Shown: positions 1 to 64,000 of the stretch, piece after piece | How the letters are laid out: each line of letters starts with the position of its first letter | Numbering within the stretch: the first letter of the stretch is position 1 | IMG/VR virus record: IMGVR_UViG_3300028603_000018 | Location: 1 to 64,000 of that record | Length of the DNA: 64,000 nt | Source of the DNA: a virus | Taxonomy: Duplodnaviria > Caudoviricetes | Direction: 5' to 3' (one strand) | Translations under genes and position numbers: made by a program | Notes under the pieces: model-generated | What the model saw: only the letters and a program-made list of their open reading frames with translations | What the model was told of the DNA's origin: nothing | The model's database searches: none

Positions 1-902
1 AAGGTATCCAAGGTGAAGAAGGACCAGAGGGTCCAGAAGGCGCTGAAGGTATTCAAGGTCCCATTGGTCCTAAAGGCGATCCTGCTGCGGTATTTGCTTA
101 TAAAGGTGAAGTAAATAGCATTGTTGACTTACCTGCTGTTGGTGCTCCTGGTGATGCTTACACTGTTGTTGGTAATACACATCTGTATCTCTGGGATGAG
201 ACCTTAGAGGCATTCATTGAAGGTCCTGAAGTAGGAGCTATTCAAGGTCCTAAAGGTGATCAAGGTGAACAAGGTCCTCGTGGTCAACAAGGCTTACGTG
301 GTGAGAAGGGTGAGACTGGTGCTTCTATCATCTTCTTAAATGAAAATCCTGGTCCTCTTAATGGTCGTCCTGGTGACATGGCCATTAACAATAACACCAA
401 AGAGTATTTCCGTAAAAATAACGAGACGACTTGGATCTCGTTAGGTTATATGGAAGGTGGTACTGTTCATGAAGTACCTGAAGTCGGTCTTTTCATCCGT
501 AATCAAGGTGGTTGGACTAAAGTCCTGGAAGGTGGTGATTTAACTGGCTTAGCTGACGGTGGTCAATATGTCCTAACCAAAAATGGATTTGCTCGCTTCG
601 ATGGTTATGATACTGCTATTGTAGCACTGACTGGAACAACAATTGATCCTACTCTTCCTGCATGTAACTTCACTTATCAAGTAACAGGTAATACGACCTT
701 AACAGTAGCTAACTTCGTTGCTGATCGTTCTAAGGTTATTATTCTGCGTCTGTTAGGTAATGCTGGTACAGTAGTTATTAATAACGTACAATGGGGTGAG
801 AATGGTCCTCCAGAGATTGGAACTGACTTTACTGTCATTGCTTTATTCTGGGATGGCGTTCGTTGGTACGGTAGCTTAGGTCCAGCAGGCGCATTAGACT
901 AA
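1..902 (+). CDS. Tail fibre protein with collagen-like Gly-X-Y repeats, C-terminal part (5' end outside window)
   Basis: Frame is open from base 3 (GIQGEEGPEGPEGAEGIQGPIGPKGD...GPKGDQGEQGPRGQQGLRGEKGETG) and continues into the 378..902 ORF, so the Met at 378 is internal. Confidence 0.85.
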   Translation, partial: GIQGEEGPEGPEGAEGIQGPIGPKGDPAAVFAYKGEVNSIVDLPAVGAPGDAYTVVGNTHLYLWDETLEAFIEGPEVGAIQGPKGDQGEQGPRGQQGLRGEKGETGASIIFLNENPGPLNGRPGDMAINNNTKEYFRKNNETTWISLGYMEGGTVHEVPEVGLFIRNQGGWTKVLEGGDLTGLADGGQYVLTKNGFARFDGYDTAIVALTGTTIDPTLPACNFTYQVTGNTTLTVANFVADRSKVIILRLLGNAGTVVINNVQWGENGPPEIGTDFTVIALFWDGVRWYGSLGPAGALD

Positions 903-966
903 TAGTAAAGTAGGGAGGAGATGAAGTAATATCTCCTCTTTTTCTATTTAAAGGTTAACATCAAAA

Positions 967-1605
967 ATGACTACGGAAAATATTAACAACGCTCAGTTTA
1001 TTCGTGAATCGGATATGGTCTGGCCACTATCCCTTCATCAAATTCGAAAGCAAGAGAAAGAACGCTTACTTCCACGCAATCCTTCTCGTGAAGTAATGGA
1101 GAGTATTGGATACTTCGTTATTGACCGTACTACAGCACCAGAAGGTGATGTAGTTACACAGATCCAGCCTGTTAAGGATAACGGTGCTTATAAACAGACA
1201 TGGTCTGTTAGATCGTTTAATGAGCAAGAACTCGCTGATCGGTTAGAATCAGAACGTGCTAATCGCATGTCTCAAGTTAAAGCTTATCGACAACAAGTTG
1301 AAGAACGAGGCTTTCCTTATGACTTCGGAGGTGAGTATGGTATTATTCATATTCAAGTTCGAGATGGTGATAGGGTTAACCTAACTGGTCTTCGAATCAA
1401 TGCGATGAGTGATCCTGAATACACGTCCTTTTTTAGGGTTTATGAAAATATCGTTGTTCCTCAAAACGCTGAGGAGTTAATTGCGTTAACAAGCGCTGCT
1501 TTAACTGGATATACTGATCTATTGCAACAAGTATGGTCTATTGAAGACGCTATTCGTGCTGCGACTTCAATTGAAGAATTACCAGAAGTTCCAGAACTGA
1601 ATTAA
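967..1605 (+). CDS. Tail fibre assembly chaperone-like protein (DUF4376-like C-terminus)
   Basis: Directly after the fibre gene; YKQTWSVR, IQVRDGDRVNLTGL and C-terminal IRAATSIEEL are typical of fibre chaperones. Confidence 0.65.
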   Translation: MTTENINNAQFIRESDMVWPLSLHQIRKQEKERLLPRNPSREVMESIGYFVIDRTTAPEGDVVTQIQPVKDNGAYKQTWSVRSFNEQELADRLESERANRMSQVKAYRQQVEERGFPYDFGGEYGIIHIQVRDGDRVNLTGLRINAMSDPEYTSFFRVYENIVVPQNAEELIALTSAALTGYTDLLQQVWSIEDAIRAATSIEELPEVPELN

Positions 1606-1609
1606 TTAA

Positions 1610-1647
1610 GGCATATGGGGGGTCTTAACAGACTCCCTATTTATGCC
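1610..1647. repeat. GGCATA...TATGCC palindromic element (first of about 30 copies), probable terminator
   Basis: ggcatatggggggtc-ttaaca-gactccctatttatgcc immediately after a stop codon. Confidence 0.75.
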
Positions 1648-1739
1648 ATAGATAACATCTTTTTTTATTCCTTATTTTCAATCTTATTGAATAGAATTTT
1701 ATATTAGTAATTTAATTTCAATAAGAAGGATTAAAATAG

Positions 1740-2327
1740 ATGAATATTATCGAATGGTTTTATATTAAAAATAACAACGATAAGTTATTTAGAGTCATTA
1801 ATTCTTTAGAACCTTTAGCTAAGAAATATGGGTTAACAGAAAATCCCAAGCATCTTCCTAATATTTTAGCTATGTTAAAAGTGTTAAAAGAAGAAAAACA
1901 TAATAACATCCCCTTAACCTTATTTATTACTCGACTCGTTTATTCAGATGTAAACTGTCTTCCGGAAGACGACTTCTCTTTATCATTAGAAGTAGAAAGA
2001 GCGGTTCGTAATAGCACGAGTAGTGAAGCTAAAGATACTGGATCAAGTCAGGTTATTAGGGAGTGGTTAATTGAAAACACTCGTCACACATTAGCCGAAC
2101 TCTTAACCTTGTTCTTTCTATTTCAACTCTATGAGTTCGAGGATGAAAATAACTTCTTCTCTAATCTCGTCCAAGAATACAAAGATGACTACAAGGATGA
2201 GTTAGAAGACTTTTGCTCTACTTCATTAGACGAACATTTCCTTAATGAAATTAACAATCCATTATTTGAGACAAATACAGATCTTGATTGGATTAAAGTT
2301 ATTGGGATTATTATTACCCAGATTTAA
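1740..2327 (+). CDS. Hypothetical protein
   Basis: 195-aa ORF with AAGGA RBS. Confidence 0.75.
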   Translation: MNIIEWFYIKNNNDKLFRVINSLEPLAKKYGLTENPKHLPNILAMLKVLKEEKHNNIPLTLFITRLVYSDVNCLPEDDFSLSLEVERAVRNSTSSEAKDTGSSQVIREWLIENTRHTLAELLTLFFLFQLYEFEDENNFFSNLVQEYKDDYKDELEDFCSTSLDEHFLNEINNPLFETNTDLDWIKVIGIIITQI

Positions 2328-2678
2328 TCTCTATTATATGTTAAAAGAAGGGTAATGTTTTTGGAGTAGTGTTAGATAAGGGATGTAGATGGGTTTTCTT
2401 TTATTTTCCTTTTCCTATCTATACTCGTATGTGACACAAATTAAGGCTGGTCCTTAATTATATCGTGGAAAAGGGAAGAAGGAGTGGGGACTCCTTCTTC
2501 CCTATTAGCTATATTGAATATAAAAAAATATTACTTAACTTTATTAAATGAAAAGTAAGAGTTATTGGTTTCTCTTATTGTTCATCCCTGTTCCGTTGTG
2601 GGAGAGAATTAGATTAGTATTGGGTTGCTTTTCTATTTCTATACGGTTGGGTTTTCCTTAAGTTGGTGTGTGGAATCT

Positions 2679-2718
2679 GGTATGAATAGGGAGTCCTTTT
2701 GGATTCCCTATTTATGCC
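2679..2718. repeat. GGCATA...TATGCC palindromic element
   Basis: ggtatgaatagggagtcc-tttt-ggattccctatttatgcc. Confidence 0.75.
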
Positions 2719-2750
2719 GTTTATTTATGTCTCTTGTTTATACTTTAAAA

Positions 2751-2787
2751 TGTAATCTAGAATTAATCAATTACATATAACTAGTTG
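2751..2787 (+). promoter_or_regulatory. Putative early phage promoter (ACATATMAYT family)
   Basis: tgtaatctagaattaatcaattacatataactagtt, identical to the copy at 61673-61708; core motif recurs upstream of many plus-strand genes. Confidence 0.7.
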
Positions 2788-2825
2788 GATAGCAATAATT
2801 TATCTTCTCAAAAAGGATTCTCATC

Positions 2826-2951
2826 ATGTTTACTTCTATCATTCACTTCCTTAAGAAATCAGAAAAAGCTCAAGAAGTCTTGGCCTATATTTTCTCCCTT
2901 GCCATTTGCGCTGGTTTTCTTACATGGATGTTCATTAAGGCTACAAATTGA
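2826..2951 (+). CDS. Small membrane protein (41 aa), not in ORF track
   Basis: AAAGGA RBS; MFTSIIHFLKKSEKAQEVLAYIFSLAICAGFLTWMFIKATN; lies between promoter motif and hairpin. Confidence 0.7.
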   Translation: MFTSIIHFLKKSEKAQEVLAYIFSLAICAGFLTWMFIKATN

Positions 2952-3080
2952 ACGGCATAAAAAGAGAGGGATTATTTCCCTCTCTTTTATTACTTCTTTT
3001 TTTGTTTCTAATTTTAAATATTATTAAGAACATATCATCTATTAGTAGTTAGTTATAAACGTTTATAAGGTTTTTAATTC

Positions 3081-3293
3081 ATGCCTTTAGATTTATATAG
3101 TTTATTGGTATTAATAGCTTTCGCTACGACTTGCATTACAGTACTTCTTTTTATACGTAAAGGAAGTGTAATTGGTACTTTTATTACTTGCTTAATAGCT
3201 ATGTCATTATTGACTCAAGTCAGAGAAGATCGAGTTGAAGCAAAAAAGGATAAGGAAAGTAGTGCTGTTATAGAAATTAAACCGGAGAAGTAA
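3081..3293 (+). CDS. Small membrane protein (2 hydrophobic segments)
   Basis: Hydrophobic N-terminal 45 aa; ACATATCATCT motif at 3030. Confidence 0.7.
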   Translation: MPLDLYSLLVLIAFATTCITVLLFIRKGSVIGTFITCLIAMSLLTQVREDRVEAKKDKESSAVIEIKPEK

Positions 3294-3297
3294 AGTA

Positions 3298-3792
3298 ATG
3301 ATCATCCCTTTTGATGAAGCTGTTATCTTCTTTGGTCCTGAATCCCCTTTCTCTAATTGGTATAAAGGTCCATTTGTTTATAATGGGCTTGGTTATTTAA
3401 CCAACGAGCATTTCATGATGGCTAAGAAAGCAGCTTTATTTGGAGACTGGGTGATTCATGATAAGATACTTCGAGCTAAGACTGCTTTTAGTGCTAAGAA
3501 GCTAGGGCGTGAAGTAATGGGTTTTGATGAAAAGATTTGGAGTAACTGGAGGATGAACATAGTAGGTAAAGGCAAGTTAGAACAAGCTAAACAAAACCCT
3601 ATTGTGTTACAAGCCTATGTAGAAAATGCAGGTAAAACATTTATCGAAGCCAGTCCTTATGATTTGATATGGGGAATTGGTCTAGGTGAACTCCATCCAG
3701 GTTGCTATGATACTGATCAATGGCTAGGTGAAAACTTATTAGGTATCGTAAATAGTAAAGTAGCTGTACAATTAAAAGAAATGACTTCTTAA
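3298..3792 (+). CDS. NADAR (YbiA-like) family protein
   Basis: FSNWY, EHFMMAKKAALFGD, AKKLGREV, EASPYDLIWGIG and GENLLG motifs. Confidence 0.92.
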   Translation: MIIPFDEAVIFFGPESPFSNWYKGPFVYNGLGYLTNEHFMMAKKAALFGDWVIHDKILRAKTAFSAKKLGREVMGFDEKIWSNWRMNIVGKGKLEQAKQNPIVLQAYVENAGKTFIEASPYDLIWGIGLGELHPGCYDTDQWLGENLLGIVNSKVAVQLKEMTS

Positions 3793-3830
3793 TAAAACTG
3801 TAGTAAACAACAAAAGGATTAACTAAACTA

Positions 3831-4802
3831 ATGTCTAATTCAGATAACCTCGACGATATCTTAGCTCAAGAAGATCATGTTAATGATGAACTCATCTCTT
3901 TATATGCAGAGAACAAAAGTATTTATGACATTACCTCTGAGTTAATTAAACGATTAGAGAACAAAGAATACTTTAACAGTCTAGATGCTGTGTTAGAGTT
4001 AAGCTTGTTACCTACAGTTATTCCTAATGACTTTATTCGTGTTGATCCAGATCAAGAGTTCGTAGAGAAAGGATTACCTAAATTAACTGAGATCAATGAT
4101 GAGACTAAGCCTAAGCTCTGGCATTTCTTCTTTACTGTTACAGTAGAGTTAATGGCTCAGCAAAAAGGTTCTTCTATCTTAATTGAAGAAGAGATTGAAT
4201 TTCCTTTTACTTTAGAAGAGTTTATTGTTGTTGCTGATCAATGGATTCATTCTCGCGTAGCTAAGATTCTCATTCTCAATACCGATGAAGGTTCTAGCTC
4301 CTCAGTCGTTGATAAAATCTCTACAGATACACTAGCAGATATTGAGAAGAAGTTTGAAGAAACTAAAGGCGAGTTAGAGAATGAATACTCTGAAGAAGAT
4401 TTGGAATTCTTTAATACGACAATTAAAGATAACCTAGCTAGTGACTTAGAGTTGTTAAAAGAGCGGTTTATTAATCTTCCAGTTTCTACTCAATTAGTCT
4501 CTGGTCCTCCAACTTGTTTAGAACTCATTGAGTTTTATCCTATCTGCTTAGCCTATGTGTATGTTAATGATAGCTTACGGACTAATTTAGATTTATCTCT
4601 ATTAGTACGTATTATTCATGCATCAAAGAAAGCTTCATTAACGCTTCTTTCTGATTTCTCTGAATTCACTACTCCAGCTAATGAAGATAGTCTCTTAGGC
4701 TATATTAGTCTGATAGATGGTGTTAACTGGTACACAGATGGAAATGAGTTATTTAACGTATTACGAAGCTCTGGAGAGAGCGATGAGTCATTTGACAGCT
4801 GA
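3831..4802 (+). CDS. Acidic hypothetical protein
   Basis: 323-aa ORF with RBS. Confidence 0.75.
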   Translation: MSNSDNLDDILAQEDHVNDELISLYAENKSIYDITSELIKRLENKEYFNSLDAVLELSLLPTVIPNDFIRVDPDQEFVEKGLPKLTEINDETKPKLWHFFFTVTVELMAQQKGSSILIEEEIEFPFTLEEFIVVADQWIHSRVAKILILNTDEGSSSSVVDKISTDTLADIEKKFEETKGELENEYSEEDLEFFNTTIKDNLASDLELLKERFINLPVSTQLVSGPPTCLELIEFYPICLAYVYVNDSLRTNLDLSLLVRIIHASKKASLTLLSDFSEFTTPANEDSLLGYISLIDGVNWYTDGNELFNVLRSSGESDESFDS

Positions 4803-5010
4803 TTACGTAAAAGAAACTCTTAAGAAATTTTCTAAAGATTTCTCATTAGACTATGATTCATTAATGGAGGAGGTTCACTATAAGAACCTCTTTGAAGAAC
4901 TCACAGATATGCTTAGCACTGATTTAGGTATTGCTGTTTATACTAAAGATCTTTTTGGTATTACAGATAGTGAGATCATTGATACTGTTCTTAATATTGC
5001 TAACGCATAG
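4717..5010 (+). CDS. Hypothetical protein (true start probably 4744 or 4783)
   Basis: Fills the gap in the gene run; GGAG precedes the ATG at 4783. Confidence 0.55.
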   Translation: MVLTGTQMEMSYLTYYEALERAMSHLTADYVKETLKKFSKDFSLDYDSLMEEVHYKNLFEELTDMLSTDLGIAVYTKDLFGITDSEIIDTVLNIANA

Positions 5011-5022
5011 GAAAATACAACG

Positions 5023-5454
5023 ATGAAAAAAACGATTATCTTTACGTTAAGTAAGTCTTTAGAAGAATTCAACCCTTCTGATTATGATAATGACCTAGCT
5101 AAAGTTATTTACTTAGAAGGTAAAGACTTAGATGCTGAAACATTAACTGAAACCATCAATGCTTTAGAAGAAACACATATCGTCATTGATATTTTCGAAC
5201 CCTTTGCTGAATTACTTGTCTATAATGGATTCAATGCTATCTTTCTCATTGATAAAGAAACAAAGATTGAACACCTTTATACAGACTTAGATGAACAATC
5301 TAAAGCTAAGAATTACTTCAGCAATCTCTTAGATTATTGTAATAACACTGGTATTCGAAATAGAGCAAATATTATCTTAGTACAGGATAATACACCTACT
5401 CCTTTTTCTTGGATGAAGTTAATTACTCTTAGCACTATGTTAGATAGGCGTTGA
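5023..5454 (+). CDS. Hypothetical protein
   Basis: 143-aa ORF with AGGA RBS, followed by palindromic element 5461-5499. Confidence 0.7.
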   Translation: MKKTIIFTLSKSLEEFNPSDYDNDLAKVIYLEGKDLDAETLTETINALEETHIVIDIFEPFAELLVYNGFNAIFLIDKETKIEHLYTDLDEQSKAKNYFSNLLDYCNNTGIRNRANIILVQDNTPTPFSWMKLITLSTMLDRR

Positions 5455-5657
5455 AAGCAACATAATAGGAGATCCTTTTGGGATCTCCTATTTATGACCT
5501 TTTTTCTTTTGGCAAACTATTAAGTCTTTTTTCAGTCATTTAAATGCTATGTCAACTGAAAGGAAAATATAAAAAAACGAGTTGACTCATTTCTATGTAA
5601 AGAATGTTTAAGCATTAGTTTAATACCAGTAACAATAACTACACTTTGGAGTAAGAA

Positions 5658-8600
5658 GTGATTGAAAAAATTATTAAGCGTGATGGACGAGAAGAAAAGT
5701 TCGATGCTGAGAAAATTGTAAGGTGGGCTGAATGGGCCTCCCCAATGGAATCTATGAAACGACAGTGGCCTGTTGTAGTAACAAAGGTGGCCTCTCGTTT
5801 AGATCGTATTGTAACGAGTAAGAAGCTCCAGGAAGAGTTAATTGAAGGGTTCTTAGATCTAGATAACTATAGTGCTTATTTAGTCGCTGGACGCCTGTAT
5901 TCAGCTCACCTACGTAAAGAGATTTTTGGTAGTAATGAAGTACCTACTATTAAAGAAGTGCAAACTCGATTAATTCAAGATGGATTATTACGTGATCTTG
6001 GTTATAGTGATCAAGAGTACCAAATGCTTGAAGAGATTATTGATCATGAACGAGACTTTGATGTATTGCATTTCTCTTTACACCATATTCGACTCAAGTA
6101 CGCATTACGTAATAAAGTAAGTAAAAAAGAGTATGAAACTCAGCAGTTTGTTTACATGCGTATGGCAATGACTGTTAATGAGTTTAAAGAACCTATTGAG
6201 AGGATTGCTTTAGTTAAGAGCCTCTATGATAAGCTCTCTCAAAAGAAACTCTCTTTACCTACACCTAACTATGTAAACTTTGGCACTTACTTACGTAGCT
6301 ATGCTTCTTGCAACCTCTATATGACTGACGACAATTTAGAGAGTTTAGCTATTGGTGATCATATTGCTTATCGTCAAACAGCAGCTAGTGCAGGTAATGG
6401 TTTTAACATCATGACTCGTTCAGCCGATGATCCTATTCGTAATGGATTATTCCCTCATCAAGGAAAACTCCCTTACTATGCTGCTGTAGGTAAAGCTATT
6501 AAAGCTAACTTACAAAATGGTCGAGGTGGTGCAGGTAATGCTTTCTTCCCAGCATTTGATCCTGAAGCTAATAAGATCTTAGGCTTACGTGATCCGCGCT
6601 CTACTGGTGTGGCAAGTAATAGAGATCTCCATTACACTTTTATGGATAATCCTTTCTTTGCTAAGAAAGTGGCAGCTGGAGAGAAAGTCTTTGTATGGAA
6701 CTGCTATACTGCTCCTAAGCTCAATGAGTTATTCTATTCTGATGACCTAAAAGGTTTTATTGAAGAATATAATCGTTTAGAAAATGATCCTAGTTTCCAT
6801 AAAGAATATATTGATACTCGTGAACTCTTCTATAGGTTGAAAGACGCAGAGTTTGGTAGTGGTACGTATTATGAAATGGACGCTTATGAAGTCAATCGCC
6901 ATACTCCATTAAAAGAACCTATTCATAGTAGTAATTTGTGCGTAGCACCAGAAACGCAATTACTGACTGATCAAGGTCATGTTACAATCCGTGATAAAGC
7001 TGGTCAGACAGTTACTATCTGGAACGGTAAAGAATGGTCTGAAGTAGAAGTCGTTAAGACAGGTGAGAACCAGAAGTTACTACGCGTTGTATTATCTGAC
7101 GGTAAAGATTTAACATGCACCCCGTATCACAAGTGGTACGTGATGGATAGTTACCAAGGTAAAGAGCGCGAGGTCCGTACTCATGAGCTTGAAGAAGGAA
7201 TGAAGCTTATTAAGCTAGAGACTCCTGTCATTGAAGGTGACTGGGAATTTAAAAGAGCTTATGTTAATGGCTTCTATACAGGTGACGGAACTCAACTTTA
7301 TAATGGTACAGGAAAAATTTACTTATATGGTGAAAAGGCGGCACTTGCTCCTCTGTTTAATCATGATAAGGAATGGCGTAAAAACGGAAACAGATTAGAA
7401 TCCGAGTTCCGTGATCTGTATCCTAAATATACTGTACCGACAGTGAAGTATACTGTAGCTAGTCGTTTAGAATGGCTCGCGGGATGGCTAGATGCAGATG
7501 GCTGCATCTATCGAAATGGAGACAATGAGTCGATTACTGCTTCTTCTACAGATAAAGAATTTCTTAAAGAAGTACAGTTAATGCTTCAAACTCTAGGCAT
7601 TGAATCTAAAGTAACGCTTCTGTATGAAGCTGGAATAAAAAGACTTCCCGCTAATGATGGAACTGGAATCTATAAGGATTTCTATTGCTTAGCCACTTAT
7701 CGACTTCTTATTTCTAGTTGGAATAGTCAGAAGCTATTAGAGCTAGGATTAAAATTACATCGACTAGTGATAGAAAAACGCAAAGTTCAGCGTAGTGCTT
7801 CAGGATTCGTTTATGTGAAGAATGTATTAGATGTTGGTCGAGTAGATGATACTTACTGCGTAAAAGAACCTAAGCGTAATAGAGCAGTCTTCAATGGTAT
7901 TCTTACAGGTCAATGCGTAGAAATCACTGAGCACACAGCTCCTTACTATGACATGAAGGATCTTTATTCTGAAGAAGATCATGGTAGAGGTGAGATTGCG
8001 TTATGTAATCTTGGTGCTGTTAACCTATCTAAGATTGAATCAGATAAAGATTACTTCAACATCATGTATGAAGCTTTGAAAGTTATTGATTATACAATCG
8101 ATCATGCTGATTACACCTTCCCTCACTTAAGCTTTACTTCTAAGCAACGTCGATATGCTGCTGTTGGTATTATGGACTTTGCTCATGTCATGGCTGAATC
8201 CCACTACTCTTATTCAACAGAAGAGGGCAGGCAGTTCATGCACGAAGTAGCGGAACGTCATATGTACTTTGCTATTAAAGCCTCTCTTGCTATTAGTAAA
8301 GAACGTGGTGTAGCTCCTTGGATTCATAAGACTAAATGGGTAGACGGCTGGACACCTGTCAAAACGTATAACCGAGGTCTTGATAGTATCCAAGACTTTA
8401 AATACCGGTATGACTGGGAAGCTCTATCTGAAGAGATTAAAGCAAATGGTGGTATTGCTCATAGTCTGTTAGTTGCTTATATGCCTGGGGAAGCTTCTAG
8501 TAAAGCAGTAGGTGCTGCTAACTCTATTTATCCTGTTAGACAGTTAACGCTAGTTAAAACAGATAATAAGATCACAACTCGCTGGGCTGCACCTAATGGT

Positions 8601-8903
8601 GATAATGAGTTCTATAAATACGAATCTGCTTGGGACATCCCTACGAAAGATCTGATTATCATGTATGCTATCTTCCAGAAGTTTACTGATCAGTCTATTA
8701 GTGCAGATAGGTATAAGCGTGTCCCTGAAGGTAGTACGATTAATACCGATGAATTAATTGAAGAATATCTCCTGGCTAAGAAGTTAGGTGTTAAAACCTT
8801 CTATTACCAAAACTCTAACACAGCAAGTAATGTCGATATTAATGTGGTCGAGCGTATTACTGATGCTGTTGATGAAGAGGTTTGTGAAGGTTGTACAATG
8901 TGA
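5658..8903 (+). CDS. nrdA: Class Ia ribonucleotide reductase alpha subunit, intein-containing
   Basis: N-terminal ATP cone (IIKRDGREEKFD), LPTP, ASC, SSNL|C-V-E active site split by an intein, KTFYY, C-terminal CEGC. Confidence 0.96.
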   Translation: MIEKIIKRDGREEKFDAEKIVRWAEWASPMESMKRQWPVVVTKVASRLDRIVTSKKLQEELIEGFLDLDNYSAYLVAGRLYSAHLRKEIFGSNEVPTIKEVQTRLIQDGLLRDLGYSDQEYQMLEEIIDHERDFDVLHFSLHHIRLKYALRNKVSKKEYETQQFVYMRMAMTVNEFKEPIERIALVKSLYDKLSQKKLSLPTPNYVNFGTYLRSYASCNLYMTDDNLESLAIGDHIAYRQTAASAGNGFNIMTRSADDPIRNGLFPHQGKLPYYAAVGKAIKANLQNGRGGAGNAFFPAFDPEANKILGLRDPRSTGVASNRDLHYTFMDNPFFAKKVAAGEKVFVWNCYTAPKLNELFYSDDLKGFIEEYNRLENDPSFHKEYIDTRELFYRLKDAEFGSGTYYEMDAYEVNRHTPLKEPIHSSNLCVAPETQLLTDQGHVTIRDKAGQTVTIWNGKEWSEVEVVKTGENQKLLRVVLSDGKDLTCTPYHKWYVMDSYQGKEREVRTHELEEGMKLIKLETPVIEGDWEFKRAYVNGFYTGDGTQLYNGTGKIYLYGEKAALAPLFNHDKEWRKNGNRLESEFRDLYPKYTVPTVKYTVASRLEWLAGWLDADGCIYRNGDNESITASSTDKEFLKEVQLMLQTLGIESKVTLLYEAGIKRLPANDGTGIYKDFYCLATYRLLISSWNSQKLLELGLKLHRLVIEKRKVQRSASGFVYVKNVLDVGRVDDTYCVKEPKRNRAVFNGILTGQCVEITEHTAPYYDMKDLYSEEDHGRGEIALCNLGAVNLSKIESDKDYFNIMYEALKVIDYTIDHADYTFPHLSFTSKQRRYAAVGIMDFAHVMAESHYSYSTEEGRQFMHEVAERHMYFAIKASLAISKERGVAPWIHKTKWVDGWTPVKTYNRGLDSIQDFKYRYDWEALSEEIKANGGIAHSLLVAYMPGEASSKAVGAANSIYPVRQLTLVKTDNKITTRWAAPNGDNEFYKYESAWDIPTKDLIIMYAIFQKFTDQSISADRYKRVPEGSTINTDELIEEYLLAKKLGVKTFYYQNSNTASNVDINVVERITDAVDEEVCEGCTM
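6939..7913 (+). mobile_element. Intein (325 aa) with LAGLIDADG homing endonuclease, ending in Gln
   Basis: Starts CVAPETQLLT; block B CTPYHKW; endonuclease motifs NGFYTGDG and LAGWLDADG; ends DTYCVKEP...FNGILTGQ before the catalytic Cys. Confidence 0.93.
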
Positions 8904-8936
8904 TGTCGGTACTGTAATAAAGGAAAATTAAACACC

Positions 8937-10070
8937 ATGTCTGAGCTTTTTCTCCCTAGTAATGTCTTTAACGTAAATAAAACTGATTACGAACGCACTC
9001 CTATTATCTTTGGTCAGAAAATCGGATTATTTGACAGTATCAATAAACAATACCCTAAGCTCCACGAATACTTCAAAACTCAGAAATCTCTCGATTGGTC
9101 TGAAGATGAGTTTGATTATCGTAGTTGCTTAGTTGAATTTGAGAAATCAAGTAAGTTTGATTATGACCTCATGGTAAAAACACTAGCTTGGCAGTGGGAA
9201 GGTGATAGTTTAGCTAGTAACACCATTATGAGTGTATTAGATCCCGTACTGACTTGTAGTGAAGGTCGGCAACTCTATTATCGTATTGTTGATAATGAAC
9301 TCTTACATGCTGCTACTTACTCTGAGATTGTAAGGATGTCTTTTAGTAATCCTAGTGTGATTATGAATGAGATCCTTTCTGTTAGAGAGTCTCTACAGCG
9401 TTTAAATACGATTGGTAAGGTAATGGATGAAGCAGTGCAGTTTTCTGCTTGGTACGCCTATAAACAGCTAGAAGGACCAGTAGAAGTAACACAGGAGATG
9501 TATAATAAGATCTTCATGTTCTTTGTGGCTTTACTGTGTTTTGAGCGTATTCAATTCATGTCTTCTTTTGCAATTACCTTTGCATACGGTGATATGGGTC
9601 GTTTCTTACCTATTGCTAAAGCTGTACAGAAAATTGCTCAAGATGAGTTTGAGATCCATGTCCAAGCTGCAATGGAAGTTATTCGAAATCTTATTCTTAC
9701 TCCAATGGGAATGAAAGCTTTCCAAGAGAATAAAGAAAAGATCGTAATCCTCATTAATGAAGTCCATGCTTCTGAGACTGCTTGGAATGAGTATGTATTT
9801 TCTGAAGGTCGTCGACTAGATCGTATTAATGGTAAGATGATGCAATCCTTCTCTGATTTCTCAGCTTGCTCGGTAGCTCAGTTCTTTGGATTAGAAAATG
9901 AGATTAAAGCGCCATTAGTTATGGAAAACCCTCTCCATTACTTTGGGGAGTGGGTTAATATCAGTAAGACACAATACTCTCCTCAAGAAGAACAAGGTGG
10001 GCAATATAAGCTTAACATTGTACGTCGTAATGATGAGAAGAAAGTCTTTGAGTTTGATCTGAATATTTAA
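8937..10070 (+). CDS. nrdB: Ribonucleotide reductase beta subunit
   Basis: Di-iron ligands WEGDS, NELLH, FERIQF, DEFEIH and radical Tyr (HAATY); adjacent to nrdA. Confidence 0.95.
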   Translation: MSELFLPSNVFNVNKTDYERTPIIFGQKIGLFDSINKQYPKLHEYFKTQKSLDWSEDEFDYRSCLVEFEKSSKFDYDLMVKTLAWQWEGDSLASNTIMSVLDPVLTCSEGRQLYYRIVDNELLHAATYSEIVRMSFSNPSVIMNEILSVRESLQRLNTIGKVMDEAVQFSAWYAYKQLEGPVEVTQEMYNKIFMFFVALLCFERIQFMSSFAITFAYGDMGRFLPIAKAVQKIAQDEFEIHVQAAMEVIRNLILTPMGMKAFQENKEKIVILINEVHASETAWNEYVFSEGRRLDRINGKMMQSFSDFSACSVAQFFGLENEIKAPLVMENPLHYFGEWVNISKTQYSPQEEQGGQYKLNIVRRNDEKKVFEFDLNI

Positions 10071-10138
10071 TAGCATAAAAAGAGGAGTCATTAGTACTCC
10101 TCTTTTTCTCCCTCCTTTTATTAGTAGAGGTACTAATA

Positions 10139-10648
10139 GTGCAAGTTACTATCTTAGTAGCCATGGATAAAAACAACGCCATTGGTAAGAATAATACTTT
10201 GCCTTGGCGTATTAGTGAAGATTTAAAACGGTTTAAACAAAGAACAAGTAATGGTGTTATTATCATGGGTAGAAATACTTGGGATAGTTTACCATTTAAA
10301 CCTCTCCCTAATCGCGTTAATGTTGTTCTATCTAGTCAAGGTAGAGTAAAAGGAACTGACTACACAGCAAGCTCTCTAGAAGATGCTATTGATTTTGCTA
10401 GGACTTTTGATAAAGAAGAGATCTTTATCATTGGTGGTAGTAGAGTTTATAAAGAAGCACTCGATAAAGACTTTGTTGATACTATTATAAGTACGCAACT
10501 AATTAGTTATGAAGTTCAACAAGCTGATGCTTTCTTTCCTATTATTGATGAAACCAAATTCCTCCATAAAAAAGCAACCAGTCTTTGTTATGAGAAAGAT
10601 TATGGAGAAGTTTTAGAGATTCAATATTCTAAAAATAGAATACTTTAA
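10139..10648 (+). CDS. folA: Dihydrofolate reductase
   Basis: AIGKNNTLPW, EDLKRFK, IMGRNTWDSL, PLPNRVNVVLS, IIGG, DAFFP. Confidence 0.96.
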   Translation: MQVTILVAMDKNNAIGKNNTLPWRISEDLKRFKQRTSNGVIIMGRNTWDSLPFKPLPNRVNVVLSSQGRVKGTDYTASSLEDAIDFARTFDKEEIFIIGGSRVYKEALDKDFVDTIISTQLISYEVQQADAFFPIIDETKFLHKKATSLCYEKDYGEVLEIQYSKNRIL

Positions 10649-10797
10649 AATAAAATTAAGGTAAAATAATAGTTTTTTAAAGTCCTATATAGTTTGTAGA
10701 GGAGGGGGGAGAAATCCACCCGTAACTTAAATACAGACCTCTAAACAAGAATATTTTTATCTTTTCCTATAAAACCTTTTACAAGCGAAGATTCTTT

Positions 10798-11046
10798 ATG
10801 TCAACACTTACTATTTACTCAGTCCCTAATTGCCCTCAATGTGATCAAACAAAACTTGTCTTGTCTCGTCATGGTATCTCTTTTAATGAAGTAGATCTAT
10901 CTCAAGATGAGAAAAAACGAGAAGAGCTACGTAATAAAGGTGTTCGTTCTGCACCTTTTGTAGAATTTGGTAGTGATTGGTGGTCAGGGTTTAATATGGG
11001 TAAGATTAAATCTGCTATTAGTGCAGTACAAAGTCTAGTTAACTAA
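10798..11046 (+). CDS. nrdH: NrdH-like glutaredoxin
   Basis: CPQC active site, RSAPFV, WSGF. Confidence 0.9.
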   Translation: MSTLTIYSVPNCPQCDQTKLVLSRHGISFNEVDLSQDEKKREELRNKGVRSAPFVEFGSDWWSGFNMGKIKSAISAVQSLVN

Positions 11047-11154
11047 AGATAAAAACAGAGGGGGTAATAACCCTCTCTTTATGCCTTAAATAGTATTTTT
11101 TAATGCTATTCTTATATTGAATGACTATACAATACAAAAAGGAAAAGTATTCTT

Positions 11155-11859
11155 ATGTCTATTATCAATAACATCTTTATTATTAATGATAAAGAAAAAT
11201 CTATCTCTGATCTCTTAGATGAAATTACTGAATTCAGTTTGTCATTAGAAGATGATGAGTTCGGTGATGGGTTTGAACATAATAAAAAACCTACTCTAGC
11301 TCCAGTAAGTTCTATTGAGGATTTCAAGAAATCCTTAATGACAAAAGAGGAGATTTTAGAACCAGAAGAGGTATCGTCATCCTTTTCTAATTATGATGAA
11401 CTTCATATAGCTCAGCAAACAATCATCGAAGAAGTAGAGAGTGAACTTCGTCGTACAAAAGAAGAACTTCTTGAGCAAAAGAAAGCGTTAGATACTATCC
11501 TACACCAGAATCTAGAGTATTTAACCTTAGCTTCTGCATATACTAAGAATAATAACCCTAATATTGATATTATTCCTTTTGAGGAAGCTGGTGTTGCTTT
11601 TCGTTCGGGTCAGTTCTACTTTAGTTCAACCACTATTAATAAATATGTAAATAGAGACAAGCCTGTTATCTTTAAATACTTAGATACGTATATCTTTGTA
11701 GAAGGTATCAAAGATACTGTTGAAGATGAACCTTCTGTGCGTGTTATTATTAGCCACACTAATTCAACTGAATCTATTCATCGACGTATCTTCTCAGGTG
11801 ATGAGCAAGAGATTGTTGATTTACAACGCGCATTACAGTATCTACTTACTCTTCTTTAA
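11155..11859 (+). CDS. Hypothetical protein, possibly a processed head protein
   Basis: 234 aa; acidic N-terminus with S-x-E motifs (LSLE, SSIE) like phiKZ-type prohead protease sites; function is inference. Confidence 0.6.
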   Translation: MSIINNIFIINDKEKSISDLLDEITEFSLSLEDDEFGDGFEHNKKPTLAPVSSIEDFKKSLMTKEEILEPEEVSSSFSNYDELHIAQQTIIEEVESELRRTKEELLEQKKALDTILHQNLEYLTLASAYTKNNNPNIDIIPFEEAGVAFRSGQFYFSSTTINKYVNRDKPVIFKYLDTYIFVEGIKDTVEDEPSVRVIISHTNSTESIHRRIFSGDEQEIVDLQRALQYLLTLL

Positions 11860-11976
11860 GTAGAAGGATGTCATAGAGAGGAGTCCTTTTGGACTCCTCT
11901 TTTATGCTGTATATTAGAATATCTCAATTACATATAACTATTTTGAAACCACTACAATAGTTAAAAGGATTTACCT

Positions 11977-12507
11977 ATGTCCACTATTCGCTTTTATATG
12001 TCCAACTCAGGAATGGGTCATCAGCAATATGAAGTTCTCAGGCGTTTAGATAGTACTACGTTCCAAGTGATCGGCTACTTTCCTCCTCAACTAGCGGACA
12101 ACTATGATGACATTGGGAAAGTTACTACTTACGAGAAGTATGAAATCGCTAGTATGACTCCTACTTCATTCGATCAGATCAAAGACTTCATTCATCCTTC
12201 TCAAAAACATTTGATCCTCTATGAGTTGAAAAAGGAGGCAATATTGAAAGATAAAGGATCTACTGCAATGACTTTTGAGGAAGCTGAGCGTACTGCTAAA
12301 GTAGGTCAGTACATCAAAGCTGTCAATGGTGACTTTGTAGTAGATGTCTTCTATCGAAAAGAATCTAACAGTAATGTTAGGTGGTTTATTGAAGGAAGGG
12401 TCGATGGTCTCCTTTTTGATGCTGAGAGTCTTGAAGAATTGAGAAAGACTTCAACTAACCAGTACTATATCTATCAGGAACCTAACGAGCAATCAAGGGT
12501 GAGGTAA
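11977..12507 (+). CDS. Hypothetical protein (N-terminal half paralogous to next ORF)
   Basis: RBS; promoter motif at 11930. Confidence 0.75.
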   Translation: MSTIRFYMSNSGMGHQQYEVLRRLDSTTFQVIGYFPPQLADNYDDIGKVTTYEKYEIASMTPTSFDQIKDFIHPSQKHLILYELKKEAILKDKGSTAMTFEEAERTAKVGQYIKAVNGDFVVDVFYRKESNSNVRWFIEGRVDGLLFDAESLEELRKTSTNQYYIYQEPNEQSRVR

Positions 12508-12511
12508 GAGA

Positions 12512-12766
12512 ATGAGAAAGAAGACGAAGTTCTATTATTCTAGTAGGGATAAACACATTCTACTGGCTATGGGTAACAATAGCTACCTAGTGATTGGTCA
12601 CGATCCTTCAGTGACTGATAAGTCAGATTTGGGTAAGGTTATTCAGTTGGATCTACTGGACCTTATCTTAACTTCTCTCTCGCTCCGTACTTATGAGGAA
12701 ATTAAAGAAAATATTAATCCGTCATTTTCCGATTTCATCCATCACCAAGTGACTATTAGTAAATAG
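12512..12766 (+). CDS. Hypothetical protein
   Basis: GAGG RBS; FYYS..VIG..DLGKV..EIKENINPS matches the previous ORF. Confidence 0.7.
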   Translation: MRKKTKFYYSSRDKHILLAMGNNSYLVIGHDPSVTDKSDLGKVIQLDLLDLILTSLSLRTYEEIKENINPSFSDFIHHQVTISK

Positions 12767-12854
12767 TAGTTACTCTCCTACCTAACTTGTATTAACATTT
12801 GGTAGATCCATCATGCAGTAATAAACATAGTAACACTATCATCTAGAGGGAAAT

Positions 12855-13283
12855 ATGATTATTGAATCAGCTCTACTTTGCCTATCCTTGAATATTTATC
12901 ATGAGGGACGGGATCAGGGATATGAGGGGATGGCAGCTGTAGCTGTTGTCACTATGAACAGAGCAAGTCATGATCAGACTAAAATCTGTGATACAGTCTT
13001 TAAGAAGTATCAATTTAGTTGGGCAAACAAACTCACAACAGTTTCCCCTCAGCAACGCAAGCGTAATGCTGATAGGTTTATGCCAAGAGAGCATCTAGCT
13101 TGGGAAGAATCTAAACGCATTGCAAGACAAGCAATCAAGGGTGAAATTAAACCTAAGATCATAAAGAAGATTGGTAAGTCTGATCATTACTTTAATCCAA
13201 ATAAAGCTAATCCTTCCTGGAGAAAAGCAATGCAGTTCATTGCTCAGGTAGGCGATCATGTCTTTTACCAATCTAGATCTTGA
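12855..13283 (+). CDS. SleB-like cell wall hydrolase (Hydrolase_2)
   Basis: CLSLNIYHEGR, AVAVVTMNR, ICDTV, YQFSW, P.W, VGDHVFY. Confidence 0.92.
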   Translation: MIIESALLCLSLNIYHEGRDQGYEGMAAVAVVTMNRASHDQTKICDTVFKKYQFSWANKLTTVSPQQRKRNADRFMPREHLAWEESKRIARQAIKGEIKPKIIKKIGKSDHYFNPNKANPSWRKAMQFIAQVGDHVFYQSRS

Positions 13284-13608
13284 GCTATCAGAAGGACTAA
13301 GTATGTCTTTTAATAACATCAGTAGTACTTTTAACCATTTCTTTACTACCAAGAAAGAAAAACCTAAAGATCCTTTTATCGAAGACAGTAAAGGGAATAT
13401 TAAGTTTCATCCTGATGACTTCTCAATTGGATCAAAATCAGACATTCACGCATTGACAAATATGTGTATGTCTTATTCTATTTCTCGTATGCGGTATGCT
13501 TCTATGGGAGCTATTACTAATGAAACAGCTGCGAAAGATATCAAGAAGGCTACTGAACTCATGGAGAAGTTTTCTAAATTTCTCTTAGAAGAAGCAAACA
13601 AAGCATAA
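13258..13608 (+). CDS. Hypothetical protein (start probably 13303)
   Basis: AAGGA RBS precedes the ATG at 13303. Confidence 0.6.
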   Translation: MSFTNLDLELSEGLSMSFNNISSTFNHFFTTKKEKPKDPFIEDSKGNIKFHPDDFSIGSKSDIHALTNMCMSYSISRMRYASMGAITNETAAKDIKKATELMEKFSKFLLEEANKA

Positions 13609-13674
13609 CTGCAATTTAAAAGAGTAGGAATAAACCTACTCTTTTATTTCTCTCATTGAAAAAAGGAAACTATC

Positions 13675-14568
13675 ATGGCACGTTTTAACGTTGGTGATAA
13701 AGTAGCTGTTATCTCTTTCTCTTATGACAATAAGGACCCTGTATGGTGGAGTGCGCCTTACAATAATAGTCTTGAGCCTTATAGCTCCATGGAGCTAATT
13801 GAACTCACAATCACTGAAGCACATAATGTGCCTTGGGAGCATGATCCTGATGGTGAGAAGGAGTATGAAGGGTATGGTGCTATTGATGATAAGGGACGTC
13901 GTTGGTACAATCAATACCCTACTGCATCATACGGTCAAACCTCTACTGAAGATGACCATATCTTCTATCATGAAAGTGAGAAAGATTTACTCGCTGCGAA
14001 AAGAGTTAAACAGTTCGTTAAAGATATTTATCGTGGGGTCAATGACCTCTTGAGTAGAGGATGTGAAGATACTTTCTTTCTCATCTCACTTTGGACAAAA
14101 CTCTACACGGATGTAAAGGAGAAGTTTGAAGAAACCTTCCCTGGAAAGACTTTCATTATCAATAGCAGGGAAATTGCCGACAAATTCCGTTATCCTGTTG
14201 GTGAAATTATCGACATCGGATCAGAGAAAGAAGATCTCTTTCTGAAAGAGTGGTTGGAGAAGGATTGGATTGAAGAACAAGTTCAAGCAATTCGTAATGG
14301 AGCTTCTATGAAGATCCGAGCTAAGCACTTCAACGGATTCATTGGTATTCGTTCTTGCGATCAAATTACCATGCCAAATCATTATCAATTCGGTTATTGG
14401 GTATTTGACCCCGATCTCTTTGTTGATGAAAACGCTTCAGAAGCTGAAAAGAACGCTTTTGAAAATGGGTTTAAGCTTCGGCATTATGTGGCATTTGAGG
14501 AAAATGAATTCAAGGAGATGATTGAAGAAGCTATTAGGTGTTCTTACGCCGAATCAAATGTAATCTAA
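13675..14568 (+). CDS. Hypothetical protein
   Basis: 297-aa ORF with AAAGGA RBS. Confidence 0.8.
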   Translation: MARFNVGDKVAVISFSYDNKDPVWWSAPYNNSLEPYSSMELIELTITEAHNVPWEHDPDGEKEYEGYGAIDDKGRRWYNQYPTASYGQTSTEDDHIFYHESEKDLLAAKRVKQFVKDIYRGVNDLLSRGCEDTFFLISLWTKLYTDVKEKFEETFPGKTFIINSREIADKFRYPVGEIIDIGSEKEDLFLKEWLEKDWIEEQVQAIRNGASMKIRAKHFNGFIGIRSCDQITMPNHYQFGYWVFDPDLFVDENASEAEKNAFENGFKLRHYVAFEENEFKEMIEEAIRCSYAESNVI

Positions 14569-14640
14569 TTAATTACACATATACATCATTTATATGTAGA
14601 GAATAACGATTCTCTAATAGTTAACTACAAAGGAAATAAC

Positions 14641-15078
14641 ATGTCTGACGTGTTCTTGAAACTGGCTAACCTCGAAAAGCAAGACGACCTCTCTCATCAT
14701 ACTAGTTCTTTCAACCTCCTCGGCGATGAGCTGAAAGAAGCTCTCAATGAAGCAAAAGCTGAACAGCGTAAAGCTGTCATGCGTGAAGCTGTCAATGAGA
14801 TCATCAAACTCGACCAGAAGTATGAGGCTTGTGTTAAGGCTAACGTTGAGAATATTCGAGCAGCACGTAAAGCAGAAGCACAGAGCCAAGTTCGTCTTAA
14901 AGAATTGAATCGGGCTAAGCAATACGCTATGGAAACTCAAAACTTCCTGCCTCTGGCTTTCCTGCTCGGTGTGCTTGGTAGTAATTACTCCATTGATGCT
15001 GTAACCATTCCTGAAGATTGGAAGTCTGTTGCTGAAACGCCGAAAAAGAAAGCGGTGGTTCGTAAGACTGCTAAGTAA
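14641..15078 (+). CDS. Coiled-coil protein, probably highly expressed
   Basis: Promoter-like motif near 14575, AAAGGA RBS, A/E/K/R-rich helix, biased codons (CTG, CGT, GCT). Confidence 0.85.
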   Translation: MSDVFLKLANLEKQDDLSHHTSSFNLLGDELKEALNEAKAEQRKAVMREAVNEIIKLDQKYEACVKANVENIRAARKAEAQSQVRLKELNRAKQYAMETQNFLPLAFLLGVLGSNYSIDAVTIPEDWKSVAETPKKKAVVRKTAK

Positions 15079-15447
15079 GGCTAGGTACAATCCCGTGTAA
15101 GCCGGGATCAGGGAGGCATCTACCTCCCTGCTACGCTCAACTTACTATTAGAGCTTCGTTATTATGAATCTATATAATGCAAGATTCTTACTAATAATCG
15201 ATAAGACTCTACACTATTATAAAGGCTAATCACCTTTTGATTTATTCAATAACGATTAATGATGTTATAATGCGTTTATCGCTAAAGACGTCATGGTTTA
15301 GCTTCTTACTGATATTGTTGTGGTAGTGATGTATGGCATACGCTCTTATTATACACGTGAGCATCAGCCTATACACCCTTACATACAGCTGAAGTTTAAG
15401 AATTTGCTTTAATAGCAACTCTACTTTTAATTCATTCTAGGCTAAAC
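15079..15447 (+). ncRNA. Candidate structured non-coding RNA or long 3' UTR
   Basis: No ORF of 60 aa or more in the track; hairpins 15090-15108 and 15109-15130; repeated TATAATGC and TTCTTACT; closed by palindromic element 15448-15486. Confidence 0.5.
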
Positions 15448-15530
15448 GGCATAAATAGGGAGTCCTTCGGGACTCCCGTTTATGTTCTTTATTCTTTTTT
15501 TATTATAACAAAAACTATAACAGAATAAAG

Positions 15531-15563
15531 TGTATTCTAGATTATTTCAGAAACATATAACTA
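15531..15563 (+). promoter_or_regulatory. Putative early promoter, duplicated at 62176-62208
   Basis: tgtattctagattatttcagaaacatataacta is identical at both sites. Confidence 0.75.
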
Positions 15564-15658
15564 AGATGAATAGCAATAGAGAATGTTGCTAAGAGTGCTT
15601 CTAGAGAAGCTACGACTTCTCTAGAAGCGTGTGAGTAACCTATCTTCAGGAGGTCATT

Positions 15659-15751
15659 ATGACTGAAAAAGATTATGAGGACGTTTTACGTCTTCTGAAA
15701 TATTTAGACGCGAAGATCACTGCTATTGATGCAGCGGGTCCTCAAGACTAA
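15659..15751 (+). CDS. Micro-ORF (30 aa), not in ORF track
   Basis: Perfect AGGAGG RBS; MTEKDYEDVLRLLKYLDAKITAIDAAGPQD; flanked by hairpins 15597-15628 and 15753-15791. Confidence 0.6.
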   Translation: MTEKDYEDVLRLLKYLDAKITAIDAAGPQD

Positions 15752-15853
15752 ATAAAATAAAGGGAGTAGCTAGCACTCTCCCTTTATTATAGGTCACTCA
15801 CATATAATAGCTAGTGTAACATAAATTTATATTTTTAAATAAAGGAAATAAAC

Positions 15854-16123
15854 ATGTCGACGAACGCTCAAGAAACCATCAAAGAAACCGTCACTGAAAC
15901 TGTTGTTGAGACGGAGAAAGTTCAAACCGAAAACAAATGGGTGAAGATTGCCAAATATACAGGCATCACCCTAGGTGCTGCGGCAGGCATTGCTGCTGTG
16001 GGTTATTACTTCCGTGACTCCATTGCAGGTGTTGTTCGTAGTGATGCTGTCAGTGAAGTACTTGGTGAAGCAGTTGAGAACGGTGGTGAAGTCGTAGCAG
16101 CTTCCCTGCGTTCTTTCTTGTAA
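15854..16123 (+). CDS. Small single-pass membrane protein
   Basis: AAAGGA RBS; TGITLGAAAGIAAVGYYF hydrophobic segment. Confidence 0.8.
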   Translation: MSTNAQETIKETVTETVVETEKVQTENKWVKIAKYTGITLGAAAGIAAVGYYFRDSIAGVVRSDAVSEVLGEAVENGGEVVAASLRSFL

Positions 16124-16256
16124 TACCTATATAGGGAGTCCTTTAATTAGGACTCCCTATTTATGTCTTTCTTTTTTCTTTTTGTTATAGTAAAGAAATC
16201 TCAACTATATATCACTATACTGATATCTATTCTATTAATCATTAGTAAACTTAACA

Positions 16257-16709
16257 ATGGCTAAATCAAAGAAACCTCGTAAGAAACATAATCCTAACAA
16301 AACAACCTTTAATCGACCTCCTCTTTTTAGGTACTCTAAAGAAGAAGGTGAGATGCTAAAAGAAAGGATCTACTTCCATTTAAGTCGTTTTGAAGATAGA
16401 GTAGCTAATGCAGGTGACTATATTGCAATTCGTTTTCGTATTGAAGTAGGTATTAATCTAGCTGATCACTTTGAGAACAATGAATTCAAACTTCTCTTTC
16501 ACGCTGCTCTAGATACCTTAACTAAAGTCCTTACTCGTAGAGAGACTTCTGGTAAGTGGGCTATGGGTGATAATGAAATAGCTGAACTAAAGTATGCTAT
16601 TAGTATTGTTGACGAAATCCAAGATAAGACCACTAGAGTAGAACAACTCCCAGCTTTCTTAAAAGCTAATGAGAATGTTGATAATAGTTTATTTGAACGA
16701 CTCCCTTAA
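16257..16709 (+). CDS. Hypothetical protein with basic N-terminus
   Basis: MAKSKKPRKKHNP; promoter-like motif near 16205. Confidence 0.75.
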   Translation: MAKSKKPRKKHNPNKTTFNRPPLFRYSKEEGEMLKERIYFHLSRFEDRVANAGDYIAIRFRIEVGINLADHFENNEFKLLFHAALDTLTKVLTRRETSGKWAMGDNEIAELKYAISIVDEIQDKTTRVEQLPAFLKANENVDNSLFERLP

Positions 16710-16729
16710 ATAAAAAGGATAAAATAAAG

Positions 16730-16957
16730 ATGCTTAATTTTAAAGATAGTATTCTTAATTGTAAAACTGTAGAAGAAGTACGTAGTGTAGCTACAGCTTA
16801 TCTTTCTCAAGTAGGCGATAGCTTAGAGACCTTTCCTGCTATTGTACGTACTCTAGCTAATTATGGAGGTACTATTAGTACTGCTAAGTCTCTTGTTAGC
16901 AAGTACTTAGAACCTGTCTTCTTTCTATCTTCTCAAGATAAAGATGGTATGAAATAA
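16730..16957 (+). CDS. Hypothetical protein
   Basis: AAAGGA RBS, 75 aa. Confidence 0.65.
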   Translation: MLNFKDSILNCKTVEEVRSVATAYLSQVGDSLETFPAIVRTLANYGGTISTAKSLVSKYLEPVFFLSSQDKDGMK

Positions 16958-16981
16958 AAAAATATGACTTCTTAGCTATTG

Positions 16982-17107
16982 TATAGGACCTGAGAGAGTT
17001 CCTTTCCCTAACGGCTGCTTCCGAGCAGACGGATAAGGGAAGAATTTCTTTCTCACGAAACCGGAGCCGCAGGTAAAGGTGAGTGACCCATCCCCGGAGG
17101 GGCTATA
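16982..17107. other. GC-rich self-complementary element (candidate ncRNA or origin-associated structure)
   Basis: Nested pairings tatag/ctata, tgaga/tctca, ttccct/agggaa, ctgct/agcag, cccc/gggg. Confidence 0.5.
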
Positions 17108-17109
17108 TC

Positions 17110-17500
17110 AGAAAAATATAAGTATACTTATATAACCTATTCTATCCCTTATTATCCTAGTTAGACCTTAATATTCTTATACTACTTATTATACTTATAT
17201 AACCCTAGTTAAGTCTTATATAGACTATTGTGAAGGTTATAACTCCTATAGACTTATATAGCCTCTTTAATAGAGAGTAAAGGGTAATACCACTTATCTC
17301 CTTATTATATCCTAGTAGAGACTATAAAACTATAACTACTATAAAGAAGCTATAACTCTATAACTTATACTACTTAAATTCTACTACTATAATAAACTCT
17401 CTTTACTATTATTAGAATAATTAAAACTCTTAAAACTACTACTAATTTATTGATCTATCTAAGTACTGTAACTCTTAATAGAGCTATAGTACGAGGTAGG
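17110..17500. repeat. AT-rich low-complexity repeat tract, candidate replication origin
   Basis: tatacttatataacc twice, ccttattat(at)cctagt twice, several ctataac; no ORF in the track. Confidence 0.45.
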
Positions 17501-17541
17501 TCTATTTATGCTGTTTAACTTCTTATTTAAAGAAATAGATT

Positions 17542-17961
17542 ATGTCTACTACTTTACCTCCTTTAATTAGTAATCAGTTTAACTTACTATCTGGTCATTA
17601 CAATACTGTCTTTCCTAATGCTAGATTTGAATTAATTCTAGATGGAGAGGATTATAATTCTAGAGTTAAAGGGTATGCTTTAGAATTGATGCTTAGGAAG
17701 TTACTTCAAGGTAGTCATGATGAAGGGGGTGATTTGATTAGATTGAGTGACTTTAAGACTATTATTAAGTTAACTGTTATTAGAGATAATAGTAGATATG
17801 ATGGTTATTTAGATTATCTACACGTTGAAACTATCTTTAGTGCTTTTGAGGGGATTAAACTTTCTTCTCTTAGTTTAGAGGTTTATAAGGACTATAGTCA
17901 GTTTATATTGAATAGTTGTGGTATTGAGTTTAGTGAAGGTGTATTTCGTTTTAGTAGTTAA
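17542..17961 (+). CDS. Hypothetical protein
   Basis: 139-aa ORF. Confidence 0.6.
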   Translation: MSTTLPPLISNQFNLLSGHYNTVFPNARFELILDGEDYNSRVKGYALELMLRKLLQGSHDEGGDLIRLSDFKTIIKLTVIRDNSRYDGYLDYLHVETIFSAFEGIKLSSLSLEVYKDYSQFILNSCGIEFSEGVFRFSS

Positions 17962-17972
17962 GTTTACTGAGA

Positions 17973-18410
17973 GTGGAGCTAATGGAACGGTTTAAAGAGT
18001 TAGTAGTGGGATTAAGTATTAGTAGTGGATTACTTGTTAAGCCTTTAAATGACAATATGAGGATTATATTAGAGACTAGGGATGGTGGTCTTTCTGTATA
18101 TGAGTGCTCTAATGAGCGTTTAGGGGCTTTTAAGAGGGTAGTTAATATACTGACTTATGCTAAGGTAATTAAACCTGAGGACAGAGCTATTAATCAGTTA
18201 GCTATCTACTTTGAATGTATTCATGGTAAGTGTTATAGTGAGTTATCTGGGGAAGAATTAGAAGTATTAGCTGAGTGTATGTTGAGTGCTTTTAAGTTGA
18301 AGATAATTGAGGGTGTGGTAGTACTAGATGTTACTGGCGGTAAAGAGCATAAGAGAAAGGAGTTGGGACCTCCTAGTAAACCTCCTCTACAGTACGATAG
18401 TTCGTTATAA
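17973..18410 (+). CDS. Hypothetical protein
   Basis: 145-aa ORF; start may be the ATG at 17982 after GGAG. Confidence 0.6.
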   Translation: MELMERFKELVVGLSISSGLLVKPLNDNMRIILETRDGGLSVYECSNERLGAFKRVVNILTYAKVIKPEDRAINQLAIYFECIHGKCYSELSGEELEVLAECMLSAFKLKIIEGVVVLDVTGGKEHKRKELGPPSKPPLQYDSSL

Positions 18411-18508
18411 AGATAAAGGATAAATAAAGGTTTATTTATATTCTACTATCTCATGGTAGTAATTGTATTTTTATTCTATTTAAAATGAGATAGAGGAAGG
18501 TTACCTTT

Positions 18509-19270
18509 ATGAGTCGACTAGTAAGAAAGCAAGCTAGAGCTAAGAAGAATAAAGCACAAAGAAGTACTCGTAGTAGTGAGTATAATCGAGAAGTGGAATT
18601 AGAGGTGTTAGCTCAAGAAGAATACCAGCAAAATAAGAGGAGATTCTTTAAACTATCTCCTAGAAATGCTAATCAAGGTTTACTCATTGAGAACATGAGA
18701 CATTTTAGATTGAACTTTGTATTAGGTCCTGCTGGTTGTGGTAAGACTTTTGTAGCTACCTTATTTGCTTGTGACTTATTAGAAAGAAATATCATTGAGA
18801 AGATCGTAGTGACTCGTCCTATGGTAGGGTGTGATGAGGACTATGGATTTGTACCTGGTACTGAGGCTGAGAAGTATTCTGGGTGGGTAGGGCCTGTTAT
18901 GGAGGTTTTAGAGGGTTATTTTGGTAAGACTCGGGTACAGAACTACCTTAACATGGGAAAGATCGCTATGAAGCCTCTGATGAATATGAGAGGCAGTACT
19001 TTTAGGAACTCTTTTGTTATTTTAGATGAAGCTCAGAATACGACTGTAGGACAGATGAAGATGTTCTTAACGCGTATTGGTGAAGGTAGCTCTATTATAG
19101 TTAATGGTGATATGGAGCAATCTGATCTACCTAGAGGGGTGAGTAATGGTCTTAGTGATGCATACGAGCGTTTACAAGGCTCTCAACATCTAGGGGTAGT
19201 AGAGTTTACTGAGAATGACATTGTAAGAGATCCATTAGTTCGTGAGATCTTAAAAGCTTATAGAAAGTAA
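18509..19270 (+). CDS. phoH: PhoH-like ATPase
   Basis: GPAGCGKT, VTRP, MRGSTF, ILDEAQN, FLTRIGEGS, GDMEQSDL, DIVRDPLV. Confidence 0.95.
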   Translation: MSRLVRKQARAKKNKAQRSTRSSEYNREVELEVLAQEEYQQNKRRFFKLSPRNANQGLLIENMRHFRLNFVLGPAGCGKTFVATLFACDLLERNIIEKIVVTRPMVGCDEDYGFVPGTEAEKYSGWVGPVMEVLEGYFGKTRVQNYLNMGKIAMKPLMNMRGSTFRNSFVILDEAQNTTVGQMKMFLTRIGEGSSIIVNGDMEQSDLPRGVSNGLSDAYERLQGSQHLGVVEFTENDIVRDPLVREILKAYRK

Positions 19271-19315
19271 TACGTCATAATTGGGAGAGTAAATAACTCT
19301 CCCAATTTATGCTCT

Positions 19316-19963
19316 ATGCTTATTAACATAGGAAATAGAATTACTATGACTACAACTACTAGTAAAACTGTAGAAGAAGTATTCTTTGATAAAGAACTGA
19401 TAGAAGGAATCGTTAAAAGCAGTATTGAGCTTTCTGTTGCTAATAATAAGAGAAGAATAGAAAAGCTAGAGAGTACATTAGATACGGTTATTGATCATGT
19501 TTACCGTACTAATAGAGAGAAGGTAGTTTTAGTTATTATTCCTACTTTTATTAAAAATACTTATACTCTTGATGAATTCAGAGCATTGGTTAAAAACTTT
19601 CAATTCTTAGCTGAAGATAAATATGAAGGATTAATGGCTTCAGTTGTAAATATAAATCCAATTTATATTGAAGAAGAAGAGCAGTTGGGATGGACTAAGC
19701 TGATGGACTTAAATAAAGATCCATCGATGTATAAGGGAGATTTTACATTCTTAGTATTTCAAGTTTTTAATGAATTCTTAAACACGAGTCCTGGTACTGA
19801 TTTTGAAGTACAAATTTTAGCTGGGAGGATGAGTTTAGAACAATGGGAAACTTATACTGATAAAGTAAGTGTATGTGAGTGGCTGCCTTATATCCTTACC
19901 AAACCTCTGAGAAAAACAAAAGATTTTTGGACTGATACAACAAGACCCATTAGTAATATTTAA
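19316..19963 (+). CDS. Hypothetical protein (start probably 19346)
   Basis: ORF bounded by palindromic elements at 19274 and 19981. Confidence 0.7.
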   Translation: MLINIGNRITMTTTTSKTVEEVFFDKELIEGIVKSSIELSVANNKRRIEKLESTLDTVIDHVYRTNREKVVLVIIPTFIKNTYTLDEFRALVKNFQFLAEDKYEGLMASVVNINPIYIEEEEQLGWTKLMDLNKDPSMYKGDFTFLVFQVFNEFLNTSPGTDFEVQILAGRMSLEQWETYTDKVSVCEWLPYILTKPLRKTKDFWTDTTRPISNI

Positions 19964-20076
19964 GATTAGAGTATGATCAGTAGAGAGGTTGGGTATATCC
20001 CTCTCTTTATGCCTTGCTTTTATTTTTAATAAAAAATGACATCTATTAATACGTTGAATACCAATAAAGGCTTTAT

Positions 20077-20805
20077 ATGAATCTAAATAATAAACTATAC
20101 CAAGCTGGTAAGTATCAATTACTCGTACCTACTTATCAAGAAGATGGTTTTGTACCATTTAGAGAGCGTGATGGGCTAGCTATTCAATCTGAGGTCAGTG
20201 AGCAGTTTGAAGATATTCTAGGTAAGGAGTTATTTCAATGTTTGTTACTTGTTTATAAAGATTCCCATAATGACCAACCTTATCATAACTTATTACATAT
20301 GGTCTGTGTAGCTGACATTGCTTATCAGATTGCACTAGCTTCTAAGAGCGAGTTTGATGTAGTGTCCCTATTGTTAGCTGGTCTATTCCATGATTCTAAT
20401 CATAGTGGAGGGTTTGCAGCTGACGATACCAACATTCGATTAGCTACTAATTCTCTACGAAGAGTAACTATTAACGCTGTACACTATAATGACGAAGCAT
20501 TAGATGAATTCTGGAAACTAATTGTTAAAGCACAAAGAATCATTGTTGAAACAGAATACATGAATGGTAAGTTTACTCATGAACCTACCACTTTTGAGTC
20601 GATGTGTATCCGAGATGCTGATCTCTTAATGGTGGCTACACCTTATTTTAAAGATATCTTCTTTCCTGGATTGGTTGAGGAAATGAAAGTGTCTCTTGGT
20701 AAAGACTTCTCAATGACTTATGAAGATAATCTGAATTGGTTAAAGAAACAAGTCTTTTATACTGAAGCTGGTAAGCAGATGTTAGACGAAACTATTAGTA
20801 ATTGA
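20077..20805 (+). CDS. HD-domain metal-dependent phosphohydrolase
   Basis: PYHNLLH, LAGLFHDSNH, IRDADL. Confidence 0.88.
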   Translation: MNLNNKLYQAGKYQLLVPTYQEDGFVPFRERDGLAIQSEVSEQFEDILGKELFQCLLLVYKDSHNDQPYHNLLHMVCVADIAYQIALASKSEFDVVSLLLAGLFHDSNHSGGFAADDTNIRLATNSLRRVTINAVHYNDEALDEFWKLIVKAQRIIVETEYMNGKFTHEPTTFESMCIRDADLLMVATPYFKDIFFPGLVEEMKVSLGKDFSMTYEDNLNWLKKQVFYTEAGKQMLDETISN

Positions 20806-20847
20806 CACCAACCCACTAAACTAGAGAAAAATTTAAAGGATTTAGAA

Positions 20848-21435
20848 ATGAGTATTCTATCAGATATTGAAATTAAAAGGTCAGTTAAAGAAAATAACAT
20901 GATTAAACCTTTTATCCAACATCAAGTAAAGGTAAGACCTAAGAAAGACAATCATACTGAAGTAGAGAAAATTGTTAGTTTTGGACTCTCATCAGGTGGG
21001 TATGATGTTCGTTTAGATAATCAATTTAAAATATTCACGAATGTTAATAACTCACTTCTTGATCCATTAGCGATGAAAAATGATTATTATGTAGACCATA
21101 TTGGTGATACATGTATCATTCCTCCTAATAGCTATATCCTAGGATTAACAATTGAAGAGTTTGATATTCCTCGTGATGTATTAGTTGTTGCTGTAGGTAA
21201 GAGTACTTATGCTCGACTAGGTCTCTCAGTTAATGTTACACCTATTGAACCTGGCTTTAAAGGTAAGGTAGTTATTGAGATCGCTAATCAAACACCTATT
21301 CCTGCTGTTGTTCATGCGAATATGGGTATTGCTCAATTCTTATTCTTGCAAATGAGTAGTGAGTGTGAAGTTTCCTATAATGATCGCAATGGTAAATACC
21401 AAAACCAACAGTGTTTGCAAACAGCAATAGTTTAA
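20848..21435 (+). CDS. dcd: dCTP deaminase
   Basis: ILSD, SFGLSSGGYDVRL, GKSTYARLG, TPIEPGF.G, GIAQ, Y..RNGKYQNQ. Confidence 0.95.
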   Translation: MSILSDIEIKRSVKENNMIKPFIQHQVKVRPKKDNHTEVEKIVSFGLSSGGYDVRLDNQFKIFTNVNNSLLDPLAMKNDYYVDHIGDTCIIPPNSYILGLTIEEFDIPRDVLVVAVGKSTYARLGLSVNVTPIEPGFKGKVVIEIANQTPIPAVVHANMGIAQFLFLQMSSECEVSYNDRNGKYQNQQCLQTAIV

Positions 21436-21628
21436 TAGGAAAAGACAAAGTGTTAGGTTATAGGTATCTAGATGAATCAGGAAATCCTATTATCTCAAGC
21501 ATGTCTTCATAATTCTTTCTGAGATAAAGTGCGTTATTGAAGAGAAAGATAACTTTGAAGAACTGATTAAAGGCCATATAACTAAATATGTCCTTTACAC
21601 TCCTTCAGGATTAACTCATTCAAAACCT

Positions 21629-21967
21629 ATGAAAGATCCAATTCCAGAAGAGACATATACTATCTCTTTCCCTACTGAAGGTGAATTTTCATATAGTGTA
21701 AAGATTAACGATAAGTTTACCTATATTCCTACTCCTTTTGTATTTATGGATCGATTTAATAAAGTAGGTGGATATAGACTCGTTATTAAAGAGAAACTAG
21801 TAAAGACTGGAAAGTCTTTTCTCTCGCTGACTAAAGAGAAAAGTTACTTTGAGCTTTATAAAGTGATGGAAGTAGATGGTATTTCTTATATCTCTGAAAA
21901 TAAACTAGAGAGTTTAGAATTATCTGGAGATCATCTTGATATAATGAAAAGGTATAAATACATTTAA
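21629..21967 (+). CDS. Hypothetical protein
   Basis: 112-aa ORF. Confidence 0.6.
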   Translation: MKDPIPEETYTISFPTEGEFSYSVKINDKFTYIPTPFVFMDRFNKVGGYRLVIKEKLVKTGKSFLSLTKEKSYFELYKVMEVDGISYISENKLESLELSGDHLDIMKRYKYI

Positions 21968-21982
21968 GGATTAATAAAGTTT

Positions 21983-22423
21983 ATGTCTGTATTTACTAAG
22001 TTTGATACTTCTTTAAAATTGGAATATTTACCTGAAGTTAGTAAGCATGATTATAGTAAGTGGAAGGTGTTAGAACCTTTTAACTTTTATTCATTAGAGA
22101 ATAGGTTCTCTAGAGTATCAGGTGAAGCTATTCATATTTGTGTACATAAAGGCTTCATTACAGATGGAGCTACTGTACCTCGTATTTTCTGGGCATTACT
22201 ACCACCACTTGGTCATTACGGACAAGCTGCTGTCTTACATGACTATTGCCGTTTTATTGGGGTCGCTTACTTAAATGCAGACTTCACTGATCCTATTGTT
22301 CTAAGTACTAAAGATGCAGATAGAATCTTTTTAGAAGCAATGAAAGTATTAGGGGTGGGAAAGTTTAAACGACATTTAATGTATTGTGCTGTAAGAGCAT
22401 ACTCCATTATTAAAAGAGCCTAA
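21983..22423 (+). CDS. DUF1353 family protein
   Basis: GFITDGATVPRIFW, YGQAAVLHDY, ADRIFLEAM, MYCAVR. Confidence 0.9.
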   Translation: MSVFTKFDTSLKLEYLPEVSKHDYSKWKVLEPFNFYSLENRFSRVSGEAIHICVHKGFITDGATVPRIFWALLPPLGHYGQAAVLHDYCRFIGVAYLNADFTDPIVLSTKDADRIFLEAMKVLGVGKFKRHLMYCAVRAYSIIKRA

Positions 22424-22591
22424 TAATAGAAAAAGAGCAAAATAAAGAGGAATTAGTATTCCTCTTTTTATGCCTTATATTTATTTTGTGATCCATTAAC
22501 CTATTAAGAATAGAAATGAAAACCTTTATGTAATAGTTAAAATCTATATAAATACATATCACTATTATAGTGAGTAATAATAGAGAAAGCT

Positions 22592-23455
22592 ATGATCATA
22601 CAACATAAATCCAGGTTAGATAACAGTGTTAACTTTATCTTTCCTACAGGTGAAGAAGCTAGATATGTTAATCGAGAAGATGATAAACTTCTTATTTACC
22701 TCTCATCTCAAACAGGATGTAAACAAGCATGTAGGTTTTGTCACTTAACTCAGACAAAGCAAGTAGAAGATACGAATGTTAGCTATACTGACCTTATCAA
22801 GCAATTCGATATGGTTTACGAACATTACTACAAGTTTGTTGAAGCAGAGATTATTAAACCAGCAGATACTATTCATTTAAATTTCATGGCTAGAGGAGAG
22901 CCTTTACTCAATGCTAGTGTAGTTAGGTCAAATGACTGGGTTAATAAAGAAGAATTTTCCTTAAACCATTTTAAAGAAAGAAGATTGAATGTCTCTACAA
23001 TTATCCCTAAAGACTATCATCCAGATAGCTTTAGTGTAGAATTATATCCTACTCACTTCTTCTATTCCTTATATAGTCTAAATACAGACTTTAGGAAACG
23101 TTGGTTACCTAACGCTCTTGATCCTGAAGAAGCTTTTCATTTACTGAATGAGTATAGTGTAAAGACTGCTATTCCTATTACTATTCACCATACTCTCATT
23201 AAAGGTGAGAATGATAGTGTAGAAGAAGCTCTACTCATTCAACAATATATGTCTCGCTTCAAAATAAGTCCTAGGTTCAATTTAGTCAGGTATAACCCAT
23301 ATTCATCACTACAAGGTGAAGAATCGTCTGAGGAGGCTATTAAAGCTTATCTAGAGGTAATTAAACCTTATAGTCAAAGAGTTAGAATTGTTCCTAGAGT
23401 AGGTAGGGATGTTTTTGCAAGTTGTGGGACTTTCTTTGATTTTAATGCTAAATAA
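22592..23455 (+). CDS. Radical SAM enzyme, RlmN/Cfr-like
   Basis: SSQTGCKQACRFC (CxxxCxxC), FMARGEPLLN, VST, LIKGEND, NLVRYNP, GRDVFASCG. Confidence 0.88.
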   Translation: MIIQHKSRLDNSVNFIFPTGEEARYVNREDDKLLIYLSSQTGCKQACRFCHLTQTKQVEDTNVSYTDLIKQFDMVYEHYYKFVEAEIIKPADTIHLNFMARGEPLLNASVVRSNDWVNKEEFSLNHFKERRLNVSTIIPKDYHPDSFSVELYPTHFFYSLYSLNTDFRKRWLPNALDPEEAFHLLNEYSVKTAIPITIHHTLIKGENDSVEEALLIQQYMSRFKISPRFNLVRYNPYSSLQGEESSEEAIKAYLEVIKPYSQRVRIVPRVGRDVFASCGTFFDFNAK

Positions 23456-23461
23456 GAAACT

Positions 23462-24340
23462 ATGAATAATACTCCTATTTTTATTCTCTACCATTCTAAT
23501 TGTCTAGACGGTAGTGGAGCTGCTTTAGCAGCCTATATGCATTTCCAAGATAATGAGAACTTAAACCTCATTCCAGTCCAGTATAACAAACCTTTACCAA
23601 AAGAGCTTTTGGAATATAAAGAGTTATCTAAAGCATATGTTTACATTGTAGACTTTAGTTACTCAAGAGACATCTTAGATGAGTTAGAACAACAAGTAGC
23701 TCATTTACAAGTCATCGATCATCATAAGACAGCACAAGAAGCTTTAAAGTGCTGTTCTTATGCTATCTTTGACATGCATAAGTCTGGTGCTGTACTAACC
23801 TACGAATTCTTTAACCCAGGTAAAGAAGTTCCTTTGTTCTTTAAGCTAATTAGTGACAGAGATCTATGGAAGTGGGAATATTCTGAAACGAAAGATTTCT
23901 GTTCTGCTCTAGATGTCGTAGATAAGAATAACTTTGAAGAATGGGTAGAAGCATTTAAATCCTTTCAAGAAGATCCTGAAGCGTTTCTTAAAGAAGGAAG
24001 TGTGGTTAGTAAGTACAAGAATGTTTTAGTAAAGAAAGCTGCTAGGACAAGTAAGATCGTCATTTTTAAAGGTTATAAAGTGCCTATTTTAAATGCTACG
24101 AATTTCATTAGTGAGATAGGTAGTTATTTAAATGAAAGCTTAGATCCGAAACATCCATTTAGTATTTCTTACTTTATCACTAACGCTAATGAAGCAGTTT
24201 TAAGCTTCAGGAGTAGAAAGGGTGAAGTAGATGTTGAAGTACTTGCAAAGGAGTTAGGTGGTGGTGGTCATGCCTCTGCTGCTGGAGCAACAGTAAGTAT
24301 TGAGAAATTACAAGAGATCCTCAATAATACTGCCTCTTAA
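23462..24340 (+). CDS. DHH/DHHA1 phosphoesterase (NrnB-like)
   Basis: YHSNCLDG, VDFS, IDHH, DRDLW, SFRS, GGGGHASAAG. Confidence 0.92.
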   Translation: MNNTPIFILYHSNCLDGSGAALAAYMHFQDNENLNLIPVQYNKPLPKELLEYKELSKAYVYIVDFSYSRDILDELEQQVAHLQVIDHHKTAQEALKCCSYAIFDMHKSGAVLTYEFFNPGKEVPLFFKLISDRDLWKWEYSETKDFCSALDVVDKNNFEEWVEAFKSFQEDPEAFLKEGSVVSKYKNVLVKKAARTSKIVIFKGYKVPILNATNFISEIGSYLNESLDPKHPFSISYFITNANEAVLSFRSRKGEVDVEVLAKELGGGGHASAAGATVSIEKLQEILNNTAS

Positions 24341-24391
24341 ATAGAAGTCTATTAAAAATCAATCTTTAAATCAAAAAGGAATTAACTAATT

Positions 24392-25141
24392 ATGTCTAAC
24401 TCACAATCTACCATTATTAAAGCCAGTACTGAAATCAGCGAAGAGGTACGTATCAATAAAGAACTAGAAGAGATTGCTTCTAGTTTAAAAACAACAGCTA
24501 AAATTAACATCTTTGATAAAGAGACAGTGTTTCATGTATTTAATAAACAAATGAAGCACCAAACCTCTTTGAATCGTTGGAATAAGTTTAGGAATAATCT
24601 TAAGAAATACGACCATACAGAAAATGACGTTGTCATTCTTGAAATCCATAAAGACTTAAATGGATATAAAGGATACTTTATTAAACCCTCCTTTATTACT
24701 AAATTAGAGTCGTTTAATAGTTATCTGTCTAGCCTAAACAATAATCCACAACTAGTAGCATTACTAGTAACCCGTTATACAAAGACGCTAAAAGCAGTTA
24801 ATAAAAAGAACTACTCTGATCGAGTGTTCTTTACTGTTGGTCTGATGTATAACTTTTATGATACCTTCCATAACTACACTGATCGGTTTAGCGAAACACT
24901 AATTAAGTCACTGCAAGAAGAGTTTAGTAGTCCTACTAATAAGAAAAACATCGATACGAAACTTAATAGCTATACCGTTGAAGATCATCGTAGGCATATT
25001 GAGCTTCTTAATAATCCTCTTAATAAACTCGCTCAAGATGTAAATGCCTTGAATGAAATCCTTCATTTTAGTCAGAAGCTTTCTTCAGTTATTCCGCATT
25101 TATTAAAAGTAGCTCAAACTAATGAGGGTGTTAATGCTTGA
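24392..25141 (+). CDS. Hypothetical protein
   Basis: 249 aa with RBS. Confidence 0.75.
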   Translation: MSNSQSTIIKASTEISEEVRINKELEEIASSLKTTAKINIFDKETVFHVFNKQMKHQTSLNRWNKFRNNLKKYDHTENDVVILEIHKDLNGYKGYFIKPSFITKLESFNSYLSSLNNNPQLVALLVTRYTKTLKAVNKKNYSDRVFFTVGLMYNFYDTFHNYTDRFSETLIKSLQEEFSSPTNKKNIDTKLNSYTVEDHRRHIELLNNPLNKLAQDVNALNEILHFSQKLSSVIPHLLKVAQTNEGVNA

Positions 25142-25172
25142 CAAAATAACTATTAAGTAAATAAGAGGCACA

Positions 25173-25448
25173 GTGAGTTATAAAAGCCATAGGCGTTTAA
25201 TTAGGAATCTCCCTAAACAAGATTTTAAATCTAAGAACGTTAAAAAGCGTTTGAATGCTAAACTACTCCTCCCAGTAGTTAAAGCAGATAGAGATAAACG
25301 ACTCGCTCTTTTTAATAAACTATATAAAGGAGAAAGTCTAAGGCAGACAGGTAAGACAAGGATTAGGGATACTGTATTTTCGATATATTACTACAGCCCT
25401 TATTCTGATAAACCAAAATGGACTAAGTCATTTAAATACACCAGTTAA
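25173..25448 (+). CDS. Basic hypothetical protein
   Basis: GAGG RBS before GTG. Confidence 0.6.
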   Translation: MSYKSHRRLIRNLPKQDFKSKNVKKRLNAKLLLPVVKADRDKRLALFNKLYKGESLRQTGKTRIRDTVFSIYYYSPYSDKPKWTKSFKYTS

Positions 25449-25550
25449 TTTTTAATGACTTAAACGTATCTAATAGAAAAAGAAACCTAACTTGAGTTAG
25501 GAGAGTAGTGCTATTCTTTAAAATTACATTAACAAAAAGGAATTAAAATA

Positions 25551-26693
25551 ATGTCCTATATTAGCTTTCTAGAAAATGAAGTTAAGTTATCAGGAAAAGA
25601 CTTTAGTAGGAGTCTACCTTACACTAAACAGATCTTAGCTATTATTAGTGATGAAGGTCATAGTGGTGGTAGTATGGGTGTATTCTCCAGTATGTTTAAA
25701 CACTGGATGAAAGACCCTAAAGAACTAGAGAATAATGAACTCTTCTCCCCTATCTGGGAAGTCGTTAAAGACATTCCTCTAGATATCAGAAATGAAGTCC
25801 TTTGGTCAGTTAACCGTAGTATGACCTTCACTGCCTTCACGCCTTTAACAGGTGAAGACGATGAATGGATCTATCATAACTACGATCATGAGTGTCTTGC
25901 TCAGAATAAAAGATGCGGCAGTATCTTTAAACGAAAAGATGATACTGCTTACAATATTGATGGTCTTATCCATTATACTCCTACTCCTACCTATAGTGAC
26001 TTTATAGGCTTTACGGGTTCCTATAGTCGTAAAGAAATTACCTTCCCTTATGACTCCTCACAAGAATCTGAACGGAAGTATTTCAAAGATGATGACTATA
26101 AGTTCCCTATCATAGAAAGCGATCCTTCTATCTGGTTAAAGAAAGCTAGGGAGCAATTCTTATCAGGTAGAGATCCTATTACTGGTGAGTATAACCAAGC
26201 TGCTCTTTTTACAGTAGAAAAAGATGAATTAGTTTCTACTTTTTATACCGTCTATAAAACACTAAAGGAACTAAACAAGGGTGTTGAAGAAAAAGAACAA
26301 ATCATTGATGACTTCATTAGTGATCTTCACTACTTATACCCTCAAGATAATCAGTATAGACTTATCTTAGATGGTAAGGAACTAATGAGAGCAGTTAGTT
26401 ATTCTACTGTTCGTAATATCATTAGACTTATCTCTAGTGCTAAAGAGCGTATTCTTAATGGAGGGGATATTTTACTCTTTGTCTATAATGTAAGAAAGGC
26501 TAACAAACATTACCAGAACTATCTTGATACGTCTTTTTATTATGTATCTACAGAGAACCTAACTGAACTAGATTCAGTTGTTTACTTTAGTACTTCACGC
26601 AATAATATCCATACCACAAGTAAAGAAGCTCATAAGGCACTATATAACGTTTGTAAAGAGCTAGGTCTTGAATATAAAGGACTAAAGAAATAA
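25551..26693 (+). CDS. Phage protein of unknown function
   Basis: 380 aa; GHSGGS, PLTGEDDEW, QNKRC, ITFPY motifs recalled from other phage proteins. Confidence 0.8.
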   Translation: MSYISFLENEVKLSGKDFSRSLPYTKQILAIISDEGHSGGSMGVFSSMFKHWMKDPKELENNELFSPIWEVVKDIPLDIRNEVLWSVNRSMTFTAFTPLTGEDDEWIYHNYDHECLAQNKRCGSIFKRKDDTAYNIDGLIHYTPTPTYSDFIGFTGSYSRKEITFPYDSSQESERKYFKDDDYKFPIIESDPSIWLKKAREQFLSGRDPITGEYNQAALFTVEKDELVSTFYTVYKTLKELNKGVEEKEQIIDDFISDLHYLYPQDNQYRLILDGKELMRAVSYSTVRNIIRLISSAKERILNGGDILLFVYNVRKANKHYQNYLDTSFYYVSTENLTELDSVVYFSTSRNNIHTTSKEAHKALYNVCKELGLEYKGLKK

Positions 26694-26753
26694 CAGCATA
26701 AGAGGAGGAGGAAATTAATCCTCCTCCTTATGACATGTTAAAAGGAATAATGA

Positions 26754-27032
26754 GTGGTTATGACTAAACAAACAAACCAACATCAAGCTATCATTACTGA
26801 ATTACAAAGACGAGCTAGTGAGATTAATGTAGATCATACTCTCTCATTTCAGAATTCAGTTAAAAAATTAAACGACACTTATCAATTAATCCAAACTCTA
26901 GAAGATCTTGTAAATCAATTACCTGACTTAAAGAAGCAACTAGAGCAAGACTATTTAGAAGCTCTAGCTAATTTTAATCGATATACTCAAGAAGATAATA
27001 CTGAAGTATTAAATTCAGCTATTACAATCTAA
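26754..27032 (+). CDS. Small coiled-coil protein
   Basis: AAAGGA RBS; Q/L/E-rich heptads. Confidence 0.65.
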   Translation: MVMTKQTNQHQAIITELQRRASEINVDHTLSFQNSVKKLNDTYQLIQTLEDLVNQLPDLKKQLEQDYLEALANFNRYTQEDNTEVLNSAITI

Positions 27033-27107
27033 GGAAAATAACCATGATTATTAAACAATACACAAGTACGATGGGATGTTTAAGTAAATACAAGGAGATT
27101 ACTTATC

Positions 27108-27434
27108 ATGTCCCGTACCTTTCGCAACATCAAAAACAAACCCAGTAAGTACAGTACCATTCCTAATGAAAAGGATGAGGTTAAGTTCGTTTTCTATATC
27201 AAAGAGCTTCAGTGGGGTAAACAATGGTTTGTCCCTGACGATGAAGAATTAGAAAGAAACTTGTTCCGTCTTTATTGCGATAATGACAAGTATTCTTTCA
27301 CGTATTATCGTAAGCTTTGCAATACCAAGTATAGGAGCGAGATGAAAAAAGAACTACATAACTTTCTCAGGAAAGAAGATTATGAGGTTCACCATCATCC
27401 TAACCGTAAGATCGGTAATAATTATTGGGATTAA
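27108..27434 (+). CDS. Hypothetical protein
   Basis: AAGGAG RBS; followed by a long hairpin at about 27438-27480. Confidence 0.75.
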   Translation: MSRTFRNIKNKPSKYSTIPNEKDEVKFVFYIKELQWGKQWFVPDDEELERNLFRLYCDNDKYSFTYYRKLCNTKYRSEMKKELHNFLRKEDYEVHHHPNRKIGNNYWD

Positions 27435-27499
27435 TAAAGAGATACAGATTGGAGATGTTCTATCCAATCTGTATCTCTTATACTTATCTTTTTTGTAAT

Positions 27500-27572
27500 T
27501 TAAATTATCTCAATTACATATAACTAGTCTGAATAGAAGTTTTATACTTCAATAAGTATTTTAACTCAGAGG
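27500..27572 (+). promoter_or_regulatory. Putative early promoter plus leader, duplicated at about 61690-61752
   Basis: caattacatataactagtYtgaatagaagttttatacttc..agtattttaactcaRagg shared by both sites. Confidence 0.75.
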
Positions 27573-27581
27573 AATTCAATC

Positions 27582-28148
27582 ATGAAAGTATTACCTAATC
27601 ATTTTAACTTTAATCCGACTATTATTATTCATGGACGTATTATCAACGGTTGTCAAGACTTCACACTGGAAGAAGCTCCAGCTATCTTGAAAAAATATAA
27701 TGTGTCAGACAGCGTCTGGCAAGAAGTTTTAGATGTTTATTCTCCTACATCGACAGATGAGGAGATTACGTCATTTATTAATGTTGGAGATTGGGAAGTT
27801 TGTTCTGTTATAGCTAAGCACGGTAGTGATATCCATCGCGATATTCTAGTTAATAATAGAGGAGTTTTTGTTCGCGTAGCAGTAGCCCAGTATGGAAATG
27901 ATGATCACAGGGATATTCTTGTCAACGACACGCGTGCTAAGGTTCGTGAAGTAATAGCTAAATATGGTAACGACAGCCATCGAGATATCCTCATTACTGA
28001 TGAGGATAAACATGTACGTGTGATGGTGGTTCGCTATGGTAACGACAACCACCGTCGTATCTTAATCAATGATACAGACCCGTATGTTAGTGGTATAGCA
28101 GCTATTTACATTAATTACGAATATATCAATAACTTAAAGGAGAAGTAA
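27582..28148 (+). CDS. Alpha-solenoid (HEAT/LRV-like) repeat protein
   Basis: About four 24-aa tandem repeats V(R)..V(I)AKYGND.HRDILVND. Confidence 0.8.
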   Translation: MKVLPNHFNFNPTIIIHGRIINGCQDFTLEEAPAILKKYNVSDSVWQEVLDVYSPTSTDEEITSFINVGDWEVCSVIAKHGSDIHRDILVNNRGVFVRVAVAQYGNDDHRDILVNDTRAKVREVIAKYGNDSHRDILITDEDKHVRVMVVRYGNDNHRRILINDTDPYVSGIAAIYINYEYINNLKEK

Positions 28149-28324
28149 ATGAAAGTTAGCAATCATGACATCCTCGTTACTGTTATTCGTAAAAAAATAA
28201 CGAAAAGGATGAAGAAGTGACTGAACACATCTCTTTGGCAGACATTCCTGAAGACATGTCTGACTACACTGTTCGGCTAGCAGTAAAAGACGCTCTTCTG
28301 CAAGCAGGCTTTAAACTAGTCTAA
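28149..28324 (+). pseudogene. Small gene interrupted by a frameshift at A7 (28191-28197)
   Basis: MKVSNHDILVTVIRKK continues in the -1 frame as NNEKDEEVTEHISLADIPED...AGFKLV. Confidence 0.45.
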
Positions 28325-28422
28325 CACAAAGGGAAAGGGAGTAAACTCTCTTTCCTATTTTGTTATAGTAAAAAAAGCATAAATAGGAGTCCAAAAGGAC
28401 TCCTCTAACAAAGGATAGTATC

Positions 28423-28806
28423 ATGACAAAAATATTTATCACACACCACATACCTGATCCTGATACTGGTGTTACTCCATATCAAGAGAATTCCAAACGA
28501 GAGCACAAGTATCCTATTGGCTCTGTAGTAAAGTGTTTGGAATACGATGCAACTACAGACACTTACAAAGAGACTAAAACAAGTCTCCGTTTGTATGTGG
28601 TTGATCACACCCGAGATTGCGACCAAGAACCTCTTTATACGTTATCACACAACACGCCAGAAGAGTTTAAGGAAAAAGAAGCTACTTTAAATAACTGCAT
28701 TGTTCAATTTACGAATGGTCTCTCGACGACTTTCAAAGGCATTATTCTGAACCACCTTCTGGGACTTTCAGGCTACTCTGAAGATAGTCTCGAACTGTGT
28801 GAATAA
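28423..28806 (+). CDS. Phage protein of unknown function
   Basis: AAAGGA RBS; HKYPIGSVV, RLYVVDHTRDCD.EPLY. Confidence 0.8.
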   Translation: MTKIFITHHIPDPDTGVTPYQENSKREHKYPIGSVVKCLEYDATTDTYKETKTSLRLYVVDHTRDCDQEPLYTLSHNTPEEFKEKEATLNNCIVQFTNGLSTTFKGIILNHLLGLSGYSEDSLELCE

Positions 28807-28834
28807 ATAATCAATCATTGTAAGGAACAACATC

Positions 28835-29551
28835 ATGAGTAACATGTACTACATCCAAACATTCAAAATTGAGTATTTCAATAAAAATACTACCAAACCC
28901 ATGACGTTGAGTTCTATTGTCTCTGATGACTACATGGGATCTTTCGAATTCGAAAATGGTAGTGTTCCAAGAAGTATTCAGTATCTGAAAGACAATGAAG
29001 TTAAAATCTTCACCCACTCAGTCATCCCAAACAAAGAAAAAGAACCTGTCACCTTCTATGTCATTACCAGTGATGAAGGTTTCGAAGCTTTCAAGAAAGG
29101 GATTGATATTCATCTGGATGGTCACAGTACAGGAATGAAAGCTAAAGAGCATACATATCTCTACGATAAGTTTGTATCGAGTTTTTACAAAGAAAAACCT
29201 AGTCCTTATCATCCTGATATGTGGTTGGATGTAACCATGAATGTGAGTCGATATAACACAGAAAATGGCTACTCTATCATGTTCAGTGATAAACTGGATC
29301 TGATTCGACGTCTTTATCTTTACCTCAAACAAACTCACAAAACCTTCAATGCTGAAGAAGTTCGAATTGGTGACATGGTTTATGTCTACAACGATAACCG
29401 ACCAAAGAAGGTGTGTGGGTTGAATGAGGGCAATTCTATTAGTCTGAAGGCTCGTTTTGGTAAAGCTCAGAAATACCATCCTGATGACCTTTGGTCGAAA
29501 GAAGACCTCTTGAAGCTACCAGTTGAAGTTCAACAGTACTTTGAACTGTAA
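28835..29551 (+). CDS. Hypothetical protein
   Basis: AAGGA RBS, 238 aa. Confidence 0.8.
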   Translation: MSNMYYIQTFKIEYFNKNTTKPMTLSSIVSDDYMGSFEFENGSVPRSIQYLKDNEVKIFTHSVIPNKEKEPVTFYVITSDEGFEAFKKGIDIHLDGHSTGMKAKEHTYLYDKFVSSFYKEKPSPYHPDMWLDVTMNVSRYNTENGYSIMFSDKLDLIRRLYLYLKQTHKTFNAEEVRIGDMVYVYNDNRPKKVCGLNEGNSISLKARFGKAQKYHPDDLWSKEDLLKLPVEVQQYFEL

Positions 29552-29688
29552 ACCACTTAGAGTTATACTCTCTCAGATATTTCGAATTCAATTATTACGA
29601 CGATGCATTCGATAAGTTCTACGAATTGATCAGCAAACTTTAATACATTCAATTCAATCATCCCATTCTTTAAATAAAGGAAAGTATT

Positions 29689-30147
29689 ATGGTTACAAAC
29701 TCAAACACAACAATTAAAGGTAGTGTACTTAAAGTAATTGGTGTCTTATTGACCTCAGTTTTTGTAATTAGCGGTTGTGGTAGGGATGACGCTAAAATTG
29801 CCTCAGCCAACCTCAGTAAGGCTGCTGATAATTTTGAAGTCATGCGGCGTACCGTGTTCTATAATGGTATCACTGGTGAATACATGCTTTCTATTGAAGG
29901 ACTTTGTTCATTAGGTAAAGCTCAAGAAACTAATGCAGTCACTGTTACATGTAAGACAAGTCCTCGACAATATAAAAAGCACTTCCTAGGACTTTCAGAT
30001 AACGTGACCTATTTCTCCGAACAGATGGACAGTGTTAATGTTAACGTCCATCACTACCGCGTTGTATTCAAACCGCAAACCATTCTTCCATCACTAGATA
30101 TTCGAGCTAGTACGTCTGATGCTGTTGATGTCTTCCGAGGGCATTAA
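29689..30147 (+). CDS. Phage lipoprotein
   Basis: Signal peptide with ISGC lipobox; SKAADNFEV.RR.VFYNGITG..LSIEGLCS, HFLGLSDNVTY. Confidence 0.85.
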   Translation: MVTNSNTTIKGSVLKVIGVLLTSVFVISGCGRDDAKIASANLSKAADNFEVMRRTVFYNGITGEYMLSIEGLCSLGKAQETNAVTVTCKTSPRQYKKHFLGLSDNVTYFSEQMDSVNVNVHHYRVVFKPQTILPSLDIRASTSDAVDVFRGH

Positions 30148-30161
30148 CCCCTTCTTACTAA

Positions 30162-30572
30162 ATGGAAAAAGAAATGAAACGAGATTTTACAGAAGACCAA
30201 TTGCGTGAAGCTTTGAACATTATTAAAGAAGATCCTTTCTTGAGGATTGACATCGGTTTTAACGAAGAGGGTAAGATGGTTACTGAACTTCGTATTCGAT
30301 ACATGCCTACCGCAGGTGGAGTACAGTTTAGTGTCAAAGGAGTCTCTTGGAATGGAGAGCATAGCGGTATTTACTTCCATAGTGAGGACGATGCATTCAA
30401 CTATATCAATGACAAAGCTATTGGCCAAATCATTGAAAGGTGTGACAGACTCAACCGCTTCCGTCAAAACTTAGGAAGAGAGAAGAAGTACGATCATTCT
30501 GCCATCATTCTCGAAGTGGTTACAGAACCATGGCAGGCTACCTCACTAGTATCAGGAGAGAAAAATGAGTAA
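30162..30572 (+). CDS. Hypothetical protein
   Basis: 136 aa, in operon. Confidence 0.65.
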   Translation: MEKEMKRDFTEDQLREALNIIKEDPFLRIDIGFNEEGKMVTELRIRYMPTAGGVQFSVKGVSWNGEHSGIYFHSEDDAFNYINDKAIGQIIERCDRLNRFRQNLGREKKYDHSAIILEVVTEPWQATSLVSGEKNE

Positions 30573-30804
30573 GATTAAAGCCAGCAGTCAAATAAGGATT
30601 GTTAAGATCCATGCTTCTCGTGGATATGGTGATGGTCATTGGGAAGTTATTGAGGAAGTGAATAGCAGTACCTACAAACTTCGCTGTGTCGATACTTCAG
30701 AAGTTATTTATATCTTCAAAGCACATTGTTTCGAAGATACAGGTACAAGGAAACTAACTCTTCAGAAACGACGAGAATATACTGAAGGAATTGGTAAGCG
30801 TTAA
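30565..30804 (+). CDS. Hypothetical protein
   Basis: AGGAG RBS, overlaps previous stop. Confidence 0.65.
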   Translation: MSKIKASSQIRIVKIHASRGYGDGHWEVIEEVNSSTYKLRCVDTSEVIYIFKAHCFEDTGTRKLTLQKRREYTEGIGKR

Positions 30805-30994
30805 ATTTCCAATAAATATAAACATTCTTAATAAAAGGAATAATTCAATATGGCTAACGTTATTCAATATCTGCATAAAAAGCATGATAAAGAAAAGATG
30901 GCATAAATAGGGAGTCCAAAAGGACTCCCTATGGGTGTGGTGAGTACTAGCAATACTCACCATTTTTACAACAACTCACGAAAAGGAGAAATCC

Positions 30995-31144
30995 ATGAGT
31001 GATACTACAGAAATGCGCTCGCACCGCATTTCATCATCACTGGCTTTTAATAGTCCAACGATGATGTTGGTCAAAGCGATTGAGGTGGGTAAATACCAAC
31101 CTCAACCAAGACCTACCAGTATTATTCTAGTTGAAGACGAATAA
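30995..31144 (+). CDS. Micro-ORF (49 aa), paralog of 32149..32310, not in ORF track
   Basis: AAGGAG RBS; MSDTTEMRSHRISSSLAFNSPTMMLVKAIEVGKYQPQPRPTSIILVEDE. Confidence 0.7.
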   Translation: MSDTTEMRSHRISSSLAFNSPTMMLVKAIEVGKYQPQPRPTSIILVEDE

Positions 31145-31263
31145 GTTTTCATTAGAATAATCAAGGAGAGAATAAAATATTCTCTCCTGTATGATAAAAG
31201 GTTATAATAATAAAATATTTATATTAGATGTTTTATTATTATACACCATAAAGGAAAGTTATT

Positions 31264-31734
31264 GTGAGTCAACTCATCTGGCGAATCGAATTCAATGGCG
31301 AAGGTCCTTTCGTCAATGAAGAGTCATTTACGAAAATCCAGAATACCATCTTAAAAGAAGTAGGTGGGGCTGATCGTTTCCATACTACCTTTCTCAACCT
31401 TTACACCCAGCGAGTAGACCCTCCTTACATACGGAAAGCATTTAAACATCTTTTTGACAAAGAAACTGCTCTCCCTATAGATAAGGATGTTAAATTTGGC
31501 TTTCCTTCTAAAGAAGTCATGGAGGATAGCCTTTGTATTAACCTAGAGGAGTATCCATATAGAAGCATCTACTATACCCAGTTCGCTACGCTATTTAGAG
31601 AACTAAAAGGTTTTTGTGTTAAAGTCTATTTAGCTAACCCCCTAGCCCAAGCAACTGAGGAAATAGCTTTTAAATTCTCAGAAGCTCTACTAGTAGAGAC
31701 GGCTAGTACTATCGAGCAATACAATCAGCTTTAA
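31264..31734 (+). CDS. Hypothetical protein
   Basis: AAAGGA RBS before GTG; WRIE..GEGPF and FGF.S motifs. Confidence 0.75.
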   Translation: MSQLIWRIEFNGEGPFVNEESFTKIQNTILKEVGGADRFHTTFLNLYTQRVDPPYIRKAFKHLFDKETALPIDKDVKFGFPSKEVMEDSLCINLEEYPYRSIYYTQFATLFRELKGFCVKVYLANPLAQATEEIAFKFSEALLVETASTIEQYNQL

Positions 31735-31852
31735 AAATAATGTATTAGCTAATATAACGTGCTAGCACATATTGTAAGAAGAGTCTTTCCAAACTTAATA
31801 TATACAAAAAGAGAACCTCTGTGTTCTTTTTTATGCCGTAAAGGAGTTAGTC

Positions 31853-32047
31853 ATGTACATTGTTGAATTCACCACCAGGACCATTGAGATTGAAACAACA
31901 TCTGTAACAGTTGGTAGTAAACGCTCTCTAACTAATCTCATTATTATCCTAGAGAATAGTAAAAGTGTTCTTCATTGGAAGATTAACGGACACCGTCCTT
32001 CAGATATAGGACTCAGTAACGATTCTTTCAGTAAGGAAAAAGTATGA
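31853..32047 (+). CDS. Hypothetical protein
   Basis: AAGGAG RBS. Confidence 0.7.
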   Translation: MYIVEFTTRTIEIETTSVTVGSKRSLTNLIIILENSKSVLHWKINGHRPSDIGLSNDSFSKEKV

Positions 32048-32148
32048 ATTAATTAAGGCATAAATAGGAGGTCCAAAAGGACCCCCTAAGGATGATGAGT
32101 GCACCAACACTCATCGTTTTTACTAACTACTCACCAGGAGATTCTTCT

Positions 32149-32310
32149 ATGAGTAATAGTGCTACGATACGCGAGTATCGAATTACACCTGCATTAGGAC
32201 TATTAAGTCCAGTACAGATGTTAAATGCTGCTAAAGATAAAGGTTTATATAAACCCCAATCTACACAGCAAGGTGTGACATTATCTAACCTTCGCAAGCA
32301 GTTTAGATAA
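32149..32310 (+). CDS. Micro-ORF (53 aa), paralog of 30995..31144
   Basis: AGGAG RBS before the ATG at 32149; MSNSATIREYRITPALGLLSPVQMLNAAKDKGLYKPQ... Confidence 0.7.
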   Translation: MSNSATIREYRITPALGLLSPVQMLNAAKDKGLYKPQSTQQGVTLSNLRKQFR

Positions 32311-32587
32311 GACATACAATAAAAGAGAGGCCACCACCTCTCTTTTACTACCACCTATTAAATAGAGAATGGAGAAGTTCTCACATATAATGTTAATATT
32401 GCTTTAAATTTATATACTTCTCTTAAAGAGAAACAAATCCTATCTTTCTTTTTTTCTTTGTTACAAGTAAAAATATCTATTACAATAAGAAGCAAAGCAA
32501 ACAAATCTTATGTCAATCTTCTATAATTATTAAATAACATCTTATTAATTAAAACATGAAAGTTTTAAAAAATAGTACGAGGTCTCT

Positions 32588-33286
32588 ATGCGTGAGATAT
32601 TGATAGCAGGAGGAATTGAGACTGGACTTGATCCTTACTGGAATAATGTGTCTCTGTTATTACCTTTATCTGGCGATGACGGATCTAAACCTCTTTTAGA
32701 TGCAACAGGAAAAGCTATTACTTACCATGGTTCAGCACAGATAGTAGAGACTCCTTCTAAATTTGGAGAGGGTAGTCTTTCTGCATTAACAGCTTCAGAC
32801 TATCTATCCTTTCAAGGCGGGTCTCCTTTTAATTTCAGTAATAATGATTTCACTATTGAATTACAGTTATATGTAAGCTCATCTTCAACAGGTTCTATTC
32901 AAGCCATATATGAGGATCGTGTCAATGCAGCGACCGATCTTGTCTGTGCACTTACTTATACTTCTAATAAACTAACTATGTGGATGTGGATCTATGGTGT
33001 TCATGTTACAGCAGTTGGTTCAGGTCTTACCGTACCTCCTAATACATTTAATCACTTAGTCTGGTGTCGATCAGGTAATACTATTAGAACATTTATAAAT
33101 GGTGAAATTAATCAAACCTCCACTTATACAGGAACAGCAGGTGGTGGACCAACAGTGCGTTTATTAGGAAGTACTTATAGTCAGCCAGTAAATGCTTATG
33201 CTAATGATATTAGAGTAACTAAAGGTATAGCTCGCTATATAAGTTCTTTTGATCCTCCAACAGAACCTTTCCCAATTAATAGTTAA
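32588..33286 (+). CDS. LamG/concanavalin A-like domain protein, probable virion accessory protein
   Basis: DPYWNNVSLLL, SKFG, DFTIE, NHLVWCRSG.TIRTFING, DIRVTKGIARY..SFDPPTEPF. Confidence 0.88.
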   Translation: MREILIAGGIETGLDPYWNNVSLLLPLSGDDGSKPLLDATGKAITYHGSAQIVETPSKFGEGSLSALTASDYLSFQGGSPFNFSNNDFTIELQLYVSSSSTGSIQAIYEDRVNAATDLVCALTYTSNKLTMWMWIYGVHVTAVGSGLTVPPNTFNHLVWCRSGNTIRTFINGEINQTSTYTGTAGGGPTVRLLGSTYSQPVNAYANDIRVTKGIARYISSFDPPTEPFPINS

Positions 33287-33305
33287 TATAAAAAAGGATT
33301 TAGAA

Positions 33306-34003
33306 ATGAGTAAAGAATTAATGTTAATCCAATCCCTAGTTGGTGGAGGGGGGTAACGAATGGCGATATTGTATTTTACGGTGAGTTAGGTCCGAATTTT
33401 TTAACTTATGAAGATCTAAGTCTCCATTTTAATGTTGGGGAAGGGCAGCTTAATACTGGAGTAGGGGTAAATCACTGGCTTCGGTTCACTATTGATGATA
33501 AAGAAATTATAATTAGTAAGGTTAGTGTTAGACGTTCTTTAACATATAAACATCTATACTCGAAAGGCTTAATCTACGGTACTGATGATGTAGGTCTTTA
33601 CACCCCTGATGGGTTAGTTGGTGTAAATCAATTAAAGACTATTGTTATTCGAGGACAGGCTTACAAATGTCGGTTAATTAGAGGCTGTGATGGCGTTTCT
33701 GGGCTTACGACTGGTAATAGTGGTAATGATCCTGTAGGTACATACAACTCTGAATGGAGTCGATTATTCTATCCAATAGTTACAGATAAGAAAGACGTTG
33801 TGTCTTACCAAGGTCCTATGATTGGTAATTATACCGACGATAGTTTAGAAATGAATGTCCGATATAGCTGGTGTCAGGAAGTTCTAAATAGCGGACCTAC
33901 TACTCAGTCAGTCTTAAGAGGTGGTTTTAGTGTAAGTAGAATGGTTTGGGCAGGTAATGGGAATTACAACGTATGGCGACCATGTCTTGAAAAGATTGAC
34001 TAA
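33306..34003 (+). CDS. phiKZ-type virion structural paralog family protein, frameshifted at G6 (33348-33353)
   Basis: RBS and ATG at 33306 give MSKELMLIQSLVGGGG-stop; the -1 frame is open from 33353 to 34003 (FYGE..HWLRF..KGLIYG..YKCRLIRG..SEWSRLFYP..SWCQE..WRPCLE). Confidence 0.75.
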
Positions 34004-34093
34004 TTATTCTACTGCTGAAATATTTAATTCTAGATTATTTCAATTATATATAACTGTTATGACGTCACTAGTTAACAACTCAACATTCTTAAG

Positions 34094-34381
34094 GTGTTAA
34101 ACATGGACTATAGAACAAAGTTGGCTGTAGAGTATATCGAAGATAAAATCAATAAGCTATTATTTACAACTGATCCTGATCTTTTTCTTTATCAGGATCA
34201 GGGCTTTGCTATTATGCAGCAATGGGATTCTGATACTGTTTCTGGATATGAGCCTACTAATAGATTCTATGTCTGGGTAATAGCTGAGCGTAAAAGAGTG
34301 AGTGCTGAAGATTCACTCCAGAATACCATTAAACAGTTTATTGAAGTTATTGAATCTCAACATGAAACTTCCCTTAACTGA
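34094..34381 (+). CDS. Hypothetical protein (start probably ATG 34103)
   Basis: Promoter-like motif at about 34028-34056. Confidence 0.7.
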   Translation: MLNMDYRTKLAVEYIEDKINKLLFTTDPDLFLYQDQGFAIMQQWDSDTVSGYEPTNRFYVWVIAERKRVSAEDSLQNTIKQFIEVIESQHETSLN

Positions 34382-34871
34382 CTTCATTTCTTTTACGCTT
34401 TTAAAAAGCTATGAGAATTATTGGAAAGAGAAGTATCTTAAACCAAACCAAGTAGAATTACGGTCTAGATCTCGATATAGTGCTGTAGACAGATTGAGAG
34501 TTCCTGTGCCTGTTCTTATAAGGACTGAACATGGTTCTCTTTTGTTCTCTCTTTCTTCTTCTCCTCAACGTCAGGTAAAGAACCTAACGAATAAATTAGA
34601 GGATTTGAGAGTTAAGGTAATTGAGTATTTAGTTCTTAAGGATTCGGTAACAGAAGAAGTCCTAGAGTATTATAGAGAACTAAAACAACACGTAAGCTAT
34701 CATCGCTATCCAACCAACCACTACTTAAGAAACTTTTATATTATCTCACTTCTAGAGTCAGGCTTTACACTTATTAACGCTAACTTAGGAAGAGGAGTCG
34801 ATATAGAACAACTTCTTAAACAATACCCTACACAATTCAAGGATTACTTTGGTAATCTTAGTAGTAATTGA
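34362..34871 (+). CDS. Hypothetical protein, paralog of 34986..35501
   Basis: Internal ATG at 34362 chosen; shared motifs ending L.KQYP.Q. Confidence 0.65.
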   Translation: MKLPLTDFISFTLLKSYENYWKEKYLKPNQVELRSRSRYSAVDRLRVPVPVLIRTEHGSLLFSLSSSPQRQVKNLTNKLEDLRVKVIEYLVLKDSVTEEVLEYYRELKQHVSYHRYPTNHYLRNFYIISLLESGFTLINANLGRGVDIEQLLKQYPTQFKDYFGNLSSN

Positions 34872-34985
34872 AAAACATAATAGAGCTTCCTAAGAAGCTC
34901 TATTTATGCCCTATTTATAGATAAGCATTTCAACAGTAAACCCTTTCTAACTATAGAGTAATCAAAAGGAGCAAAGGTACTCAAC

Positions 34986-35501
34986 ATGAAGGTAGTTATC
35001 AACTCTTTTAAAACCATCGATGAGTTCGAAGTACATTGTACTAAGATGATTCCTCGACTAACGAGATTCAAGCATTCAGAACTACGATTGAATGCTAAAA
35101 TGGCTGTCTTTGTCAAAACAGATAGAGATATCTTTACCTTATCATTCACACAAGTTCCTGTTAAGCAAATGAAAACGCTACTTAACAGAATGGATATGTT
35201 CGATGTTCCAGTAAATGAACTAGGTTATCTAGAAGTTACTGTAACTGAAGAGGATGTGGAAGAGTATCCTGAGTATTTCTCACACTCTACCTCAAAGGTA
35301 ATAACTTCAAGAGATAAGCATGACTACACTATTCCTTGTGAAGCACCTTTTCATACACTCGTAGCAAAGAAAGCTTTCTTTTTAGAATACCTTTTAAAAG
35401 AAGGTCATCTTGTTGCTAAAGCAGGTGTTCAAACAGGAGGTAGTTATTACCATCGCTTGTCTAAACAATATCCCAAACAACTCGTTAGTGGTTATCGATA
35501 A
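34986..35501 (+). CDS. Hypothetical protein, paralog of previous ORF
   Basis: RBS; similarity seen by eye. Confidence 0.75.
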   Translation: MKVVINSFKTIDEFEVHCTKMIPRLTRFKHSELRLNAKMAVFVKTDRDIFTLSFTQVPVKQMKTLLNRMDMFDVPVNELGYLEVTVTEEDVEEYPEYFSHSTSKVITSRDKHDYTIPCEAPFHTLVAKKAFFLEYLLKEGHLVAKAGVQTGGSYYHRLSKQYPKQLVSGYR

Positions 35502-35512
35502 GGAAATAAGTC

Positions 35513-35917
35513 ATGAATAAAATCAAACTAGTAAAGAAGCGGGATGTAGAGTTCATAGACTTTACAAGTATTAGGACAAGAATCATCGAAAAGGAGGGGA
35601 AGAGTCTAATCTTACATCTTAACCATTCTTACACTGAGGATGACAGATATGTTGTCATTTACCATAATGACTCCGTTTTTCCTATCTTACATTTCTCAGC
35701 GACTTGTCAGGTTAGTCAAGTAACTGAAAAAGGATTCTCTGCATACGGTACGATGGTATTGAGAGAAGGACAATGGGGATTCAAAGCTATTGATTCCTCC
35801 TTTTATGAAATCTATCACATTCCACATCTACCAGAATGGGAGCGATTAGAAGAAGCAGAACTTGAAGTCGCTGAGAAGTATCTATCTCAATGCGATCTTT
35901 CTGAATTCTTAGACTAA
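35513..35917 (+). CDS. Hypothetical protein
   Basis: AAGGA RBS. Confidence 0.7.
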   Translation: MNKIKLVKKRDVEFIDFTSIRTRIIEKEGKSLILHLNHSYTEDDRYVVIYHNDSVFPILHFSATCQVSQVTEKGFSAYGTMVLREGQWGFKAIDSSFYEIYHIPHLPEWERLEEAELEVAEKYLSQCDLSEFLD

Positions 35918-35927
35918 AAGAGGAAGG

Positions 35928-36413
35928 GTGATGTTTATTTTAAAGAAGACACTTCATGCTGAGATTCAGTTAGCTGAGTTCAGAGGCTATCATAAAGCAA
36001 GAGAAGATCTGATTAAGGAGAAAGAAACATATGCTGAATTTGATCGTCAGCAATTACTGAACACCTTCATTATTGGTGTAAGTAATGAGTATGAAAATCC
36101 TTATATTGGTAAGGTTGTTGATTTCTTTTCTTCTGATCCAGTTATTTGGGACTTTGTAACAAATACTGAATTTGTTTTTATGGGCGCTTTTAAACCCTAT
36201 ACCAAACAGCTATTTGAAGCCTTATTGAAACTCTCTCCTGAAGAACGCGCAGCAGTTATGTTCGTCAATCTGTATAAGGGTAAAGAAGTCTCTTTCAATA
36301 AGGTATTGCGTCCTGATACTGCTATACTCTCTCCTGATGAAATCAAACATACCTTAATGACAAATGGTTATGATTGGGAGAAAGGCGTAGGAAATCCCAC
36401 CATTTCAAAATAA
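35928..36413 (+). CDS. Hypothetical protein
   Basis: GAGGA RBS. Confidence 0.7.
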   Translation: MMFILKKTLHAEIQLAEFRGYHKAREDLIKEKETYAEFDRQQLLNTFIIGVSNEYENPYIGKVVDFFSSDPVIWDFVTNTEFVFMGAFKPYTKQLFEALLKLSPEERAAVMFVNLYKGKEVSFNKVLRPDTAILSPDEIKHTLMTNGYDWEKGVGNPTISK

Positions 36414-36480
36414 TTAGGAATACTGTCTAAAGGTATACATATAACTATCTTTAGACAGTGTCTATAAATAGGAGATTACA

Positions 36481-36693
36481 ATGAAACGTTTAATTAGAAC
36501 AAGTCTGGAGTCTTTTAGAACTTTAGATTATTTCACTTTAGTTAAAGAGGAGCAAACCATATTACCTAATACAGAAGAAGTTAAAGAAAACATTTGGGTA
36601 TATCGTGACCCAATGGGAGTGTTTATCGACTGGCACAACCATATGAGAGATCTAGCACTACGTCATGATTTACGACGCAACTTTGAGTTCTAA
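36481..36693 (+). CDS. Hypothetical protein
   Basis: Promoter motif at 36437, AGGAG RBS. Confidence 0.7.
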   Translation: MKRLIRTSLESFRTLDYFTLVKEEQTILPNTEEVKENIWVYRDPMGVFIDWHNHMRDLALRHDLRRNFEF

Positions 36694-36806
36694 TTTAAAG
36701 GAGTTTACTTTGAACTTCCTACAGTTAGTAGCTCTAAGAATAGATAATTCAATCAACGGCATAAAGAGAGGGAATAATCCCTCTCTTTAAATAGACTTAC
36801 TTAACC

Positions 36807-37055
36807 TTAAGGATTCTCAGGATCTGGAACTGGATCAGGATCAGGTTCATCATCACCAGGAACTTCCGTATCATCATCACCGTCTTCAAAACCAGCTTTC
36901 TCATAAAGTTCAGGATACAGAACTTCATTAAGAGGAGCTAGCGTATTACCAGCACGACGATAGACAGTTTTCTTTTCTTCACTACTCCAAATAAATGGGA
37001 ATACTAGTGCTTTAAGATCAGCTTGTCTGCGCCATGGTCGAATAGTTGCAGCCAT
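36807..37055 (-). CDS. Small protein with acidic D/P-rich tail, lone minus-strand gene
   Basis: AAGGTG upstream on minus strand; converges on hairpin 36758-36789. Confidence 0.7.
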   Translation of the reverse strand: MAATIRPWRRQADLKALVFPFIWSSEEKKTVYRRAGNTLAPLNEVLYPELYEKAGFEDGDDDTEVPGDDEPDPDPVPDPENP

Positions 37056-37231
37056 ATAAACACCTTCTTAACATGTTAAAAAATAATGAGAGGTTATATT
37101 TCTCAAAAGATTCAGCCTAGTTGTGTTTGAAATAGTGTTTTTAATTAGAAGTTAAAAAGAACTTTATTTTAAGTACATATCACTATATTGACAAAGGTTA
37201 TTACTCATTTAACTCTCCTAGGAGAAGAATA

Positions 37232-37537
37232 ATGTCAGTCTGGCTAAAGATGGATGCTGAGAAACAAAGCGTCGTAGGTAAATTCATTGAACGTGCTTAT
37301 TATGGTAGAGGTGAATTGCGTTCTTTAATTGACCTAGCACCCAACAGACAAGGTCATCCTGATGATGGTAGGTGTCATTCTCTTAGACTAAGTGGTAAAG
37401 CAGAAGATCTTCTTCCTTGGTTAGAGTTGTTTGAAGAACTCACCAAAACAAACCTATCTGAGATTAAGAAAGAATTACGAGATGGAAGGGAAGTTATTAC
37501 TGCTAGAGTATTACATCCTTCTTTGTTCATGAATTAG
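37232..37537 (+). CDS. Hypothetical protein
   Basis: Promoter motif at 37175, AGGAG RBS. Confidence 0.75.
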   Translation: MSVWLKMDAEKQSVVGKFIERAYYGRGELRSLIDLAPNRQGHPDDGRCHSLRLSGKAEDLLPWLELFEELTKTNLSEIKKELRDGREVITARVLHPSLFMN

Positions 37538-37556
37538 TTTTTAGTATCTTCTATGT

Positions 37557-37778
37557 ATGGAGACTTTACCTATGGGTCACCGCATTATCATTCTTCCTTT
37601 TGAAGAAGCTGTTTCAACAGCAGTAAAACAAAACATTGAGTACGACAAAAGCATTGGTATTTATAACGAAGGCAATGAAGATATTTACCGAGAAGAAGCC
37701 ATCTTTCTGTTAACGGTCTTAGGGGAGAATTTCCTCCCGGAAGACCCATCAATCCCTCACATCAAAGTAAAGAAATGA
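37557..37778 (+). CDS. Hypothetical protein
   Basis: In operon; GGAG precedes the second Met. Confidence 0.6.
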   Translation: METLPMGHRIIILPFEEAVSTAVKQNIEYDKSIGIYNEGNEDIYREEAIFLLTVLGENFLPEDPSIPHIKVKK

Positions 37779-38017
37779 GAAAATACTTTAAAGCAGAAAC
37801 ACACGAAGAACATTTGGAACGTCTCCGCAGTCAATATCCTGGTAGGTATATCTATTGGGAGAAATCTAGAGAAGTCCCTAAAGGAGAAGTCTTTAAAAAC
37901 TGGACTAAGATCTTTAACGAACGAGAAGCTAAACGACTATCTTCTCAAGTAGATAAAGATTTTAAGACCTACCTTGAAGCAGCAAAACTATCTGAAGATG
38001 GTAAAGCTTTAGCGTAA
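37775..38017 (+). CDS. Hypothetical protein
   Basis: ATGA overlap with previous gene. Confidence 0.65.
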   Translation: MRKYFKAETHEEHLERLRSQYPGRYIYWEKSREVPKGEVFKNWTKIFNEREAKRLSSQVDKDFKTYLEAAKLSEDGKALA

Positions 38018-38031
38018 GAAAAGGAAAAAGT

Positions 38032-38391
38032 GTGGAAGCTATTAAAAAATCTAAATACATTCTAGCTTCATATTGTCAAGATATGAAGGTAGGGCAGAAA
38101 AAACCTATTATATTTGATACGGATAAAGGAGAGTATATCTATATCGAAGATGTAGGTTATGTACTAAAGAAAGAAGTAGAGTGTGGTATTATTAATTATG
38201 TCTTCCTATACCACATGGAAAAGCATCGCCAGCGCTTTAAAGTAAAAGTCGTCGGTAATGGGGAAAATAAAAGAACTATTGCAGTGAGGACGAAAAATAA
38301 GGCTTGGTTTATTAAGCTTTATAAAATCCCTGCTGAACTTATCAATGATAGAAAAGTTGTCCAGTATCCACGACACTTCATCATTTACTAA
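38032..38391 (+). CDS. Hypothetical protein
   Basis: AAAGGA RBS. Confidence 0.65.
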   Translation: MEAIKKSKYILASYCQDMKVGQKKPIIFDTDKGEYIYIEDVGYVLKKEVECGIINYVFLYHMEKHRQRFKVKVVGNGENKRTIAVRTKNKAWFIKLYKIPAELINDRKVVQYPRHFIIY

Positions 38392-38508
38392 TAATTAAAT
38401 AAGTAAAAGGGGTTTGAGGCAGCCTCTTTTTTTTAATTTTTAATTATTAGTTCCATCATATGGATTTTCGATAGTCCTATCTTTAACACTAATTTAACGA
38501 CAAACAAG

Positions 38509-38721
38509 ATGAACCTTATTAACTTGAACGAAAAAGCGATTACCAATATCAAGATTGGTGATGAAGTACGATCCTATCTCACGCATGATATTGGTACAAT
38601 CAGTGAAGTTGATCTGGAAAATAAGACTATCAGTATTAGTTGGGCTAATGGTCATGAGAGTTCTGAAGTAGCTCATAACAGACTAAAGACTGTTGGTTAC
38701 GTTAATAAAGTTTCAAACTAA
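38509..38721 (+). CDS. Small SH3/KOW-like barrel protein
   Basis: IKIGDEVR...GTISEVD...ISISW pattern. Confidence 0.6.
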   Translation: MNLINLNEKAITNIKIGDEVRSYLTHDIGTISEVDLENKTISISWANGHESSEVAHNRLKTVGYVNKVSN

Positions 38722-38878
38722 ACTACCAAAGAGTTTACAGGGGTCTTTTTAGACTCCTGTATTATGCCTTAGTTTTATTTTTTTATCCAGTTGAGCTAAT
38801 ATATAGGTTAGTTTAATTTGAACATATATCATTATTATAATAAGCTAATAGAATTATAAGAAACAAAAGGAACTTAAC

Positions 38879-39055
38879 ATGAAAGAGTATAAATACTTTA
38901 AAAGTGATCTAGATGACTTTATAGCTTTCATCATTGCTGCTTCAGCATCAGTAATATTTATCTTAATGCTGGTGTTTAACTTAGGTGTTAGACACGATGT
39001 TAAAATGAAACCTGGTACAGAAATTAGAGCTGAGAAAAAAGAAAATGGAAACTAA
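38879..39055 (+). CDS. Small membrane protein (58 aa), not in ORF track
   Basis: Promoter-like motif at 38822, AAAGGA RBS; FIAFIIAASASVIFILMLVFNLGV. Confidence 0.7.
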   Translation: MKEYKYFKSDLDDFIAFIIAASASVIFILMLVFNLGVRHDVKMKPGTEIRAEKKENGN

Positions 39056-39425
39056 ACAATTCACACAAGAAGAACAACTTCTATTAAAGAGAAAGACAGA
39101 AGTCCTTGACTTTCTCACTAAGTACTTTAATCTACTACCTGTAATGAATGGTAAGTATACAACTACTATTTCTGATGTAGTAAGGATTGTGAAGCCAGTA
39201 TTTATTGATTTAGTTAATGGTAGTCCTAAAGAAGAGTTTTCCTTAACCCTTCATAAAGACAGTAATCTACTTTCTTTTCTAGTAGTTGTAATGGATACAA
39301 TTAAAGAGCGTTTTTCTTTTCTATCGATTAAAGAAGAGAGAATAGATAAAACTGATGCTGTTGTTGAGATTTCATACACAGTTTCTTTTACTGATGAGGT
39401 AGAAGATGACTCAATTAAAGAGTAA
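39045..39425 (+). CDS. Hypothetical protein
   Basis: 126 aa, in operon. Confidence 0.65.
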   Translation: METKQFTQEEQLLLKRKTEVLDFLTKYFNLLPVMNGKYTTTISDVVRIVKPVFIDLVNGSPKEEFSLTLHKDSNLLSFLVVVMDTIKERFSFLSIKEERIDKTDAVVEISYTVSFTDEVEDDSIKE

Positions 39426-40122
39426 ACATAAAGTCGTTTATTGTTACACAGAACATGCTTTTATTAGTGACAACTATACTCTTATTAAAGCAGTTATTGA
39501 TAATGAAGTTTTGTGTAAAGTATTGAAAGATAGTTTGGGATTTGATGAAGGTTTTGTTAATGCCATTAAAGGGATGAAAGATGTAAAAATTCGTTCTTTA
39601 GATGACTATACTAAGAACAGGGAGTTAAATAGAGTATATACTCATATTTGTCATTGCATCCCAAGACATCATCCCGAATTTGTTAAAGTGGTAGAAGGAC
39701 TCAAAAATTCTTCATTCACTGTAAAAGAAATTGAAGGCAATCAATACACTATCGCCAACCTAATAAATAATTATGAATTTGTCATAGAGCAAAGCGATCT
39801 CATTACTATCATTCCTGAAGGTAATGAAGCTCCTTATGAGCGTCGAGTAGTATGTGCTGCTAATAAGTCTACTAATACAGATAAGATGGTAACTAGTGCT
39901 CGTCATCACGACATTAATATGAACGAGATGATTAAACTCATTCATGAGTTAGAAACGTTGAAAAACGAACCTGTCTCTGACTTTAAATTACAGGGATTTG
40001 TTGATCAGCATAATGTCTTTATGACTAGAGAAGAAGCTAAGGCTCTTGCTGTAGGGAATCAACAGATTCGTCGTAAAGTAGGTGGTGATGAAGAAAGACT
40101 CTATAGTGAGAACCTTTACTAA
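39406..40122 (+). CDS. Two-domain phage protein of unknown function
   Basis: GAGGT RBS; C-terminal VVCAAN..SARHHD..QGFVDQ..FMTREEA..LYSENLY. Confidence 0.75.
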   Translation: MTQLKSKHKVVYCYTEHAFISDNYTLIKAVIDNEVLCKVLKDSLGFDEGFVNAIKGMKDVKIRSLDDYTKNRELNRVYTHICHCIPRHHPEFVKVVEGLKNSSFTVKEIEGNQYTIANLINNYEFVIEQSDLITIIPEGNEAPYERRVVCAANKSTNTDKMVTSARHHDINMNEMIKLIHELETLKNEPVSDFKLQGFVDQHNVFMTREEAKALAVGNQQIRRKVGGDEERLYSENLY

Positions 40123-40127
40123 CATAA

Positions 40128-40415
40128 ATGAGAAAAACAATGTTAATTAAAGACGCTGTTAAATATTTGGAAGTAGGTCGTAACTATGTTAAACCCAAAG
40201 GAGATTCTTTCAACAACAGTACTTTCTACTTTTTAACAGAAGAAGGGTTAAACTGGTGCTATGCTGGTTCTGTAGGAGGAATAGTAAAAGGAAAGGACTT
40301 AGATAAACTCTTAAGTAACTCTTTCGATATCTATGCTGTCTATAGTGAGAGGAATGACTATTCCATTATCGAAGAACCAGACATTAAGCTAAACTTTGTC
40401 GACTTATTAAAATAG
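40128..40415 (+). CDS. Hypothetical protein
   Basis: In operon. Confidence 0.6.
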   Translation: MRKTMLIKDAVKYLEVGRNYVKPKGDSFNNSTFYFLTEEGLNWCYAGSVGGIVKGKDLDKLLSNSFDIYAVYSERNDYSIIEEPDIKLNFVDLLK

Positions 40416-40419
40416 TAGA

Positions 40420-40983
40420 GTGATTAAAATGGCATCCATCTTTACTGACTCCTTTTTCGATAACTTTATCGATTACCCTGGTTGGAATATCTCAGAGAAT
40501 CCTTTACCATTAGGAACTCTCTACGATTATATCTCCAGTACTTTTCTAGATGGCTTTATTAATTATGTAAATATTAAGAAAGCTTACCTTATTCAACGGT
40601 ATAGATCACCCGGAGATATTATCCCTTTGGAACAACTGCAACCTTATCGACAATCTAACTCCGTAGTATTACCAGATAGGGATTTAACTGTCGAAGAAGT
40701 ATTTGAGTTATATACACAAAAAGATATCAATATCCATACCAAGATTAGTACATTTAGAGATGACGTAGTTATTCTATCTCAAGCACTCAGTAATCCTAAG
40801 TGCTGGATCTACTTCTATTACGATATGGATTGTAGCGATTGCAGTATAGGTAGGTTTGAGACTGATGAGCCTGAAGAAGTTGTTATAGTTAAACTAGAGC
40901 AACACCTAGAAAGCTTTAATAACACCAAAGGACCCTTTAAAGAAATCCCTCTCCATTTCTTTAAAGGATGGATATCTTCCTAA
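40420..40983 (+). CDS. Hypothetical protein
   Basis: 187 aa; YDMDCSDCSIGRF. Confidence 0.7.
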   Translation: MIKMASIFTDSFFDNFIDYPGWNISENPLPLGTLYDYISSTFLDGFINYVNIKKAYLIQRYRSPGDIIPLEQLQPYRQSNSVVLPDRDLTVEEVFELYTQKDINIHTKISTFRDDVVILSQALSNPKCWIYFYYDMDCSDCSIGRFETDEPEEVVIVKLEQHLESFNNTKGPFKEIPLHFFKGWISS

Positions 40984-41010
40984 GTAACTATTAAGAGAAT
41001 AGGTATCTAA

Positions 41011-41283
41011 ATGGATGACATAATTAAAGCACTAGATATTTCTGAAAAAGAATTACCTATAGCTAATCAACTCTTTGCTAACTATATTGAATTTATAAGG
41101 AAGATGGAAGCTAGTGAGTATAAAGACGCTAGTATCTATCTATCTAGATGTCGATTTACTGAAAGTAAATTAGAACAAGAAACAGTAGCTAAGATAAGAA
41201 CACTTTTTAAATATCCAGAAGAATTAAAAAGCATTAATAACCTTTACCTTAATAGCGAATTAATAGTAGAATTATATAAATAA
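41011..41283 (+). CDS. Hypothetical protein
   Basis: AGGT RBS. Confidence 0.6.
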   Translation: MDDIIKALDISEKELPIANQLFANYIEFIRKMEASEYKDASIYLSRCRFTESKLEQETVAKIRTLFKYPEELKSINNLYLNSELIVELYK

Positions 41284-41288
41284 AAAAT

Positions 41289-41663
41289 ATGAGACAAATC
41301 TTTACTTTAAATAAGCTTTTCTTCTTAGTTGATAAAGAAGTACACGAACATACTCTTACTGCGGTAGTAGATCAGTTATTTAAACCTAGTAAAGGTAGTT
41401 CTACTATTATGGTTAATGAAGTTGTTTTAAATATTAACAATGAAGTCTTTAGTATAGAAACTATTTTAGATAAAGAAACAAACGTTCTTTCTTCTAGAAT
41501 GACTAAAGTGGATAATAAACCAACTACTATTACCTATCTAGGTTTTAAAGTGAATATCCATTCCAAAGAAGATAAGAATCTATCTCTTTTTGGTAAAGTA
41601 AAACAATTCATTCAGAAGTTATTCAACTCACCTCTACTACAATTGAGACACTTTAAAAAATGA
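41289..41663 (+). CDS. Hypothetical protein
   Basis: 124 aa, in operon. Confidence 0.6.
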   Translation: MRQIFTLNKLFFLVDKEVHEHTLTAVVDQLFKPSKGSSTIMVNEVVLNINNEVFSIETILDKETNVLSSRMTKVDNKPTTITYLGFKVNIHSKEDKNLSLFGKVKQFIQKLFNSPLLQLRHFKK

Positions 41664-41791
41664 ATACAGATACTATTACGATCTACGAACCTTATGGATA
41701 AATAAGAAGAAGTCGCTCGATTAATAGTTGCTGAGCATAGCAACCTGAGTCAAGAGACTCCATAACCTGTATTAACTCAAAAGGAATAACC

Positions 41792-42145
41792 ATGCATCAA
41801 GAAAACAACACCACCGCAGTCCTCTCTATCGACTTCTCAAAAATGACTAAGAGTGAAAGAAAAGAAGCTACTGGAACTCTTACAGGTGCTCTTGATGCAG
41901 AGCAAGAAGTCTTTTTTGAAGCAGTAGAAAAGCTTGCTAAAGAGTTTGGTATTTCTTCCCTTCAAGCTACAAAGGTAAATTACCTCCGTACACGTAGTCG
42001 TTGGACACCAGAGTTGGAGAAAGAACTCATCGAGCGATTAAAAGAAGGTGAGGATATTAACATCCTCGATTTCGGTGTTACTGAAGAATCTCTTGCAGCA
42101 GCTACAAAACTCGTCGATGAAGTAGCAGCTAAGTACGAGAAATAG
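41792..42145 (+). CDS. Hypothetical protein
   Basis: AAAGGA RBS; YLRTRSRWTPELEKELI. Confidence 0.75.
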   Translation: MHQENNTTAVLSIDFSKMTKSERKEATGTLTGALDAEQEVFFEAVEKLAKEFGISSLQATKVNYLRTRSRWTPELEKELIERLKEGEDINILDFGVTEESLAAATKLVDEVAAKYEK

Positions 42146-42282
42146 AAATAATAAAAAATACACTACTTCTATAGTTTGCAGGAGTAGTGTGTTCTAGACT
42201 AAATTAAGTATACATCATTTATTAGTAGCAGATAGAGAAAGATCTTAATCTTCTAATTTTTGTAGTTGTTAGGTAAAAAAAT

Positions 42283-42371
42283 CCGACATGTCCCTTGCCC
42301 CGGTCTTCTAAACCGGTAGCGTAATAAAAGCAGGGAGGAGCTGACTGGATCGTTTCCAGCATGTCGGTCCA
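42283..42371 (+). tRNA. Atypical tRNA-Arg(TCT)-like RNA lacking a D-arm
   Basis: Acceptor CCGACATG/CATGTCGG plus T-CCA; anticodon arm CCGGT-CTTCTAA-ACCGG; T-arm CTGG-ATCGTTT-CCAG. Confidence 0.65.
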
Positions 42372-42436
42372 TTATTTATTCCTATTGTAAAACTTCTATA
42401 GCTTGGAATAATAGGAATAAATAATGTACGTCTTAA

Positions 42437-42515
42437 GGGTCTTTAGTTTAATTGGAAAAAACACCCGGCTCATAACCGGTGAGAGTCTCGGTTCGAATCG
42501 CGAGAAGACCCACCA
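42437..42515 (+). tRNA. tRNA with CAT anticodon (Ile2 or Met)
   Basis: GGGTCTT/AAGACCC acceptor, D-arm GTTT/AAAC, loop CTCATAA, GGTTCGAATC, encoded ACCA. Confidence 0.9.
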
Positions 42516-42694
42516 TGAATTGTAAGGTAGCAAAAGAGGTATTTAGTAAAGATCTCGCTCAATTCGGGTTGAGTGCTTTAGTTGGCTTTGCTGATGATAA
42601 TCTTCTGTATGCCTCCTTACTTTCTTTTTTATAATCTTAAAAACAAATAGATCTTATAGTTAAATATCAGATCATTTTATTTTAAAGGCAAGTA

Positions 42695-43606
42695 ATGAGT
42701 AAAGAATTGCTAATTAGTTCTACTCCCCCCCCCCATGAGTCAAGTCAATGGCGGCCTATACCACTAACGCCGCCTTTAGACGAAAGCTATAATAGTGTTA
42801 TGATTAGTGTATTAGGTGATTTATATTGTTACGGGAAAGCTACCTTAACCCCTCCTTATCGATTTAGCTCTCATTACCTTATTAATCCTTCAACACTCAC
42901 AACAACTCCTTTAGCTGTAAGTGATGTACGTACTGATCACGGAATGATAAATATTGGTGATTATATATATTTAATAGGTGGAAGTAATTCGAACGGCGCA
43001 GCTTTTAATAAAGTAGAGAGGTATGATATTATAAGTAACACTTTCTCTACTTTATCAAGTTTACCAAATAATGCCAGTTACGTTAAAGCTGGACTATTTG
43101 AAGGTAAAATATTTGCTATTAGTGGTGCAGGGGACAGAAAGGTTTACGTTTACGATATTGTAAACGATACATGGGAGAGTCGTACAATTCCGACTGCATT
43201 TGACTTTATTTATCGTAATATTGCTTATGTCGATGGCTACTTTTATTGTTTTGGCGGAAGAACACCTCTGGCCGTCGTATCTGATTCCGCAACTCGGTAC
43301 TCAGTGGAAAACGATACATGGGAATATTTGAATCCCGCCTCTAATATGCCAGCTAACTTTTTAGCTTCTACAGCAGTATTAGGTGATAATATATACATCT
43401 TCGGTGGCTTCACAGATAACGGTATTACTACTAACTCGTTTTACTGTTATAAAATAAGCTCAAATGAGTTTGTACTTATTGAAACTGAAGTTTCTCCTGC
43501 AAAACGTAGTTATAGTACAATGACAACTTTAGACAATAAAATTTATTTGTACAATGGTAGAGACGATACACTAATTTATGGCGACCTTTGGGAATTCACT
43601 CCCTAA
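42695..43606 (+). CDS. Kelch-repeat beta-propeller protein with C10 tract near the 5' end
   Basis: IYLIGG..VERYD, FYCFGG..W, IYIFGG, IYLYNG..DLWEF repeats. Confidence 0.9.
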   Translation: MSKELLISSTPPPHESSQWRPIPLTPPLDESYNSVMISVLGDLYCYGKATLTPPYRFSSHYLINPSTLTTTPLAVSDVRTDHGMINIGDYIYLIGGSNSNGAAFNKVERYDIISNTFSTLSSLPNNASYVKAGLFEGKIFAISGAGDRKVYVYDIVNDTWESRTIPTAFDFIYRNIAYVDGYFYCFGGRTPLAVVSDSATRYSVENDTWEYLNPASNMPANFLASTAVLGDNIYIFGGFTDNGITTNSFYCYKISSNEFVLIETEVSPAKRSYSTMTTLDNKIYLYNGRDDTLIYGDLWEFTP

Positions 43607-43740
43607 GCTAAAGAAGAGTGTTATTTATAGCAAAATGAGGAGAGTATTTGACTCTCCTCAATTATGCCCTCAATAATAAAGTTAGAAAATAACAATTATA
43701 TATCACCACTATGATAATCTAAACGAACTCTATTTCTAAC

Positions 43741-44217
43741 ATGATTACTGATCCTCTTTTCCAACCTGCAAGTAAAGCACCTAAGAAACTTAACAAGCTC
43801 ATCAATTATGCAATTGTAAAAGCAAGAAATCATAACTCTCACGGTAAGCAATCCGTCTATGCTATTGCTATAGACAGTAAAGGATTAATCCTAGCAGAAG
43901 CAGGTAATCGCTATAAAGCAGAACATCCTACTCAAGGACAACAAGTTAATATTTGGAATGTCTATAATAGAAACAAATTCAGTAATACTAAAGAAGGACA
44001 TTACATTCCAGATAGCACTCATGCTGAGCAATTCCTTATAGAGCGACTAAAACGAGTACCTAAAGAAAAAAGAGCAGGCGTTACGATTATTGTAGCTCGA
44101 TCTACAACTAAATTAACAGGTACAAATGCTAAACCTTGTATTGTTTGTACTAATAGTCTACTAAGAATCCAGAAGAGATTGGATATTAAACGTGTGTTTT
44201 ATACAACCTCGGAATAA
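43741..44217 (+). CDS. Zinc-dependent cytidine/dCMP deaminase-fold protein
   Basis: THAE...KPCIVC zinc motif; IKRVFYT. Confidence 0.8.
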   Translation: MITDPLFQPASKAPKKLNKLINYAIVKARNHNSHGKQSVYAIAIDSKGLILAEAGNRYKAEHPTQGQQVNIWNVYNRNKFSNTKEGHYIPDSTHAEQFLIERLKRVPKEKRAGVTIIVARSTTKLTGTNAKPCIVCTNSLLRIQKRLDIKRVFYTTSE

Positions 44218-44229
44218 ATAAAGAGAGAT

Positions 44230-44472
44230 ATGAATAATACTTTAGTCAATACCTATACTCTAGAAGCAGATTGTGTTACGGATGCTGATGGGTTTATTGG
44301 TTCTTGTTTAGAAAGAAGTATTCCAATTAGTGTAGTTATTTTTCAATTCAAATCTGACAAGAATGATGTAACGATGCAGTTTGAAACGACTTTAACTAAA
44401 GAAGCCGTTATTGAAATCTTAAAGAAGCAACCTAATAGTAAGCGAATGCTCAACTCTCTTAAAGGTAATTAA
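44230..44472 (+). CDS. Hypothetical protein
   Basis: In operon. Confidence 0.6.
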   Translation: MNNTLVNTYTLEADCVTDADGFIGSCLERSIPISVVIFQFKSDKNDVTMQFETTLTKEAVIEILKKQPNSKRMLNSLKGN

Positions 44473-44478
44473 TACATC

Positions 44479-44763
44479 ATGGATACTGGAATCAAGTCTT
44501 TCATTATTCAAACGCTATCAGAATCTACTCGATCTGAACTCAGAGACCATTATTTTTGTGACAGGGAAATTAGCTGGTGGAAGGATTCTGAAGAAGTAGC
44601 TTCCGCTTATCTTGGTAGGAATGACGAATTTCATTTTGATCACCAAGGAACTACTTACACTTCTGATAACTGGAATGAGATTAAAGAATTCGTTAAATTA
44701 GGTCAGTTAGGTAAAGTAAGTCGAAATGACTCTACAGGTGAAGATACCTATCGCGGCGCTTAA
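44479..44763 (+). CDS. Hypothetical protein
   Basis: AAGGT RBS. Confidence 0.65.
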   Translation: MDTGIKSFIIQTLSESTRSELRDHYFCDREISWWKDSEEVASAYLGRNDEFHFDHQGTTYTSDNWNEIKEFVKLGQLGKVSRNDSTGEDTYRGA

Positions 44764-44858
44764 ACGACATATAAGACTATTCCTATCCTAATCAAGTGTG
44801 AGGTTCTATACAAACTAAGAAGTATAAACCTCATACTAACACAAAGGTAATTGAAACA

Positions 44859-45449
44859 ATGAGTAATTATTATTCCCCTACTATCATTGAAAACAACGGT
44901 CAGAATGCTTCTACTTTTGATATCTATTCAAGGTTACTAAGGGATCGTATCATCTTTATCCGTGGAGAAGTAACTGAGACTCTTTCTAACTCAGTCATTG
45001 CTCAATTACTCTTTCTAAACAGAGAAAGTAAAACTCGACATATTTCCATCTATATTAATACTGTAGGTGGTTCAGTCTATGATGGTATGTCAATCATTGA
45101 TACCATGAACTATATCGAAGCACCAGTTCATACACTGTGTATTGGTAAAGCTATGAGTATGGGTGCTATCATCTTAGCAGCAGGTCAAAAAGGTGAACGT
45201 GCTATTTTAAGGAATGCACGAGTAATGATTCACCAACCTTCTGGTGGTGCTATTGGTAAAAGTGATGATATTCTTAGTCATGCTAATGAAATCATCTCAG
45301 TTCGAAATAGCATTGAAGAGCAATTCTCTGAGATGACTGGTCAGTCCATTGAGAAGATTAATGCTGATATGAAAAACGATACCTTCTTAACAGCACAAGA
45401 AGCTATTGAATACGGTATTGTAGATAAGATCCTGATTAAAGGAAAATAA
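44859..45449 (+). CDS. clpP: ClpP protease proteolytic subunit
   Basis: DIYSRLLRDRIIF, IAQLLFL, YINTVGGSV, AMSMGA (Ser), MIHQP (His), NDTFL (Asp), AIEYGIVD. Confidence 0.96.
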   Translation: MSNYYSPTIIENNGQNASTFDIYSRLLRDRIIFIRGEVTETLSNSVIAQLLFLNRESKTRHISIYINTVGGSVYDGMSIIDTMNYIEAPVHTLCIGKAMSMGAIILAAGQKGERAILRNARVMIHQPSGGAIGKSDDILSHANEIISVRNSIEEQFSEMTGQSIEKINADMKNDTFLTAQEAIEYGIVDKILIKGK

Positions 45450-45487
45450 ATACAATTACATATCACTAAAGAGAGAGTGGGTAAGAG

Positions 45488-45823
45488 ATGCGTAGAGGTA
45501 CACAATTTATTCAAGCAGTTAAGAAAGTCGCTAGTGACGAGAGTATAGATAAGATTATTATTTTACACTCTAATTGTCTCGACATCTCCTATATCGAGAC
45601 AACGACTCATAAAGAAGGTCAAGTAACTATTGAAAAACAATGGTTCTCTAAAGGTTATATTTGTAACCCGAAGATTCGTTTTAAGAAAGAAGAAAAAGAA
45701 GAGATGGTAAAGCAACTTTTAGAGAAGAGTTATACCCAAACACAAATCTCTAAGTTGTTAGATTTACCTCAATCTACAATCAGTGTTCTGAAGAAGAAGT
45801 TTGGTCTAATTAAAGGAAATTAA
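45488..45823 (+). CDS. Protein with C-terminal helix-turn-helix
   Basis: YTQTQISKLLDLPQSTISVLKK; promoter motif at 45458. Confidence 0.75.
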   Translation: MRRGTQFIQAVKKVASDESIDKIIILHSNCLDISYIETTTHKEGQVTIEKQWFSKGYICNPKIRFKKEEKEEMVKQLLEKSYTQTQISKLLDLPQSTISVLKKKFGLIKGN

Positions 45824-45827
45824 AGAC

Positions 45828-46334
45828 ATGTCTTTGAGCGAATTGGTTAAAGGTAATATTGATAACTTCATTAATGAAAATAGTGAGTTACGAGGCGCTA
45901 TTAAATTCATTAATCGAATCATCACAACGCCTACATCAGAAGAAGATTTGATTAAACCTAATGTCACTCTGAATATGAGTGATCATAAAGAGATCTCTAT
46001 CTCTCTTGTTACAGTTGAAGCAGGTGTAAACCAAATCAACCCTGGTAAAGATGAGCAATTCGTAGAAGTAGTTCTTTCTGAGCATGATGATGAATTGACT
46101 CAGTGTGAAGTTCGTGGTCTGTGGTATTGGTCTTTAAGTGATATTACCTACGCTATCTATACCTTCATTACTCTGACTGAGTCACGAAGTGCTATGGATA
46201 TCACTGCATTCGCATTCTCTAGTGAAGAAGTGATGGGGGAGTCTGTATTCATCTCTGAACCACTAGATATCGAAGAAGAGGAAGATGATGAGAATACCAA
46301 TTCGAATCGTATGAATATCATCAATGATCTCTAA
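45828..46334 (+). CDS. Acidic hypothetical protein
   Basis: AAAGGA RBS. Confidence 0.75.
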   Translation: MSLSELVKGNIDNFINENSELRGAIKFINRIITTPTSEEDLIKPNVTLNMSDHKEISISLVTVEAGVNQINPGKDEQFVEVVLSEHDDELTQCEVRGLWYWSLSDITYAIYTFITLTESRSAMDITAFAFSSEEVMGESVFISEPLDIEEEEDDENTNSNRMNIINDL

Positions 46335-46415
46335 TGCAAGTTAAGTAATTCAATTAAAGGCATAATCAGGGAGAGCTAATTGCTCTCCCTATTTTTGTTG
46401 TTTATTAAATAAAAG

Positions 46416-46601
46416 GTGAAAGAAATGGATTTTTATAAAGCTGGTGATGAGAAGTATTACTCTGAAGAAGATAACTCAATGATTATCGAGGAGAAAGAAA
46501 CAGGTGGTTATGAATTCAAAATCGATGGATTCAGTGTCGATGAGGATGATGATGTTCAAAACATCGCTGACCGCCAAGGCTTTACAATTAGTGAGGATTA
46601 A
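46416..46601 (+). CDS. Small acidic protein
   Basis: AAGGTG RBS before the internal ATG. Confidence 0.6.
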   Translation: MKEMDFYKAGDEKYYSEEDNSMIIEEKETGGYEFKIDGFSVDEDDDVQNIADRQGFTISED

Positions 46602-47299
46602 TGAAACTCTCAACTAGTGTAAGAAGAGATATCCTTCAATGGTTAGATAACCTTCCCAAAGAAGAACTTTCTTTGAAAGCTATTGATCCTAACACAAACA
46701 CTTATTCAACTGAGAAGACTTTTAGATATCAAGTGGGTAAGGAACAATACTGTATTGATGTTAAACAACACGTCAGTACAATAGGTGTAAAGTTTGGTTT
46801 TAATCTCCCAGCCATTTATACAACTACTTTCTCTTTCTTTAAAATTAAAGATAAGGAAGTAAAGGGTGAATTTTCTTGGGAGCCTATTCATGTAGAGCGC
46901 AGGTTCGTAAAGGAAGTAGATTGGATTAAAGATGTACTTCAAGCTATTAGGGAGGGTAGTTTAGAAACCTCTCTAATGACTGACAACGAACCTGTTATTA
47001 ATGAGATCACAGAGAAAGCTAGGACGTTTCTTAAGGTAGAGCATTTATTAAATCTCGTTAAGGAACATTCAATTGCTTCTTTTAGTAAATATGAAACAGA
47101 GGAAGGGATTACTTTCACAGTAAAACTAGAAGATAAAGAAATTAAGTTTATCACAAACTACGATAACTTACATCTTCTCAATCTAGTAACTGATGAGAAT
47201 AATATCTTTGATATTGAATCTGTTTCCGATACAGTAGAAGTAACTATTTTATTACTTACTTATTTAGGTAAGCTAGTAAAAAAGGAAAAGACGGCATAA
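46601..47299 (+). CDS. Hypothetical protein
   Basis: GAGGA RBS; its stop codon lies within the GGCATAA arm of a palindromic element. Confidence 0.75.
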   Translation: MKLSTSVRRDILQWLDNLPKEELSLKAIDPNTNTYSTEKTFRYQVGKEQYCIDVKQHVSTIGVKFGFNLPAIYTTTFSFFKIKDKEVKGEFSWEPIHVERRFVKEVDWIKDVLQAIREGSLETSLMTDNEPVINEITEKARTFLKVEHLLNLVKEHSIASFSKYETEEGITFTVKLEDKEIKFITNYDNLHLLNLVTDENNIFDIESVSDTVEVTILLLTYLGKLVKKEKTA

Positions 47300-47331
47300 A
47301 TAGGGAGATTATTAGATCTCCCATTTATGCC
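47293..47331. repeat. GGCATA...TATGCC palindromic element (full consensus copy)
   Basis: ggcataaatagggagat-tattag-atctcccatttatgcc. Confidence 0.8.
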
Positions 47332-47405
47332 TTTGAATTAGGTGTTCTCTTACTCACTGCAATGAGTAAGAGAACGAACATTATCTTTCATATATACATT
47401 AAAAA

Positions 47406-47720
47406 ATGAAAAAAATGAATACACTACTCAATAACGTTAATTACAAACCTGTTATCAATTGGAATAAAAGTCATCCAGTCACTACTGAAGTGGATGCTCA
47501 TACTCAAAAATCAACAGGTCATTCCCACTGGGTAATCTCTATCAAGAAAAGTGATGTCGATAGTTTTTTCCGATTTATCGGCGACCAAACTGATAAGAGG
47601 AATATATCTACACCAGATCTACTAAACCCGTCCGATGAGGTCAAAGTATACCTTAAAGATCTCAACAAGTTACCTAGAGAGGAGCTTGTAAATAGGACTA
47701 GACATCTTACTTACACATGA
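47406..47720 (+). CDS. Hypothetical protein (no clear RBS)
   Basis: 104-aa ORF only. Confidence 0.4.
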   Translation: MKKMNTLLNNVNYKPVINWNKSHPVTTEVDAHTQKSTGHSHWVISIKKSDVDSFFRFIGDQTDKRNISTPDLLNPSDEVKVYLKDLNKLPREELVNRTRHLTYT

Positions 47721-47767
47721 TACAGTCTATATATAAAAAAATATGCATTCTTAAATGAGAGAATGAA

Positions 47768-47802
47768 TTAGTAGAGACTTCTATAAAAGGAGTCTCTACT
47801 AT
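47768..47802. terminator. Hairpin between convergent genes, likely bidirectional terminator
   Basis: tagtagagactt-ctataaaag-gagtctctacta. Confidence 0.65.
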
Positions 47803-47818
47803 ACAACCTTTCTTTTTT

Positions 47819-50665
47819 TTACCAGTCTTTAAGCTTTTGATAATTCTCTTCAGTATACGAAATACCTGTTAAATTATCAGCATTAACATCCCTATAAACA
47901 TCGACTTGATGATATTTTAATTCATTAATTAGATTATCTAATTCTTTAGCATCTAAGCTATCATCAACATCTAGTCGAATATTCTCTAAAGTCTCTAAAG
48001 TTAGAATAAGGTCATTAAGGTAAGTCTCATCATTTTCAATAGATTCTACTGACACTTTAGATTGAGTCTTAACCCCCATAATCTCTTCAACTTGACGCTT
48101 ACTCCATTCTAAGATATCCTTACTGCGTGTAGAGATATTATCTACTCCACCTGTATCTAAGAAGATATCATAGATATCAACTTGTTCAGTTTGACCTAAA
48201 CGAGCACATCGAGCAATAGTTTGTGTCCTCTCATATTCTCTAAAAGGCGCATTTAACATGATGATAGTGCTACACATAGTTAGAGGTACTGCGGCACTAA
48301 GAGAATCATAGGTAGCAACGAGGATTGTGTAGTCAGGATTATTTCGCATATCACTTAAGATCTTAACTAAGTTCTTATTAGTGTCTGCATAGACAACATG
48401 ACACTTAACCCCACGCTCTGTAAGTTGCTGTTGTAGACTCAATACTACTTGAACAAAGCTTGTAAAGAATACTGTTTTGCTATTAGAGGCGTTTGCCATA
48501 TCTAAGAGAGTTAATTTCTTATCCCCTCCTTTCTCATCCATGACTAAATCAATATTAGCAATCTCTAGGTTACACCTAGTCCTAATACCGCCTAGAATCC
48601 TTCCTAAGGCTTCTCCTTGAATCTTTAAGGTAACATACTTATAAACACTCCTAGCTTCTCTAAAGACTTGTTTATCAGCACTGTCTAAGTAAGGGATGAT
48701 GAATTCTTTTTCGAACTTATTACACCATGCAGGTTCAGTCTTATGAATTCTAGGATCATAATTCTTACGAAGAGTAGTAGCTACTTTAAAATATCCATTG
48801 ATACTGTCAGCTAAACCAGGTTTCTTTAATTTAACCATTTCTAAGCATCTGAGATAGTCCTCAACATAACTATCCATATGTTCTTTATAGTACTTACTTC
48901 TTTCTACAACAAAATCACCAATGACTTTCTTAATATGTGGTAAGGTATAATCACTACCGTCTTTTAATTTAACACTATATTCATGAAAGTCAGGCTTATC
49001 AGTAATAACAGATTCTTTTGTTATAGTAAATTTAACTAAACCTAATCGATGAGCAATAATATCGTTAGCTTTACTGGAGTTCTTGCCAAAGATTTCTCTA
49101 AATCTTTCCTCAGCTCTGCTATTAAATAAGTTATCAATAGTTTTAAGCATAGGAATAACTTCTCTACCCATTGCTTTTAAAGGTGTACCACTCATCCATA
49201 ATACAAAAGCTTGATTAATGTAAAGACATAAATCAATAAAGTTTTGAGTTCTATTACTAGTACTACCACTCTCATTCATGTTGTGACATTCATCGAGAAT
49301 AATAGTTACCTCACCTAAACTATCTGCTTTAGTTTTATAAAGCATAGGTAAGAACTTTTCTAAGTATTCGTAATGGATAACATAGATACCTTTTTCTACT
49401 GTACTAAAGTTTTCATTAGTACTTAAGAAGTAGTTCTTAGGTTTCTTAAATAATCCCTTAATACTAACTTCCCATGGGTCCTTAATAGCATTTTTAGGAC
49501 AAACGACAATAACAGTATCTGAGTGTAACATTGCACTCACAGCTAAACTCATATAAGTGTTATGAGTAACTACCCAGTCATCAGCAATGTAGAGTTTATC
49601 AGGATGATCAATTTCAATACATTGAACAGGTTCCACTCCTATTTTTTTAATTGATTTGATCTTTATCTTTCTATCATCGGGATTAACAGGTAATACACCA
49701 TTAACAAAACATTCATTAAAGCGTTTGTAATGAGTAGCGATGTAACCTGCTTGTCGTAATTGATCTTCTACAAAAGCACCCTCTACTTCCCCAACTACTT
49801 TAAAAGTAAGGTTGCTATCATCACCACTGATATTACTATTACCAACTCTAACTCTTAATTGATTAACAATTTCTTTTTTGTTTAAGCAAACAGGTAAATC
49901 AATAGAGAGGGAGGTGATGTTAAAGATCTTATTATTCTCAAGAATCTGAGCTAAGCTTAAAATGCGGCGACCTAACCATCTAGAATGATAAACACCCCAT
50001 AAATGCTCTAGACAAGAACGAGTTTTCCTACCATCACTGAATTCAATTTCATAAACCTCCATCTCACCTTGAGGATATACGCCTTTAACAGTAGTTTCCA
50101 CCCCCGACCAAGCTAAGATCTTATCACCTACCTGAATATCTTTATTTAGAATAAAACCTTGTCTGGTTCTAAGTTTTGTATATAGAGGTTGAGCTTTACC
50201 TGTACCAGGCGCTGAGTCTAAAAGATAGCCTCTGAGGTTTAGTTTTTTCGCCTGGCTAGTAAGATGGTTGAAGAAGTCTTGCTGTGCTACTTTAGGTTTA
50301 AAGACAAATTGATTTAACTGAGATTGATCTAGAAGAGGTTCTTGAACTTCTTCATTAAGACTGCTTAACCATGTATTCTCTTTTAGACTATCTCTAATTT
50401 TAACGAGTACACGATTAGGAGTATGAGTATAACGTCGTTGGATAAGGGATTCGATAATATATAGAAACTCAATACCAAAGAACTTATTAAAAGCAATTTC
50501 TTTAGGTTTTTGATAAGAAAATAAATTATCAGTAATTTTACGAGTTCCCCATTGACGTCGAATATCTTCCATAAAGGGGATACTGTCAATACCTTTAATA
50601 ATAATCAAATCATTTCTTTCTTCTACAGTAATAGAAGAAATTAAAGCAGTAAAGAAATTAAACAT
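47819..50665 (-). CDS. Superfamily 2 (SNF2/DEAD-like) helicase, intein-containing
   Basis: SAPGTGK|T Walker A split by an intein, ILDECHN, MSGTP, QTIARCARLGQ. Confidence 0.92.
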   Translation of the reverse strand: MFNFFTALISSITVEERNDLIIIKGIDSIPFMEDIRRQWGTRKITDNLFSYQKPKEIAFNKFFGIEFLYIIESLIQRRYTHTPNRVLVKIRDSLKENTWLSSLNEEVQEPLLDQSQLNQFVFKPKVAQQDFFNHLTSQAKKLNLRGYLLDSAPGTGKAQPLYTKLRTRQGFILNKDIQVGDKILAWSGVETTVKGVYPQGEMEVYEIEFSDGRKTRSCLEHLWGVYHSRWLGRRILSLAQILENNKIFNITSLSIDLPVCLNKKEIVNQLRVRVGNSNISGDDSNLTFKVVGEVEGAFVEDQLRQAGYIATHYKRFNECFVNGVLPVNPDDRKIKIKSIKKIGVEPVQCIEIDHPDKLYIADDWVVTHNTYMSLAVSAMLHSDTVIVVCPKNAIKDPWEVSIKGLFKKPKNYFLSTNENFSTVEKGIYVIHYEYLEKFLPMLYKTKADSLGEVTIILDECHNMNESGSTSNRTQNFIDLCLYINQAFVLWMSGTPLKAMGREVIPMLKTIDNLFNSRAEERFREIFGKNSSKANDIIAHRLGLVKFTITKESVITDKPDFHEYSVKLKDGSDYTLPHIKKVIGDFVVERSKYYKEHMDSYVEDYLRCLEMVKLKKPGLADSINGYFKVATTLRKNYDPRIHKTEPAWCNKFEKEFIIPYLDSADKQVFREARSVYKYVTLKIQGEALGRILGGIRTRCNLEIANIDLVMDEKGGDKKLTLLDMANASNSKTVFFTSFVQVVLSLQQQLTERGVKCHVVYADTNKNLVKILSDMRNNPDYTILVATYDSLSAAVPLTMCSTIIMLNAPFREYERTQTIARCARLGQTEQVDIYDIFLDTGGVDNISTRSKDILEWSKRQVEEIMGVKTQSKVSVESIENDETYLNDLILTLETLENIRLDVDDSLDAKELDNLINELKYHQVDVYRDVNADNLTGISYTEENYQKLKDW
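49559..50194 (-). mobile_element. Ala1 class-3 intein (212 aa), endonuclease reduced or absent
   Basis: Starts AQPLYTK after GK; EHLW (block B), VQCIEID (block F), VVTHN|T (block G): WCT signature. Confidence 0.88.
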
Positions 50666-50768
50666 GTTTATATAACCTAATAGTTTATTTTTTTTTGTAC
50701 ACTAATCATAGAATGACAGCATAACTGGGAGTCCTAAAAAGGACTCCCTCTATGCCGTTTACCATAGA

Positions 50769-52316
50769 TTAGAATTCCCACATGGGTTTTTCTTCTTCTC
50801 CATTTTCATTCACAATAGCGCCAGGTGTACTAACACCTAAAGTAGGTCCATGAAGATCATCTTGTAATCCTGCTTCTGGATGAAAGGGTAGAGCACAGAA
50901 TAGATCTTTATCAGCAACTACAGCACCACCTTGACGATACTTACCACGAGCGCATGTTAAATACTTAACACCATTAATAGATTCAATATGAATAAGAATC
51001 TCTGCATCAACTTCTTGGTTAATCTGAGTAGAGCCTGAATACATACTCTTGTTCACAAACTCTTTAACTAAGTTATCTCTACCTTCACGAACCATCTTAG
51101 TAGCATCCGGAGACAGCTGCCAAGGCGTAATGAAAGTGATACCTCTGGCGCTCATGAAATTTCGGACCCTCCTAACAAGATCCCTTTTATCTTCACCAGT
51201 TGCTCCTTTTTCACAACCAGTAGTAGGAATCATCATTAAATAATCCAGCATACAAAGCTTTACACAATAACCTAAAGATTCTAACTCAATGATCTTTCTT
51301 TCAATATCTCGATAAGTCCAAGCGCTAGGGTTAATACGCATAAAGCGTACATGCCATCCATTAGCACTCCACTTCTCATGGATATATGCCCTCATGTATT
51401 CTGAGGTCATGTCACTGATAACAGGGACTTTCTTTTCTGCGTTAAAATACGTATCAGTAAAGATCTTTGTTAAGTTATCAGTAATTTCATCTTCTGCACT
51501 AATTCTAAGTAAGAGGGGTTTCTTACCTTCATCTTCTTCCCTTAAGAAAGGAGTATTATAGATAGCAGCATGACGAAATAAAGCTAAGGTAAAACCTGTT
51601 TTATGTTGGTGTTGTAATGCGCCTACTAATAATGTCTTACCAGCTCCTAAAGCACCTCTGAAGAATTTATTGATATGTTTAAAACCAAAAACAAAACTAC
51701 CAATACCTTCTTCTGCTTTCTTAGCTTGGTCAAAGACAGTCTCTACAGCTTTAGAGTCACTGAGATCAAAATCAGCAATAACCGCAGGATCTTCACTATC
51801 TCCTTTATTTAAGAAAGGTTCGATCTCTGAAACAGACTGCATTAAATACTTAGGAATATCATCAACATCATCTCTACTGAACTTTAACTTTTTAGCTTTT
51901 TCATAAAAGAGTTCAATAGCATTAGTATCTCTTAAATACTTATTTAACTTCTTCTCTAAACTAACTGCACTCCCAGCAATCTCTTCTTCAGTTAACTCTG
52001 CTTCAATCATGACTTTCATTGACTCTAGTAATTGAGAGTCATTGCCACAGTCAATAGTAATCTGTTGAAGGAGGGTTAGTTTATCAATCTCACTTTCATT
52101 GACGAGTTGTTTAATTGTTTTAATTAAGCAACTAATAGCATCTCTTTCTTGATCTAGACCACCTCCAGTTAATTCAGGGAGCTTTATCAACTCTAACACC
52201 TGGAGAACTAAACTAGAAGTAGAAGTACTCTTATGAGGTAATTTAGATTTTAAAAATAGTAAAGTAATACAACTAGCTAAAAGATGTTTATTATTCATAT
52301 GGCGGGTTTGATACAA
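50769..52316 (-). CDS. DnaB-like replicative helicase, phiKZ gp118-like
   Basis: Family-type P-loop GALQHQHKTG, ISAED, LDYL, TPWQLS, QEVD, ARGKYR; position next to capsid gene. Confidence 0.88.
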   Translation of the reverse strand: MYQTRHMNNKHLLASCITLLFLKSKLPHKSTSTSSLVLQVLELIKLPELTGGGLDQERDAISCLIKTIKQLVNESEIDKLTLLQQITIDCGNDSQLLESMKVMIEAELTEEEIAGSAVSLEKKLNKYLRDTNAIELFYEKAKKLKFSRDDVDDIPKYLMQSVSEIEPFLNKGDSEDPAVIADFDLSDSKAVETVFDQAKKAEEGIGSFVFGFKHINKFFRGALGAGKTLLVGALQHQHKTGFTLALFRHAAIYNTPFLREEDEGKKPLLLRISAEDEITDNLTKIFTDTYFNAEKKVPVISDMTSEYMRAYIHEKWSANGWHVRFMRINPSAWTYRDIERKIIELESLGYCVKLCMLDYLMMIPTTGCEKGATGEDKRDLVRRVRNFMSARGITFITPWQLSPDATKMVREGRDNLVKEFVNKSMYSGSTQINQEVDAEILIHIESINGVKYLTCARGKYRQGGAVVADKDLFCALPFHPEAGLQDDLHGPTLGVSTPGAIVNENGEEEKPMWEF

Positions 52317-52491
52317 ATTCTCTTAGTATTTAGATGTAATGTATGAAAACAATTTCTCTTTAATTGGATTTAAATATAGAAAGAGTTCATACTGGACATA
52401 TCATCTATTAGAGGCTATTTTAATTAATTACTAATTAGCTTGAAATACAACCAAATAGTATAGAAAATAAAAAACTTGGAGTAAACATACA

Positions 52492-53094
52492 GTGAAGCAT
52501 TTTAACTCGATACTAATTCCTAATTGGATCGAGCAAGCGATCTTGGCAAATGATAAGTCTTTAGCAGATGTCATTAATTATGATGTCATGCGAGCTATCC
52601 TCAGCCCTGAGGACGTGCTCTATCTCTTACAATTTCAACAACTCAACACAGCTAGCTTTGATAATTCTGTACTAGGATCTAGCATTGAAAACCTTTCTTC
52701 TTACTGGCGTTCTAATACAGAGTGTCCTGAAGAAGTAGAAACCTTAACTAATATTGCTTATAATAGTGTTAATAATTATGAAGCATTCACATCAGGCATA
52801 CTAACTCGTTTTAGTACTGCTGCTGTACTAGGGGCGGAAGATAAGGTTTTTGAGATACATGATTTGAGTAAGAACCTAAGTAATTCCGAACTTACTTATG
52901 CAATTGTGTTTGGACAAAATTCTCTAAGTACTGAAGCCGTTAATACAATGAGTCTTCAGACTAAATATGACTTAACTGAATCGTTATTAAAAGCACTCTA
53001 TTCTCGCTTACCAACGGTTCAAGTAGCACTACTTCCTATTACTAAACAATATATTGAACTAATGAAAATTAGAGTAAATACCAACGCACTATAA
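52492..53094 (+). CDS. Conserved core-block protein, phiKZ gp119-like by position
   Basis: Between helicase and major capsid gene; GGAG RBS. Confidence 0.6.
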   Translation: MKHFNSILIPNWIEQAILANDKSLADVINYDVMRAILSPEDVLYLLQFQQLNTASFDNSVLGSSIENLSSYWRSNTECPEEVETLTNIAYNSVNNYEAFTSGILTRFSTAAVLGAEDKVFEIHDLSKNLSNSELTYAIVFGQNSLSTEAVNTMSLQTKYDLTESLLKALYSRLPTVQVALLPITKQYIELMKIRVNTNAL

Positions 53095-53180
53095 TTAGTT
53101 TGTATCTATTTTAAGATTAAATAGTTTGAGATATAAAACCTTTACAATCTCTTAAGAAATTTTACAAGGATTTTTCATAA

Positions 53181-55412
53181 ATGAAGCCTACTAACAAGAT
53201 TTTCGGTATTAATCAATCGGAAACGCCCGCACTGGGACTTAACAAAGCTATTGATCAGCTCAAAGACAAATTCGATCATGCACAACTGCGTGGATCGGAG
53301 AGTCTGGGTAAAGCAGTTTTCTCCTCGGAAGGTCTGGACCCAACGAGTTCTGTAGCTACTGAAGCTCGTGATCTCTATCAGAACGTTCAAGTCTCTCTTG
53401 AGAGCGTTTTCAAAGATACCTTTGGTATGGTAGAAGACGCTTCCGGTCGTAGCGTTGCTGCTGTTACTATTTCTGAAGCTGGTCAACGTGCTGCCGCTGC
53501 TGCTGCAATCATGGCGACTAACGTCCCTGCTTACCTGCAATCTGCACCACACGTCTCCCGTGGTTCGATGGAATCGATTCCTCTGATCACTGGTACTAAC
53601 CTTTCTTACACGACCTCTAAGCGTCAATTCTCGGCTGAAGCTTACGATACTCGTGAGCTGCGTGATACGACTGTATACTCGATCATCTATAACCAGAAAC
53701 ACGGTAACCAAGACGAGTTCGCAGAATCCTTCTTCCCAACCGTTACGGTCTCGCCTGATCAAGCTGGCTACACAGTCACAATGAACGTGATGACTGTGAT
53801 GAATGAAGTTCGCCGTGACATCTCTGGTGATGAAACTGATTTCGGTCGTAAGAACCTGATTCATGCTGTTATTGACCCAACGATTCTGGACAACGATCAA
53901 ACTCGTCTGGTTCCAGTTTATCGTCCAGAAGCTGCTGCTAACTTCGTTGATCCTGCTCTGGTTCCTCTTGCTTCGTTTGATGTGGCTGGTGAAGCAGTCC
54001 CAACGACTTCGCTCTTATTCGATAACCGTATCGATATTCTGGGCATCTCTCAAACTGAAGCGCTGCTTGAAACCGGTATTATGGATTCGACTGATGCTGT
54101 TGACTCCAGTCTGTTCCTGGACAACGTCGTGATGAAAGTCACTGACGGTGCGGACGATGAAGTGATTCGTCTGAGCACTCGCCATATGCATGAATCGAAC
54201 TTCTATCCAGTTGTACAAGGTAACTTCCGTCAACTGCGTCTGATGTTCGATACTAAAGATGTTCTGGTGGGTGGTAGCAGTGGTGCTATTAAAACCGTTC
54301 GGGGTGCTGACTCTGTTCTGCTTGCACCTATCGTTACTTCTGAACTGGCTGTTCGTCTGTCGTTCGTTGTTTCGGGTCAGATCAACGTTGAAACGGGTCT
54401 TATTTCGCTGCAACGTACTCGTCCAATCGTTTCGGTTATCCGTGACGAACAAGGTAACAAGATTGCTACCGACGATCCTCGCTATCAAACCGTTGTTGAT
54501 CTCTTTGAAGACGCTGAACTGATCGGTTACACTCTGGATGGTTATCGTACCAACTCGAACCGTCGTCAACGTGGTCAGCTGGTTGATACGACCTATCAAT
54601 CGCAAATGTATCAGCCACAGCTGCGTAGCCCAATCACGATCCCACGTCCTGAGACTAACGTTTCTCAGACTGATTCGATTGACATCGCTGCACTGCTGGT
54701 CGCTACAGGTATTCGTACGACTAACGCTGCTATTGACGAGATCTTCAAAACGCAGACCGTTCTGGCTCAACACTTTAATGCTAATGATCCCGTTTCTGCT
54801 ACGCCTACTCTGATGGGTGTTGCTCTGGGTCCAATCCGTCCCTTCTATGAGACTGATGTCATTGACGTTGAAGCTGAGATCAACTCGCTCAAATCGCATG
54901 AGAAAGTTCAGGATATGCAAGCTGTCCTGCTGAACCGTATCCGTGACGTAGCTTATCGTGCATGGCGTGATTCGGGTTATAAGCCTGTTGCTGATGCACT
55001 GGCTGGCGGTATCTCGAAGAAGCCAACTGTACTGATCGGTACTGATCCAGTTATCGCTAACTATCTGATCACTCCAGGAGATGTTCGTACCCTGGGTGCA
55101 GAAATGGACTTCAAGATCGTTTCGACCTTTAACCAGCGTGTCAAAGGCCAGATCTTTATTACCTTCATCAATCCGGATTCGGCTAAGTCTGGTGTGCCAG
55201 ATCCGCTGACCTTCGGTAACATGGGTTGGAAGCCTGAACTGGTTATCGCTCTGCCAACGTACTTCAACGGTGCTAACAGCCGTCAGATTACTGTACAGCC
55301 TTGCTTTATCCACTCGATCAACTGCCCGATCCTGGCGCACTTCACTGTTGTTAACCTGGATAAAGTCACTCGCGTTCGTAACCCGATCGCGTTTGAAGAA
55401 GTCCAACCTTGA
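53181..55412 (+). CDS. Major capsid protein, phiKZ gp120-like
   Basis: 743 aa; FSAE|AYD maturation-type site, QDEFAESFFPT, RTNSNRRQRG, IGTDP, DPLTFG; strongly biased codon usage. Confidence 0.92.
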   Translation: MKPTNKIFGINQSETPALGLNKAIDQLKDKFDHAQLRGSESLGKAVFSSEGLDPTSSVATEARDLYQNVQVSLESVFKDTFGMVEDASGRSVAAVTISEAGQRAAAAAAIMATNVPAYLQSAPHVSRGSMESIPLITGTNLSYTTSKRQFSAEAYDTRELRDTTVYSIIYNQKHGNQDEFAESFFPTVTVSPDQAGYTVTMNVMTVMNEVRRDISGDETDFGRKNLIHAVIDPTILDNDQTRLVPVYRPEAAANFVDPALVPLASFDVAGEAVPTTSLLFDNRIDILGISQTEALLETGIMDSTDAVDSSLFLDNVVMKVTDGADDEVIRLSTRHMHESNFYPVVQGNFRQLRLMFDTKDVLVGGSSGAIKTVRGADSVLLAPIVTSELAVRLSFVVSGQINVETGLISLQRTRPIVSVIRDEQGNKIATDDPRYQTVVDLFEDAELIGYTLDGYRTNSNRRQRGQLVDTTYQSQMYQPQLRSPITIPRPETNVSQTDSIDIAALLVATGIRTTNAAIDEIFKTQTVLAQHFNANDPVSATPTLMGVALGPIRPFYETDVIDVEAEINSLKSHEKVQDMQAVLLNRIRDVAYRAWRDSGYKPVADALAGGISKKPTVLIGTDPVIANYLITPGDVRTLGAEMDFKIVSTFNQRVKGQIFITFINPDSAKSGVPDPLTFGNMGWKPELVIALPTYFNGANSRQITVQPCFIHSINCPILAHFTVVNLDKVTRVRNPIAFEEVQP

Positions 55413-55538
55413 AGTGATAGTCTATTCACTAAGTATAAGCTAGATGGCTTTAAAAGAGTTGATTCTTAACTCTCATTGGCCTATAGCCAAATTGAGTAAT
55501 CGATAGTGAATAGGCCAATATTGTAATACGCTTACAAT

Positions 55539-55578
55539 GGCATAGATAGGGAGAGCAATTAGCTCTCCCATTTATGCC
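55539..55578. repeat. GGCATA...TATGCC palindromic element after capsid gene
   Basis: ggcatagatagggagagc-aatta-gctctcccatttatgcc. Confidence 0.8.
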
Positions 55579-55792
55579 GTACTTTTATTATTTAAGATAT
55601 TTTCACATACACATCACTATCTAGTAACTTAGGTAGAAGTGCCTTTAATTATCTATTAATTCGTTCTTTAATTAAACTCCTAGTATTTGTAGTAATCGTT
55701 CTTTAGTAGTTAGGGAGAGTACTTTCGGGAGAAGTATTCGTGCCAGCCCAGTAGTGTAATAGATAATTAAGAAGATCAATAATTTTTATAAA

Positions 55793-56974
55793 TTGGGGGA
55801 AAATATCGATATGTATAGTGGATTTAATATGCCTAAACATCGATTAGAGAGATCTGATCCATGTAATGGCCATGATTTTAGTCGGGGACCTAGAGTAAAT
55901 GGAACAGGTACATTCACTCTAGAGGTAGAGTATTTTAATTATACTCAATATCATATTCAAGTGACAGGTAACGATGATGTACCTATGGTCATCTATTCTG
56001 ATCCGACAACATGTCCTGATCACAAGAATTATTTAAACCATGTCATTATTTGTTATAATTACAAAGTTCGATATGGTTATTTAAATGACTTCCATAGACA
56101 CGTCAATTCTCAATTAACTGCTGAAACACCGTTAATGAGAAGTCTTCAGATTCAAGTCAATAAAGACTATCCGTTTCATCAGAGTCAAATGACTCGTGAA
56201 TACAAAATTGCTTTTAAGATTCATATCGAGAAAATCCTAAACTCCCCACAAGGGATCTTTGATGAGAATACCTCGAAAGTCTTATCAGTTAATATTCCTG
56301 AAGATAGTCGATTCGTAGAAGTGGGCGCTCCGAATCATATTAACCCAGTCGGTTTAAATAGGGTTAATTTTCCTGCTATGAGTGCGGCTGGATTGACAGA
56401 AGAAGAGAAAGAAAAACTCGATAGCACTATGATTGCTTTCCATGCTGATTTAATCGATAATGGAAACGTTATGTCATCGAGATTCTTTAAGCTCCTAGAT
56501 CAAGTCATAGAACTTAAACCTCGACTTGACTTATCTCGACCTAGTGGATTATATATCTATTATCGGTCAGGAACGAGTCTACGAGGTAGTAGAATTACTG
56601 ATATGCAATTCTTTAAGTTAGATGAAATTTCTGAAGAAATGGGTTTTTACAGAAAGAGAGAAGATACTTTGTCTTCACTAGAACTAAAGAAACTTCATTT
56701 AGAGAAAGAAAAGATCAGAACGGAAAATGAGCGACTAGAAATAGAGCGAGAAGTACTAAAGATAAAGCAGGATATTGACATGTCTAGTGCTGAAGTTAAG
56801 CGCGAACAAATCCAACACGATAAAGAAAAGATGAAGGCTGCTAAAAATCCTAGTGCGTGGGAGAAAACAGTTAGAGTATTTTCTGAAGTGGGGAATGCTT
56901 TCAAAGCTGCTGCTGCTTTTATTGGTGGAGCATTAGCTTTGTATAAAGTATATGAAATGACAAAGTCTAAATAG
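55793..56974 (+). CDS. Core-block protein with C-terminal coiled coil and hydrophobic tail (gp122-like by position; start probably 55811)
   Basis: Between capsid and RNAP subunit genes. Confidence 0.65.
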   Translation: MGENIDMYSGFNMPKHRLERSDPCNGHDFSRGPRVNGTGTFTLEVEYFNYTQYHIQVTGNDDVPMVIYSDPTTCPDHKNYLNHVIICYNYKVRYGYLNDFHRHVNSQLTAETPLMRSLQIQVNKDYPFHQSQMTREYKIAFKIHIEKILNSPQGIFDENTSKVLSVNIPEDSRFVEVGAPNHINPVGLNRVNFPAMSAAGLTEEEKEKLDSTMIAFHADLIDNGNVMSSRFFKLLDQVIELKPRLDLSRPSGLYIYYRSGTSLRGSRITDMQFFKLDEISEEMGFYRKREDTLSSLELKKLHLEKEKIRTENERLEIEREVLKIKQDIDMSSAEVKREQIQHDKEKMKAAKNPSAWEKTVRVFSEVGNAFKAAAAFIGGALALYKVYEMTKSK

Positions 56975-57050
56975 CGCGATATATTAAATTATCACTTAGC
57001 TTAAAATCTATTGTACTACTTGATACCAAAAAAACAATGGAGAACTCTTC

Positions 57051-58688
57051 GTGGAAGATCGTCGTCTAGGTAGACTGATAGATGAGGACACCCCTCAATT
57101 AAACCGAGTATTAGCAGATGGTGTTGCTACAACTCAATTAAAGCGTGTTGTTGAAGGTTTAGATTTTATTTGGAGAAGTGCTTCAGATAGTTTTGTTCCA
57201 GGTTTGACGTATCATGGTATTCGTCATTGCAATCCTAGAGAAATCTATCAGAAAATGACAGCGAGTCGTAAGAACAGCCGACGAGTTTACGAGACGAGTC
57301 GGTCTAATGTATTCATGGTAAAGATTTTGCTTAAGTACGAAGGAAATCCATTACCTGATTACTATCTCTGGTTACCTGCACCAGAGGACGGCGGCTATAT
57401 CGATTTACGTGGATCACGCTTTGTCTTATCTCCTATTCTAAACGACATTGTGTTCTCCCCAGCCAATGAAAACACAATCTTTGTACGTTTACCTCGAACA
57501 AGGATTAACTTCGAACGACTCCATCATGTCTTTGCACATAACGAAGCATGTGGGTCTAACGAGTTAAACGATAAAGAGATTGTACAAGTCACGCATGGCA
57601 AAATCCATCAAAGTAAAGACTCACCGCATATCAGAGCTAAAACTACACTCATGCATTACCTATTAGGTAGGTATGGGTTTGATAATACGTTTCTGAAGCA
57701 TGTAGGCTTTATACCTGAAATTGGGTATGAGGATATCAATATCGATAGGTATCCTCCTAGTGATTGGGTTATTTGTGCGTCGTCTGGTAATAGGCCAAAG
57801 GCTTGTAATAAGAACACGTACAGACCTTCTAAACTACGACTAGCTATTCCTAAGGATAAATGGAGCCAATCTGTAAAGAATATGGTTGCTGGCTTTTATT
57901 ATATCGTTGATCATGCGCCTGAAAGGGTAAATTATCAATGGATTAAATACGAGCGTCCTGAAAGGCTTTGGCGTATCCTATTAGGTTTAATGACATATCA
58001 AGCAGGTAGAAACGAAGAGATTATTGATGAGAAGATTGTAGATCATTATCGCTCACTTAATCATTACGTTGATACTCAAGCAAAGTTAAAACTACAAAGT
58101 ATTGGTTTAGGTTATATTGAAGACTTCTATGAGTTGTTATGGTACATCATGGAAAATATTAACCAAATGCTTCTAGACTCTTCTCGTACATTAAACAGCA
58201 TGTATGGTAAAGAGTTAAACGTAGTTGACTTTGTGATGCAGGATATTAATAACGCTATCTTTCTTTCTGTCTTTGATTTAACTCAACGTCTTAGTACGAA
58301 GAAAATCCTAACAGAAAAAGATGTCGTTGCGATCTTTAATCGATATCTCAAAACTGATCTTATCTTCGGTATTAACAAACCCTCACACGGCGAAGTTACA
58401 ACCCAAGCTATTCCGAATGATAATAAAGCATTGAGATTGACAACATTACTCGTACCTCAGTCAGCGAATGATTCAAAACGAAATAAGAAGTTAAATCTAC
58501 TTGACCCAGCGATTCGCTATCATCCTAGTATCTCTGAGGTCGGAGGTTATACAGTCCTACCAAAATCTAGTCCTGACGGTAGGCGTCGTTTGAATACTTG
58601 TGTGCAAATCGATGAGAACTACAAGATTGTTCGTAATGAGCGGTTTGTAGAGCTTCTTGATACAATCACAGAGCTGACACAGAAGTGA
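57051..58688 (+). CDS. Non-virion RNA polymerase beta-like subunit, phiKZ gp123-like
   Basis: 545 aa; SNVFMVK, YLWLP, LRGSRFVLSPIL, TTLMHYLL..YG, SMYGKEL, HPSISEVG...KSSPDGR.RLN; synteny. Confidence 0.82.
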   Translation: MEDRRLGRLIDEDTPQLNRVLADGVATTQLKRVVEGLDFIWRSASDSFVPGLTYHGIRHCNPREIYQKMTASRKNSRRVYETSRSNVFMVKILLKYEGNPLPDYYLWLPAPEDGGYIDLRGSRFVLSPILNDIVFSPANENTIFVRLPRTRINFERLHHVFAHNEACGSNELNDKEIVQVTHGKIHQSKDSPHIRAKTTLMHYLLGRYGFDNTFLKHVGFIPEIGYEDINIDRYPPSDWVICASSGNRPKACNKNTYRPSKLRLAIPKDKWSQSVKNMVAGFYYIVDHAPERVNYQWIKYERPERLWRILLGLMTYQAGRNEEIIDEKIVDHYRSLNHYVDTQAKLKLQSIGLGYIEDFYELLWYIMENINQMLLDSSRTLNSMYGKELNVVDFVMQDINNAIFLSVFDLTQRLSTKKILTEKDVVAIFNRYLKTDLIFGINKPSHGEVTTQAIPNDNKALRLTTLLVPQSANDSKRNKKLNLLDPAIRYHPSISEVGGYTVLPKSSPDGRRRLNTCVQIDENYKIVRNERFVELLDTITELTQK

Positions 58689-58714
58689 TAAACAAATAAG
58701 GAAATTTCCCAACC

Positions 58715-60988
58715 ATGTCTGGATTTCATAGTAGTCCGAATTACTTGTCAGCTTTCCCGAAGGGTTATAACCCAAATAACCCCCCACCCTTTAATGTAAC
58801 TGTTCAATATGTCCCTGAATTGACGCAGTTATATGGATATCTTGCAGGTTCTTTGGTTCAGGAAATTGAAAATCGAAGAGCAGAGAATATTCCACGCACG
58901 TTCATGTTCAATAAGATGGCTTATAATGGCTATATGAACGATGACTTTCGTGATCTTCTCATGCAAGCTATTCGAATTTGTTTGGTTAAGCGCTTTTGTC
59001 GAAATGAAAGTGATTGGTACGTCATTGTAGATTCTGCTGCGAAAGAAACAATTAATGTCGTTTTAGCAGCAATGGTTCTTACTAACATGACGTTAAGGAG
59101 TATGTATCAGCCTGAGCCTCACTTGATGTCTAGTTTTCAAAACGCATTTAGCCTTTTAGAAACCAATGAGCGAGAAGCTGAATTTGTTATTCAGTCAATC
59201 AATGCTCAGAATATGCATAACCAACACAACCCAACTATGATGGGAATGCATAATCCTAATACGACACCCATGACACCCATGACACACGGATATAACCCAA
59301 CAGGAGCAGGTATGATGAACTCTCCCTATCAAGCAATGAACGAACCTATTGTAGAGACTCCAGAGTTCGGTCGCATTCCTCTTTCGATGTATAATCGACT
59401 GGTTGCTGAACGAGAGCAACTTCGTCGTCAACAGATGTATAGTCCACAACCACACCAAGCCATGCACAGCCATAGCCAAGGTGGGATGATGAATCACCAA
59501 CCCCAACAAAATAACCGTAATCCCTTGTTATCTGAGAACGTTCAGCGTCAATTAGTTCGTGCTCCTAATATGGGCATGGGATCAAATGTGATTAATTCAT
59601 CTGTTCCTTCAGATATGATTAGTCAGTGGGGTGTTGTTGGACATGAGGTGGATGAACATGAAATCTCTCCTCAATCAAGCAATATTCAGCGAGTAGAACC
59701 TGTAACTAATAACTTACGACAGGAAAATACTATGACTACACAAGCAACTACAATTACGTCAGTTCGGAATGGGGTTGAATACTTCGGAGAGAAACCAGTC
59801 TTTCGCTCAACAGAAGACCCTGATCACTTCTACTGCGAGTTTGACGGAACGCTAGTCGTTTTGTTTACTCCTGAATATCCTGGTATTCCAGCAAATAATC
59901 CAGGGAAGAATAAACGAATTTACAAAATCAATAACGTCACAGGTAAGGCTGTCGTTACCCTCATTGACTTAACGGAGCAGGAGAAGATGGATATTGCTCG
60001 ACATCGTATCTTAATGAACGAAGAAGAAGCACAGCGTCGTTTGAATGCATTGAAGATGGCTGTTGCTTCTCCCATGGTTCATTTGGACGATTGCATTAAA
60101 GAAAGGGAAGTTGAATCCGCCTCCTCTGATGAAGTAAGTATTACTGAGGAAGTCATTGAACTACCTGACTATACTCACGTCGTAAAAGAAGACTTATCTA
60201 CTATTGAAGATACGTCTCGCTTTCATGAAACGCAACGTATTCAAATTGCTTCTGAAGTCGATGAACCATCGGCCTTCACTACGGTAAGTAATCAAGTAAC
60301 CATTCTACCTGAACTGACTTTTGAAGGTGTTGGTGGTGAAGTAATTAACCGGTTACGTAATGCGCGGTCATTTAAGGCTGTTAGTGACGTTTTTAGCTCA
60401 GTACGTAGTTCAACTGACAGTGAAGACGATGATATCGCTGTAGACGCTTATAAACGCCTTATTGACAAACTAGAAGCTATGTTTGTTAAAGCAGTTAATG
60501 AACGTCTCCAAATTCAGATCGGTATTGACGTAACTGTTACTGACTGGCATACTGCTTATACGCCTTTGTTAAAAGGTCTGGAAGAGCATTATGGAGCTTT
60601 TACTGCTGAAATCTTCTTACGAGACGAAGCTAGTTTTATCAAAGGCGTCTTTAATGAAGTTACAGAAGAGATTATTCTTTCTGTTAAATCATTATTGAAT
60701 GATAAAGTAGAGATGGATGGTGTAGTTATTATCCCAGAACTCTCTTCTATCACAACCATCAAAGCAAAGATGAATGATCTTGATCTTGACTTTGATTCCT
60801 CCAACTCAGTTATGATTAATAGGAAGACACATCCCGTTCTACATGACTTAACTTCTACGATTCTCGATTACCGAACAGGTAATGGTGAGAAAGTGCTGCG
60901 AAATATTATTCGCACTCAAGATAATATGGAGTTCTCCATCCATAAAGGTCTTTGGAATTCATCCACTGTTTTCTTAAAGAAACTTTAA
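58715..60988 (+). CDS. Large core-block protein with central Q/N/M/P/H-rich low-complexity region
   Basis: 757 aa, directly after the RNAP subunit gene. Confidence 0.8.
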   Translation: MSGFHSSPNYLSAFPKGYNPNNPPPFNVTVQYVPELTQLYGYLAGSLVQEIENRRAENIPRTFMFNKMAYNGYMNDDFRDLLMQAIRICLVKRFCRNESDWYVIVDSAAKETINVVLAAMVLTNMTLRSMYQPEPHLMSSFQNAFSLLETNEREAEFVIQSINAQNMHNQHNPTMMGMHNPNTTPMTPMTHGYNPTGAGMMNSPYQAMNEPIVETPEFGRIPLSMYNRLVAEREQLRRQQMYSPQPHQAMHSHSQGGMMNHQPQQNNRNPLLSENVQRQLVRAPNMGMGSNVINSSVPSDMISQWGVVGHEVDEHEISPQSSNIQRVEPVTNNLRQENTMTTQATTITSVRNGVEYFGEKPVFRSTEDPDHFYCEFDGTLVVLFTPEYPGIPANNPGKNKRIYKINNVTGKAVVTLIDLTEQEKMDIARHRILMNEEEAQRRLNALKMAVASPMVHLDDCIKEREVESASSDEVSITEEVIELPDYTHVVKEDLSTIEDTSRFHETQRIQIASEVDEPSAFTTVSNQVTILPELTFEGVGGEVINRLRNARSFKAVSDVFSSVRSSTDSEDDDIAVDAYKRLIDKLEAMFVKAVNERLQIQIGIDVTVTDWHTAYTPLLKGLEEHYGAFTAEIFLRDEASFIKGVFNEVTEEIILSVKSLLNDKVEMDGVVIIPELSSITTIKAKMNDLDLDFDSSNSVMINRKTHPVLHDLTSTILDYRTGNGEKVLRNIIRTQDNMEFSIHKGLWNSSTVFLKKL

Positions 60989-61099
60989 AACTTTCCCCTT
61001 AAAATAAGGCAAGGCATTCTTTACCTAAGTTACAGCCTAAGTTACAAGGATGCCGTCTTTTTCATTTATTAATCATTCTTATTTTATTCCTTAGTAATT

Positions 61100-61279
61100 A
61101 TGAGCTTCTCTAATAGTGCAATGGCGCAAGCCTTTGAAAAATCCGGCATCGTTAAACTCAAAGACGAAACGGCATACAACCTAAATGCTACTCTCTCCGC
61201 TACTCATGACGAAAAGAGAGCAGCTTTTAATAGTAAGCAGCAGTCTAAAACACACAACAAAAAAGCAGTAACTAAATAA
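61100..61279 (+). CDS. Micro-protein (59 aa) with S1-tail-like N-terminus, not in ORF track
   Basis: MSFSNSAMAQAFEKSGIVKLKDETAYNLNATLSATHDEKRAAFNSKQQSKTHNKKAVTK; no strong RBS. Confidence 0.55.
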   Translation: MSFSNSAMAQAFEKSGIVKLKDETAYNLNATLSATHDEKRAAFNSKQQSKTHNKKAVTK

Positions 61280-61306
61280 TCTTCCTATATAGAGGAATTT
61301 TCACTC

Positions 61307-61600
61307 ATGTCGCAAATCAAAGATATCGAAATTAGTATTTCTGGTGGTAACAATGCAGTTCGTGAAGCAGTCGCTGACGAAGTCGGTCGTGCTTTGGATT
61401 TATCTGGATTCAGTAATATCTCGAATATTGATATCGATGCTTCAGAGCAATCAGATTCTCTTTCTTTGTTAGAGAGGGCGACGAATCGATATCCTGATCT
61501 ACTGGCTACATCGATCACTATCACTACGATCTCTGACCCGAGTGAAGTGGAGGAAGAAGTAACTGAGGTTGAAGAAGAACCTGAGTTCGAGGAAGGTTAA
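61307..61600 (+). CDS. Acidic hypothetical protein
   Basis: GAGGA RBS; followed by palindromic element 61607-61640. Confidence 0.75.
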   Translation: MSQIKDIEISISGGNNAVREAVADEVGRALDLSGFSNISNIDIDASEQSDSLSLLERATNRYPDLLATSITITTISDPSEVEEEVTEVEEEPEFEEG

Positions 61601-61794
61601 GATATAAAATTAGGAGTTCTTCGGAACTCCTAATTATGCCTCTATTTTTTTTTTTATTATAACAGAGTAGAATGTAATCTAGAATTAATCAATTACATAT
61701 AACTAGTTTGAATAGAAGTTTTATACTTCGTTGAGTATTTTAACTCAAAGGAAAAATCATCATTCCCTCTTATTTAATCATTAGGATATTTATC

Positions 61795-62106
61795 ATGAAC
61801 AACATTCACATCATCGTATTCTGCACACTGGTACTTGTCTCCATTCCTTTCTACTTCACTAAAACTTCGTTCTCTTTGATGAAGTGGTTGACGGCAGAAG
61901 CTGCTGATAATCCCAAAAAGTATTTTATCAAACAAATACTTGTGATCTTTGTTTCAATTACTGCAATGGTAATTGCTGCGATCTTCTCCCCCTATGCAAC
62001 AATCCTTTATGTGATCTTGGGATCTATTATTGAATTCTTACCTGCACGTAAAGCTCAACAAGCTAAGATCCGTGATAGGGTGGTCGAAGATATTCTTCAG
62101 CAATAA
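61795..62106 (+). CDS. Small multi-pass membrane protein
   Basis: Hydrophobic segments; behind duplicated promoter 61673-61752. Confidence 0.75.
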   Translation: MNNIHIIVFCTLVLVSIPFYFTKTSFSLMKWLTAEAADNPKKYFIKQILVIFVSITAMVIAAIFSPYATILYVILGSIIEFLPARKAQQAKIRDRVVEDILQQ

Positions 62107-62257
62107 GTAGATGAAGGAATTAGGATTTCATAAAAAAGGATTCTAATTCCTCTCTCTCTTTCTATTAGTTATTTCTGTATTCTAGATTATTTCAGAAACA
62201 TATAACTAATTTGAATAGTAATACTAATACATCATTTCAAGTACAAAGGAATCTATC

Positions 62258-62461
62258 ATGAACACGAAAACGAAAAGCATCTTGACCGACCTCGCCATTG
62301 GTGGTGGTATTATTGCAGCGGGTTGTGCAGCAGTGAAAGTGGTAGGAGAAGATTCTACTTCAAGTTTTCTCAAGAAAGCTGTTGCTTACGCCATTTTCTC
62401 TGCGGGTGTGTATCGCGTAACATCCACCATTGTCGAAGCAGCAAATCCGTTCGATATCTAA
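62258..62461 (+). CDS. Small membrane-associated protein
   Basis: AAAGGA RBS; LAIGGGIIAAGCAAV; behind duplicated promoter 62176-62208. Confidence 0.75.
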   Translation: MNTKTKSILTDLAIGGGIIAAGCAAVKVVGEDSTSSFLKKAVAYAIFSAGVYRVTSTIVEAANPFDI

Positions 62462-62583
62462 AACACTAAAAGGAGTCCCTTAATCAGGACTCCTTTTACT
62501 ACCTTTCTTTTTTTTTCTTTTTGTTGTAGTAAAAAGTAAGGCATAAATAGAGGACCAAATAGATCCTCTATTTATAGTGCTAC

Positions 62584-64000
62584 TTAAAACCCTGAATCTG
62601 TTTCATTAGGTTGGTCTGGGATTTCTTCTATTTCTTCTATTTCTTCAATATCAGGAGGACTTTCTACTTCACTGATATTCTCATCAATATCGAAATCAAA
62701 CGAATCATCACTACTCGATGAAGAATCTTCATCGTCTTCTTCATAAGAGCTAGTATAATTAGTATCACCCATATCCAGTCTTTCTTTTGCTTTCTCTAAC
62801 TTCTTCTTCATCCTCACATTATCAGCAACGTGTTTGACAAAGGCTGCTAGAGTGTTATGAGCAATAAGATCTTGTTCAGCAAAGAGAGAAGCAAATTCTG
62901 AATCATTAAATTTATCAGTAAAGAAACCAACAAGATCAGTCATAATACCTGCATCACTCATTGCCTTACGCATTAAGAATGCTTTAACTGTATCTCTAGC
63001 TTTATCTGCAAATCCTTCAGCAATATCACCAAAGACTTCAGAATCAAACATCGCATCAGTAAAGTGGTATTCTACGACTTTATCTACTAATGTCTCTAAA
63101 GCTTCGATCTCATTAATCTGATTTTCAATACGTACGTTTTTAGGACGAGGTAATTCAAAGAGTAAGCTATCGATAAAATCTTTACTCACTAATTCGATAA
63201 TCATTTTCTTAACATTAGGATTATCCTTAGCACTCTTCTCTAATTCCTTAGTTAACTCAATAGCATTAAAGTTCTTAGCGATCGTATTAACAACAGACTC
63301 ATAGACGTTTTGACTGTAGACACACATCTTTCTACAATGATCAGAGAGTTGAGGATTGAATTTATCCTGATAGAGAATAACTCGTTTAGCGAAGAGAATA
63401 TTATTACTAACAATAGTTGTAGCATGATCTGGTTGGTGAATATTATCAACTTGTTCAGGAGTTAAGCCAAATGACTTAGCGATATATTTCTCTAAATCCT
63501 CCATTAAATCAGCATCAGGTTTAACATAATTCATACCTTCTTGCCGCATCTGAATAGTGGTATCAGGTAATCCAGAATGTCCAGACCAAGCAAAACGAAT
63601 ACCTGCTTTAGCTAACCATTCAGTAATATCACTTGGGTTTTGAACTCCAATAGGCATCGACTCTTGGCGAGTCGTAGCGATCATATTGTAAATCAGTTCT
63701 TGTGTTTTAACTGGATCAGGATCTCTTGGATCAAGCACTACATCAATAACAGTTTCACCAATAGAATTCCTAATACTTGCTTTCACATTAGCCATCATGA
63801 CAATAGCACGAATAGAAGAGAGTACTTTGATCTTATCTAGAATGGATCTACCTACTCCAGCATTATTGTAATCGAAAGCAAAATAAGTGAAGAGTTCTTT
63901 TGGAACCCAAAGCGCTTGAGTTAAGTTACCTGCTAAGTGTCTAATTAACATGATTCGATAAATCTCTTGGTTAGTAGAGATCTTTGCAATAGAACCATGA
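62584..64000 (-). CDS. Portal protein, phiKZ gp129-like, C-terminal part (5' end outside window)
   Basis: Frame open to the window edge (..NQEIYRIMLIRHL); YFAFDY..GVGRS.L, LDPRDPDP, FGLTPEQVD, acidic tail; synteny. Confidence 0.75.
   Translation of the reverse strand, partial: HGSIAKISTNQEIYRIMLIRHLAGNLTQALWVPKELFTYFAFDYNNAGVGRSILDKIKVLSSIRAIVMMANVKASIRNSIGETVIDVVLDPRDPDPVKTQELIYNMIATTRQESMPIGVQNPSDITEWLAKAGIRFAWSGHSGLPDTTIQMRQEGMNYVKPDADLMEDLEKYIAKSFGLTPEQVDNIHQPDHATTIVSNNILFAKRVILYQDKFNPQLSDHCRKMCVYSQNVYESVVNTIAKNFNAIELTKELEKSAKDNPNVKKMIIELVSKDFIDSLLFELPRPKNVRIENQINEIEALETLVDKVVEYHFTDAMFDSEVFGDIAEGFADKARDTVKAFLMRKAMSDAGIMTDLVGFFTDKFNDSEFASLFAEQDLIAHNTLAAFVKHVADNVRMKKKLEKAKERLDMGDTNYTSSYEEDDEDSSSSSDDSFDFDIDENISEVESPPDIEEIEEIEEIPDQPNETDSGF

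Follow-up and report, generated by a model that had tools for sequence, protein, structure and literature searches.

A predicted twister-sister ribozyme between a helical-protein gene and a long non-coding tract in distant phages

In the 64,000-nucleotide stretch of viral DNA analysed here (the window), the gene for a 145-aa helical protein runs into an element that can be assigned to the twister-sister ribozymes with near certainty, and the ribozyme is followed by a long non-coding tract and an intrinsic terminator. The same order of gene, ribozyme and tract recurs in other phages and very probably represents a conserved three-part module, judging from comparison of the loci. The ribozyme class is known; the gene-ribozyme-ncRNA arrangement is a previously undescribed conserved layout. 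Because the hairpins downstream of the gene belong to a self-cleaving ribozyme, a cut in the transcript at 15138/15139 is most likely, which would make the mRNA and the tract two molecules. The complete reading, wherein a conserved unit is cut by its ribozyme and a functional RNA of ~350 nt is released, has in our judgement even chances of being correct.

The window covers the opening 64 kb of contig C90 (244 kb), which has a G+C content of 36 %, while the other large contigs in the same bin have ~65 % G+C. This difference and the gene content identify the contig as an uncultured jumbo phage that was binned alongside a bacterium. Among the products encoded in the window are a 743-aa major head protein, a ribonucleotide reductase, an endolysin-like protein and numerous orphan genes. 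The identical locus occurs in three other public assemblies with 0 mismatches over 12.4 kb, so these copies are of no use for covariation. The features of the proposed transcription unit are as follows.

14575..14640, + strand: 72-nt spacer preceding the ORF; the ribosome-binding site AAGGA lies ~8 nt 5' of the ATG (from the sequence)
14641..15078, + strand: ORF of 145 aa, belonging to the YerA41 gp083 / RP13 ORF207 family (ORF call)
15074..15146, + strand: predicted twister-sister ribozyme of the three-way-junction type, without P3 (Rfam RF02681)
15139..15457, + strand: AT-rich non-coding tract, with no gene call, no conserved small ORF and no promoter-like word
15458..15500, + strand: predicted terminator, consisting of an 8-bp stem (GGGAGUCC/GGACUCCC) with a UUCG loop at 15458-15477, then a U-rich run (terminator scan)

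The preliminary description of this DNA had placed a promoter-like motif at 14575. No sigma-70-type site was found in the spacer at 14575..14640; the spacer contains ACATATACATCA, a loose variant of the word ACATATMACTA that is not within one mismatch of it. ACATATMACTA itself is enriched about three-fold in the window, with 17 copies compared to 5.7 expected (0 of 100 shuffles reach 17), and 14 of the 17 copies lie on the + (coding) strand. The word scan places copies of ACATAT[A/C]ACTA at 15553-15563, 16207-16217, 2773, 11930, 22554 and 27516, among others, with further copies at 36437, 37175, 45458, 61695, 62198 and elsewhere in the window. The word lies upstream of several genes, at a distance of 60-90 nt, and a role as promoter element of the phage is likely. 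It is absent from 15147-15457, and its next copy, at 15553, is just past the terminator; this distribution fits a single unit that extends from upstream of the ORF to the terminator. A terminator-like hairpin lies at 15458-15477, and the predicted terminator at 15458..15500 closes the transcription unit. The palindrome, GGGAGTCC...GGACTCCC, recurs in the window (15458-15477 and 16131-16160). With its flanks, the copy at 15458-15477 shares 83 % identity over 51 nt with a gene-free spot in the Edwardsiella jumbo phage pEt-SU, which hints at a distant relationship.

A long spacer without a sizeable ORF had also been described, and gene calls are indeed absent across 15079-15853 in three independent assemblies. 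Gaps on the contig have a median of 74 nt and a 90th percentile of 274 nt, so the spacer after the 145-aa gene is unusually long. Other gene-free gaps of 580-930 nt are found at 168357-169290, 152868-153790, 169939-170729 and 228460-229078 of the contig and at 16958-17541 of the window, and these could hold further non-coding RNAs or origins. On the opposite strand, an antisense ORF of 158 aa (14614-15090, -) spans the entire 145-aa gene and wins a naive longest-ORF selection, but is almost certainly spurious.

The match to Rfam RF02681 extends over 15073-15149, covers the full model (positions 1-81) and reaches 43.2 bits (gathering score 34), with an E-value of 2e-8 to 3e-6. It is the sole match above the gathering score in the 244-kb contig, and an Rfam scan of 13000-17500 at a permissive threshold returned nothing besides the ribozyme. 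A weak twister-sister match of 28.1 bits (below 34) is present in the same bin at 33211-33299 (-) of contig C27 (genome G000, locus L002), a bacterial contig with 64 % GC. The window element folds as follows, with all parts on the + strand.

15074-15079 with 15141-15146, + strand: P1 (fold)
15080-15084, + strand: 5' loop GCUAG (fold)
15085-15087 with 15132-15134, + strand: P2 (fold)
15090-15094 with 15104-15108, + strand: P4 (fold)
15095-15103, + strand: L4 loop GUGUAAGCC (fold)
15109-15116 with 15123-15130, + strand: P5 (fold)
15135-15140, + strand: 3' loop GCUCAA (fold)
15138..15139, + strand: predicted scissile step C15138 / A15139, equivalent to C62-A63 (model alignment and published site)

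The hairpins ATCCC/GGGAT and CAGGGAGG/CCTCCCTG, which the preliminary description had already picked out, are present and correspond to P4 and P5 of the ribozyme. The stop codon of the ORF (TAA, 15076-15078) lies inside P1, and a CTTAC copy at 15141 is the 3' strand of the same stem. The activity nucleotides fall in GCUAG, in GCUCAA (G59-C60-U61 and A63) and in the L4 loop GUGUAAGCC, for which GUGNAAGCC served as the criterion. Twister-sister ribozymes are cleaved at a C-A step in the strand of the 3' loop (PMC6154101), namely C62-A63 (PMC5660989). In a model twister-sister, G5A and A63U abolish cleavage, with G5C not among the mutants, while any base is allowed at C62 and A7U is wild-type-like (PMC5660989). 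The window ribozyme has every residue known to be required for cleavage; it retains G5, C6, A8, G9, A63 and the C-A step, and its single deviation in this set is A7U; position 64 is an A, which is seen in natural phage copies too. As the five residues are kept and A7U is tolerated, the window ribozyme looks competent for self-cleavage.

Eleven distinct loci of the protein family were compared, these being the window, RP13, YerA41/GN1, L123, L125-127, L131, L132, L133, L134/135, L144 and L145. A twister-sister or twister-sister-like core lies directly 3' of the family gene in 10 of the 11, which supports the earlier suggestion that the protein gene and the downstream RNA form one conserved module. 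The sole exception, L125-127, has no core, and its contigs are too short to show sequence further downstream. The member that lacks a ribozyme (L126, 3-413 and 480-890; P0002 type, higher GC) is directly preceded by a second gene, of 136 aa, and the two are possibly a tandem pair. In the three complete or near-complete genomes, namely the 244-kb contig, RP13 (171 kb) and YerA41 (146 kb), there is one family gene and one core per genome, and the two are adjacent. The ribozyme is annotated in none of the records, including those of RP13 and YerA41.

The details of the junction vary between loci. The stop codon is inside P1 in the window, L132 and L144. Gene and ribozyme are separated by a terminator-like hairpin in L131 and L145 and by a hairpin lacking a T-run in L123, and L144 features a terminator-like hairpin right after the ribozyme; several relatives have a hairpin immediately 3' of the ribozyme. 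The terminator-like hairpins of L131, L145 and L144 indicate that the transcript layout is not uniform. The family gene is found near phage tRNA genes in RP13 (L124; tRNA-Met, -Ser and -Leu) and in YerA41 (L129; tRNA-Arg, tRNA-Met and a pseudo-tRNA). In both phages, GGATAACA occurs just before the ATG of the gene that follows the tract (L124 3823-3832 and L129 3728-3739), right after a long perfect hairpin of 12-13 bp, a combination that may represent a signal for translation or processing common to both.

The explanation favoured here is that the locus is one transcription unit, comprising a highly expressed helical-protein gene, a ribozyme that overlaps the stop codon, a tract of ~320 nt and an intrinsic terminator. 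During or after transcription, the ribozyme would cut between C15138 and A15139. The mRNA would then have the compact ribozyme fold, with a 2',3'-cyclic phosphate, as its 3' end, and the other product would be a free RNA of ~350 nt with a 5'-hydroxyl at its start and the terminator hairpin at its end. Cleavage would let the abundant mRNA and the downstream RNA follow separate fates; the latter would most likely be a fast-evolving functional non-coding RNA and not an empty spacer.

Selection on the ribozyme fold can be judged from nine fully readable homolog-linked copies, across which helix pairing was scored by script-made tables. All scored pairs of P1, P2 and P4 are canonical in the nine loci, and double changes occur in two of three P2 pairs, three of four P4 pairs and all three P1 pairs. 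P5 is an unrelated hairpin in each copy. The copies divide into three groups according to their catalytic residues.

Group A (window, L132, L144, L134): all tested catalytic residues intact
Group B (RP13, L131, L145): U at the A63 position
Group C (YerA41, L123): C at G5, an altered L4 loop (GUGARAGUC) and a change at position 64 too

The Rfam model detects the window and RP13 copies only and misses the other family copies. The helices of groups B and C still co-vary, which argues that the fold is under selection. Since half of the family's ribozymes are substituted (U at A63 or C at G5), cleavage may not be what conserves the fold, and its conserved function may be a different one. The fold could in that case act uncut, as a structured 3' cap or as an insulator of transcription or translation, with the intact core in the window an ancestral leftover. 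The substitutions in groups B and C agree with such a role, as do the death of A63U and G5A in the model ribozyme (PMC5660989) and the continued covariation of the variant helices. However, every tested catalytic residue is retained in the four loci of group A, the changes in the variants are lineage-specific and may be compensated (in group C through L4 and position 64), and the mutant in the published work was G5A, not G5C (PMC5660989). A fold that works uncut is very unlikely, and cleavage with release of the downstream RNA is the preferred reading.

What is released would be the tract, and its properties bear on whether it is functional. Between the ribozyme and the next gene lie 249 to at least 560 nt in each of the nine loci whose sequence reaches far enough, and most of the tracts end in a strong hairpin or intrinsic terminator. 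There is no general sequence similarity among the tracts. DNA searches against phage records, for near as well as distant matches, found no relatives of the window tract, the sole match being the terminator palindrome in pEt-SU. No other Rfam family scored above noise in the window's or the relatives' tracts. A conserved small ORF was considered and rejected; the longest ATG ORF has 11 codons in L123 and 16 in L132.

Without the ribozyme and terminator, the window tract gives a folding z-score of -2.5 for both strands, a value within the spread of the coding controls taken from the window (n=12, mean -0.77, sd 1.33, minimum -2.65). Seven tracts compared with dinucleotide shuffles gave sense z-scores of -2.1 to -5.9 with a mean of -3.9 (controls -0.77), and the sense score is stronger than the antisense score in five of the seven. 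The structured tract of the preliminary description is therefore not distinguished from controls in the window, where both strands score alike; as a group, the seven tracts are more structured than the coding controls. Furthermore, CGAATAACC(A) is common to the tracts of L131, L132 and L144 and has only two copies elsewhere in the ~1.1 Mb of fetched loci; in each of these three tracts, a hairpin with a UGGU-containing loop lies upstream of it. CGAATAACC is absent from the window tract, which has loose look-alikes only (CAATAACGA at 15245). The preliminary description had also drawn attention to repeated words in the tract, and these turned out to be at chance level and not common to relatives. 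As binding sites, TATAATGC (2 in the window compared to 2.8 expected), TTCTTACT (11 compared to 7.4) and CTTACT (65 compared to 62) were all rejected.

The main alternative to a functional released RNA is that the ribozyme serves only to trim or stabilise an abundant mRNA at its 3' end, with the tract a functionless spacer degraded after cleavage. This would explain why the tracts lack general sequence similarity and why the fold score of the window tract is within coding controls and not strand-specific. It also agrees with what is usually proposed for ribozymes of bacteria and phages, namely the processing of polycistronic transcripts to alter stability (PMC6765202). Despite these points, a functionless spacer appears rather unlikely. 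The genome is compact (median gap 74 nt), yet 250-560 nt have been kept in nine divergent loci, whereas the next gene is close by at other twister-sisters. A specific 9-10-mer with its hairpin common to three tracts, as well as the group fold z-score of -3.9, likewise speak for tracts with a function.

A functional RNA could also be produced from a small-RNA gene of its own within the tract, with its promoter at TGTTATAAT (15263-15271), an extended -10 look-alike, and its end at the 15458 terminator. The -10-like sequence and the terminator would together give an RNA of ~200 nt, and in L144 the tract is preceded by a terminator followed by a promoter-like, AT-rich stretch. TATAAT-like words are, however, expected by chance at 36 % GC, a -35 partner was not found, the promoter-like word enriched in this phage is absent from the tract, and the TGTTATAAT element is not common to relatives. 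An independent gene is therefore extremely unlikely, and the release of the tract RNA by the ribozyme remains the favoured origin. The preliminary description had named two outcomes that together would count against its protein-plus-RNA module, transcripts that end at the first hairpins and homologs without conserved downstream structure. Through cleavage, the mRNA probably ends there indeed, but the homologs keep a downstream tract, which carries conserved elements in a subgroup.

The product of the gene upstream of the ribozyme is, as had been described, a helical protein. Its AlphaFold model consists of a 70-residue helix and a small C-terminal part (pLDDT 89). The capsid-like codon bias that had been reported was likewise confirmed. 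On the main codon axis of the contig, the 145-aa ORF ranks third among 212 ORFs, the most extreme being that of the major head protein, and its GC3 is 0.43 compared to 0.27 +/- 0.05. Codon usage close to that of the major head protein suggests that the gene is very highly expressed and that the protein is probably made in large amounts. A phmmer search gave 281 family representatives (E <= 0.001; best E 7e-15), with the best at 35-44 % identity. Using tblastn, family members were detected in Ralstonia phage RP13 (ORF207) as well as in the Yersinia phages YerA41 (gp083) and GN1, and identity is 30-40 % with the relatives in RP13, in YerA41/GN1 and at no fewer than seven distinct metagenomic loci. 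A metagenome scan yielded two family loci, and a search of viral contigs for related loci with the protein or its alignments yielded none.

The 145-aa protein matches the family pattern, R-x2-R ... A-x2-Y-x3-T-x-N-x2-P-L ... P-x2-W/F, over its full length. P104 and P124 are invariant in the alignment, and R73, R76, Y95, T99, N101 and L105 are near-invariant. In some members, the module forms the C-terminus of longer proteins (e.g., the long fused members P0008 and P0010), and many members, including that of the window, end in a lysine/arginine-rich tail. Searches of Pfam, PHROGs and PDB sequence profiles provided no functional name for the family, and Foldseek (PDB, BFVD) and the ESM Atlas returned nothing past the RP13 homolog. 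GenBank labels YerA41 gp083 and the GN1 homolog as 'structural protein', and that phage's structural labels in YerA41 go back to LC-MS/MS of virions (PMC7354516). The 145-aa helical protein is probably virion-associated.

In line with the functions proposed in the preliminary description, the protein might bind the ribozyme fold or the tract RNA to form a ribonucleoprotein, or the RNA might act as a sponge or decoy. The strict one-to-one linkage in three whole genomes and 10 of 11 loci fits such a partnership, as does the basic tail, and a fold kept despite changed catalytic residues is what would be expected of a binding site. On the other hand, domain and fold searches recognised no RNA-binding domain in the protein and no fold match, the chance-level frequency of the repeated tract words argues against a sponge or ribonucleoprotein, and expression control explains the linkage in cis equally well. 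Taken together, binding or a sponge/decoy role is unlikely. A more specific version, in which the helical protein and the released RNA (or the mRNA-borne fold) are physical partners in a phage ribonucleoprotein of assembly or the virion, is quite improbable; the packaging RNA of phi29 offers a loose comparison. It is similarly improbable that the twister-sister fold doubles as a processing site and a protein handle, as this version implies. If true, a twister-sister would for the first time have a natural protein partner and a defined biological role.

Twister-sister ribozymes were discovered bioinformatically in 2015, and their chemistry is well understood. For their biological role, reviews explicitly ask for associated proteins and contexts (PMC6765202). 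At the locus described here, one ribozyme is strictly paired with one protein family and with one long non-coding tract, an ancient association that spans Yersinia phages, a Ralstonia phage and several uncultured hosts. Its presence in at least ten distant phages offers a testable handle on the natural role of twister-sisters. As YerA41 and RP13 are cultured and RNA-seq of YerA41 infection exists (PMC7354516), the role of the ribozyme is directly testable. The natural A63 and G5 variants can reveal alternative catalytic solutions or uses of the fold that are independent of cleavage. Current annotation misses the ribozyme, and the Rfam model sees just part of the family.

In comparison with the RF02681 family in its three-way form (PDB 5T5A), the window copy has the same P1, internal loop, P2, junction, P4 with the GUGNAAGCC loop, and P5, and shares the conserved loop nucleotides and the C-A scissile step. 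It differs merely by the tolerated A7U and the A at position 64, while RP13, L131 and L145 deviate from the family at A63, and YerA41 and L123 at G5. A four-way form of twister-sister has also been described (PMC5660989).

Other phage twister-sisters were collected by scanning IMG/VR for a sequence pattern and filtering the matches by stem formation, which gave 51 valid sites, many of them from related contigs and hence not independent. As in the window, the ribozyme in these phages is at or near the stop codon of the upstream ORF: P1 begins at most 11 nt from, or overlaps, the stop of an upstream same-strand ORF at 43 of 48 sites. The next ORF follows within 0-248 nt at the 51 sites, there are often several ribozymes per operon, and the genes upstream are of anti-restriction-like or methyltransferase-like type. 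A second scan, which was group-specific, found 12 loci with 13 three-way-junction ribozyme sites, where the next ORF is 0-57 nt away, with one at 141 nt. The 145-aa family adjoins none of the 51 IMG/VR sites or the 12 group-specific loci. Phage twister-sisters of the IMG/VR type have been discussed as processing sites of polycistronic transcripts (PMC6765202). Unlike these, the family studied here combines one ribozyme per genome and one protein family with a long non-coding tract and a terminator.

Ribozyme cleavage is also known to set mRNA stability in glmS and in reporters with a twister ribozyme in the 3'-UTR (PMC6154101, PMC6765202). The types of end are the same as those predicted for the phage transcript, a 2',3'-cyclic phosphate and a 5'-hydroxyl, which alter how RNases treat both products. 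Unlike glmS, the phage ribozyme has no evident ligand-binding element and lies 3' of the gene, not in a 5' leader. RiboJ, a synthetic ribozyme with a hairpin insulator, is placed before a coding sequence and separates the parts of a transcript. The phage locus is RiboJ-like in principle, in that a self-cleaving ribozyme would uncouple upstream from downstream RNA, but unlike in RiboJ, the downstream part is non-coding.

Follow-up and report, generated by a model that had tools for sequence, protein, structure and literature searches.

The 64,000-nucleotide stretch of phage DNA analyzed here (the window; positions 1 to 64,000 of IMG/VR record IMGVR_UViG_3300028603_000018) carries two diverged versions of one unit, copy A at positions 30,900-31,144 and copy B at 32,057-32,310. 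We interpret them, with a probability of about 0.5, as ancient tandem copies of an insulated single-gene cassette that has a terminator or attenuator in its 5′ region. Each copy consists, in order, of a hairpin (H1), a second hairpin followed by a T-run (H2 + T5), a spacer of 12-13 nt, an SD sequence, an ORF of ~50 aa and a 3′ hairpin.

Genomic context and kinship of the two copies

The parent contig is 244 kb long with 35.8% GC and was binned into a landfill MAG, the rest of which has 61% GC. By its sequence, the contig is a phiKZ-like jumbo phage: it encodes MCP phrog_3231, split RNAP-like phrog_2943 and virion protein phrog_3004, and its closest cultured capsid proteins, at 31-45% identity, are those of phiKZ-like phages of Burkholderia and Ralstonia. 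Two landfill DNA metagenomes contain the stretch. A search for tRNA and tmRNA genes found none. The region around the cassettes is ORFan-rich and accessory, and the 156-aa gene between the copies is likewise an ORFan. The genes flanking copy A are unrelated to those flanking copy B, and the duplicated unit begins at H1, leaving the unrelated upstream genes outside. The tandem offset is 1157 bp, GGCATAAATAGG being located at both 30,900 and 32,057, and these two copies are the only ones in the 4.1-Mb assembly.

All elements of the common layout that an earlier note on this DNA had described are present where it placed them. Its alignment of the two peptides also held, running gap-free over 45 residues with 16 identities (BLASTP E 2e-9). 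With H1 removed, leaders A and B gave a global alignment score of 18, a value reached by none of 5000 shuffles (-11.7 +/- 4.4) and well above the maximum of 3 obtained against 207 real upstream regions of the phage; the likeness of the leaders is beyond chance. MAFFT set the H2 arms of A and B out of register. The leaders are 72% identical despite saturated synonymous sites in the ORFs (pS 0.70), which indicates that the leader is under selection. An 11-bp stem identified by folding closes each cassette at its 3′ end, at 31,164-31,188 in A and 32,320-32,347 in B, with no strand assigned.

A two-member family of micro-proteins

The plus-strand ORFs encode pA (30,995-31,144), a hydrophilic ORFan micro-protein of 49 aa, and its paralog pB (32,149-32,310), a basic, hydrophilic ORFan of 53 aa. 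Their divergence (pN 0.41, dN/dS about 0.28) is accompanied by codon log-odds of 0.34 and 0.48 per codon for the two ORFs; on the same scale, real small genes average 0.48 (sd 0.17) and antisense ORFs -0.05 (90th percentile 0.17). The other two frames are riddled with stop codons. Both ORFs are coding and under purifying selection.

Homologs were sought widely. A word-indexed search of 5.8 billion proteins returned the query itself only, no significant match came from tblastn against 50,697 phage records, and Pfam, PHROGs, PADLOC, PDB and the ESM Atlas yielded no usable match. An exhaustive search of 1.84 billion representatives with an HMMER profile recovered pA, pB and two long repeat proteins, one a cadherin and one an unclassified tandem-repeat protein, whose multi-stretch hits were rejected as spurious. 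On these searches, pA and pB would form a two-member ORFan family.

The earlier note had likened the peptides to type I toxins. Neither resembles one, because both are hydrophilic (GRAVY -0.34 and -0.49) and lack a membrane helix, the best 19-aa Kyte-Doolittle windows scoring 0.77 and 0.70 against a usual threshold of ~1.6. An AlphaFold model predicts, at low confidence, a single short helix at residues 21-31 and coil elsewhere.

Other candidate coding sequences were rejected. Neither a 23-aa uORF in A (30,931-31,002), whose TGA overlaps the pA start, nor an in-frame ATG-ATG extension in B (32,092) is conserved in the other copy; both lie inside H2 and have no usable SD. An 18-aa ORF at 30,851-30,907 has a codon score of -0.60.

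The leader hairpins

H2-A (30,937-30,967, plus strand) has 8-10 bp, with a core at 30,939-30,946/30,954-30,961, the loop CTAGCAA and T5 at 30,963-30,967. H2-B (32,088-32,121, plus strand) has a core at 32,094-32,101/32,108-32,115 that can be extended to 14 pairs, the loop CACCAA and T5 at 32,117-32,121; it starts 46 nt past the stop of a 64-aa ORF. The compensatory changes proposed earlier were borne out: with H2 compared pair by pair outward from the loop, two pairs differ by double compensatory changes (A-U to G-C and G-C to A-U), two other changes are one-sided but wobble-compatible and keep the pairing, and none of the 10 pairs is broken. In both copies the ATG lies exactly 32 nt past the start of the T-run. 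H2 is thus a selected hairpin with a U5 tail.

We defined intrinsic terminators by a G+C-containing stem of 5-14 bp, a loop of 3-8 nt and a U-tract of at least 4-5 within 2 nt. H2-A has 8-10 bp, a 7-nt loop, a stability of -13.2 kcal/mol and U5 one nucleotide past the stem; H2-B has 8-14 bp, a 6-nt loop, -16.4 kcal/mol and U5. Within the phage, H2 + T5 is confined to leaders A and B, and a stem of 7 bp or more plus T5 occurs at 16 sites in 244 kb, 9 of them within 80 nt past a same-strand gene end. Judged on these features, H2 + T5 fits the intrinsic-terminator class, which otherwise lies mostly directly past gene ends.

H1 is a member of the phage's generic terminator hairpin family. H1-A (30,900-30,932, plus strand) has a GGCATAA 5′ tail and an 11-bp stem (30,907-30,917/30,922-30,932) with the loop AAAA, and lacks a T-rich TTTATGCC 3′ tail. 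H1-B (32,057-32,088, plus strand) has a GGCATAAA 5′ tail and a stem-loop at 32,065-32,088 of nine pairs, with one A.C mismatch and one compensatory pair relative to H1-A, and likewise no T-rich 3′ tail. Both match the family core, a GG[AG]G...C[CT]CC stem-loop with the GGCATAAATAGG arm. The phage's commonest 10-mer, CATAAATAGG, has 31 copies, every one within a hairpin directly past a gene end, and a census of the whole phage gave about 49 family members. A TTTATG tail is present on the sense strand in 28 of 32 members in co-directional contexts and on both strands in 11 of 15 members between convergent genes.

On the plus strand the leader copies have no (T)TTATG tail, the stem running on into ATGGGTG (A) or AAGGATG (B). 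A third tail-less copy (28,377-28,404, plus strand) has the same CCAAAAGG loop, is without H2 and lies 20 nt 5′ of the start of a gene at 28,423-28,806. These three are tailed for the minus strand only, and no other family member between co-directional genes is. Their role on the plus strand is uncertain because the T-rich sense-strand tail is missing. The two hairpins of the earlier note are therefore both real, but it had overlooked that H1 is of the generic terminator type and that H2 + T5 resembles an intrinsic terminator. Elsewhere, at 47,293-47,380, H1 is paired with a second hairpin that shares just the ACTCA pentamer, with the arms swapped, which is probably a coincidence.

Searches for the leader elsewhere used two patterns. 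The leader pattern TTTTTACN{0,1}AACNACTCAC gave 44 matches in IMG/VR, none with hairpin or ORF context, and these were set aside as chance. The H1 pattern gave 4 matches in IMG/VR, not enriched inside their own records, and 35 in GTDB genomes, none of them related to this phage by tblastx. In metagenomes it gave five contigs that are true distant relatives (about 40% aa identity), the matches lying in other genome regions.

One reading of these hairpins is that the RNA itself is the product, with H1, H2 and the U-tail (30,900-30,967 and 32,057-32,121; ~65-68 nt) as the functional molecule and the micro-ORF as a secondary read-through product. The two stable hairpins with a U-tail, their conservation beside a diverged ORF, and the abundant ~71-nt and 141-nt RNAs made from 5′UTR terminators in phiKZ (PMC10914365) would suit it. 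We nevertheless find this quite unlikely, since there is no identifiable start site upstream of H1, H1 is a generic element and not a specific RNA, Rfam gave no match, and the ORFs are clearly under protein-level selection.

A conserved spacer and the question of a promoter

Behind T5 the order is TTTTTAC(T)AAC(A/T)ACTCAC, the SD (AAGGAG in A, AGGAG in B) and ATGAGT. The spacers, placed from alignments, are ACAACAACTCAC at 30,968-30,979 in A, with a second ACTCA at 30,974-30,978, and ACTAACTACTCAC at 32,122-32,134 in B, with the second ACTCA at 32,129-32,133 (both plus strand). Of the 13 spacer positions, 12 are identical between A and B though dS is saturated. The motif, TTTTTAC(N)AACWACTCAC, is private to these leaders and precedes none of the other genes in the 244-kb genome. 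Conservation of the spacer goes far beyond the needs of a plain terminator, and the terminator model leaves it unexplained.

The spacer might instead be the promoter and start region for a phage RNAP, of the middle or late class, in a moron-like cassette that H1 and H2 merely insulate. Such an arrangement would account for conservation far over the neutral expectation and for a duplicated unit that begins at H1 and excludes the unrelated upstream genes. Promoters in this phage commonly lie directly behind terminator hairpins, and the middle and late promoters of phiKZ-like phages are short and not predictable (review PMC7598289). However, a motif found before no other gene in 244 kb would make a promoter class of two members, TTTTAC-type words are not enriched upstream of starts, and the 5′UTR left would be only about 15-20 nt. 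Nor does the spacer resemble the phage's early-promoter motif, the phiKZ late TATG or the AR9 late AACA-N6-T-A/G. On balance we consider a private promoter rather unlikely.

Known promoter types were also compared with the wider leaders. The early-promoter motif (...CAATTACATATMACTA), of which the phage has about 27 copies, is absent from 30,800-31,000 and from 32,000-32,150, and sigma70-like matches show no excess over shuffles. A T4-type late promoter, TATAAATA, was dismissed on two grounds: the phage is not of that type, and the motif falls within a palindromic hairpin. TATG follows H1 in A, but B has TAAG there; the AR9 late motif does not fit.

The conserved pentamers could also be read as an operator, in DNA or RNA, for a sequence-specific protein, possibly the micro-protein as its own regulator. 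The series TGAGT..ACTCA....ACTCA....TGAGT, with elements 13-22 nt apart, keeps its symmetry and spacings (14/19/22 nt in A, 13/20/21 nt in B), the conservation of the spacer lacks another explanation, and pB is basic with a net charge of +6. Yet pA has a net charge of -1, neither peptide matches a DNA- or RNA-binding family in Pfam, PDB or the ESM Atlas, and the structural model is one short helix of low confidence. Two of the four pentamers, moreover, are already the arms of H2 and one is the Met-Ser codons, and we regard an operator as very unlikely.

The start region and the proposed switch

A weak two-tier hairpin, H3-A (30,976-31,002, plus strand), surrounds the SD AAGGAG (30,983-30,988) and the start codon in A, its outer pairs having probabilities of 0.57-0.65 and its inner GGA/UCC helix 0.9. 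Its counterpart H3-B (32,128-32,155, plus strand) is strong, pairing UACUCA with UGAGUA of the start region and the SD AGGAG (32,136-32,140) with CUUCU at probabilities of 0.83-1.0. The SD core is paired in both copies, with an unpaired probability of 0.05 or less. Among 248 phage genes, the stability of the initiation region places B at the 1.6th percentile and A at the 27th. Masking of the SD is thus strong in B and ordinary or weak in A. Restricted expression, which the earlier note had suggested, is plausible because the SD core is paired in both copies, but an exceptional start hairpin is found in B only.

The mechanism put forward for this restriction was a toggle, in which the second ACUCA pairs either with the start region, burying the SD, or with the 5′ arm of H2, freeing it; control by an antisense RNA of a type I toxin-like peptide was the alternative. 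It is true that A and B both carry the pentamers in conserved form, and few initiation regions of the phage are as structured as H3-B. Folding of both leaders speaks against the toggle. H1 and H2 pair with a probability of 0.97-1.0 (H2-B at 1.0), whether or not 80 nt of sequence from upstream are included, so no competing fold is visible, and pairing of the second ACUCA with the H2 arm lies 9.2 (A) and 18.5 (B) kcal/mol above the MFE. H2 also forms first during transcription, H3-A is ordinary, and ACTCAC, with 129 genomic copies where about 119 are expected, shows no enrichment. Neither leader shows an alternative structure of similar stability of the attenuator or riboswitch type. An Rfam 15 scan of 28,000-33,000 for curated cis-regulatory RNAs, with E up to 10, gave sub-threshold chance matches only, the best scoring 27 bits against a gathering score of 79.

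For antisense control, the orientation of the three tail-less H1 copies is the canonical one for terminating minus-strand transcription and would suit an antisense RNA ending there. The proposal otherwise gained no supporting evidence: the minus strand lacks the early-promoter motif around both loci, the 3′ hairpin of each cassette resembles a minus-strand terminator that would block entry from downstream, and the peptides have no hydrophobic or transmembrane segment. A switch or antisense control of a toxin-like peptide is, in our judgment, highly improbable.

Proposed model

In the insulated-cassette reading that we prefer, H2 + U5, aided by H1, would form an intrinsic-type terminator or attenuator directly 5′ of the micro-ORF. 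If it acts as a terminator, transcription arriving from upstream genes would mostly be halted there; that the phage's multisubunit RNAPs stop at H2 is assumed by analogy with phiKZ. Such a stop would leave transcripts with a structured 3′ end or, if the start lies near H1, release a short RNA of ~65-68 nt. Production of the micro-protein would then depend entirely on read-through transcripts or on a private start site not yet recognized. The local hairpin would further mask its ribosome-binding site, to a strong degree in B and a weak one in A. Taken together, this would amount to insulated, low-level expression, not a two-state riboswitch-like toggle. A 5′ terminator that moves with its duplicated ORF, and not with the unrelated upstream genes, would suit an insulated "moron" driven by a promoter of its own no less well than read-through.

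A more specialized role for the leader, as a cis-regulatory RNA private to a new family of jumbo-phage micro-proteins, seems unlikely to us. A phage or host factor acting on the AAC-W-ACUCAC spacer or on H1 would determine whether transcription ends at H2 or reads through and translation follows, or alternatively the minus-oriented H1 copies would mark the ends of antisense RNAs spanning the leader and start codon. Were it true, the leaders would represent a dedicated circuit for post-initiation control, in a phage whose transcription takes place within its own nucleus-like compartment.

The insulated cassette opens no new kind of mechanism. If our reading is correct, it would provide an example of a gene directly behind a terminator in a phiKZ-like phage beyond those of Pseudomonas, in an uncultured landfill phage, and would back the view that phiKZ-like phages tune accessory-gene expression by conditional termination. 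It also adds a family of two ORFan micro-proteins that are under purifying selection. The leader, about 95 nt long and available as a natural compensatory variant pair, offers a compact test object for the response of jumbo-phage RNAPs to a hairpin and U-tract.

Comparison with known systems

Type I toxin-antitoxin leaders (hok/sok, tisB/istR, ldr/rdl) likewise place a small ORF behind a structured leader with a base-paired SD. Unlike in those systems, pA and pB are hydrophilic proteins with no membrane helix and no family match, and we found neither an antisense gene nor an energetically competitive alternative fold.

The PeSL (promoter-early stem-loop) cassettes of T4-type phages (Arbiol et al. 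2010, PMC2839356; Comeau et al. 2014, PMC4122927) are similar in that repeated regulatory stem-loops bracket small ORFans in hyperplastic regions, where they could promote duplication and shuffling through recombination. They differ in phage lineage and transcription machinery; the cargo here is itself paralogous, and this phage's early-promoter motif is absent from both leaders, whereas in PeSL an early promoter is joined to the stem-loop and flanks the small ORF.

The H1 family has a counterpart in the conserved intrinsic terminator of phiKZ, a stem-loop followed by TTAT that occurs in 61 terminators (PMC10914365). It too is a conserved stem-loop (GG[AG]G core) with (T)TTATGC on the sense strand, located at gene ends and two-tailed between convergent genes. 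Its sequence, GCATAAATAGGRG...CYCCTATTTATGC, is different, as is the minus-strand-only tail of the leader copies and the copy at 28,377.

The phiKZ 5′UTR terminators are a further parallel. In phiKZ, 42 phage terminators lie in 5′UTRs, and their products are read-through mRNAs or short RNAs of high abundance (Putzeys et al. 2024, PMC10914365), among them T102 before PHIKZ221 (an RNA of about 71 nt) and T131 before PHIKZ302 (PMC10914365). The cassettes differ from these in having no sequence similarity to them and in being duplicated together with a paralogous micro-ORF behind a tail-less generic hairpin. In both cases, a jumbo phage with its own multisubunit RNAPs has a stable hairpin terminator, a candidate one here, directly before a gene, and the expected products would be alike: a short structured RNA (about 71 nt there, possibly ~65-68 nt here) and a minority of read-through mRNA.

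A duplicated leader and micro-ORF

Two diverged cassettes, copy A (30900-31144) and copy B (32057-32310), each consist of a leader followed by a micro-ORF. All elements of the shared layout described in the earlier note were present at both loci, in the order GGCATAAATAGG with a first hairpin (H1), a second hairpin (H2), a T-run (T5), TTTTTAC(T)AAC(A/T)ACTCAC, the SD and ATGAGT. H1 folded with 11 bp in A and with 9 bp and one mismatch in B, H2 with 8-10 bp in A and 8-14 bp in B, and around the SD and start codon a further hairpin (H3) formed; the fold Z-scores of the leaders against shuffles were -5.7 and -7.6. The compensatory changes claimed for H2 were confirmed (two double compensatory and two wobble-compatible single changes, with zero disrupted pairs). 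With H1 removed, the leaders were significantly similar (alignment score 18 versus -11.7 ± 4.4 in 5000 shuffles), and the maximum score against 207 real upstream regions was 3. Only these two copies occur in the assembly, and because the genes flanking A and B are unrelated, the duplicated unit is the leader together with its ORF. The observation holds, and selection acts on the leader.

The paralogy of the products likewise held: pA (30995..31144, 49 aa) and pB (32149..32310, 53 aa) align gap-free over 45 residues, 16 of them identical (E = 2e-9). Between the ORFs, pS is 0.70 (saturated) and pN 0.41, with dN/dS of about 0.28, and in A as in B stop codons close the remaining two frames. Codon-usage log-odds per codon were 0.34 for pA and 0.48 for pB, compared with averages of 0.48 (sd 0.17) for real phage genes of 70-150 aa and -0.05 for antisense ORFs (90th percentile 0.17). 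Judged by their coding signatures, both ORFs are probably genes. Homologs were absent from 5.8 billion clustered proteins, from 50,697 phage records, and from Pfam, PHROGs, PADLOC, PDB and ESM Atlas, and none that was credible was found in 1.84 billion representative proteins; by sequence comparison, pA and pB are ORFans. Two multi-stretch matches among the representatives were repeat proteins and were rejected as spurious. Structure prediction gave, at low confidence, one helix (residues 21-31).

The proposed translational switch

The second ACUCA, a pentamer in the spacer between T5 and the SD, had been proposed to toggle between the H2 5′ arm and the UGAGU at the start codon. The folds argue against this: forced pairing with the H2 5′ arm costs +9.2 (A) and +18.5 (B) kcal/mol, H1 and H2 pair with probabilities of 0.97-1.0 whether or not 80 nt of upstream sequence is included, and the thermodynamic ensemble of the leaders contained no competing fold. 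H2 is transcribed first, and ACTCAC is not enriched in the phage genome. Burial of the SD stood in part, as the SD core is base-paired in A and B alike and, among 248 genes, the initiation region of B lies at an exceptional 1.6th percentile of ensemble energy (-14.9 kcal/mol), but that of A at an ordinary 27th percentile (-7.1 kcal/mol). The suggested analogy to type I toxins was not supported, since both peptides are hydrophilic and without a membrane-helix-like segment.

The phage and its probable terminator hairpins

The window corresponds to the first 64 kb of the 244,062-bp contig C90 (35.8% GC), part of a 4.13 Mb assembly whose other large contigs have about 61% GC. Among the products of C90 are a major capsid protein of phiKZ type (743 aa, phrog_3231), a split protein resembling a multisubunit RNAP (phrog_2943), a virion protein of phiKZ type, NrdAB and helicases. 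The nearest cultured capsids are those of phiKZ-like phages that infect Burkholderia, Ralstonia and Xanthomonas (31-45% identity). Given the GC contrast, these genes and the closest capsids, C90 is an uncultured jumbo phage of phiKZ-like type whose contig was binned into a bacterial MAG. A second public assembly carries the sequence at 100% identity over 6.2 kb, and two landfill DNA metagenomes also contain it. Because the 61% GC MAG (assembly G000) holds many more low-GC (31-40%) contigs, including C39 (145 kb, 37% GC), C87 (87 kb, 40% GC), C38, C57, C75 and others, the bin is mixed and contains another phage or organism; these other contigs showed no similarity to the two leaders. In the NrdA-like large subunit (5658-8903, 1081 aa), PHROG matches are split between residues 1-458 and 662-1080, and the roughly 200 residues between them, which have no match, may represent an intein or inserted domain.

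The commonest 10-mer of the phage, CATAAATAGG, occurs in 31 copies, each inside a hairpin directly after a gene end. A relaxed census of the whole contig put this intergenic hairpin family at about 49 members, with GG[AG]G...C[CT]CC cores and conserved GCATAAA / TTTATGC outer arms (in the window, for example, at 1610-1650, 2680-2720, 5461-5500, 15448-15490, 16131-16170, 47293-47335 and 55539-55580). Where the neighbouring genes are co-directional, the sense strand carries the T-rich tail (16 right-only and 12 two-tailed, n = 32), and between convergent genes 11 of 15 hairpins are two-tailed. Metagenomic relatives (L139 and L140), with only about 40% protein identity, have the same arms with different cores. 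The family has the appearance of a sequence-specific terminator signal for the phage RNAPs, with a counterpart in the conserved terminator of phiKZ, in which TTAT follows a stem-loop (PMC10914365). Both leader copies of H1, and a third copy nearby at 28377, retain the 5′ arm but have no T-rich tail on the plus strand; these three are the only tail-less copies between co-directional genes, and on the minus strand they are canonical.

H2 occurs in the two leaders alone and, with T5, fits the descriptor of an intrinsic terminator. Only 16 sites in the whole phage have a stem of at least 7 bp with at least three G-C pairs, plus T5, 9 of them within 80 nt after the end of a same-strand gene. H2 of B starts 46 nt past the stop of a 64-aa ORF, and the distance from the first T to the ATG is exactly 32 nt in both leaders. 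Elsewhere in the phage, terminators lie directly before a gene's SD at 13622 and 28331.

The interval 47293-47380 holds a third tandem-hairpin arrangement: a full two-tailed H1 and, after a gap of 10 nt, a 13-bp hairpin (GTTCTCTTACTCA...TGAGTAAGAGAAC) that precedes the gene at 47406-47720. This second hairpin is unrelated in sequence to H2 except for the ACTCA pentamer. In several places (16170-16195, 28355-28375 and 62505-62535; in reverse orientation at 15495-15515 and 61650-61670) a terminator hairpin is directly followed by a T-run and GTTATAGTAAA (or ATTATAACA); this element may belong to the terminator or form a second promoter class.

Promoters and the reading of the leader

About 27 copies of the phage's early-type motif (...TCTAGAwTwATyTCAATTACATATMACTA, about 30 nt) lie 45-75 nt ahead of starts, at 2740-2785, 11900-11940, 15520-15565, 27485-27530, 61660-61705 and 62165-62210 in the window and at about 20 more sites on the contig; both leaders lack the motif. 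Several copies give near-identical 5′UTRs before different genes, such as 27516 and 61695, or 15553 and 62198. A weaker variant (CTCACATATAATG) lies at 32380-32395, just past cassette B and about 200 nt before a LamG-domain gene (32588-33286).

The conserved spacer motif stands upstream of no other phage gene and agrees with neither the phiKZ nor the AR9 late consensus. Because promoters of the middle and late classes cannot be predicted in phages of this type (PMC7598289), the cassette may still have a private start site. A private promoter is one of three minority readings, together with a factor-binding site and antisense termination; all three are kept alive by the strong conservation of the 12-13-nt spacer and by the unusual way in which the three tail-less H1 copies are oriented, neither of which termination explains.

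The leader is best understood as built from the termination grammar of the phage itself, here standing 5′ of a small gene that was duplicated. Under termination, the cassette would be insulated or attenuated by these 5′ signals; all that we say of cassette function is inferred. The nearest experimentally described analogue of the leader is found in the 5′UTR terminators of phiKZ, which yield short RNAs plus read-through mRNA.

What the first reader, a model, noticed from the sequence alone, without database searches (positions are those of the whole stretch)
33306..34003. Virion-family gene held out of frame by a G6 tract: candidate phase-variable or programmed-frameshift locus
Seen: a good RBS and ATG give only 16 codons (MSKELMLIQSLVGGGG-stop), while the -1 frame starting at the end of the G run (33348-33353) is open for about 216 codons with no ATG before 33800 and carries motifs of the phiKZ-type virion paralog family. 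One extra G gives a full protein of about 232 aa, and the downstream frame shows no decay. Inference: slipped-strand switching or -1 slippage controls whether, or how much of, this virion component is made. A homopolymer assembly error remains possible.
Basis: partly seen in the sequence, partly recalled or inferred. Interest (0 to 1): 0.8.

Follow-up and report, generated by a model that had tools for sequence, protein, structure and literature searches.

The report
Switched-off adhesin gene in giant phage
A giant phage gene for a lectin-like virion protein is split by a run of six Gs just after a short N-terminal tag, and it belongs to a family of about ten tagged genes whose repeats at that spot differ between assemblies, so it is most likely a reversible on/off switch now set to off.

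Summary
ATG 33306 gives 16 codons (MSKELMLIQSLVGGGG) and TAA. G6 lies at 33348-33353. The -1 frame is open to 34003 with no start codon before 33800. One extra G gives 232 aa, the length of an intact metagenome homologue.

The body is undecayed. It folds confidently (pLDDT 94.6) as a C-type-lectin-like domain of the phiKZ-type "virion structural protein" family.

The window is the first 64 kb of a 244-kb jumbo-phage contig mis-binned in a 65% GC MAG. Ten genes there share the tag MS(K/R)(E/D)xL(I/L) on four body types. Five carry a G/C run of 6-10 nt at codons 11-17 (P about 2e-11), and two of these are out of frame.

Protein look-ups show the same phage in three assemblies. Three family repeats (C10, G7 and a 7-nt repeat) differ in reading-frame state between them, while the bodies stay 100% identical. 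This locus is off in all three, and no full-length allele was found.

No frameshift-stimulating RNA was found. Best reading: a contingency locus working by DNA slippage, in its off phase (0.6). Rivals: recent pseudogene, programmed -1 slippage, assembly error.

The scan already reported this gene family from another window of the same genome. Reads were not available.

The parts
33293..33298 (+). Shine-Dalgarno-like AAAGGA, 7 nt upstream of the ATG. The gene follows the upstream gene after a 19-nt gap, so it is probably co-transcribed.
   Evidence: sequence; one search found no convincing promoter or terminator between the two genes
33306..33356 (+). Leader reading frame: MSKELMLIQSLVGGGG followed by TAA. 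It encodes the conserved N-terminal tag MS(K/R)(E/D)xL(I/L) plus a Gly linker.
   Evidence: Synonymous codon differences among the ten leaders show selection at the protein level.
33348..33353 (+). G6 homopolymer (GGG GGG in the leader frame), the putative slippage tract. G7 (or G4) joins leader and body. G6 ends the leader frame at the adjacent TAA.
33353..34003 (+). Body frame (-1 relative to the leader): 216 codons plus TAA, encoding a C-type-lectin-like domain of the phiKZ-type virion structural protein family (phrog_1062). The frame is open from 33314.
32588..33286 (+). Upstream neighbour, 232 aa: a Laminin_G_3 / baseplate-wedge-like domain with a related leader, MREILIAGG. It is intact and has no tract.
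42695..43606 (+). Family member in the same window: MSKELLISSTPPPH..., a 303-aa Kelch propeller with a C10 tract at 42725-42734 (codons 11-14). It is in frame here. In the 210,701-bp assembly it is called only from internal Met36, with the rest 100% identical.

Best explanation
The locus is one member of a set of simple-sequence contingency (phase-variable) genes of an uncultured phiKZ-like jumbo phage, caught in its OFF phase.

The gene encodes a 232-aa peripheral virion protein in three parts. The first is a short N-terminal tag (MSKELML...) shared by about ten genes of the phage. The second is a Gly linker. The third is a C-type-lectin-like ligand-binding domain.

The linker is written as GGG GGG, codons that are rare in this 36% GC genome, and this creates a G6 run. 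Slipped-strand mispairing by the phage replisome adds or removes a G. G7 (or G4) fuses tag and domain and gives the full protein. G6 terminates translation at the adjacent TAA after 16 codons and leaves the domain frame without a start codon.

Because several tagged genes carry such tracts (G6, G7, C9, C10, G10, plus a 7-nt repeat), a phage population would contain virions with different combinations of these putative adhesins.

Shown here: the anatomy, the family-wide placement of tracts, the fold and homology, the differences in reading-frame state of three other family members between assemblies, and the OFF state of this member in all assemblies.

Inferred: that this G6 still switches, that the protein sits on the virion periphery and binds host surface glycans, and that the tag is the attachment peg.
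For: (1) Anatomy. Read-through by one extra G restores the canonical layout of leader, linker and F-x-G-E motif. It gives 232 aa, the same length as the intact metagenome homologue L016. It aligns end to end with L016, L017, the in-genome paralogue at C90:108233(-), and the Ralstonia phage FLC1-1B gp119 and RsoM3USA proteins.

(2) Ten genes of the 244-kb contig start with MS[KR][ED]x[LF][ILVM] on four body types: Kelch, Gly_rich_2, Laminin_G_3 and phrog_1062. Five have a G/C run of 6-10 nt at codons 11-17, on either coding strand, so the tract reads as Gly or as Pro. All three runs of 9 nt or more in the contig (0.06-0.08 expected) are at this position.

(3) The two out-of-frame tracts need opposite corrections: +1 G here, and -1 C in the C9 gene at C90:137510. 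That fits random slippage better than one programmed shift.

(4) The same phage occurs in three assemblies (244,062, 249,759 and 210,701 bp). Between them the C10 Kelch gene is called at 303 versus 268 aa, and the G7 Kelch gene at 314 versus 291/267 aa. The Gly-rich gene is split into 94 + 190 aa in two assemblies and is an intact 279 aa in the third. It is broken by three copies of the heptamer ATTGACT, and two copies restore the frame. The remaining residues are 100% identical.

(5) A related phage in metagenome Ga0182744 (locus L021) has a G6 after the leader of a homologous gene, also needing +1 G.

(6) Large ORFs of up to 2,179 aa are intact and there is no general excess of split genes, so the assembly is not indel-ridden.

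(7) Precedent in the literature. [quoted passage not shown] 2021, doi 10.1016/j.celrep.2021.109214, cited in PMC10579305). Runs of 6 or more bases in T2/T4 mutate at about 3e-4, and an A6 run in rIIA reverts about 10,000 times faster than a point mutation (bioRxiv 10.1101/2025.10.21.683753).

(8) The fold is C-type-lectin-like, as in the phage receptor-binding protein Mtd, the DGR variable protein TvpA and the Bdellovibrio fibre tip.
Against: No ON allele of this gene was found. All three assemblies give only truncated 61/67-aa calls, and no full-length protein of 90% identity or more exists in the 5.8-billion-cluster collection.

G6 is the shortest tract of the family, and runs of that length occur at chance frequency elsewhere in the contig.

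Tract lengths in the other assemblies were inferred from gene-call lengths, not read from DNA.

The three assemblies may share samples or reads. No raw reads were available.

Two family members are broken without a homopolymer (C90:119109(-), and the heptamer repeat in C90:117327). Some members may therefore simply be decaying.
Confidence: 0.6

Rival explanations
1. Recently inactivated pseudogene. One redundant member of a large paralogous adhesin family lost a G (G7 to G6). It is now fixed in the off state and will decay, and no adaptive switching is involved.
For: The gene is OFF in all three assemblies, and no ON allele exists in the databases. Other members are broken by non-homopolymer lesions. 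The C9 member is also OFF wherever it was seen. A G6 run is no rarer than chance genome-wide.
Against: The 216-codon body has no stop in an AT-rich genome and keeps every conserved family residue, and it folds at pLDDT 94.6. All three frame breaks that separate a leader from its body lie within the first 20 codons, not scattered along the roughly 230-300-codon genes. Rare GGG/CCC codons are strongly enriched exactly there. Sibling repeats demonstrably differ between assemblies.
Confidence: 0.18
2. Programmed -1 slippage during expression. The G6 allele is the functional form. A fraction of ribosomes (P-site tRNA-Gly slipping GGG to GGG next to the UAA stop), or the phage RNA polymerase, shifts frame on the G run and makes a low, set amount of the 232-aa protein.
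For: G6 with the same -1 requirement recurs in a homologous gene of a related phage (L021) and is stable across the three assemblies. The stop codon directly follows the run, and an SD-like GGAGG overlaps it. From general knowledge, phage lambda G-T frameshifting also slips tRNA-Gly on G GGA AAG.
Against: There is no canonical in-frame X XXY YYZ heptamer. There is no downstream hairpin or pseudoknot: MFE is -5.6 to -6.4 kcal/mol with z +0.6 to +1.1. No Rfam frameshift element was found. In L021 the zero frame runs six more codons, so the stop-adjacent argument fails there. The closest intact homologues (L016, L017, the in-genome paralogue) are in frame without a tract. The other out-of-frame family member needs a +1 shift, not -1.
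Confidence: 0.13
3. Sequencing or assembly error. The true genome has G7 and the gene is simply intact.
For: This is a metagenome-derived contig of unknown platform. Homopolymers are the classic site of indel errors. The other tract differences between assemblies could in principle be assembler noise at long runs.
Against: Independent gene calls from JGI, NCBI and Logan/ENA on three assemblies all show the truncated gene, including an assembly that differs at other repeats and at a 7-nt repeat that is not error-prone. No other long ORF in 244 kb is split at A/T runs of up to 14 nt. A six-base run is short for systematic miscalling.
Confidence: 0.05

Closest known systems
Hypermutable polyG tracts in receptor-binding-protein genes of Campylobacter phages (Fletchervirus; Sorensen et al. 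2021, Cell Rep, doi 10.1016/j.celrep.2021.109214)
   Same: A G homopolymer inside a phage gene for a host-recognition-type protein. Tract length decides whether the full protein is made, and populations are mixed.
   Different: Here the tracts sit at a fixed place, directly behind a shared 6-7-residue N-terminal tag, in a multi-gene family with four unrelated body folds. They are written as G or C on the coding strand. The phage is a phiKZ-like jumbo phage with a 36% GC genome. This member's tract is only 6 nt, and no length variation was seen at it.
Phage contingency loci in T2/T4 (agt, rIIA; Gomez, Barrick and Waters 2025, bioRxiv 10.1101/2025.10.21.683753)
   Same: Runs of 6 or more bases give reversible frameshifts at about 1e-4 to 1e-3. 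An A6 run behaves as a true switch.
   Different: Those runs are scattered, mostly A/T, and under-represented in tail-fibre genes. Here G/C runs are concentrated at one structural position of an adhesin-like family.
phiKZ gp83 / PhiPA3 gp080-083 / 201phi2-1 gp452, gp456 'virion structural protein' paralogues (phrog_1062, phrog_16120, phrog_3589)
   Same: Same domain by sequence (E 5e-26) and by predicted fold (TM 0.73-0.82). The stand-alone members share the M-x-E-L-L-L type N-terminus.
   Different: The published relatives examined (Deimos-Minion gp166, PhiEaH1, PhiPA3 gp081, FLC1-1B gp119, RsoM3USA) are in frame and have no long G/C tract after the leader.
C-type-lectin-fold receptor binders: Bordetella phage BPP-1 Mtd (1yu0), Treponema TvpA (2y3c), Bdellovibrio Bd2740 fibre tip (8oks), Legionella Lcl C-terminal domain (8q4e)
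   Same: Same overall fold class (Z 5.9-7.6, 103-144 residues aligned), which is used for ligand binding at the tips of fibres.
   Different: Sequence identity is only 7-15% and Z is below 8. Diversity here comes from on/off switching of whole genes, not from DGR mutagenesis of the binding face.

Membership tests
SSR-mediated contingency (phase-variable) locus | Simple-sequence repeat inside the coding region, near the 5' end | tested here: met
   G6 at codons 15-16
SSR-mediated contingency (phase-variable) locus | A change of one repeat unit toggles between the full-length product and early termination | tested here: met
   G6 gives 16 codons and TAA. Reading one extra G gives 232 aa that align with intact homologues.
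SSR-mediated contingency (phase-variable) locus | Repeat-length polymorphism at this locus within or between populations | tested here: inconclusive
   Only OFF-type calls (61/67 aa) in the three assemblies, and no full-length allele. The DNA of the other assemblies could not be fetched. Sibling loci do differ.
SSR-mediated contingency (phase-variable) locus | Non-random placement or enrichment of the repeat, implying selection for mutability | tested here: met
   5 of 11 leader genes have runs of 6 or more in codons 8-19 (P 2.4e-11). GGG/CCC make up 17 of 38 codons there against 8.1% genome-wide (P 1.5e-9). All three runs of 9 or more lie there.
SSR-mediated contingency (phase-variable) locus | Measured elevated, reversible switching rate with a phenotype | not testable with these tools
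   Needs reads or a cultured phage
Programmed -1 ribosomal frameshift site | In-frame slippery heptamer X XXY YYZ | tested here: not met
   The zero frame reads GGA GGG GGG TAA, so the heptamer is A GGG GGG. Only single P-site slippage GGG to GGG is possible.
Programmed -1 ribosomal frameshift site | Downstream stimulatory RNA structure | tested here: not met
   MFE -5.6 to -6.4 kcal/mol, z +0.6 to +1.1 against shuffles. No Rfam match.
Programmed -1 ribosomal frameshift site | Two-frame arrangement conserved among homologues | tested here: inconclusive
   L021 shares G6 and the -1 requirement. L016, L017, the in-genome paralogue and the published phage homologues are single-frame.
phiKZ-type virion structural protein family (phrog_1062 domain; PhiPA3 gp081 / phiKZ gp83 relatives) | Sequence and fold homology across the whole domain | tested here: met
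   phrog_1062 E 5e-26. 1,870 HMM hits. BFVD TM 0.73-0.82 at probability 1.00.
phiKZ-type virion structural protein family (phrog_1062 domain; PhiPA3 gp081 / phiKZ gp83 relatives) | Presence of the protein in virions | not testable with these tools
   Relatives are annotated as virion structural proteins. Nothing could be measured for this phage.
C-type-lectin-like (CTLD/CLec) fold | Structural superposition on solved CTLD-fold proteins over most of the domain | tested here: met
   Nearly all of the top 50 VIA-align rows are CTLD/FGE-type folds: Z 5.0-7.6, 96-144 residues aligned, rmsd 2.8-5.2. Z below 8 means this shows fold class only.
C-type-lectin-like (CTLD/CLec) fold | Carbohydrate or Ca2+ binding motif, and actual ligand binding | not tested
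   No motif analysis or assay was done

The most novel reading that the evidence does not exclude
The phage runs a combinatorial 'plug-in adhesin kit'. About ten small binding proteins of four folds share one N-terminal peg for the same virion socket. Each is gated by its own repeat directly behind the peg. Tract length (G6 slow, C9-C10 fast) sets a hierarchy of switching rates, so every burst releases virions with different receptor-binding repertoires. On this reading the G6 gene is a slow-switching reserve member rather than a dead one.
Probability: 0.35. Interest if true: 0.8.

Novelty: new variant of a known kind. Interest (0 to 1): 0.62.

Why it matters
Phase variation through homopolymer tracts is textbook for bacterial surface genes. 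In phages it is documented only for Campylobacter phages and, very recently, T-even phages. Here a nucleus-forming-type jumbo phage appears to apply it systematically to a whole family of lectin-like, Kelch, LamG and glycine-rich virion proteins that share one N-terminal tag.

If confirmed, this gives a simple genomic signature (tag, then tract) for finding switchable host-recognition genes in uncultured giant phages. It would also explain 'broken' genes in their assemblies. It points to population-level host-range bet-hedging in a phage group now popular for therapy and for studies of defence evasion.

For annotation, the practical message is that this locus should be recorded as one 232-aa gene with a frameshift at a G tract. 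It should not be recorded as a 67-aa ORF.

Tried and rejected
- **Alternative start in the body frame.** The only candidates before the tract are ATT 33317 and ATC 33332, which lie 19 nt or more from the SD-like site. Rejected.
- **Read-through from the upstream gene, which is in the same frame.** Two stops, TAA 33284 and TAA 33311, intervene. Rejected.
- **Upstream gene as a paralogue of the body.** It is not. It is a Laminin_G_3 domain.
- **DNA-level relatives.** None in INPHARED phages. No close protein relatives in IMG/VR. Exact-pattern searches for other copies of the tract region found nothing in viral contigs or genome contigs. There was no match in 60 genomes related to the MAG.
- **Closed or unreachable sources.** The metagenome records behind L016-L021 are not held for whole-record searches.
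- **First fold.** A five-sequence alignment gave a poor model (pLDDT 49). It was replaced by a 59-sequence alignment.
- **Foldseek against the PDB.** Nothing at E of 1e-3 or better. VIA-align wide was needed.
- **Suspected extra frameshift at a T7 run (C90:195650).** The upstream ORF ends naturally and the downstream ORF has internal starts, so it is not a convincing split gene.
- **phiKZ and Goslar cryo-EM papers.** They do not place gp83-family proteins in the virion.
- **Full-length G7 protein.** It could not be handed to look-up tools, because no reference exists for a -1 read-through. It was built only inside a script for alignment.

Full report
**What is there.**
An SD-like AAAGGA precedes ATG 33306.
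- The frame reads MSKELMLIQSLVGGGG and stops at TAA 33354-33356, directly after a G6 run (33348-33353).
- The -1 frame is open from 33314 to TAA 34001-34003. It has no ATG, GTG or TTG before GTG 33800.
- Re-reading one G joins the two frames into 232 aa.

**Where it lies.**
- The window is the first 64 kb of contig C90: 244,062 bp, 35.8% GC, about 85% coding. It sits in a MAG whose other large contigs are about 65% GC, so it is a mis-binned phage genome.
- The window also encodes a phiKZ-type major head protein, ribonucleotide reductase, helicases and a DNA polymerase.
- The contig ends lie in collagen-like GXY repeats.

**What the gene encodes.**
- The body matches phrog_1062 (E 5e-26) and two 'virion structural protein' PHROGs.
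- By tblastn it matches stand-alone proteins of Ralstonia phages FLC1-1B and RsoM3USA, PhiPA3 gp081 (annotated as similar to 201phi2-1 gp456), and many Erwinia jumbo phages.
- A profile search found 1,870 relatives. These include giant proteins with up to eight tandem copies of the domain, one of them in this contig.
- With a 59-sequence alignment the body folds at pLDDT 94.6.
- The model matches BFVD models of phiKZ-like virion proteins at TM 0.73-0.82.
- Among solved structures it matches almost exclusively C-type-lectin-like folds: Legionella Lcl C-terminal domain Z 7.6, TvpA Z 6.7, Bdellovibrio Bd2740 tip Z 6.3, phage BPP-1 Mtd Z 5.9, and many animal CTLDs. These Z values support the fold class only.
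- The window sequence carries the family residue at all 16 invariant or nearly invariant columns.

**The leader belongs to the protein.**
- Intact homologues start with the same kind of N-terminus, followed 8-15 residues later by the F-x-G-E motif. Examples are L016 MKELILGASGWTAEGVEFLGELD (232 aa), L017, the in-genome paralogue MSKELLIKTVDGGDRIKVPYMYHG (226 aa), FLC1-1B gp119 MFELLLSTRLVASGPDRSMTFLGEV, and most of 64 stand-alone relatives.
- The one-G read-through aligns with them from end to end.

**The family context decides the reading.**
- Scanning C90 for long G/C runs showed that every run of 9 nt or more, and four of the five runs of 7 nt or more, sit at codons 11-17 of an ORF.
- These ORFs, and five more, start with MS[KR][ED]x[LF][ILVM]. 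The members are:

| Position in C90 | Repeat | State in this contig |
|---|---|---|
| 33306(+) | G6 | OFF |
| 42695(+) | C10 | ON |
| 83990(-) | no tract | intact |
| 108233(-) | no tract | intact |
| 109247(-) | G7 | ON |
| 117327(+) | G4AG5 | broken downstream by a 7-nt repeat |
| 119109(-) | no repeat | leader out of frame |
| 137510(+) | C9 | OFF, needs one C fewer |
| 151725(+) | no tract | intact |
| 197848(+) | G10 | ON |

- The bodies are of four kinds: Kelch propellers, Gly_rich_2, Laminin_G_3 and the phrog_1062 domain.
- The leaders differ by synonymous codons, so the peptide itself is under selection.
- In codons 8-19 of the family, GGG/CCC make up 17 of 38 Gly/Pro codons, against 8.1% genome-wide (P 1.5e-9). 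Five of 11 genes have a G/C run of 6 or more there (P 2.4e-11).
- A G6 as such is not rare in the contig (15 runs against 11-13 expected). Runs of 9 or more are rare (3 against 0.06-0.08 expected).
- The tract is written as G in some genes and C in others. This argues that the homopolymer, not a Gly or Pro peptide, is what is kept.

**Variation between assemblies.**
- I could not fetch the DNA of other assemblies. Exact-sequence cluster look-ups were informative instead.
- The phage's proteins occur on contigs of 244,062, 249,759 and 210,701 bp.
- In the 210,701-bp assembly the C10 Kelch gene is called only from internal Met36 (268 versus 303 aa). The G7 Kelch gene is called from internal starts (291/267 versus 314 aa). 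All remaining residues are identical.
- The Gly-rich gene is split 94 + 190 aa in C90 and in the 249,759-bp contig by three copies of ATTGACT. In the 210,701-bp contig it is an intact 279-aa protein reading ...GETLTIDFNAEHVG..., exactly what two copies give.
- So three repeat sites of the family are in different states in otherwise identical genomes.
- For the G6 gene, all three assemblies carry only the 61/67-aa truncated call. No full-length allele exists among 5.8 billion protein clusters.
- The C9 gene is likewise seen only as a truncated call.
- In a related phage (65-75% nt identity, different synteny), a homologous gene has MKEQLITSPDGRG, then a G6, and then a body in the -1 frame. That is the same configuration as here (L021).

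**Mechanism.**
- The best-supported reading is slipped-strand mispairing at DNA level, with this member in its OFF phase.
- Short tracts switch more slowly, which fits its constancy across assemblies. The literature shows that six-base runs in T-even phages still mutate at about 3e-4 and can act as switches.
- PolyG tracts gate receptor-binding genes in Campylobacter phages (reference found).
- Programmed -1 slippage is not excluded. P-site tRNA-Gly could slip on GGG GGG next to UAA, and an SD-like GGAGG overlaps the site.
- It lacks the usual supports, however. There is no canonical heptamer, no downstream structure (z +0.6 to +1.1) and no Rfam element. The sibling OFF gene needs the opposite shift.
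- Assembly error is unlikely. The OFF state recurs in assemblies that differ elsewhere, and the contig shows no general excess of split ORFs despite A/T runs of up to 14 nt.
- A recent pseudogene remains a real rival, because no ON allele was seen and two siblings are broken by other lesions.

**Function.**
- Inference only. The lectin-like fold, the company of Kelch, LamG and Gly-rich modules (PHROG hits to baseplate-wedge and tail-fibre families), and the virion annotation of relatives suggest a peripheral virion protein that binds host surface glycans.
- The shared tag would then be the attachment element.
- Published cryo-EM atlases of phiKZ and Goslar do not yet place this family.

**Relation to earlier work in this scan.**
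- After I had found the family and its tracts independently, the findings index showed that a follow-up on another window of the same genome had already described 'tagged, switchable adhesins' whose repeats differ between samples (e1-5708722).
- My cluster look-ups test that claim and agree with it for three sites. They add that the G6 member is OFF in every assembly.

**Verdict.** The locus is a new variant of a known kind, a phage contingency locus. The open point is whether this short G6 still switches, and only reads or a cultured phage can settle that.

Noticed in passing
window 42725-42734 (gene 42695-43606, +): C10 tract at codons 11-14 of a 303-aa Kelch-propeller gene with the same MSKELLI leader. 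It is in frame here. In a 210,701-bp assembly of the same phage the gene is called only from internal Met36 (268 aa, otherwise identical), which implies a different tract length there.
   Followed up: partly
window 21472-21967 (+): A leader-like ORF, MNQEILLSQACLHNSF-stop, is followed in the +1 frame by an open frame of 163 codons (21476-21967) with no start for 51 codons. There is no repeat at the junction. It is unclear whether this is another split gene or chance.
   Followed up: no
window 5658-8903 (+): The 1,081-aa ribonucleotide reductase large subunit matches its PHROG in two blocks (residues 1-458 and 662-1080), leaving about 200 residues unmatched in between. This may be an intein or an inserted domain.
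   Followed up: no
G000:C90:117580-117615 (locus L023, about 481-516): The heptamer ATTGACT is present three times in tandem and splits a Gly-rich tagged gene (94 + 190 aa). The 210,701-bp assembly encodes the intact 279-aa protein expected from two copies. This is a non-homopolymer repeat switch in the same family.
   Followed up: yes
G000:C90:119109-118284 (-) (locus L023): The leader MSKEILISSHEIEEW-stop is out of frame (+1) with an intact 267-codon Kelch-like body, and there is no repeat at the junction. A weak TTG start exists in the body frame.
   Followed up: partly
L021:2463-2671 (metagenome contig Ga0182744_1001976, near its end): A related phage has a homologous gene with the leader MKEQLITSPDGRG, a G6 tract, and a body in the -1 frame. 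This is the same OFF configuration as the window gene. The contig ends 170 nt after the tract.
   Followed up: partly
G000:C90:1-60 and 244003-244062: Both contig ends lie in collagen-like Gly-X-Y repeat coding sequence. The assembly probably broke inside one repetitive gene of a circularly permuted or complete genome.
   Followed up: no
G000:C90, whole contig: There are unusually long T runs: five T10, three T11 and one T14, against a longest A run of 8. Their positions were not examined.
   Followed up: no

What the first reader, a model, noticed from the sequence alone, without database searches (positions are those of the whole stretch)
42283..42371. D-armless tRNA-Arg(UCU)-like RNA with 8/4 fold and a replacement helix
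Seen: 8-bp acceptor, 4-bp T stem, encoded CCA and a perfect anticodon arm, but only 9 nt (TCCCTTGCC) where the D-arm should be. These nucleotides can pair with GCAGGGA in a long variable region. Intact pairing argues against decay. Established: 8/4 allo-tRNAs exist, and AGA is a rare codon in many proteobacteria but common in this window. Inference: a non-canonical AGA decoder, or a decoy for anticodon nucleases.
Basis: partly seen in the sequence, partly recalled or inferred. Interest (0 to 1): 0.7.

Follow-up and report, generated by a model that had tools for sequence, protein, structure and literature searches.

The report
Rewired, pseudoknotted phage arginine tRNA
A giant phiKZ-like phage carries an 89-base gene that is very probably an arginine tRNA for the codon AGA, but with no D-arm: the missing half of that arm sits after the anticodon arm and pairs back through a pseudoknot, a shape shared by hundreds of unannotated phage genes and which I found in no paper.

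Summary
Window 42283-42371 (+) has an 8-bp acceptor stem, a 4-bp T stem, a perfect UCU anticodon arm, an encoded CCA and no D-arm.

ARAGORN and the Rfam tRNA model miss it. Its only Rfam hit is tRNA-Sec, below threshold.

It is not an orphan. blastn and pattern scans found homologues in 346 GenBank phage records, mostly Vibrio and Acinetobacter phages. They also turned up 15 distinct viral contigs and 54 metagenome contigs, but only 3 of 185,579 prokaryote species genomes. None of the 60 listed GenBank rows shows a tRNA feature under the match.

Across 47 distinct sequences, 99.8% of positions in five helices are paired, and every helix covaries. Two helices are non-canonical. In addition, AGC after the anticodon arm pairs with GCU before the T arm, which makes a pseudoknot.

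In Acinetobacter phages the gene sits exactly where sister phages carry a canonical tRNA-Arg(UCU). In Aeromonas phage AhSzw-1 two such genes are the only AGA/AGG decoders found in its tRNA-gene region (34 canonical tRNAs in the 35 kb examined).

Best reading: a working AGA decoder. Expression and charging are untested.

This scan had already noted the same family on other DNA.

The parts
42283..42290 (+). Acceptor stem, 5' strand (8 nt, CCGACATG)
   Evidence: Pairs 8/8 with 42360-42367. All 8 family pairs show changes on both sides, and 99.7% of cells are paired.
42291..42293 (+). Linker UCC between the acceptor stem and the D-like helix. It is one nucleotide longer than in most members. Inferred to stand in for U8/N9.
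   Evidence: Alignments A1/A4: the family has U (39 of 47) followed by any base. C42293 could also pair with G42335.
42294..42298 (+). D-like helix, 5' strand (CUUGC)
   Evidence: Pairs with 42330-42334. On the family alignment, pair 14:50 is CG 27, AU 8, GC 7, GU 3, UA 2, and pair 15:49 is AU 33, GC 11, UA 2.
42300..42316 (+). Anticodon arm: stem CCGGU/ACCGG, loop CUUCUAA, anticodon UCU at 42307-42309
   Evidence: All 5 stem pairs covary. The loop is CUUCUAA in 43 of 47 members. The other four read CUCCUAA, UUCCUAA (both anticodon CCU) and CUUCUAC twice.
42318..42320 (+). Pseudoknot (variable-arm-like) helix, 5' strand (AGC)
   Evidence: Pairs with 42340-42342. The family shows AGC/GCU, ACC/GGU, ACG/CGU, ACU/AGU, AGU/ACU and AGCAU/AUGCU; 100% of cells are paired.
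42321..42329 (+). A-rich loop GUAAUAAAA. The last four A are invariant or nearly so in the family.
   Evidence: Column counts: columns 44-46 are A in 47/47 and column 47 in 46/47.
42330..42334 (+). D-like helix, 3' strand (GCAGG), lying inside the loop of the pseudoknot helix
42335..42339 (+). GAGGA. GG-A is invariant or nearly so in the family. Inferred equivalent of D-loop G18, G19 and the ArgRS determinant A20.
   Evidence: Columns 57-59 read G 47/47, G 46/47, A 46/47. The canonical sister gene has the D-loop AGCAGGAUA. The equivalence itself is inference.
42340..42344 (+). Pseudoknot helix 3' strand (GCU), followed by an invariant GA
42345..42359 (+). T arm: 4-bp stem CUGG/CCAG and loop AUCGUUU. 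Positions 54 and 58 are swapped (A...U) relative to the family's UUCGAUU.
   Evidence: Column 69 is A in 1/47 and column 73 is U in 1/47, both in this sequence only.
42360..42371 (+). Acceptor stem 3' strand CAUGUCGG, discriminator U, encoded CCA
   Evidence: Family discriminators are G 24, A 13, U 10.
42437..42515 (+). Canonical-type tRNA-Met(CAU), the only other tRNA gene on the 244-kb contig. It lies on the same strand, 65 nt downstream.
   Evidence: ARAGORN; Rfam RF00005 at 50.8 bits.
42370..42426 (+). Perfect AU-rich hairpin filling the spacer between the two tRNA genes. Its role is unknown; a processing site is my guess.
   Evidence: Fold of -21.7 kcal/mol, z = -6.6.
42517..42632 (+). 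Long structured stretch ending in a U-run after tRNA-Met. Likely end of the two-gene transcription unit (inferred).
   Evidence: Fold of -33.1 kcal/mol, z = -3.1, followed by UUUCUUUUUU.

Best explanation
The element is a phage gene for an arginine tRNA that reads AGA, with a core wired differently from the cloverleaf.

**Shown**
- It folds into five helices that are conserved and covary across a large phage family.
- These are an 8-bp acceptor stem, a 4-bp T stem (12 stacked pairs in all, as in a normal 7/5 tRNA), a normal anticodon arm, and two non-canonical helices.
- A 5-bp D-like helix joins the strand right after the acceptor stem to a strand lying after the anticodon arm.
- A 3-bp helix crosses the D-like helix and makes a pseudoknot.

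**Inferred**
- The D-like helix stacks on the anticodon stem as a D stem does.
- The invariant GG-A that follows the D-like helix's 3' strand plays the part of D-loop G18, G19 and A20. GG would dock on U55/C56 of the T loop to form the elbow. The A would serve as the main bacterial ArgRS determinant, alongside C35 and U36.
- The transcript is made together with the tRNA-Met 65 nt downstream and is trimmed by RNase P and 3' nucleases to the encoded CCA.
- It is charged by the host ArgRS and carried by EF-Tu.
- It supplies AGA decoding. AGA is about ten times more frequent in this 36% GC phage than in the co-assembled 65% GC bacterium.

Why phages keep the rewired form in place of the canonical one is unknown.
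For: **Family and structure**
- blastn found unannotated homologues in Salmonella phage Arash and Aeromonas phage AhSzw-1. A second blastn found 346 phage records.
- Pattern scans gave 15 distinct family-bearing viral contigs, 54 metagenome contigs and 3 prokaryote genome contigs.
- Model R1 scores the window element 88.9 bits. The other members score 64-110 bits, and canonical tRNAs score 26 bits or less.
- On 47 distinct sequences, 99.8% of cells are paired, against 76% in shuffles and 36-50% with slid partners. 245 cells are changed on both sides, against 60 in shuffles.
- The two non-canonical helices alone, on a structure-blind MAFFT alignment, are 99.7% paired, against 27-41% with slid partners.

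**Context pointing to decoding**
- In Acinetobacter phage AM101 the gene starts 14 nt after tRNA-Thr. Sister phages Konradin and AbTZA1 carry a canonical tRNA-Arg(UCU) at that same point, with an identical anticodon arm.
- In the 35 kb of AhSzw-1 scanned there are 34 canonical tRNAs, including Arg(ACG), but no canonical UCU or CCU tRNA. Its two rewired genes carry exactly CCU and UCU.
- Every member's anticodon is UCU or CCU, in a canonical loop.
- C35, U36 and a G/A/U discriminator match the bacterial Arg identity set listed in PMC9976931.

**This phage**
- The element is the only Arg-tRNA-like gene on the 244-kb contig.
- AGA is 14.2 versus 1.4 per 1000 codons.
- AGA codons align with Arg in host homologues about as often as CGN codons do: 10/20 versus 15/26.
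- All 25 family pairs are standard pairs in this copy.
- Its unique A54/U58 looks like a compensated swap of the T54:A58 pair.
Against: - There are no expression, processing, aminoacylation or ribosome data for any member.
- The three-dimensional equivalences (GG-A as G18/G19/A20, L-shape) are inference; no RNA 3D modelling was available.
- A canonical D-loop, the site of the strongest E. coli ArgRS determinant, is absent.
- The window copy is the most divergent in the set in its T arm and in its 9-nt linker region. No close relative of it was found, so its own conservation over time is not shown.
- The host is assigned only by co-assembly.
- The codon with the largest phage/host excess is UUA, not AGA, so codon supply alone does not explain why this tRNA is carried.
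- An earlier check within this scan of the same claim on other DNA reported that part of it fell. I could not see which part.
Confidence: 0.68

Rival explanations
1. A non-decoding tRNA mimic. The RNA is made and folds as shown, but it acts as a decoy or sponge and does not deliver arginine to the ribosome. Possible targets would be a host nuclease that cuts tRNA-Arg anticodon loops, ArgRS, or a tRNA-modifying enzyme.
For: - The anticodon loop is kept exactly canonical while the body is altered. A bait for an anticodon-loop nuclease would look like this.
- The D-loop that ArgRS normally reads is missing (PMC9976931).
- Phage tRNA clusters are known from the literature to interact with tRNA-targeting defences (my own knowledge, not tested here).
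Against: - It replaces the canonical tRNA-Arg(UCU) in AM101 and does not sit alongside it.
- It provides the only AGA/AGG anticodons in the AhSzw-1 tRNA set examined, which covers all 20 amino acids.
- The family also keeps features a decoy would not need: the 12-bp acceptor/T stack, CCA, an Arg-type discriminator, and the U34/C34 variation that tracks AGA/AGG.
Confidence: 0.17
2. A decaying tRNA pseudogene or a chance fold. On this reading a former tRNA-Arg lost its D-arm and the remaining pairings are accidental.
For: - ARAGORN in every mode and Rfam RF00005 find nothing.
- The single-sequence fold is only z = -2.2.
- This copy has an unusual T loop and no close relatives were found.
Against: - All 25 family base pairs are intact in this copy.
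- The model scores it 88.9 bits.
- The architecture, with covariation in both odd helices, recurs in T5-like (Demerecviridae), T4-like (Straboviridae) and other phages.
- The two T-loop changes occur together, as a swap.
Confidence: 0.03
3. A recoding or mis-charging tRNA of the allo-tRNA kind. On this reading the 8/4 body and the variable-arm-like helix attract SerRS or another synthetase, so AGA is read as something other than Arg.
For: - The 8/4 geometry is shared with allo-tRNAs, some of which carry AGA/AGG anticodons (PMC5389517).
- The element gives a weak Rfam tRNA-Sec match of 24.1 bits.
Against: - AGA codons of this phage align with Arg in homologues about as often as CGN codons do. 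The sample is small.
- The variable-arm-like helix is only 3 bp and is tied into the pseudoknot, unlike the long free arm that SerRS reads.
- The gene replaces a canonical tRNA-Arg in sister phages.
Confidence: 0.04
4. A DNA-level variant selected mainly because it resists a homing endonuclease that targets canonical tRNA-Arg genes. RNA function would be secondary.
For: - Seg-like and HNH homing endonuclease genes lie in or next to these tRNA clusters: AM101 orf142, orf137 and orf138, and the gene after tRNA-Arg in AbTZA1.
- An earlier scan note reports an HNH gene right after a family member.
Against: - Covariation that preserves base pairing in five helices, in unrelated phage lineages, points to selection on the RNA fold.
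- No endonuclease gene was recognised beside the window copy. Among its neighbours only a Kelch-repeat protein matched a Pfam or PHROGs family; the others matched nothing at the thresholds used.
Confidence: 0.05

Closest known systems
Canonical bacterial and phage tRNA-Arg(UCU) (Rfam RF00005), for example the gene 14 nt after tRNA-Thr in Acinetobacter phages Konradin and AbTZA1
   Same: - Anticodon loop CUUCUAA.
- In AM101, an anticodon arm identical to the sister phages' canonical gene, at the same genomic slot.
- A T loop with U55-C56-G57.
- Encoded CCA and an Arg-type discriminator.
- A 12-bp acceptor/T stack.
   Different: - No D hairpin.
- 8/4 in place of 7/5.
- The partner strand of the D-like helix and the GG-A motif lie after the anticodon arm.
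- An extra 3-bp helix makes a pseudoknot.
- RF00005 and ARAGORN do not detect it.
(8/4) allo-tRNAs and (8/4) phage tRNA-Ser/His (Mukai et al., NAR 2017, PMC5389517)
   Same: - An 8-bp acceptor stem and a 4-bp T stem.
- Some occur in phages.
- Found because they resemble tRNA-Sec.
- Some allo-tRNAs carry AGA/AGG anticodons.
   Different: - As described in the paper, those are cloverleaves with a D-arm and a long free variable arm.
- The paper contains neither 'pseudoknot' nor 'UCU'.
- Here the D-arm is absent and the variable-arm-like helix is knotted to the D-like helix.
Bacterial tRNA-Sec (Rfam RF01852)
   Same: - Long acceptor stem and long region after the anticodon arm.
- It is the best Rfam match for every member tested.
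- The window's anticodon arm matches 16 of 17 bases of the co-assembled bacterium's tRNA-Sec arm.
   Different: - Scores of 24-32 bits against a threshold of 47.
- Anticodon UCU, not UCA.
- No 6-bp D stem.
- 8/4, not 8/5.
- The arm similarity is not a family trait, because the anticodon stems of the family vary and covary.
D-armless mitochondrial tRNA-Ser(AGY/N) of animals
   Same: A decoding tRNA without a D hairpin (PMC4013460 abstract).
   Different: - Those are shortened RNAs with a simple replacement loop, working in a co-evolved organellar system.
- This one is longer than normal (89 nt), rebuilds a D-like helix from a distant strand, and must use bacterial enzymes.
- ARAGORN's mitochondrial modes do not find it.
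tRNA-like domain of tmRNA, and pseudoknotted tRNA-like structures of plant viruses (my own knowledge)
   Same: tRNA mimics that are charged although the D stem is missing (tmRNA) or a pseudoknot is present (plant-virus structures).
   Different: - tmRNA has no anticodon arm and relies on G3.U70 and SmpB.
- The plant-virus pseudoknot lies in the acceptor arm.
- Here base pair 3:70 is G-C, and a complete anticodon arm is kept.

Membership tests
Rewired (pseudoknotted, D-armless) phage tRNA-Arg family. Unpublished as far as I could find; defined here by model R1 and alignments A1/A4. | 8-bp acceptor stem, 4-bp T stem and encoded CCA | tested here: met
   8/8 and 4/4 standard pairs in the window copy.
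Rewired (pseudoknotted, D-armless) phage tRNA-Arg family | 5-bp helix between the strand after the acceptor stem and a strand after the anticodon arm | tested here: met
   CUUGC/GCAGG at 42294-42298 and 42330-42334. This is the same register as the family and adds new pair types U-A and U.G.
Rewired (pseudoknotted, D-armless) phage tRNA-Arg family | 3-bp crossing helix, A-N-N with N-N-U, flanked by an invariant U before it and GA after it | tested here: met
   AGC at 42318-42320 with GCU at 42340-42342, U at 42317, GA at 42343-42344.
Rewired (pseudoknotted, D-armless) phage tRNA-Arg family | Conserved single-stranded motifs: AAAA before the helix's 3' strand, and GGA after it | tested here: met
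   AAAA at 42326-42329 and GGA at 42337-42339.
Rewired (pseudoknotted, D-armless) phage tRNA-Arg family | Arg anticodon UCU or CCU in a canonical loop | tested here: met
   CUUCUAA at 42305-42311.
Rewired (pseudoknotted, D-armless) phage tRNA-Arg family | Whole-model score far above that of canonical tRNAs | tested here: met
   88.9 bits, against 26 bits or less for canonical tRNAs. The window sequence was one of the 11 seeds, so its score is partly by construction. Non-seed members score 64-110 bits.
Canonical tRNA (Rfam RF00005) | Cloverleaf with a D hairpin and a 7/5 acceptor/T stack, scoring at or above 29 bits | tested here: not met
   No RF00005 match even at E up to 10. ARAGORN found nothing in bacterial, intron, relaxed-threshold (-ps) and mitochondrial modes.
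Functional arginine tRNA (works like one) | Bacterial ArgRS determinants C35, U/G36, A/G/U73 and A20 | tested here: inconclusive
   C35, U36 and U73 are present (identity set from PMC9976931). A20 cannot be assigned. The near-invariant A after GG at 42339 is a candidate by inference only.
Functional arginine tRNA (works like one) | Expressed, processed, arginylated and used on the ribosome | not testable with these tools
   No transcript or charging data are available.
tRNA-Sec (Rfam RF01852) | Score of 47 bits or more, UCA anticodon, 6-bp D stem | tested here: not met
   24.1 bits, UCU anticodon, no D stem.
(8/4) allo-tRNA (Mukai et al. 2017) | 8/4 acceptor/T geometry | tested here: met
(8/4) allo-tRNA (Mukai et al. 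2017) | Cloverleaf with a D-arm and a long free variable arm (serine-type body) | tested here: not met
   No D hairpin. The 3-bp variable-arm-like helix encloses the partner strand of the D-like helix.

The most novel reading that the evidence does not exclude
These genes encode working, arginine-charged elongator tRNAs that reach the L-shape through a permuted, pseudoknotted core. That would make them a natural non-cloverleaf tRNA class outside organelles. On this reading, phages keep the rewired body because it escapes something that recognises the canonical tRNA-Arg body, such as a host tRNA-targeting defence, the phage's own tRNA-depleting nuclease, or a homing endonuclease acting on the gene.
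Probability: 0.2. Interest if true: 0.9.

Novelty: new variant of a known kind. Interest (0 to 1): 0.72.

Why it matters
Apart from shortened mitochondrial tRNAs, the tRNAs described in the reviews I checked are cloverleaves. tRNA finders, Rfam and the synthetase identity rules I checked assume this.

If these RNAs are charged and decode, several things follow:
- Bacterial ArgRS, EF-Tu, RNase P and the ribosome accept a tRNA whose D-arm is assembled from distant strands through a pseudoknot.
- Phage tRNA counts and codon-supply analyses are biased. The 60 listed GenBank rows, out of 346 matching records, show no tRNA feature under the match.
- A compact new scaffold becomes available for orthogonal tRNA engineering.

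Cultured carriers on laboratory hosts make the question directly testable. They include Salmonella phage Arash, Acinetobacter phage AM101 and Aeromonas phage AhSzw-1.

For this window, the finding adds a divergent member in a phiKZ-like jumbo phage. It has a compensated change in the T loop and shows that the gene moves between very different phage groups.

Tried and rejected
- **Standard detectors.** ARAGORN found nothing in standard, intron, relaxed-threshold (-ps) and mitochondrial modes.
- **Exact pattern scans.** The anticodon arm plus TAG gave no hit. The T-arm 15-mer gave at least 118 hits, all chance, with no acceptor pairing around them.
- **Related loci through flanking proteins.** The 117-aa neighbour has no viral-contig relatives and only two entries in the protein collection, one of them the window's own. 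The Kelch protein gave one unrelated locus.
- **Descent from the co-assembled bacterium's tRNA-Sec.** The anticodon arm matches it at 16 of 17 bases. I rejected this because family anticodon stems vary and covary. In AM101 the arm equals that of the sister phages' canonical tRNA-Arg.
- **The nested minimum-energy fold.** It pairs UGC with GCG, and the family does not support that pairing.
- **A shared promoter motif AGATCTTA** upstream of the element and of the Kelch gene. It is not clearly enriched: 14 found against 8.3 expected. The sigma-70 scan was at background.
- **Close relatives of this copy.**
  - A scan for its own T-loop variant gave one chance hit.
  - The five nearest cultured phiKZ-like phages have no member: FLC9, RP31, LucasX, SURPRISE13 and RTH11.
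  - None of the 51 genomes of the co-assembled bacterium's family has one.
- **Literature.** Eight full-text searches and two papers read for this point described no such tRNA. The library lacks most subscription journals.
- I replaced it with a reference-only comparison.
Full report
**Setting**

The window is the first 64 kb of a 244-kb, 36% GC contig (C90). That contig belongs to an assembly whose other contigs are mostly 63-67% GC. The window encodes:
- a PhiKZ-type major capsid protein (PF25620, E 2.5e-173);
- a divergent DnaB-like helicase;
- a protein matching the PHROG family phrog_2943, annotated 'polymerase';
- ribonucleotide reductase and ClpP.

It is therefore a phiKZ-like jumbo phage. 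Its nearest cultured relative, Burkholderia phage FLC9, shares only 45% capsid identity. Other low-GC contigs of the assembly carry their own NrdA and ClpP, so they belong to other phages. On C90 the only canonical tRNA gene is tRNA-Met(CAU) at 42437-42515.

**The observation**

- an 8-bp acceptor stem;
- nine bases where the D-arm should be;
- a perfect 5-bp anticodon stem with loop CUUCUAA;
- a 28-base region after it;
- a 4-bp T stem with a 7-base loop;
- a discriminator U and an encoded CCA.

ARAGORN fails in every mode. Rfam gives only a sub-threshold tRNA-Sec match of 24.1 bits against a threshold of 47, and no match to the general tRNA model. The single-sequence fold is only mildly better than shuffles (z = -2.2). 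Alone, then, the element could not be told apart from a decayed gene.

**Finding relatives**

Notes from earlier sessions of this scan described a family of D-armless, pseudoknotted phage tRNA-Arg genes on other DNA. I treated this as a lead and tested it from scratch.
- A sensitive blastn of the element against GenBank phages hit unannotated intergenic DNA in Salmonella phage Arash and Aeromonas phage AhSzw-1. The matches spanned the anticodon arm, the whole "variable" region and the T arm.
- Reading those loci showed the same architecture. AhSzw-1 has two tandem copies, with anticodons CCU and UCU. ARAGORN finds none of them.
- The Arash copy then matched 346 phage records: Vibrio 307, Acinetobacter 32, Aeromonas 3, Escherichia 2, Salmonella 1, other 1. 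In the 60 listed rows the site carries no tRNA annotation.
- Motif scans gave 15 distinct family-bearing viral contigs, 54 metagenome contigs, and only 3 contigs among 185,579 prokaryote species genomes.

The family is thus overwhelmingly viral. It is absent from all 51 other genomes of the co-assembled bacterium's family and from the five nearest cultured phiKZ-like phages. Its spread across T5-like (Demerecviridae), T4-like (Straboviridae), phiKZ-like and other phages points to horizontal movement.

**Structure**

A covariance model built from 11 members scores the window element 88.9 bits. Non-seed members score 64-110 bits and canonical tRNAs 26 bits or less.

On 47 distinct sequences I counted a five-helix structure that includes a pseudoknot:
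- 99.8% of 1175 cells are standard pairs, against 76% after shuffling and 36-50% with partners slid by 1-3 columns.
- 19 of 25 pairs change on both sides.
- 245 cells carry double changes, against 60 in shuffles.

The two non-canonical helices hold on their own on a structure-blind MAFFT alignment: 99.7% paired against 27-41% slid, and 57 double-changed cells against at most 8 slid.

- **Helix A** joins window positions 12-16 to 48-52. It reads CCCAC/GUGGG, CCCUC/GAGGG, CCGAC/GUCGG, CCCGC/GCGGG, CCAGC/GCUGG and CCUGC/GCAGG in different members, and CUUGC/GCAGG here.
- **Helix B** joins 36-38 to 58-60. It reads AGC/GCU, ACC/GGU, ACG/CGU, ACU/AGU, AGU/ACU or AGCAU/AUGCU.

The 3' strand of helix A lies inside the loop of helix B, so the two cross.

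**A structural reading (inference)**

The 5' strand of helix A runs straight into the anticodon stem through a single base. Helix A must therefore stack on the anticodon stem with this strand in the place of a normal D-stem 3' strand (positions 22-25, then 26).

Its partner strand is then followed by A-N-G-G-A. The GG and the A are invariant or nearly so (47/47, 46/47 and 46/47). This is the order A14-R15-G18-G19-A20 of a normal D-loop. The canonical sister gene has AGCAGGAUA there.

On this reading:
- the 5' half of the D-arm has been moved behind the anticodon arm;
- GG can still dock on U55/C56 of the T loop;
- the following A can serve as A20, the strongest determinant for bacterial ArgRS (PMC9976931).

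The window copy keeps U55-C56-G57 but has A at 54 and U at 58, where all 46 other sequences have U and A. This looks like a compensated swap of the 54:58 tertiary pair and argues that the T-loop fold is under selection in this copy too. None of this could be modelled in 3D here.

**Function**

Four lines of evidence favour a real AGA decoder.

1. **Same slot.** In Acinetobacter phage AM101 the gene begins 14 nt after tRNA-Thr. In the same genus, Konradin has a canonical tRNA-Arg(UCU) beginning 14 nt after the same tRNA-Thr, and so does AbTZA1 in a sister genus. The upstream flank is nearly identical (one base differs, at the position before the gene), and the anticodon arm AUCUGCCUUCUAAGCAG is identical.
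2. **Complementary set.** The 35 kb of AhSzw-1 scanned holds 34 canonical tRNAs covering all amino acids, including Arg(ACG). It has no canonical UCU or CCU tRNA, and the two rewired genes supply exactly those.
3. **Only Arg anticodons.** Members carry only UCU or CCU. They keep CCA, an Arg-compatible discriminator and a 12-bp acceptor/T stack, which Mukai et al. describe as the unit EF-Tu recognises (PMC5389517).
4. **Codon demand.** In this phage AGA makes up 30% of Arg codons (14.2 per 1000). In the co-assembled GC-rich genome it is 1.6% (1.4 per 1000). AGA codons align with Arg in homologues about as often as CGN codons do, 10/20 against 15/26, so AGA means arginine here.

The gene lies in a 550-bp gap between protein genes. 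A hairpin precedes it at 42157-42193. It is followed by a perfect AU-rich hairpin, the tRNA-Met gene, and then a long structure ending in a U-run. This fits a two-gene tRNA unit, although no promoter could be identified.

**What remains open**
- Nothing shows expression, processing or charging.
- The decoy reading is weakened by the replacement pattern but not excluded.
- Why the rewired form is kept is unknown. Escape from a nuclease or from a homing endonuclease is speculation; Seg and HNH genes do sit in these clusters.
- The host is inferred only from co-assembly.
- UUA, not AGA, shows the largest codon excess.
- The window copy has no close relatives in the collections I could search.
- An earlier internal check of the same claim on other DNA reported that part of it fell, without my being able to see which part.

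**Comparison and novelty**

The element works like a tRNA-Arg(UCU), but it fails the defining tests of the canonical tRNA model, of tRNA-Sec and of allo-tRNAs. The allo-tRNAs share only the 8/4 geometry. It differs from mitochondrial D-armless tRNAs by rebuilding a D-like helix instead of losing it.

Eight full-text searches found no description of such a tRNA. Neither did the 2017 allo-tRNA paper or the 2020 review of non-canonical tRNAs. The library lacks most subscription journals, so prior description cannot be excluded.

I rate it a new structural variant of a known kind of molecule. The same family had already been noted by this scan on other DNA. The present window adds a divergent member in a phiKZ-like jumbo phage.

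Noticed in passing
window 15073-15149 (+): Twister-sister ribozyme match above Rfam's threshold (43.2 bits against 34).
   Followed up: no
window 42437-42515 (+): The neighbouring tRNA-Met(CAU) is slightly irregular. The Rfam alignment shows an extra U in the 3' strand of the anticodon stem and an extra G in the T arm. CCA is encoded. I did not resolve whether it is an elongator Met or an Ile(CAU) tRNA; G1-C72 argues against an initiator.
   Followed up: partly
window 42370-42426 and 42157-42193 (+): A perfect AU-rich hairpin (z = -6.6) fills the spacer between the two tRNA genes. Its loop shares CTTCTATAG with the loop of the hairpin after the upstream gene. The 9-mer itself is not enriched in the window (3 found, 1.4 expected).
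   Followed up: partly
L202:3911-3989 (metagenome contig JACCDR011885110.1): Ten bases downstream of a rewired Arg gene (3815-3900) lies a second tRNA-like gene. It appears to have the same topology, CCCU paired with AGGG around a CAUC/GAUG anticodon stem, but with anticodon UAU (Ile, AUA). It scores 27.9 bits with model R1. This suggests the architecture is not limited to arginine.
   Followed up: no
L190 (AM101), L251 (Konradin), L252 (AbTZA1): The rewired and canonical tRNA-Arg(UCU) alleles share a nearly identical upstream flank (one base differs) and an identical anticodon arm, but nothing else. This hints at replacement by recombination within the gene. Seg-like homing endonuclease genes lie nearby.
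   Followed up: partly
G000 contigs C15, C38, C39, C66, C75, C87, C91: Other low-GC contigs of the assembly hold about 75 canonical tRNA genes in arrays. These include CUA (amber-reading) tRNAs on C38 and C66 and several genes with odd anticodon loops. C39 and C85 carry their own NrdA and ClpP, so they belong to other large phages.
   Followed up: partly
window 5658-8903 (+) and 25551-26693 (+): The ribonucleotide reductase large subunit carries a LAGLIDADG (intein-type) insert. A 380-aa protein begins with a Tad3 (Thoeris inhibitor) domain.
   Followed up: no
window 39406-40122 (+) and L189:8499-8801: A phrog_839 protein of unknown function has a 33% identical relative lying 58 nt upstream of a family member on a 170-kb viral contig. 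In the window it lies 2.2 kb upstream of the element. This may be coincidence.
   Followed up: no
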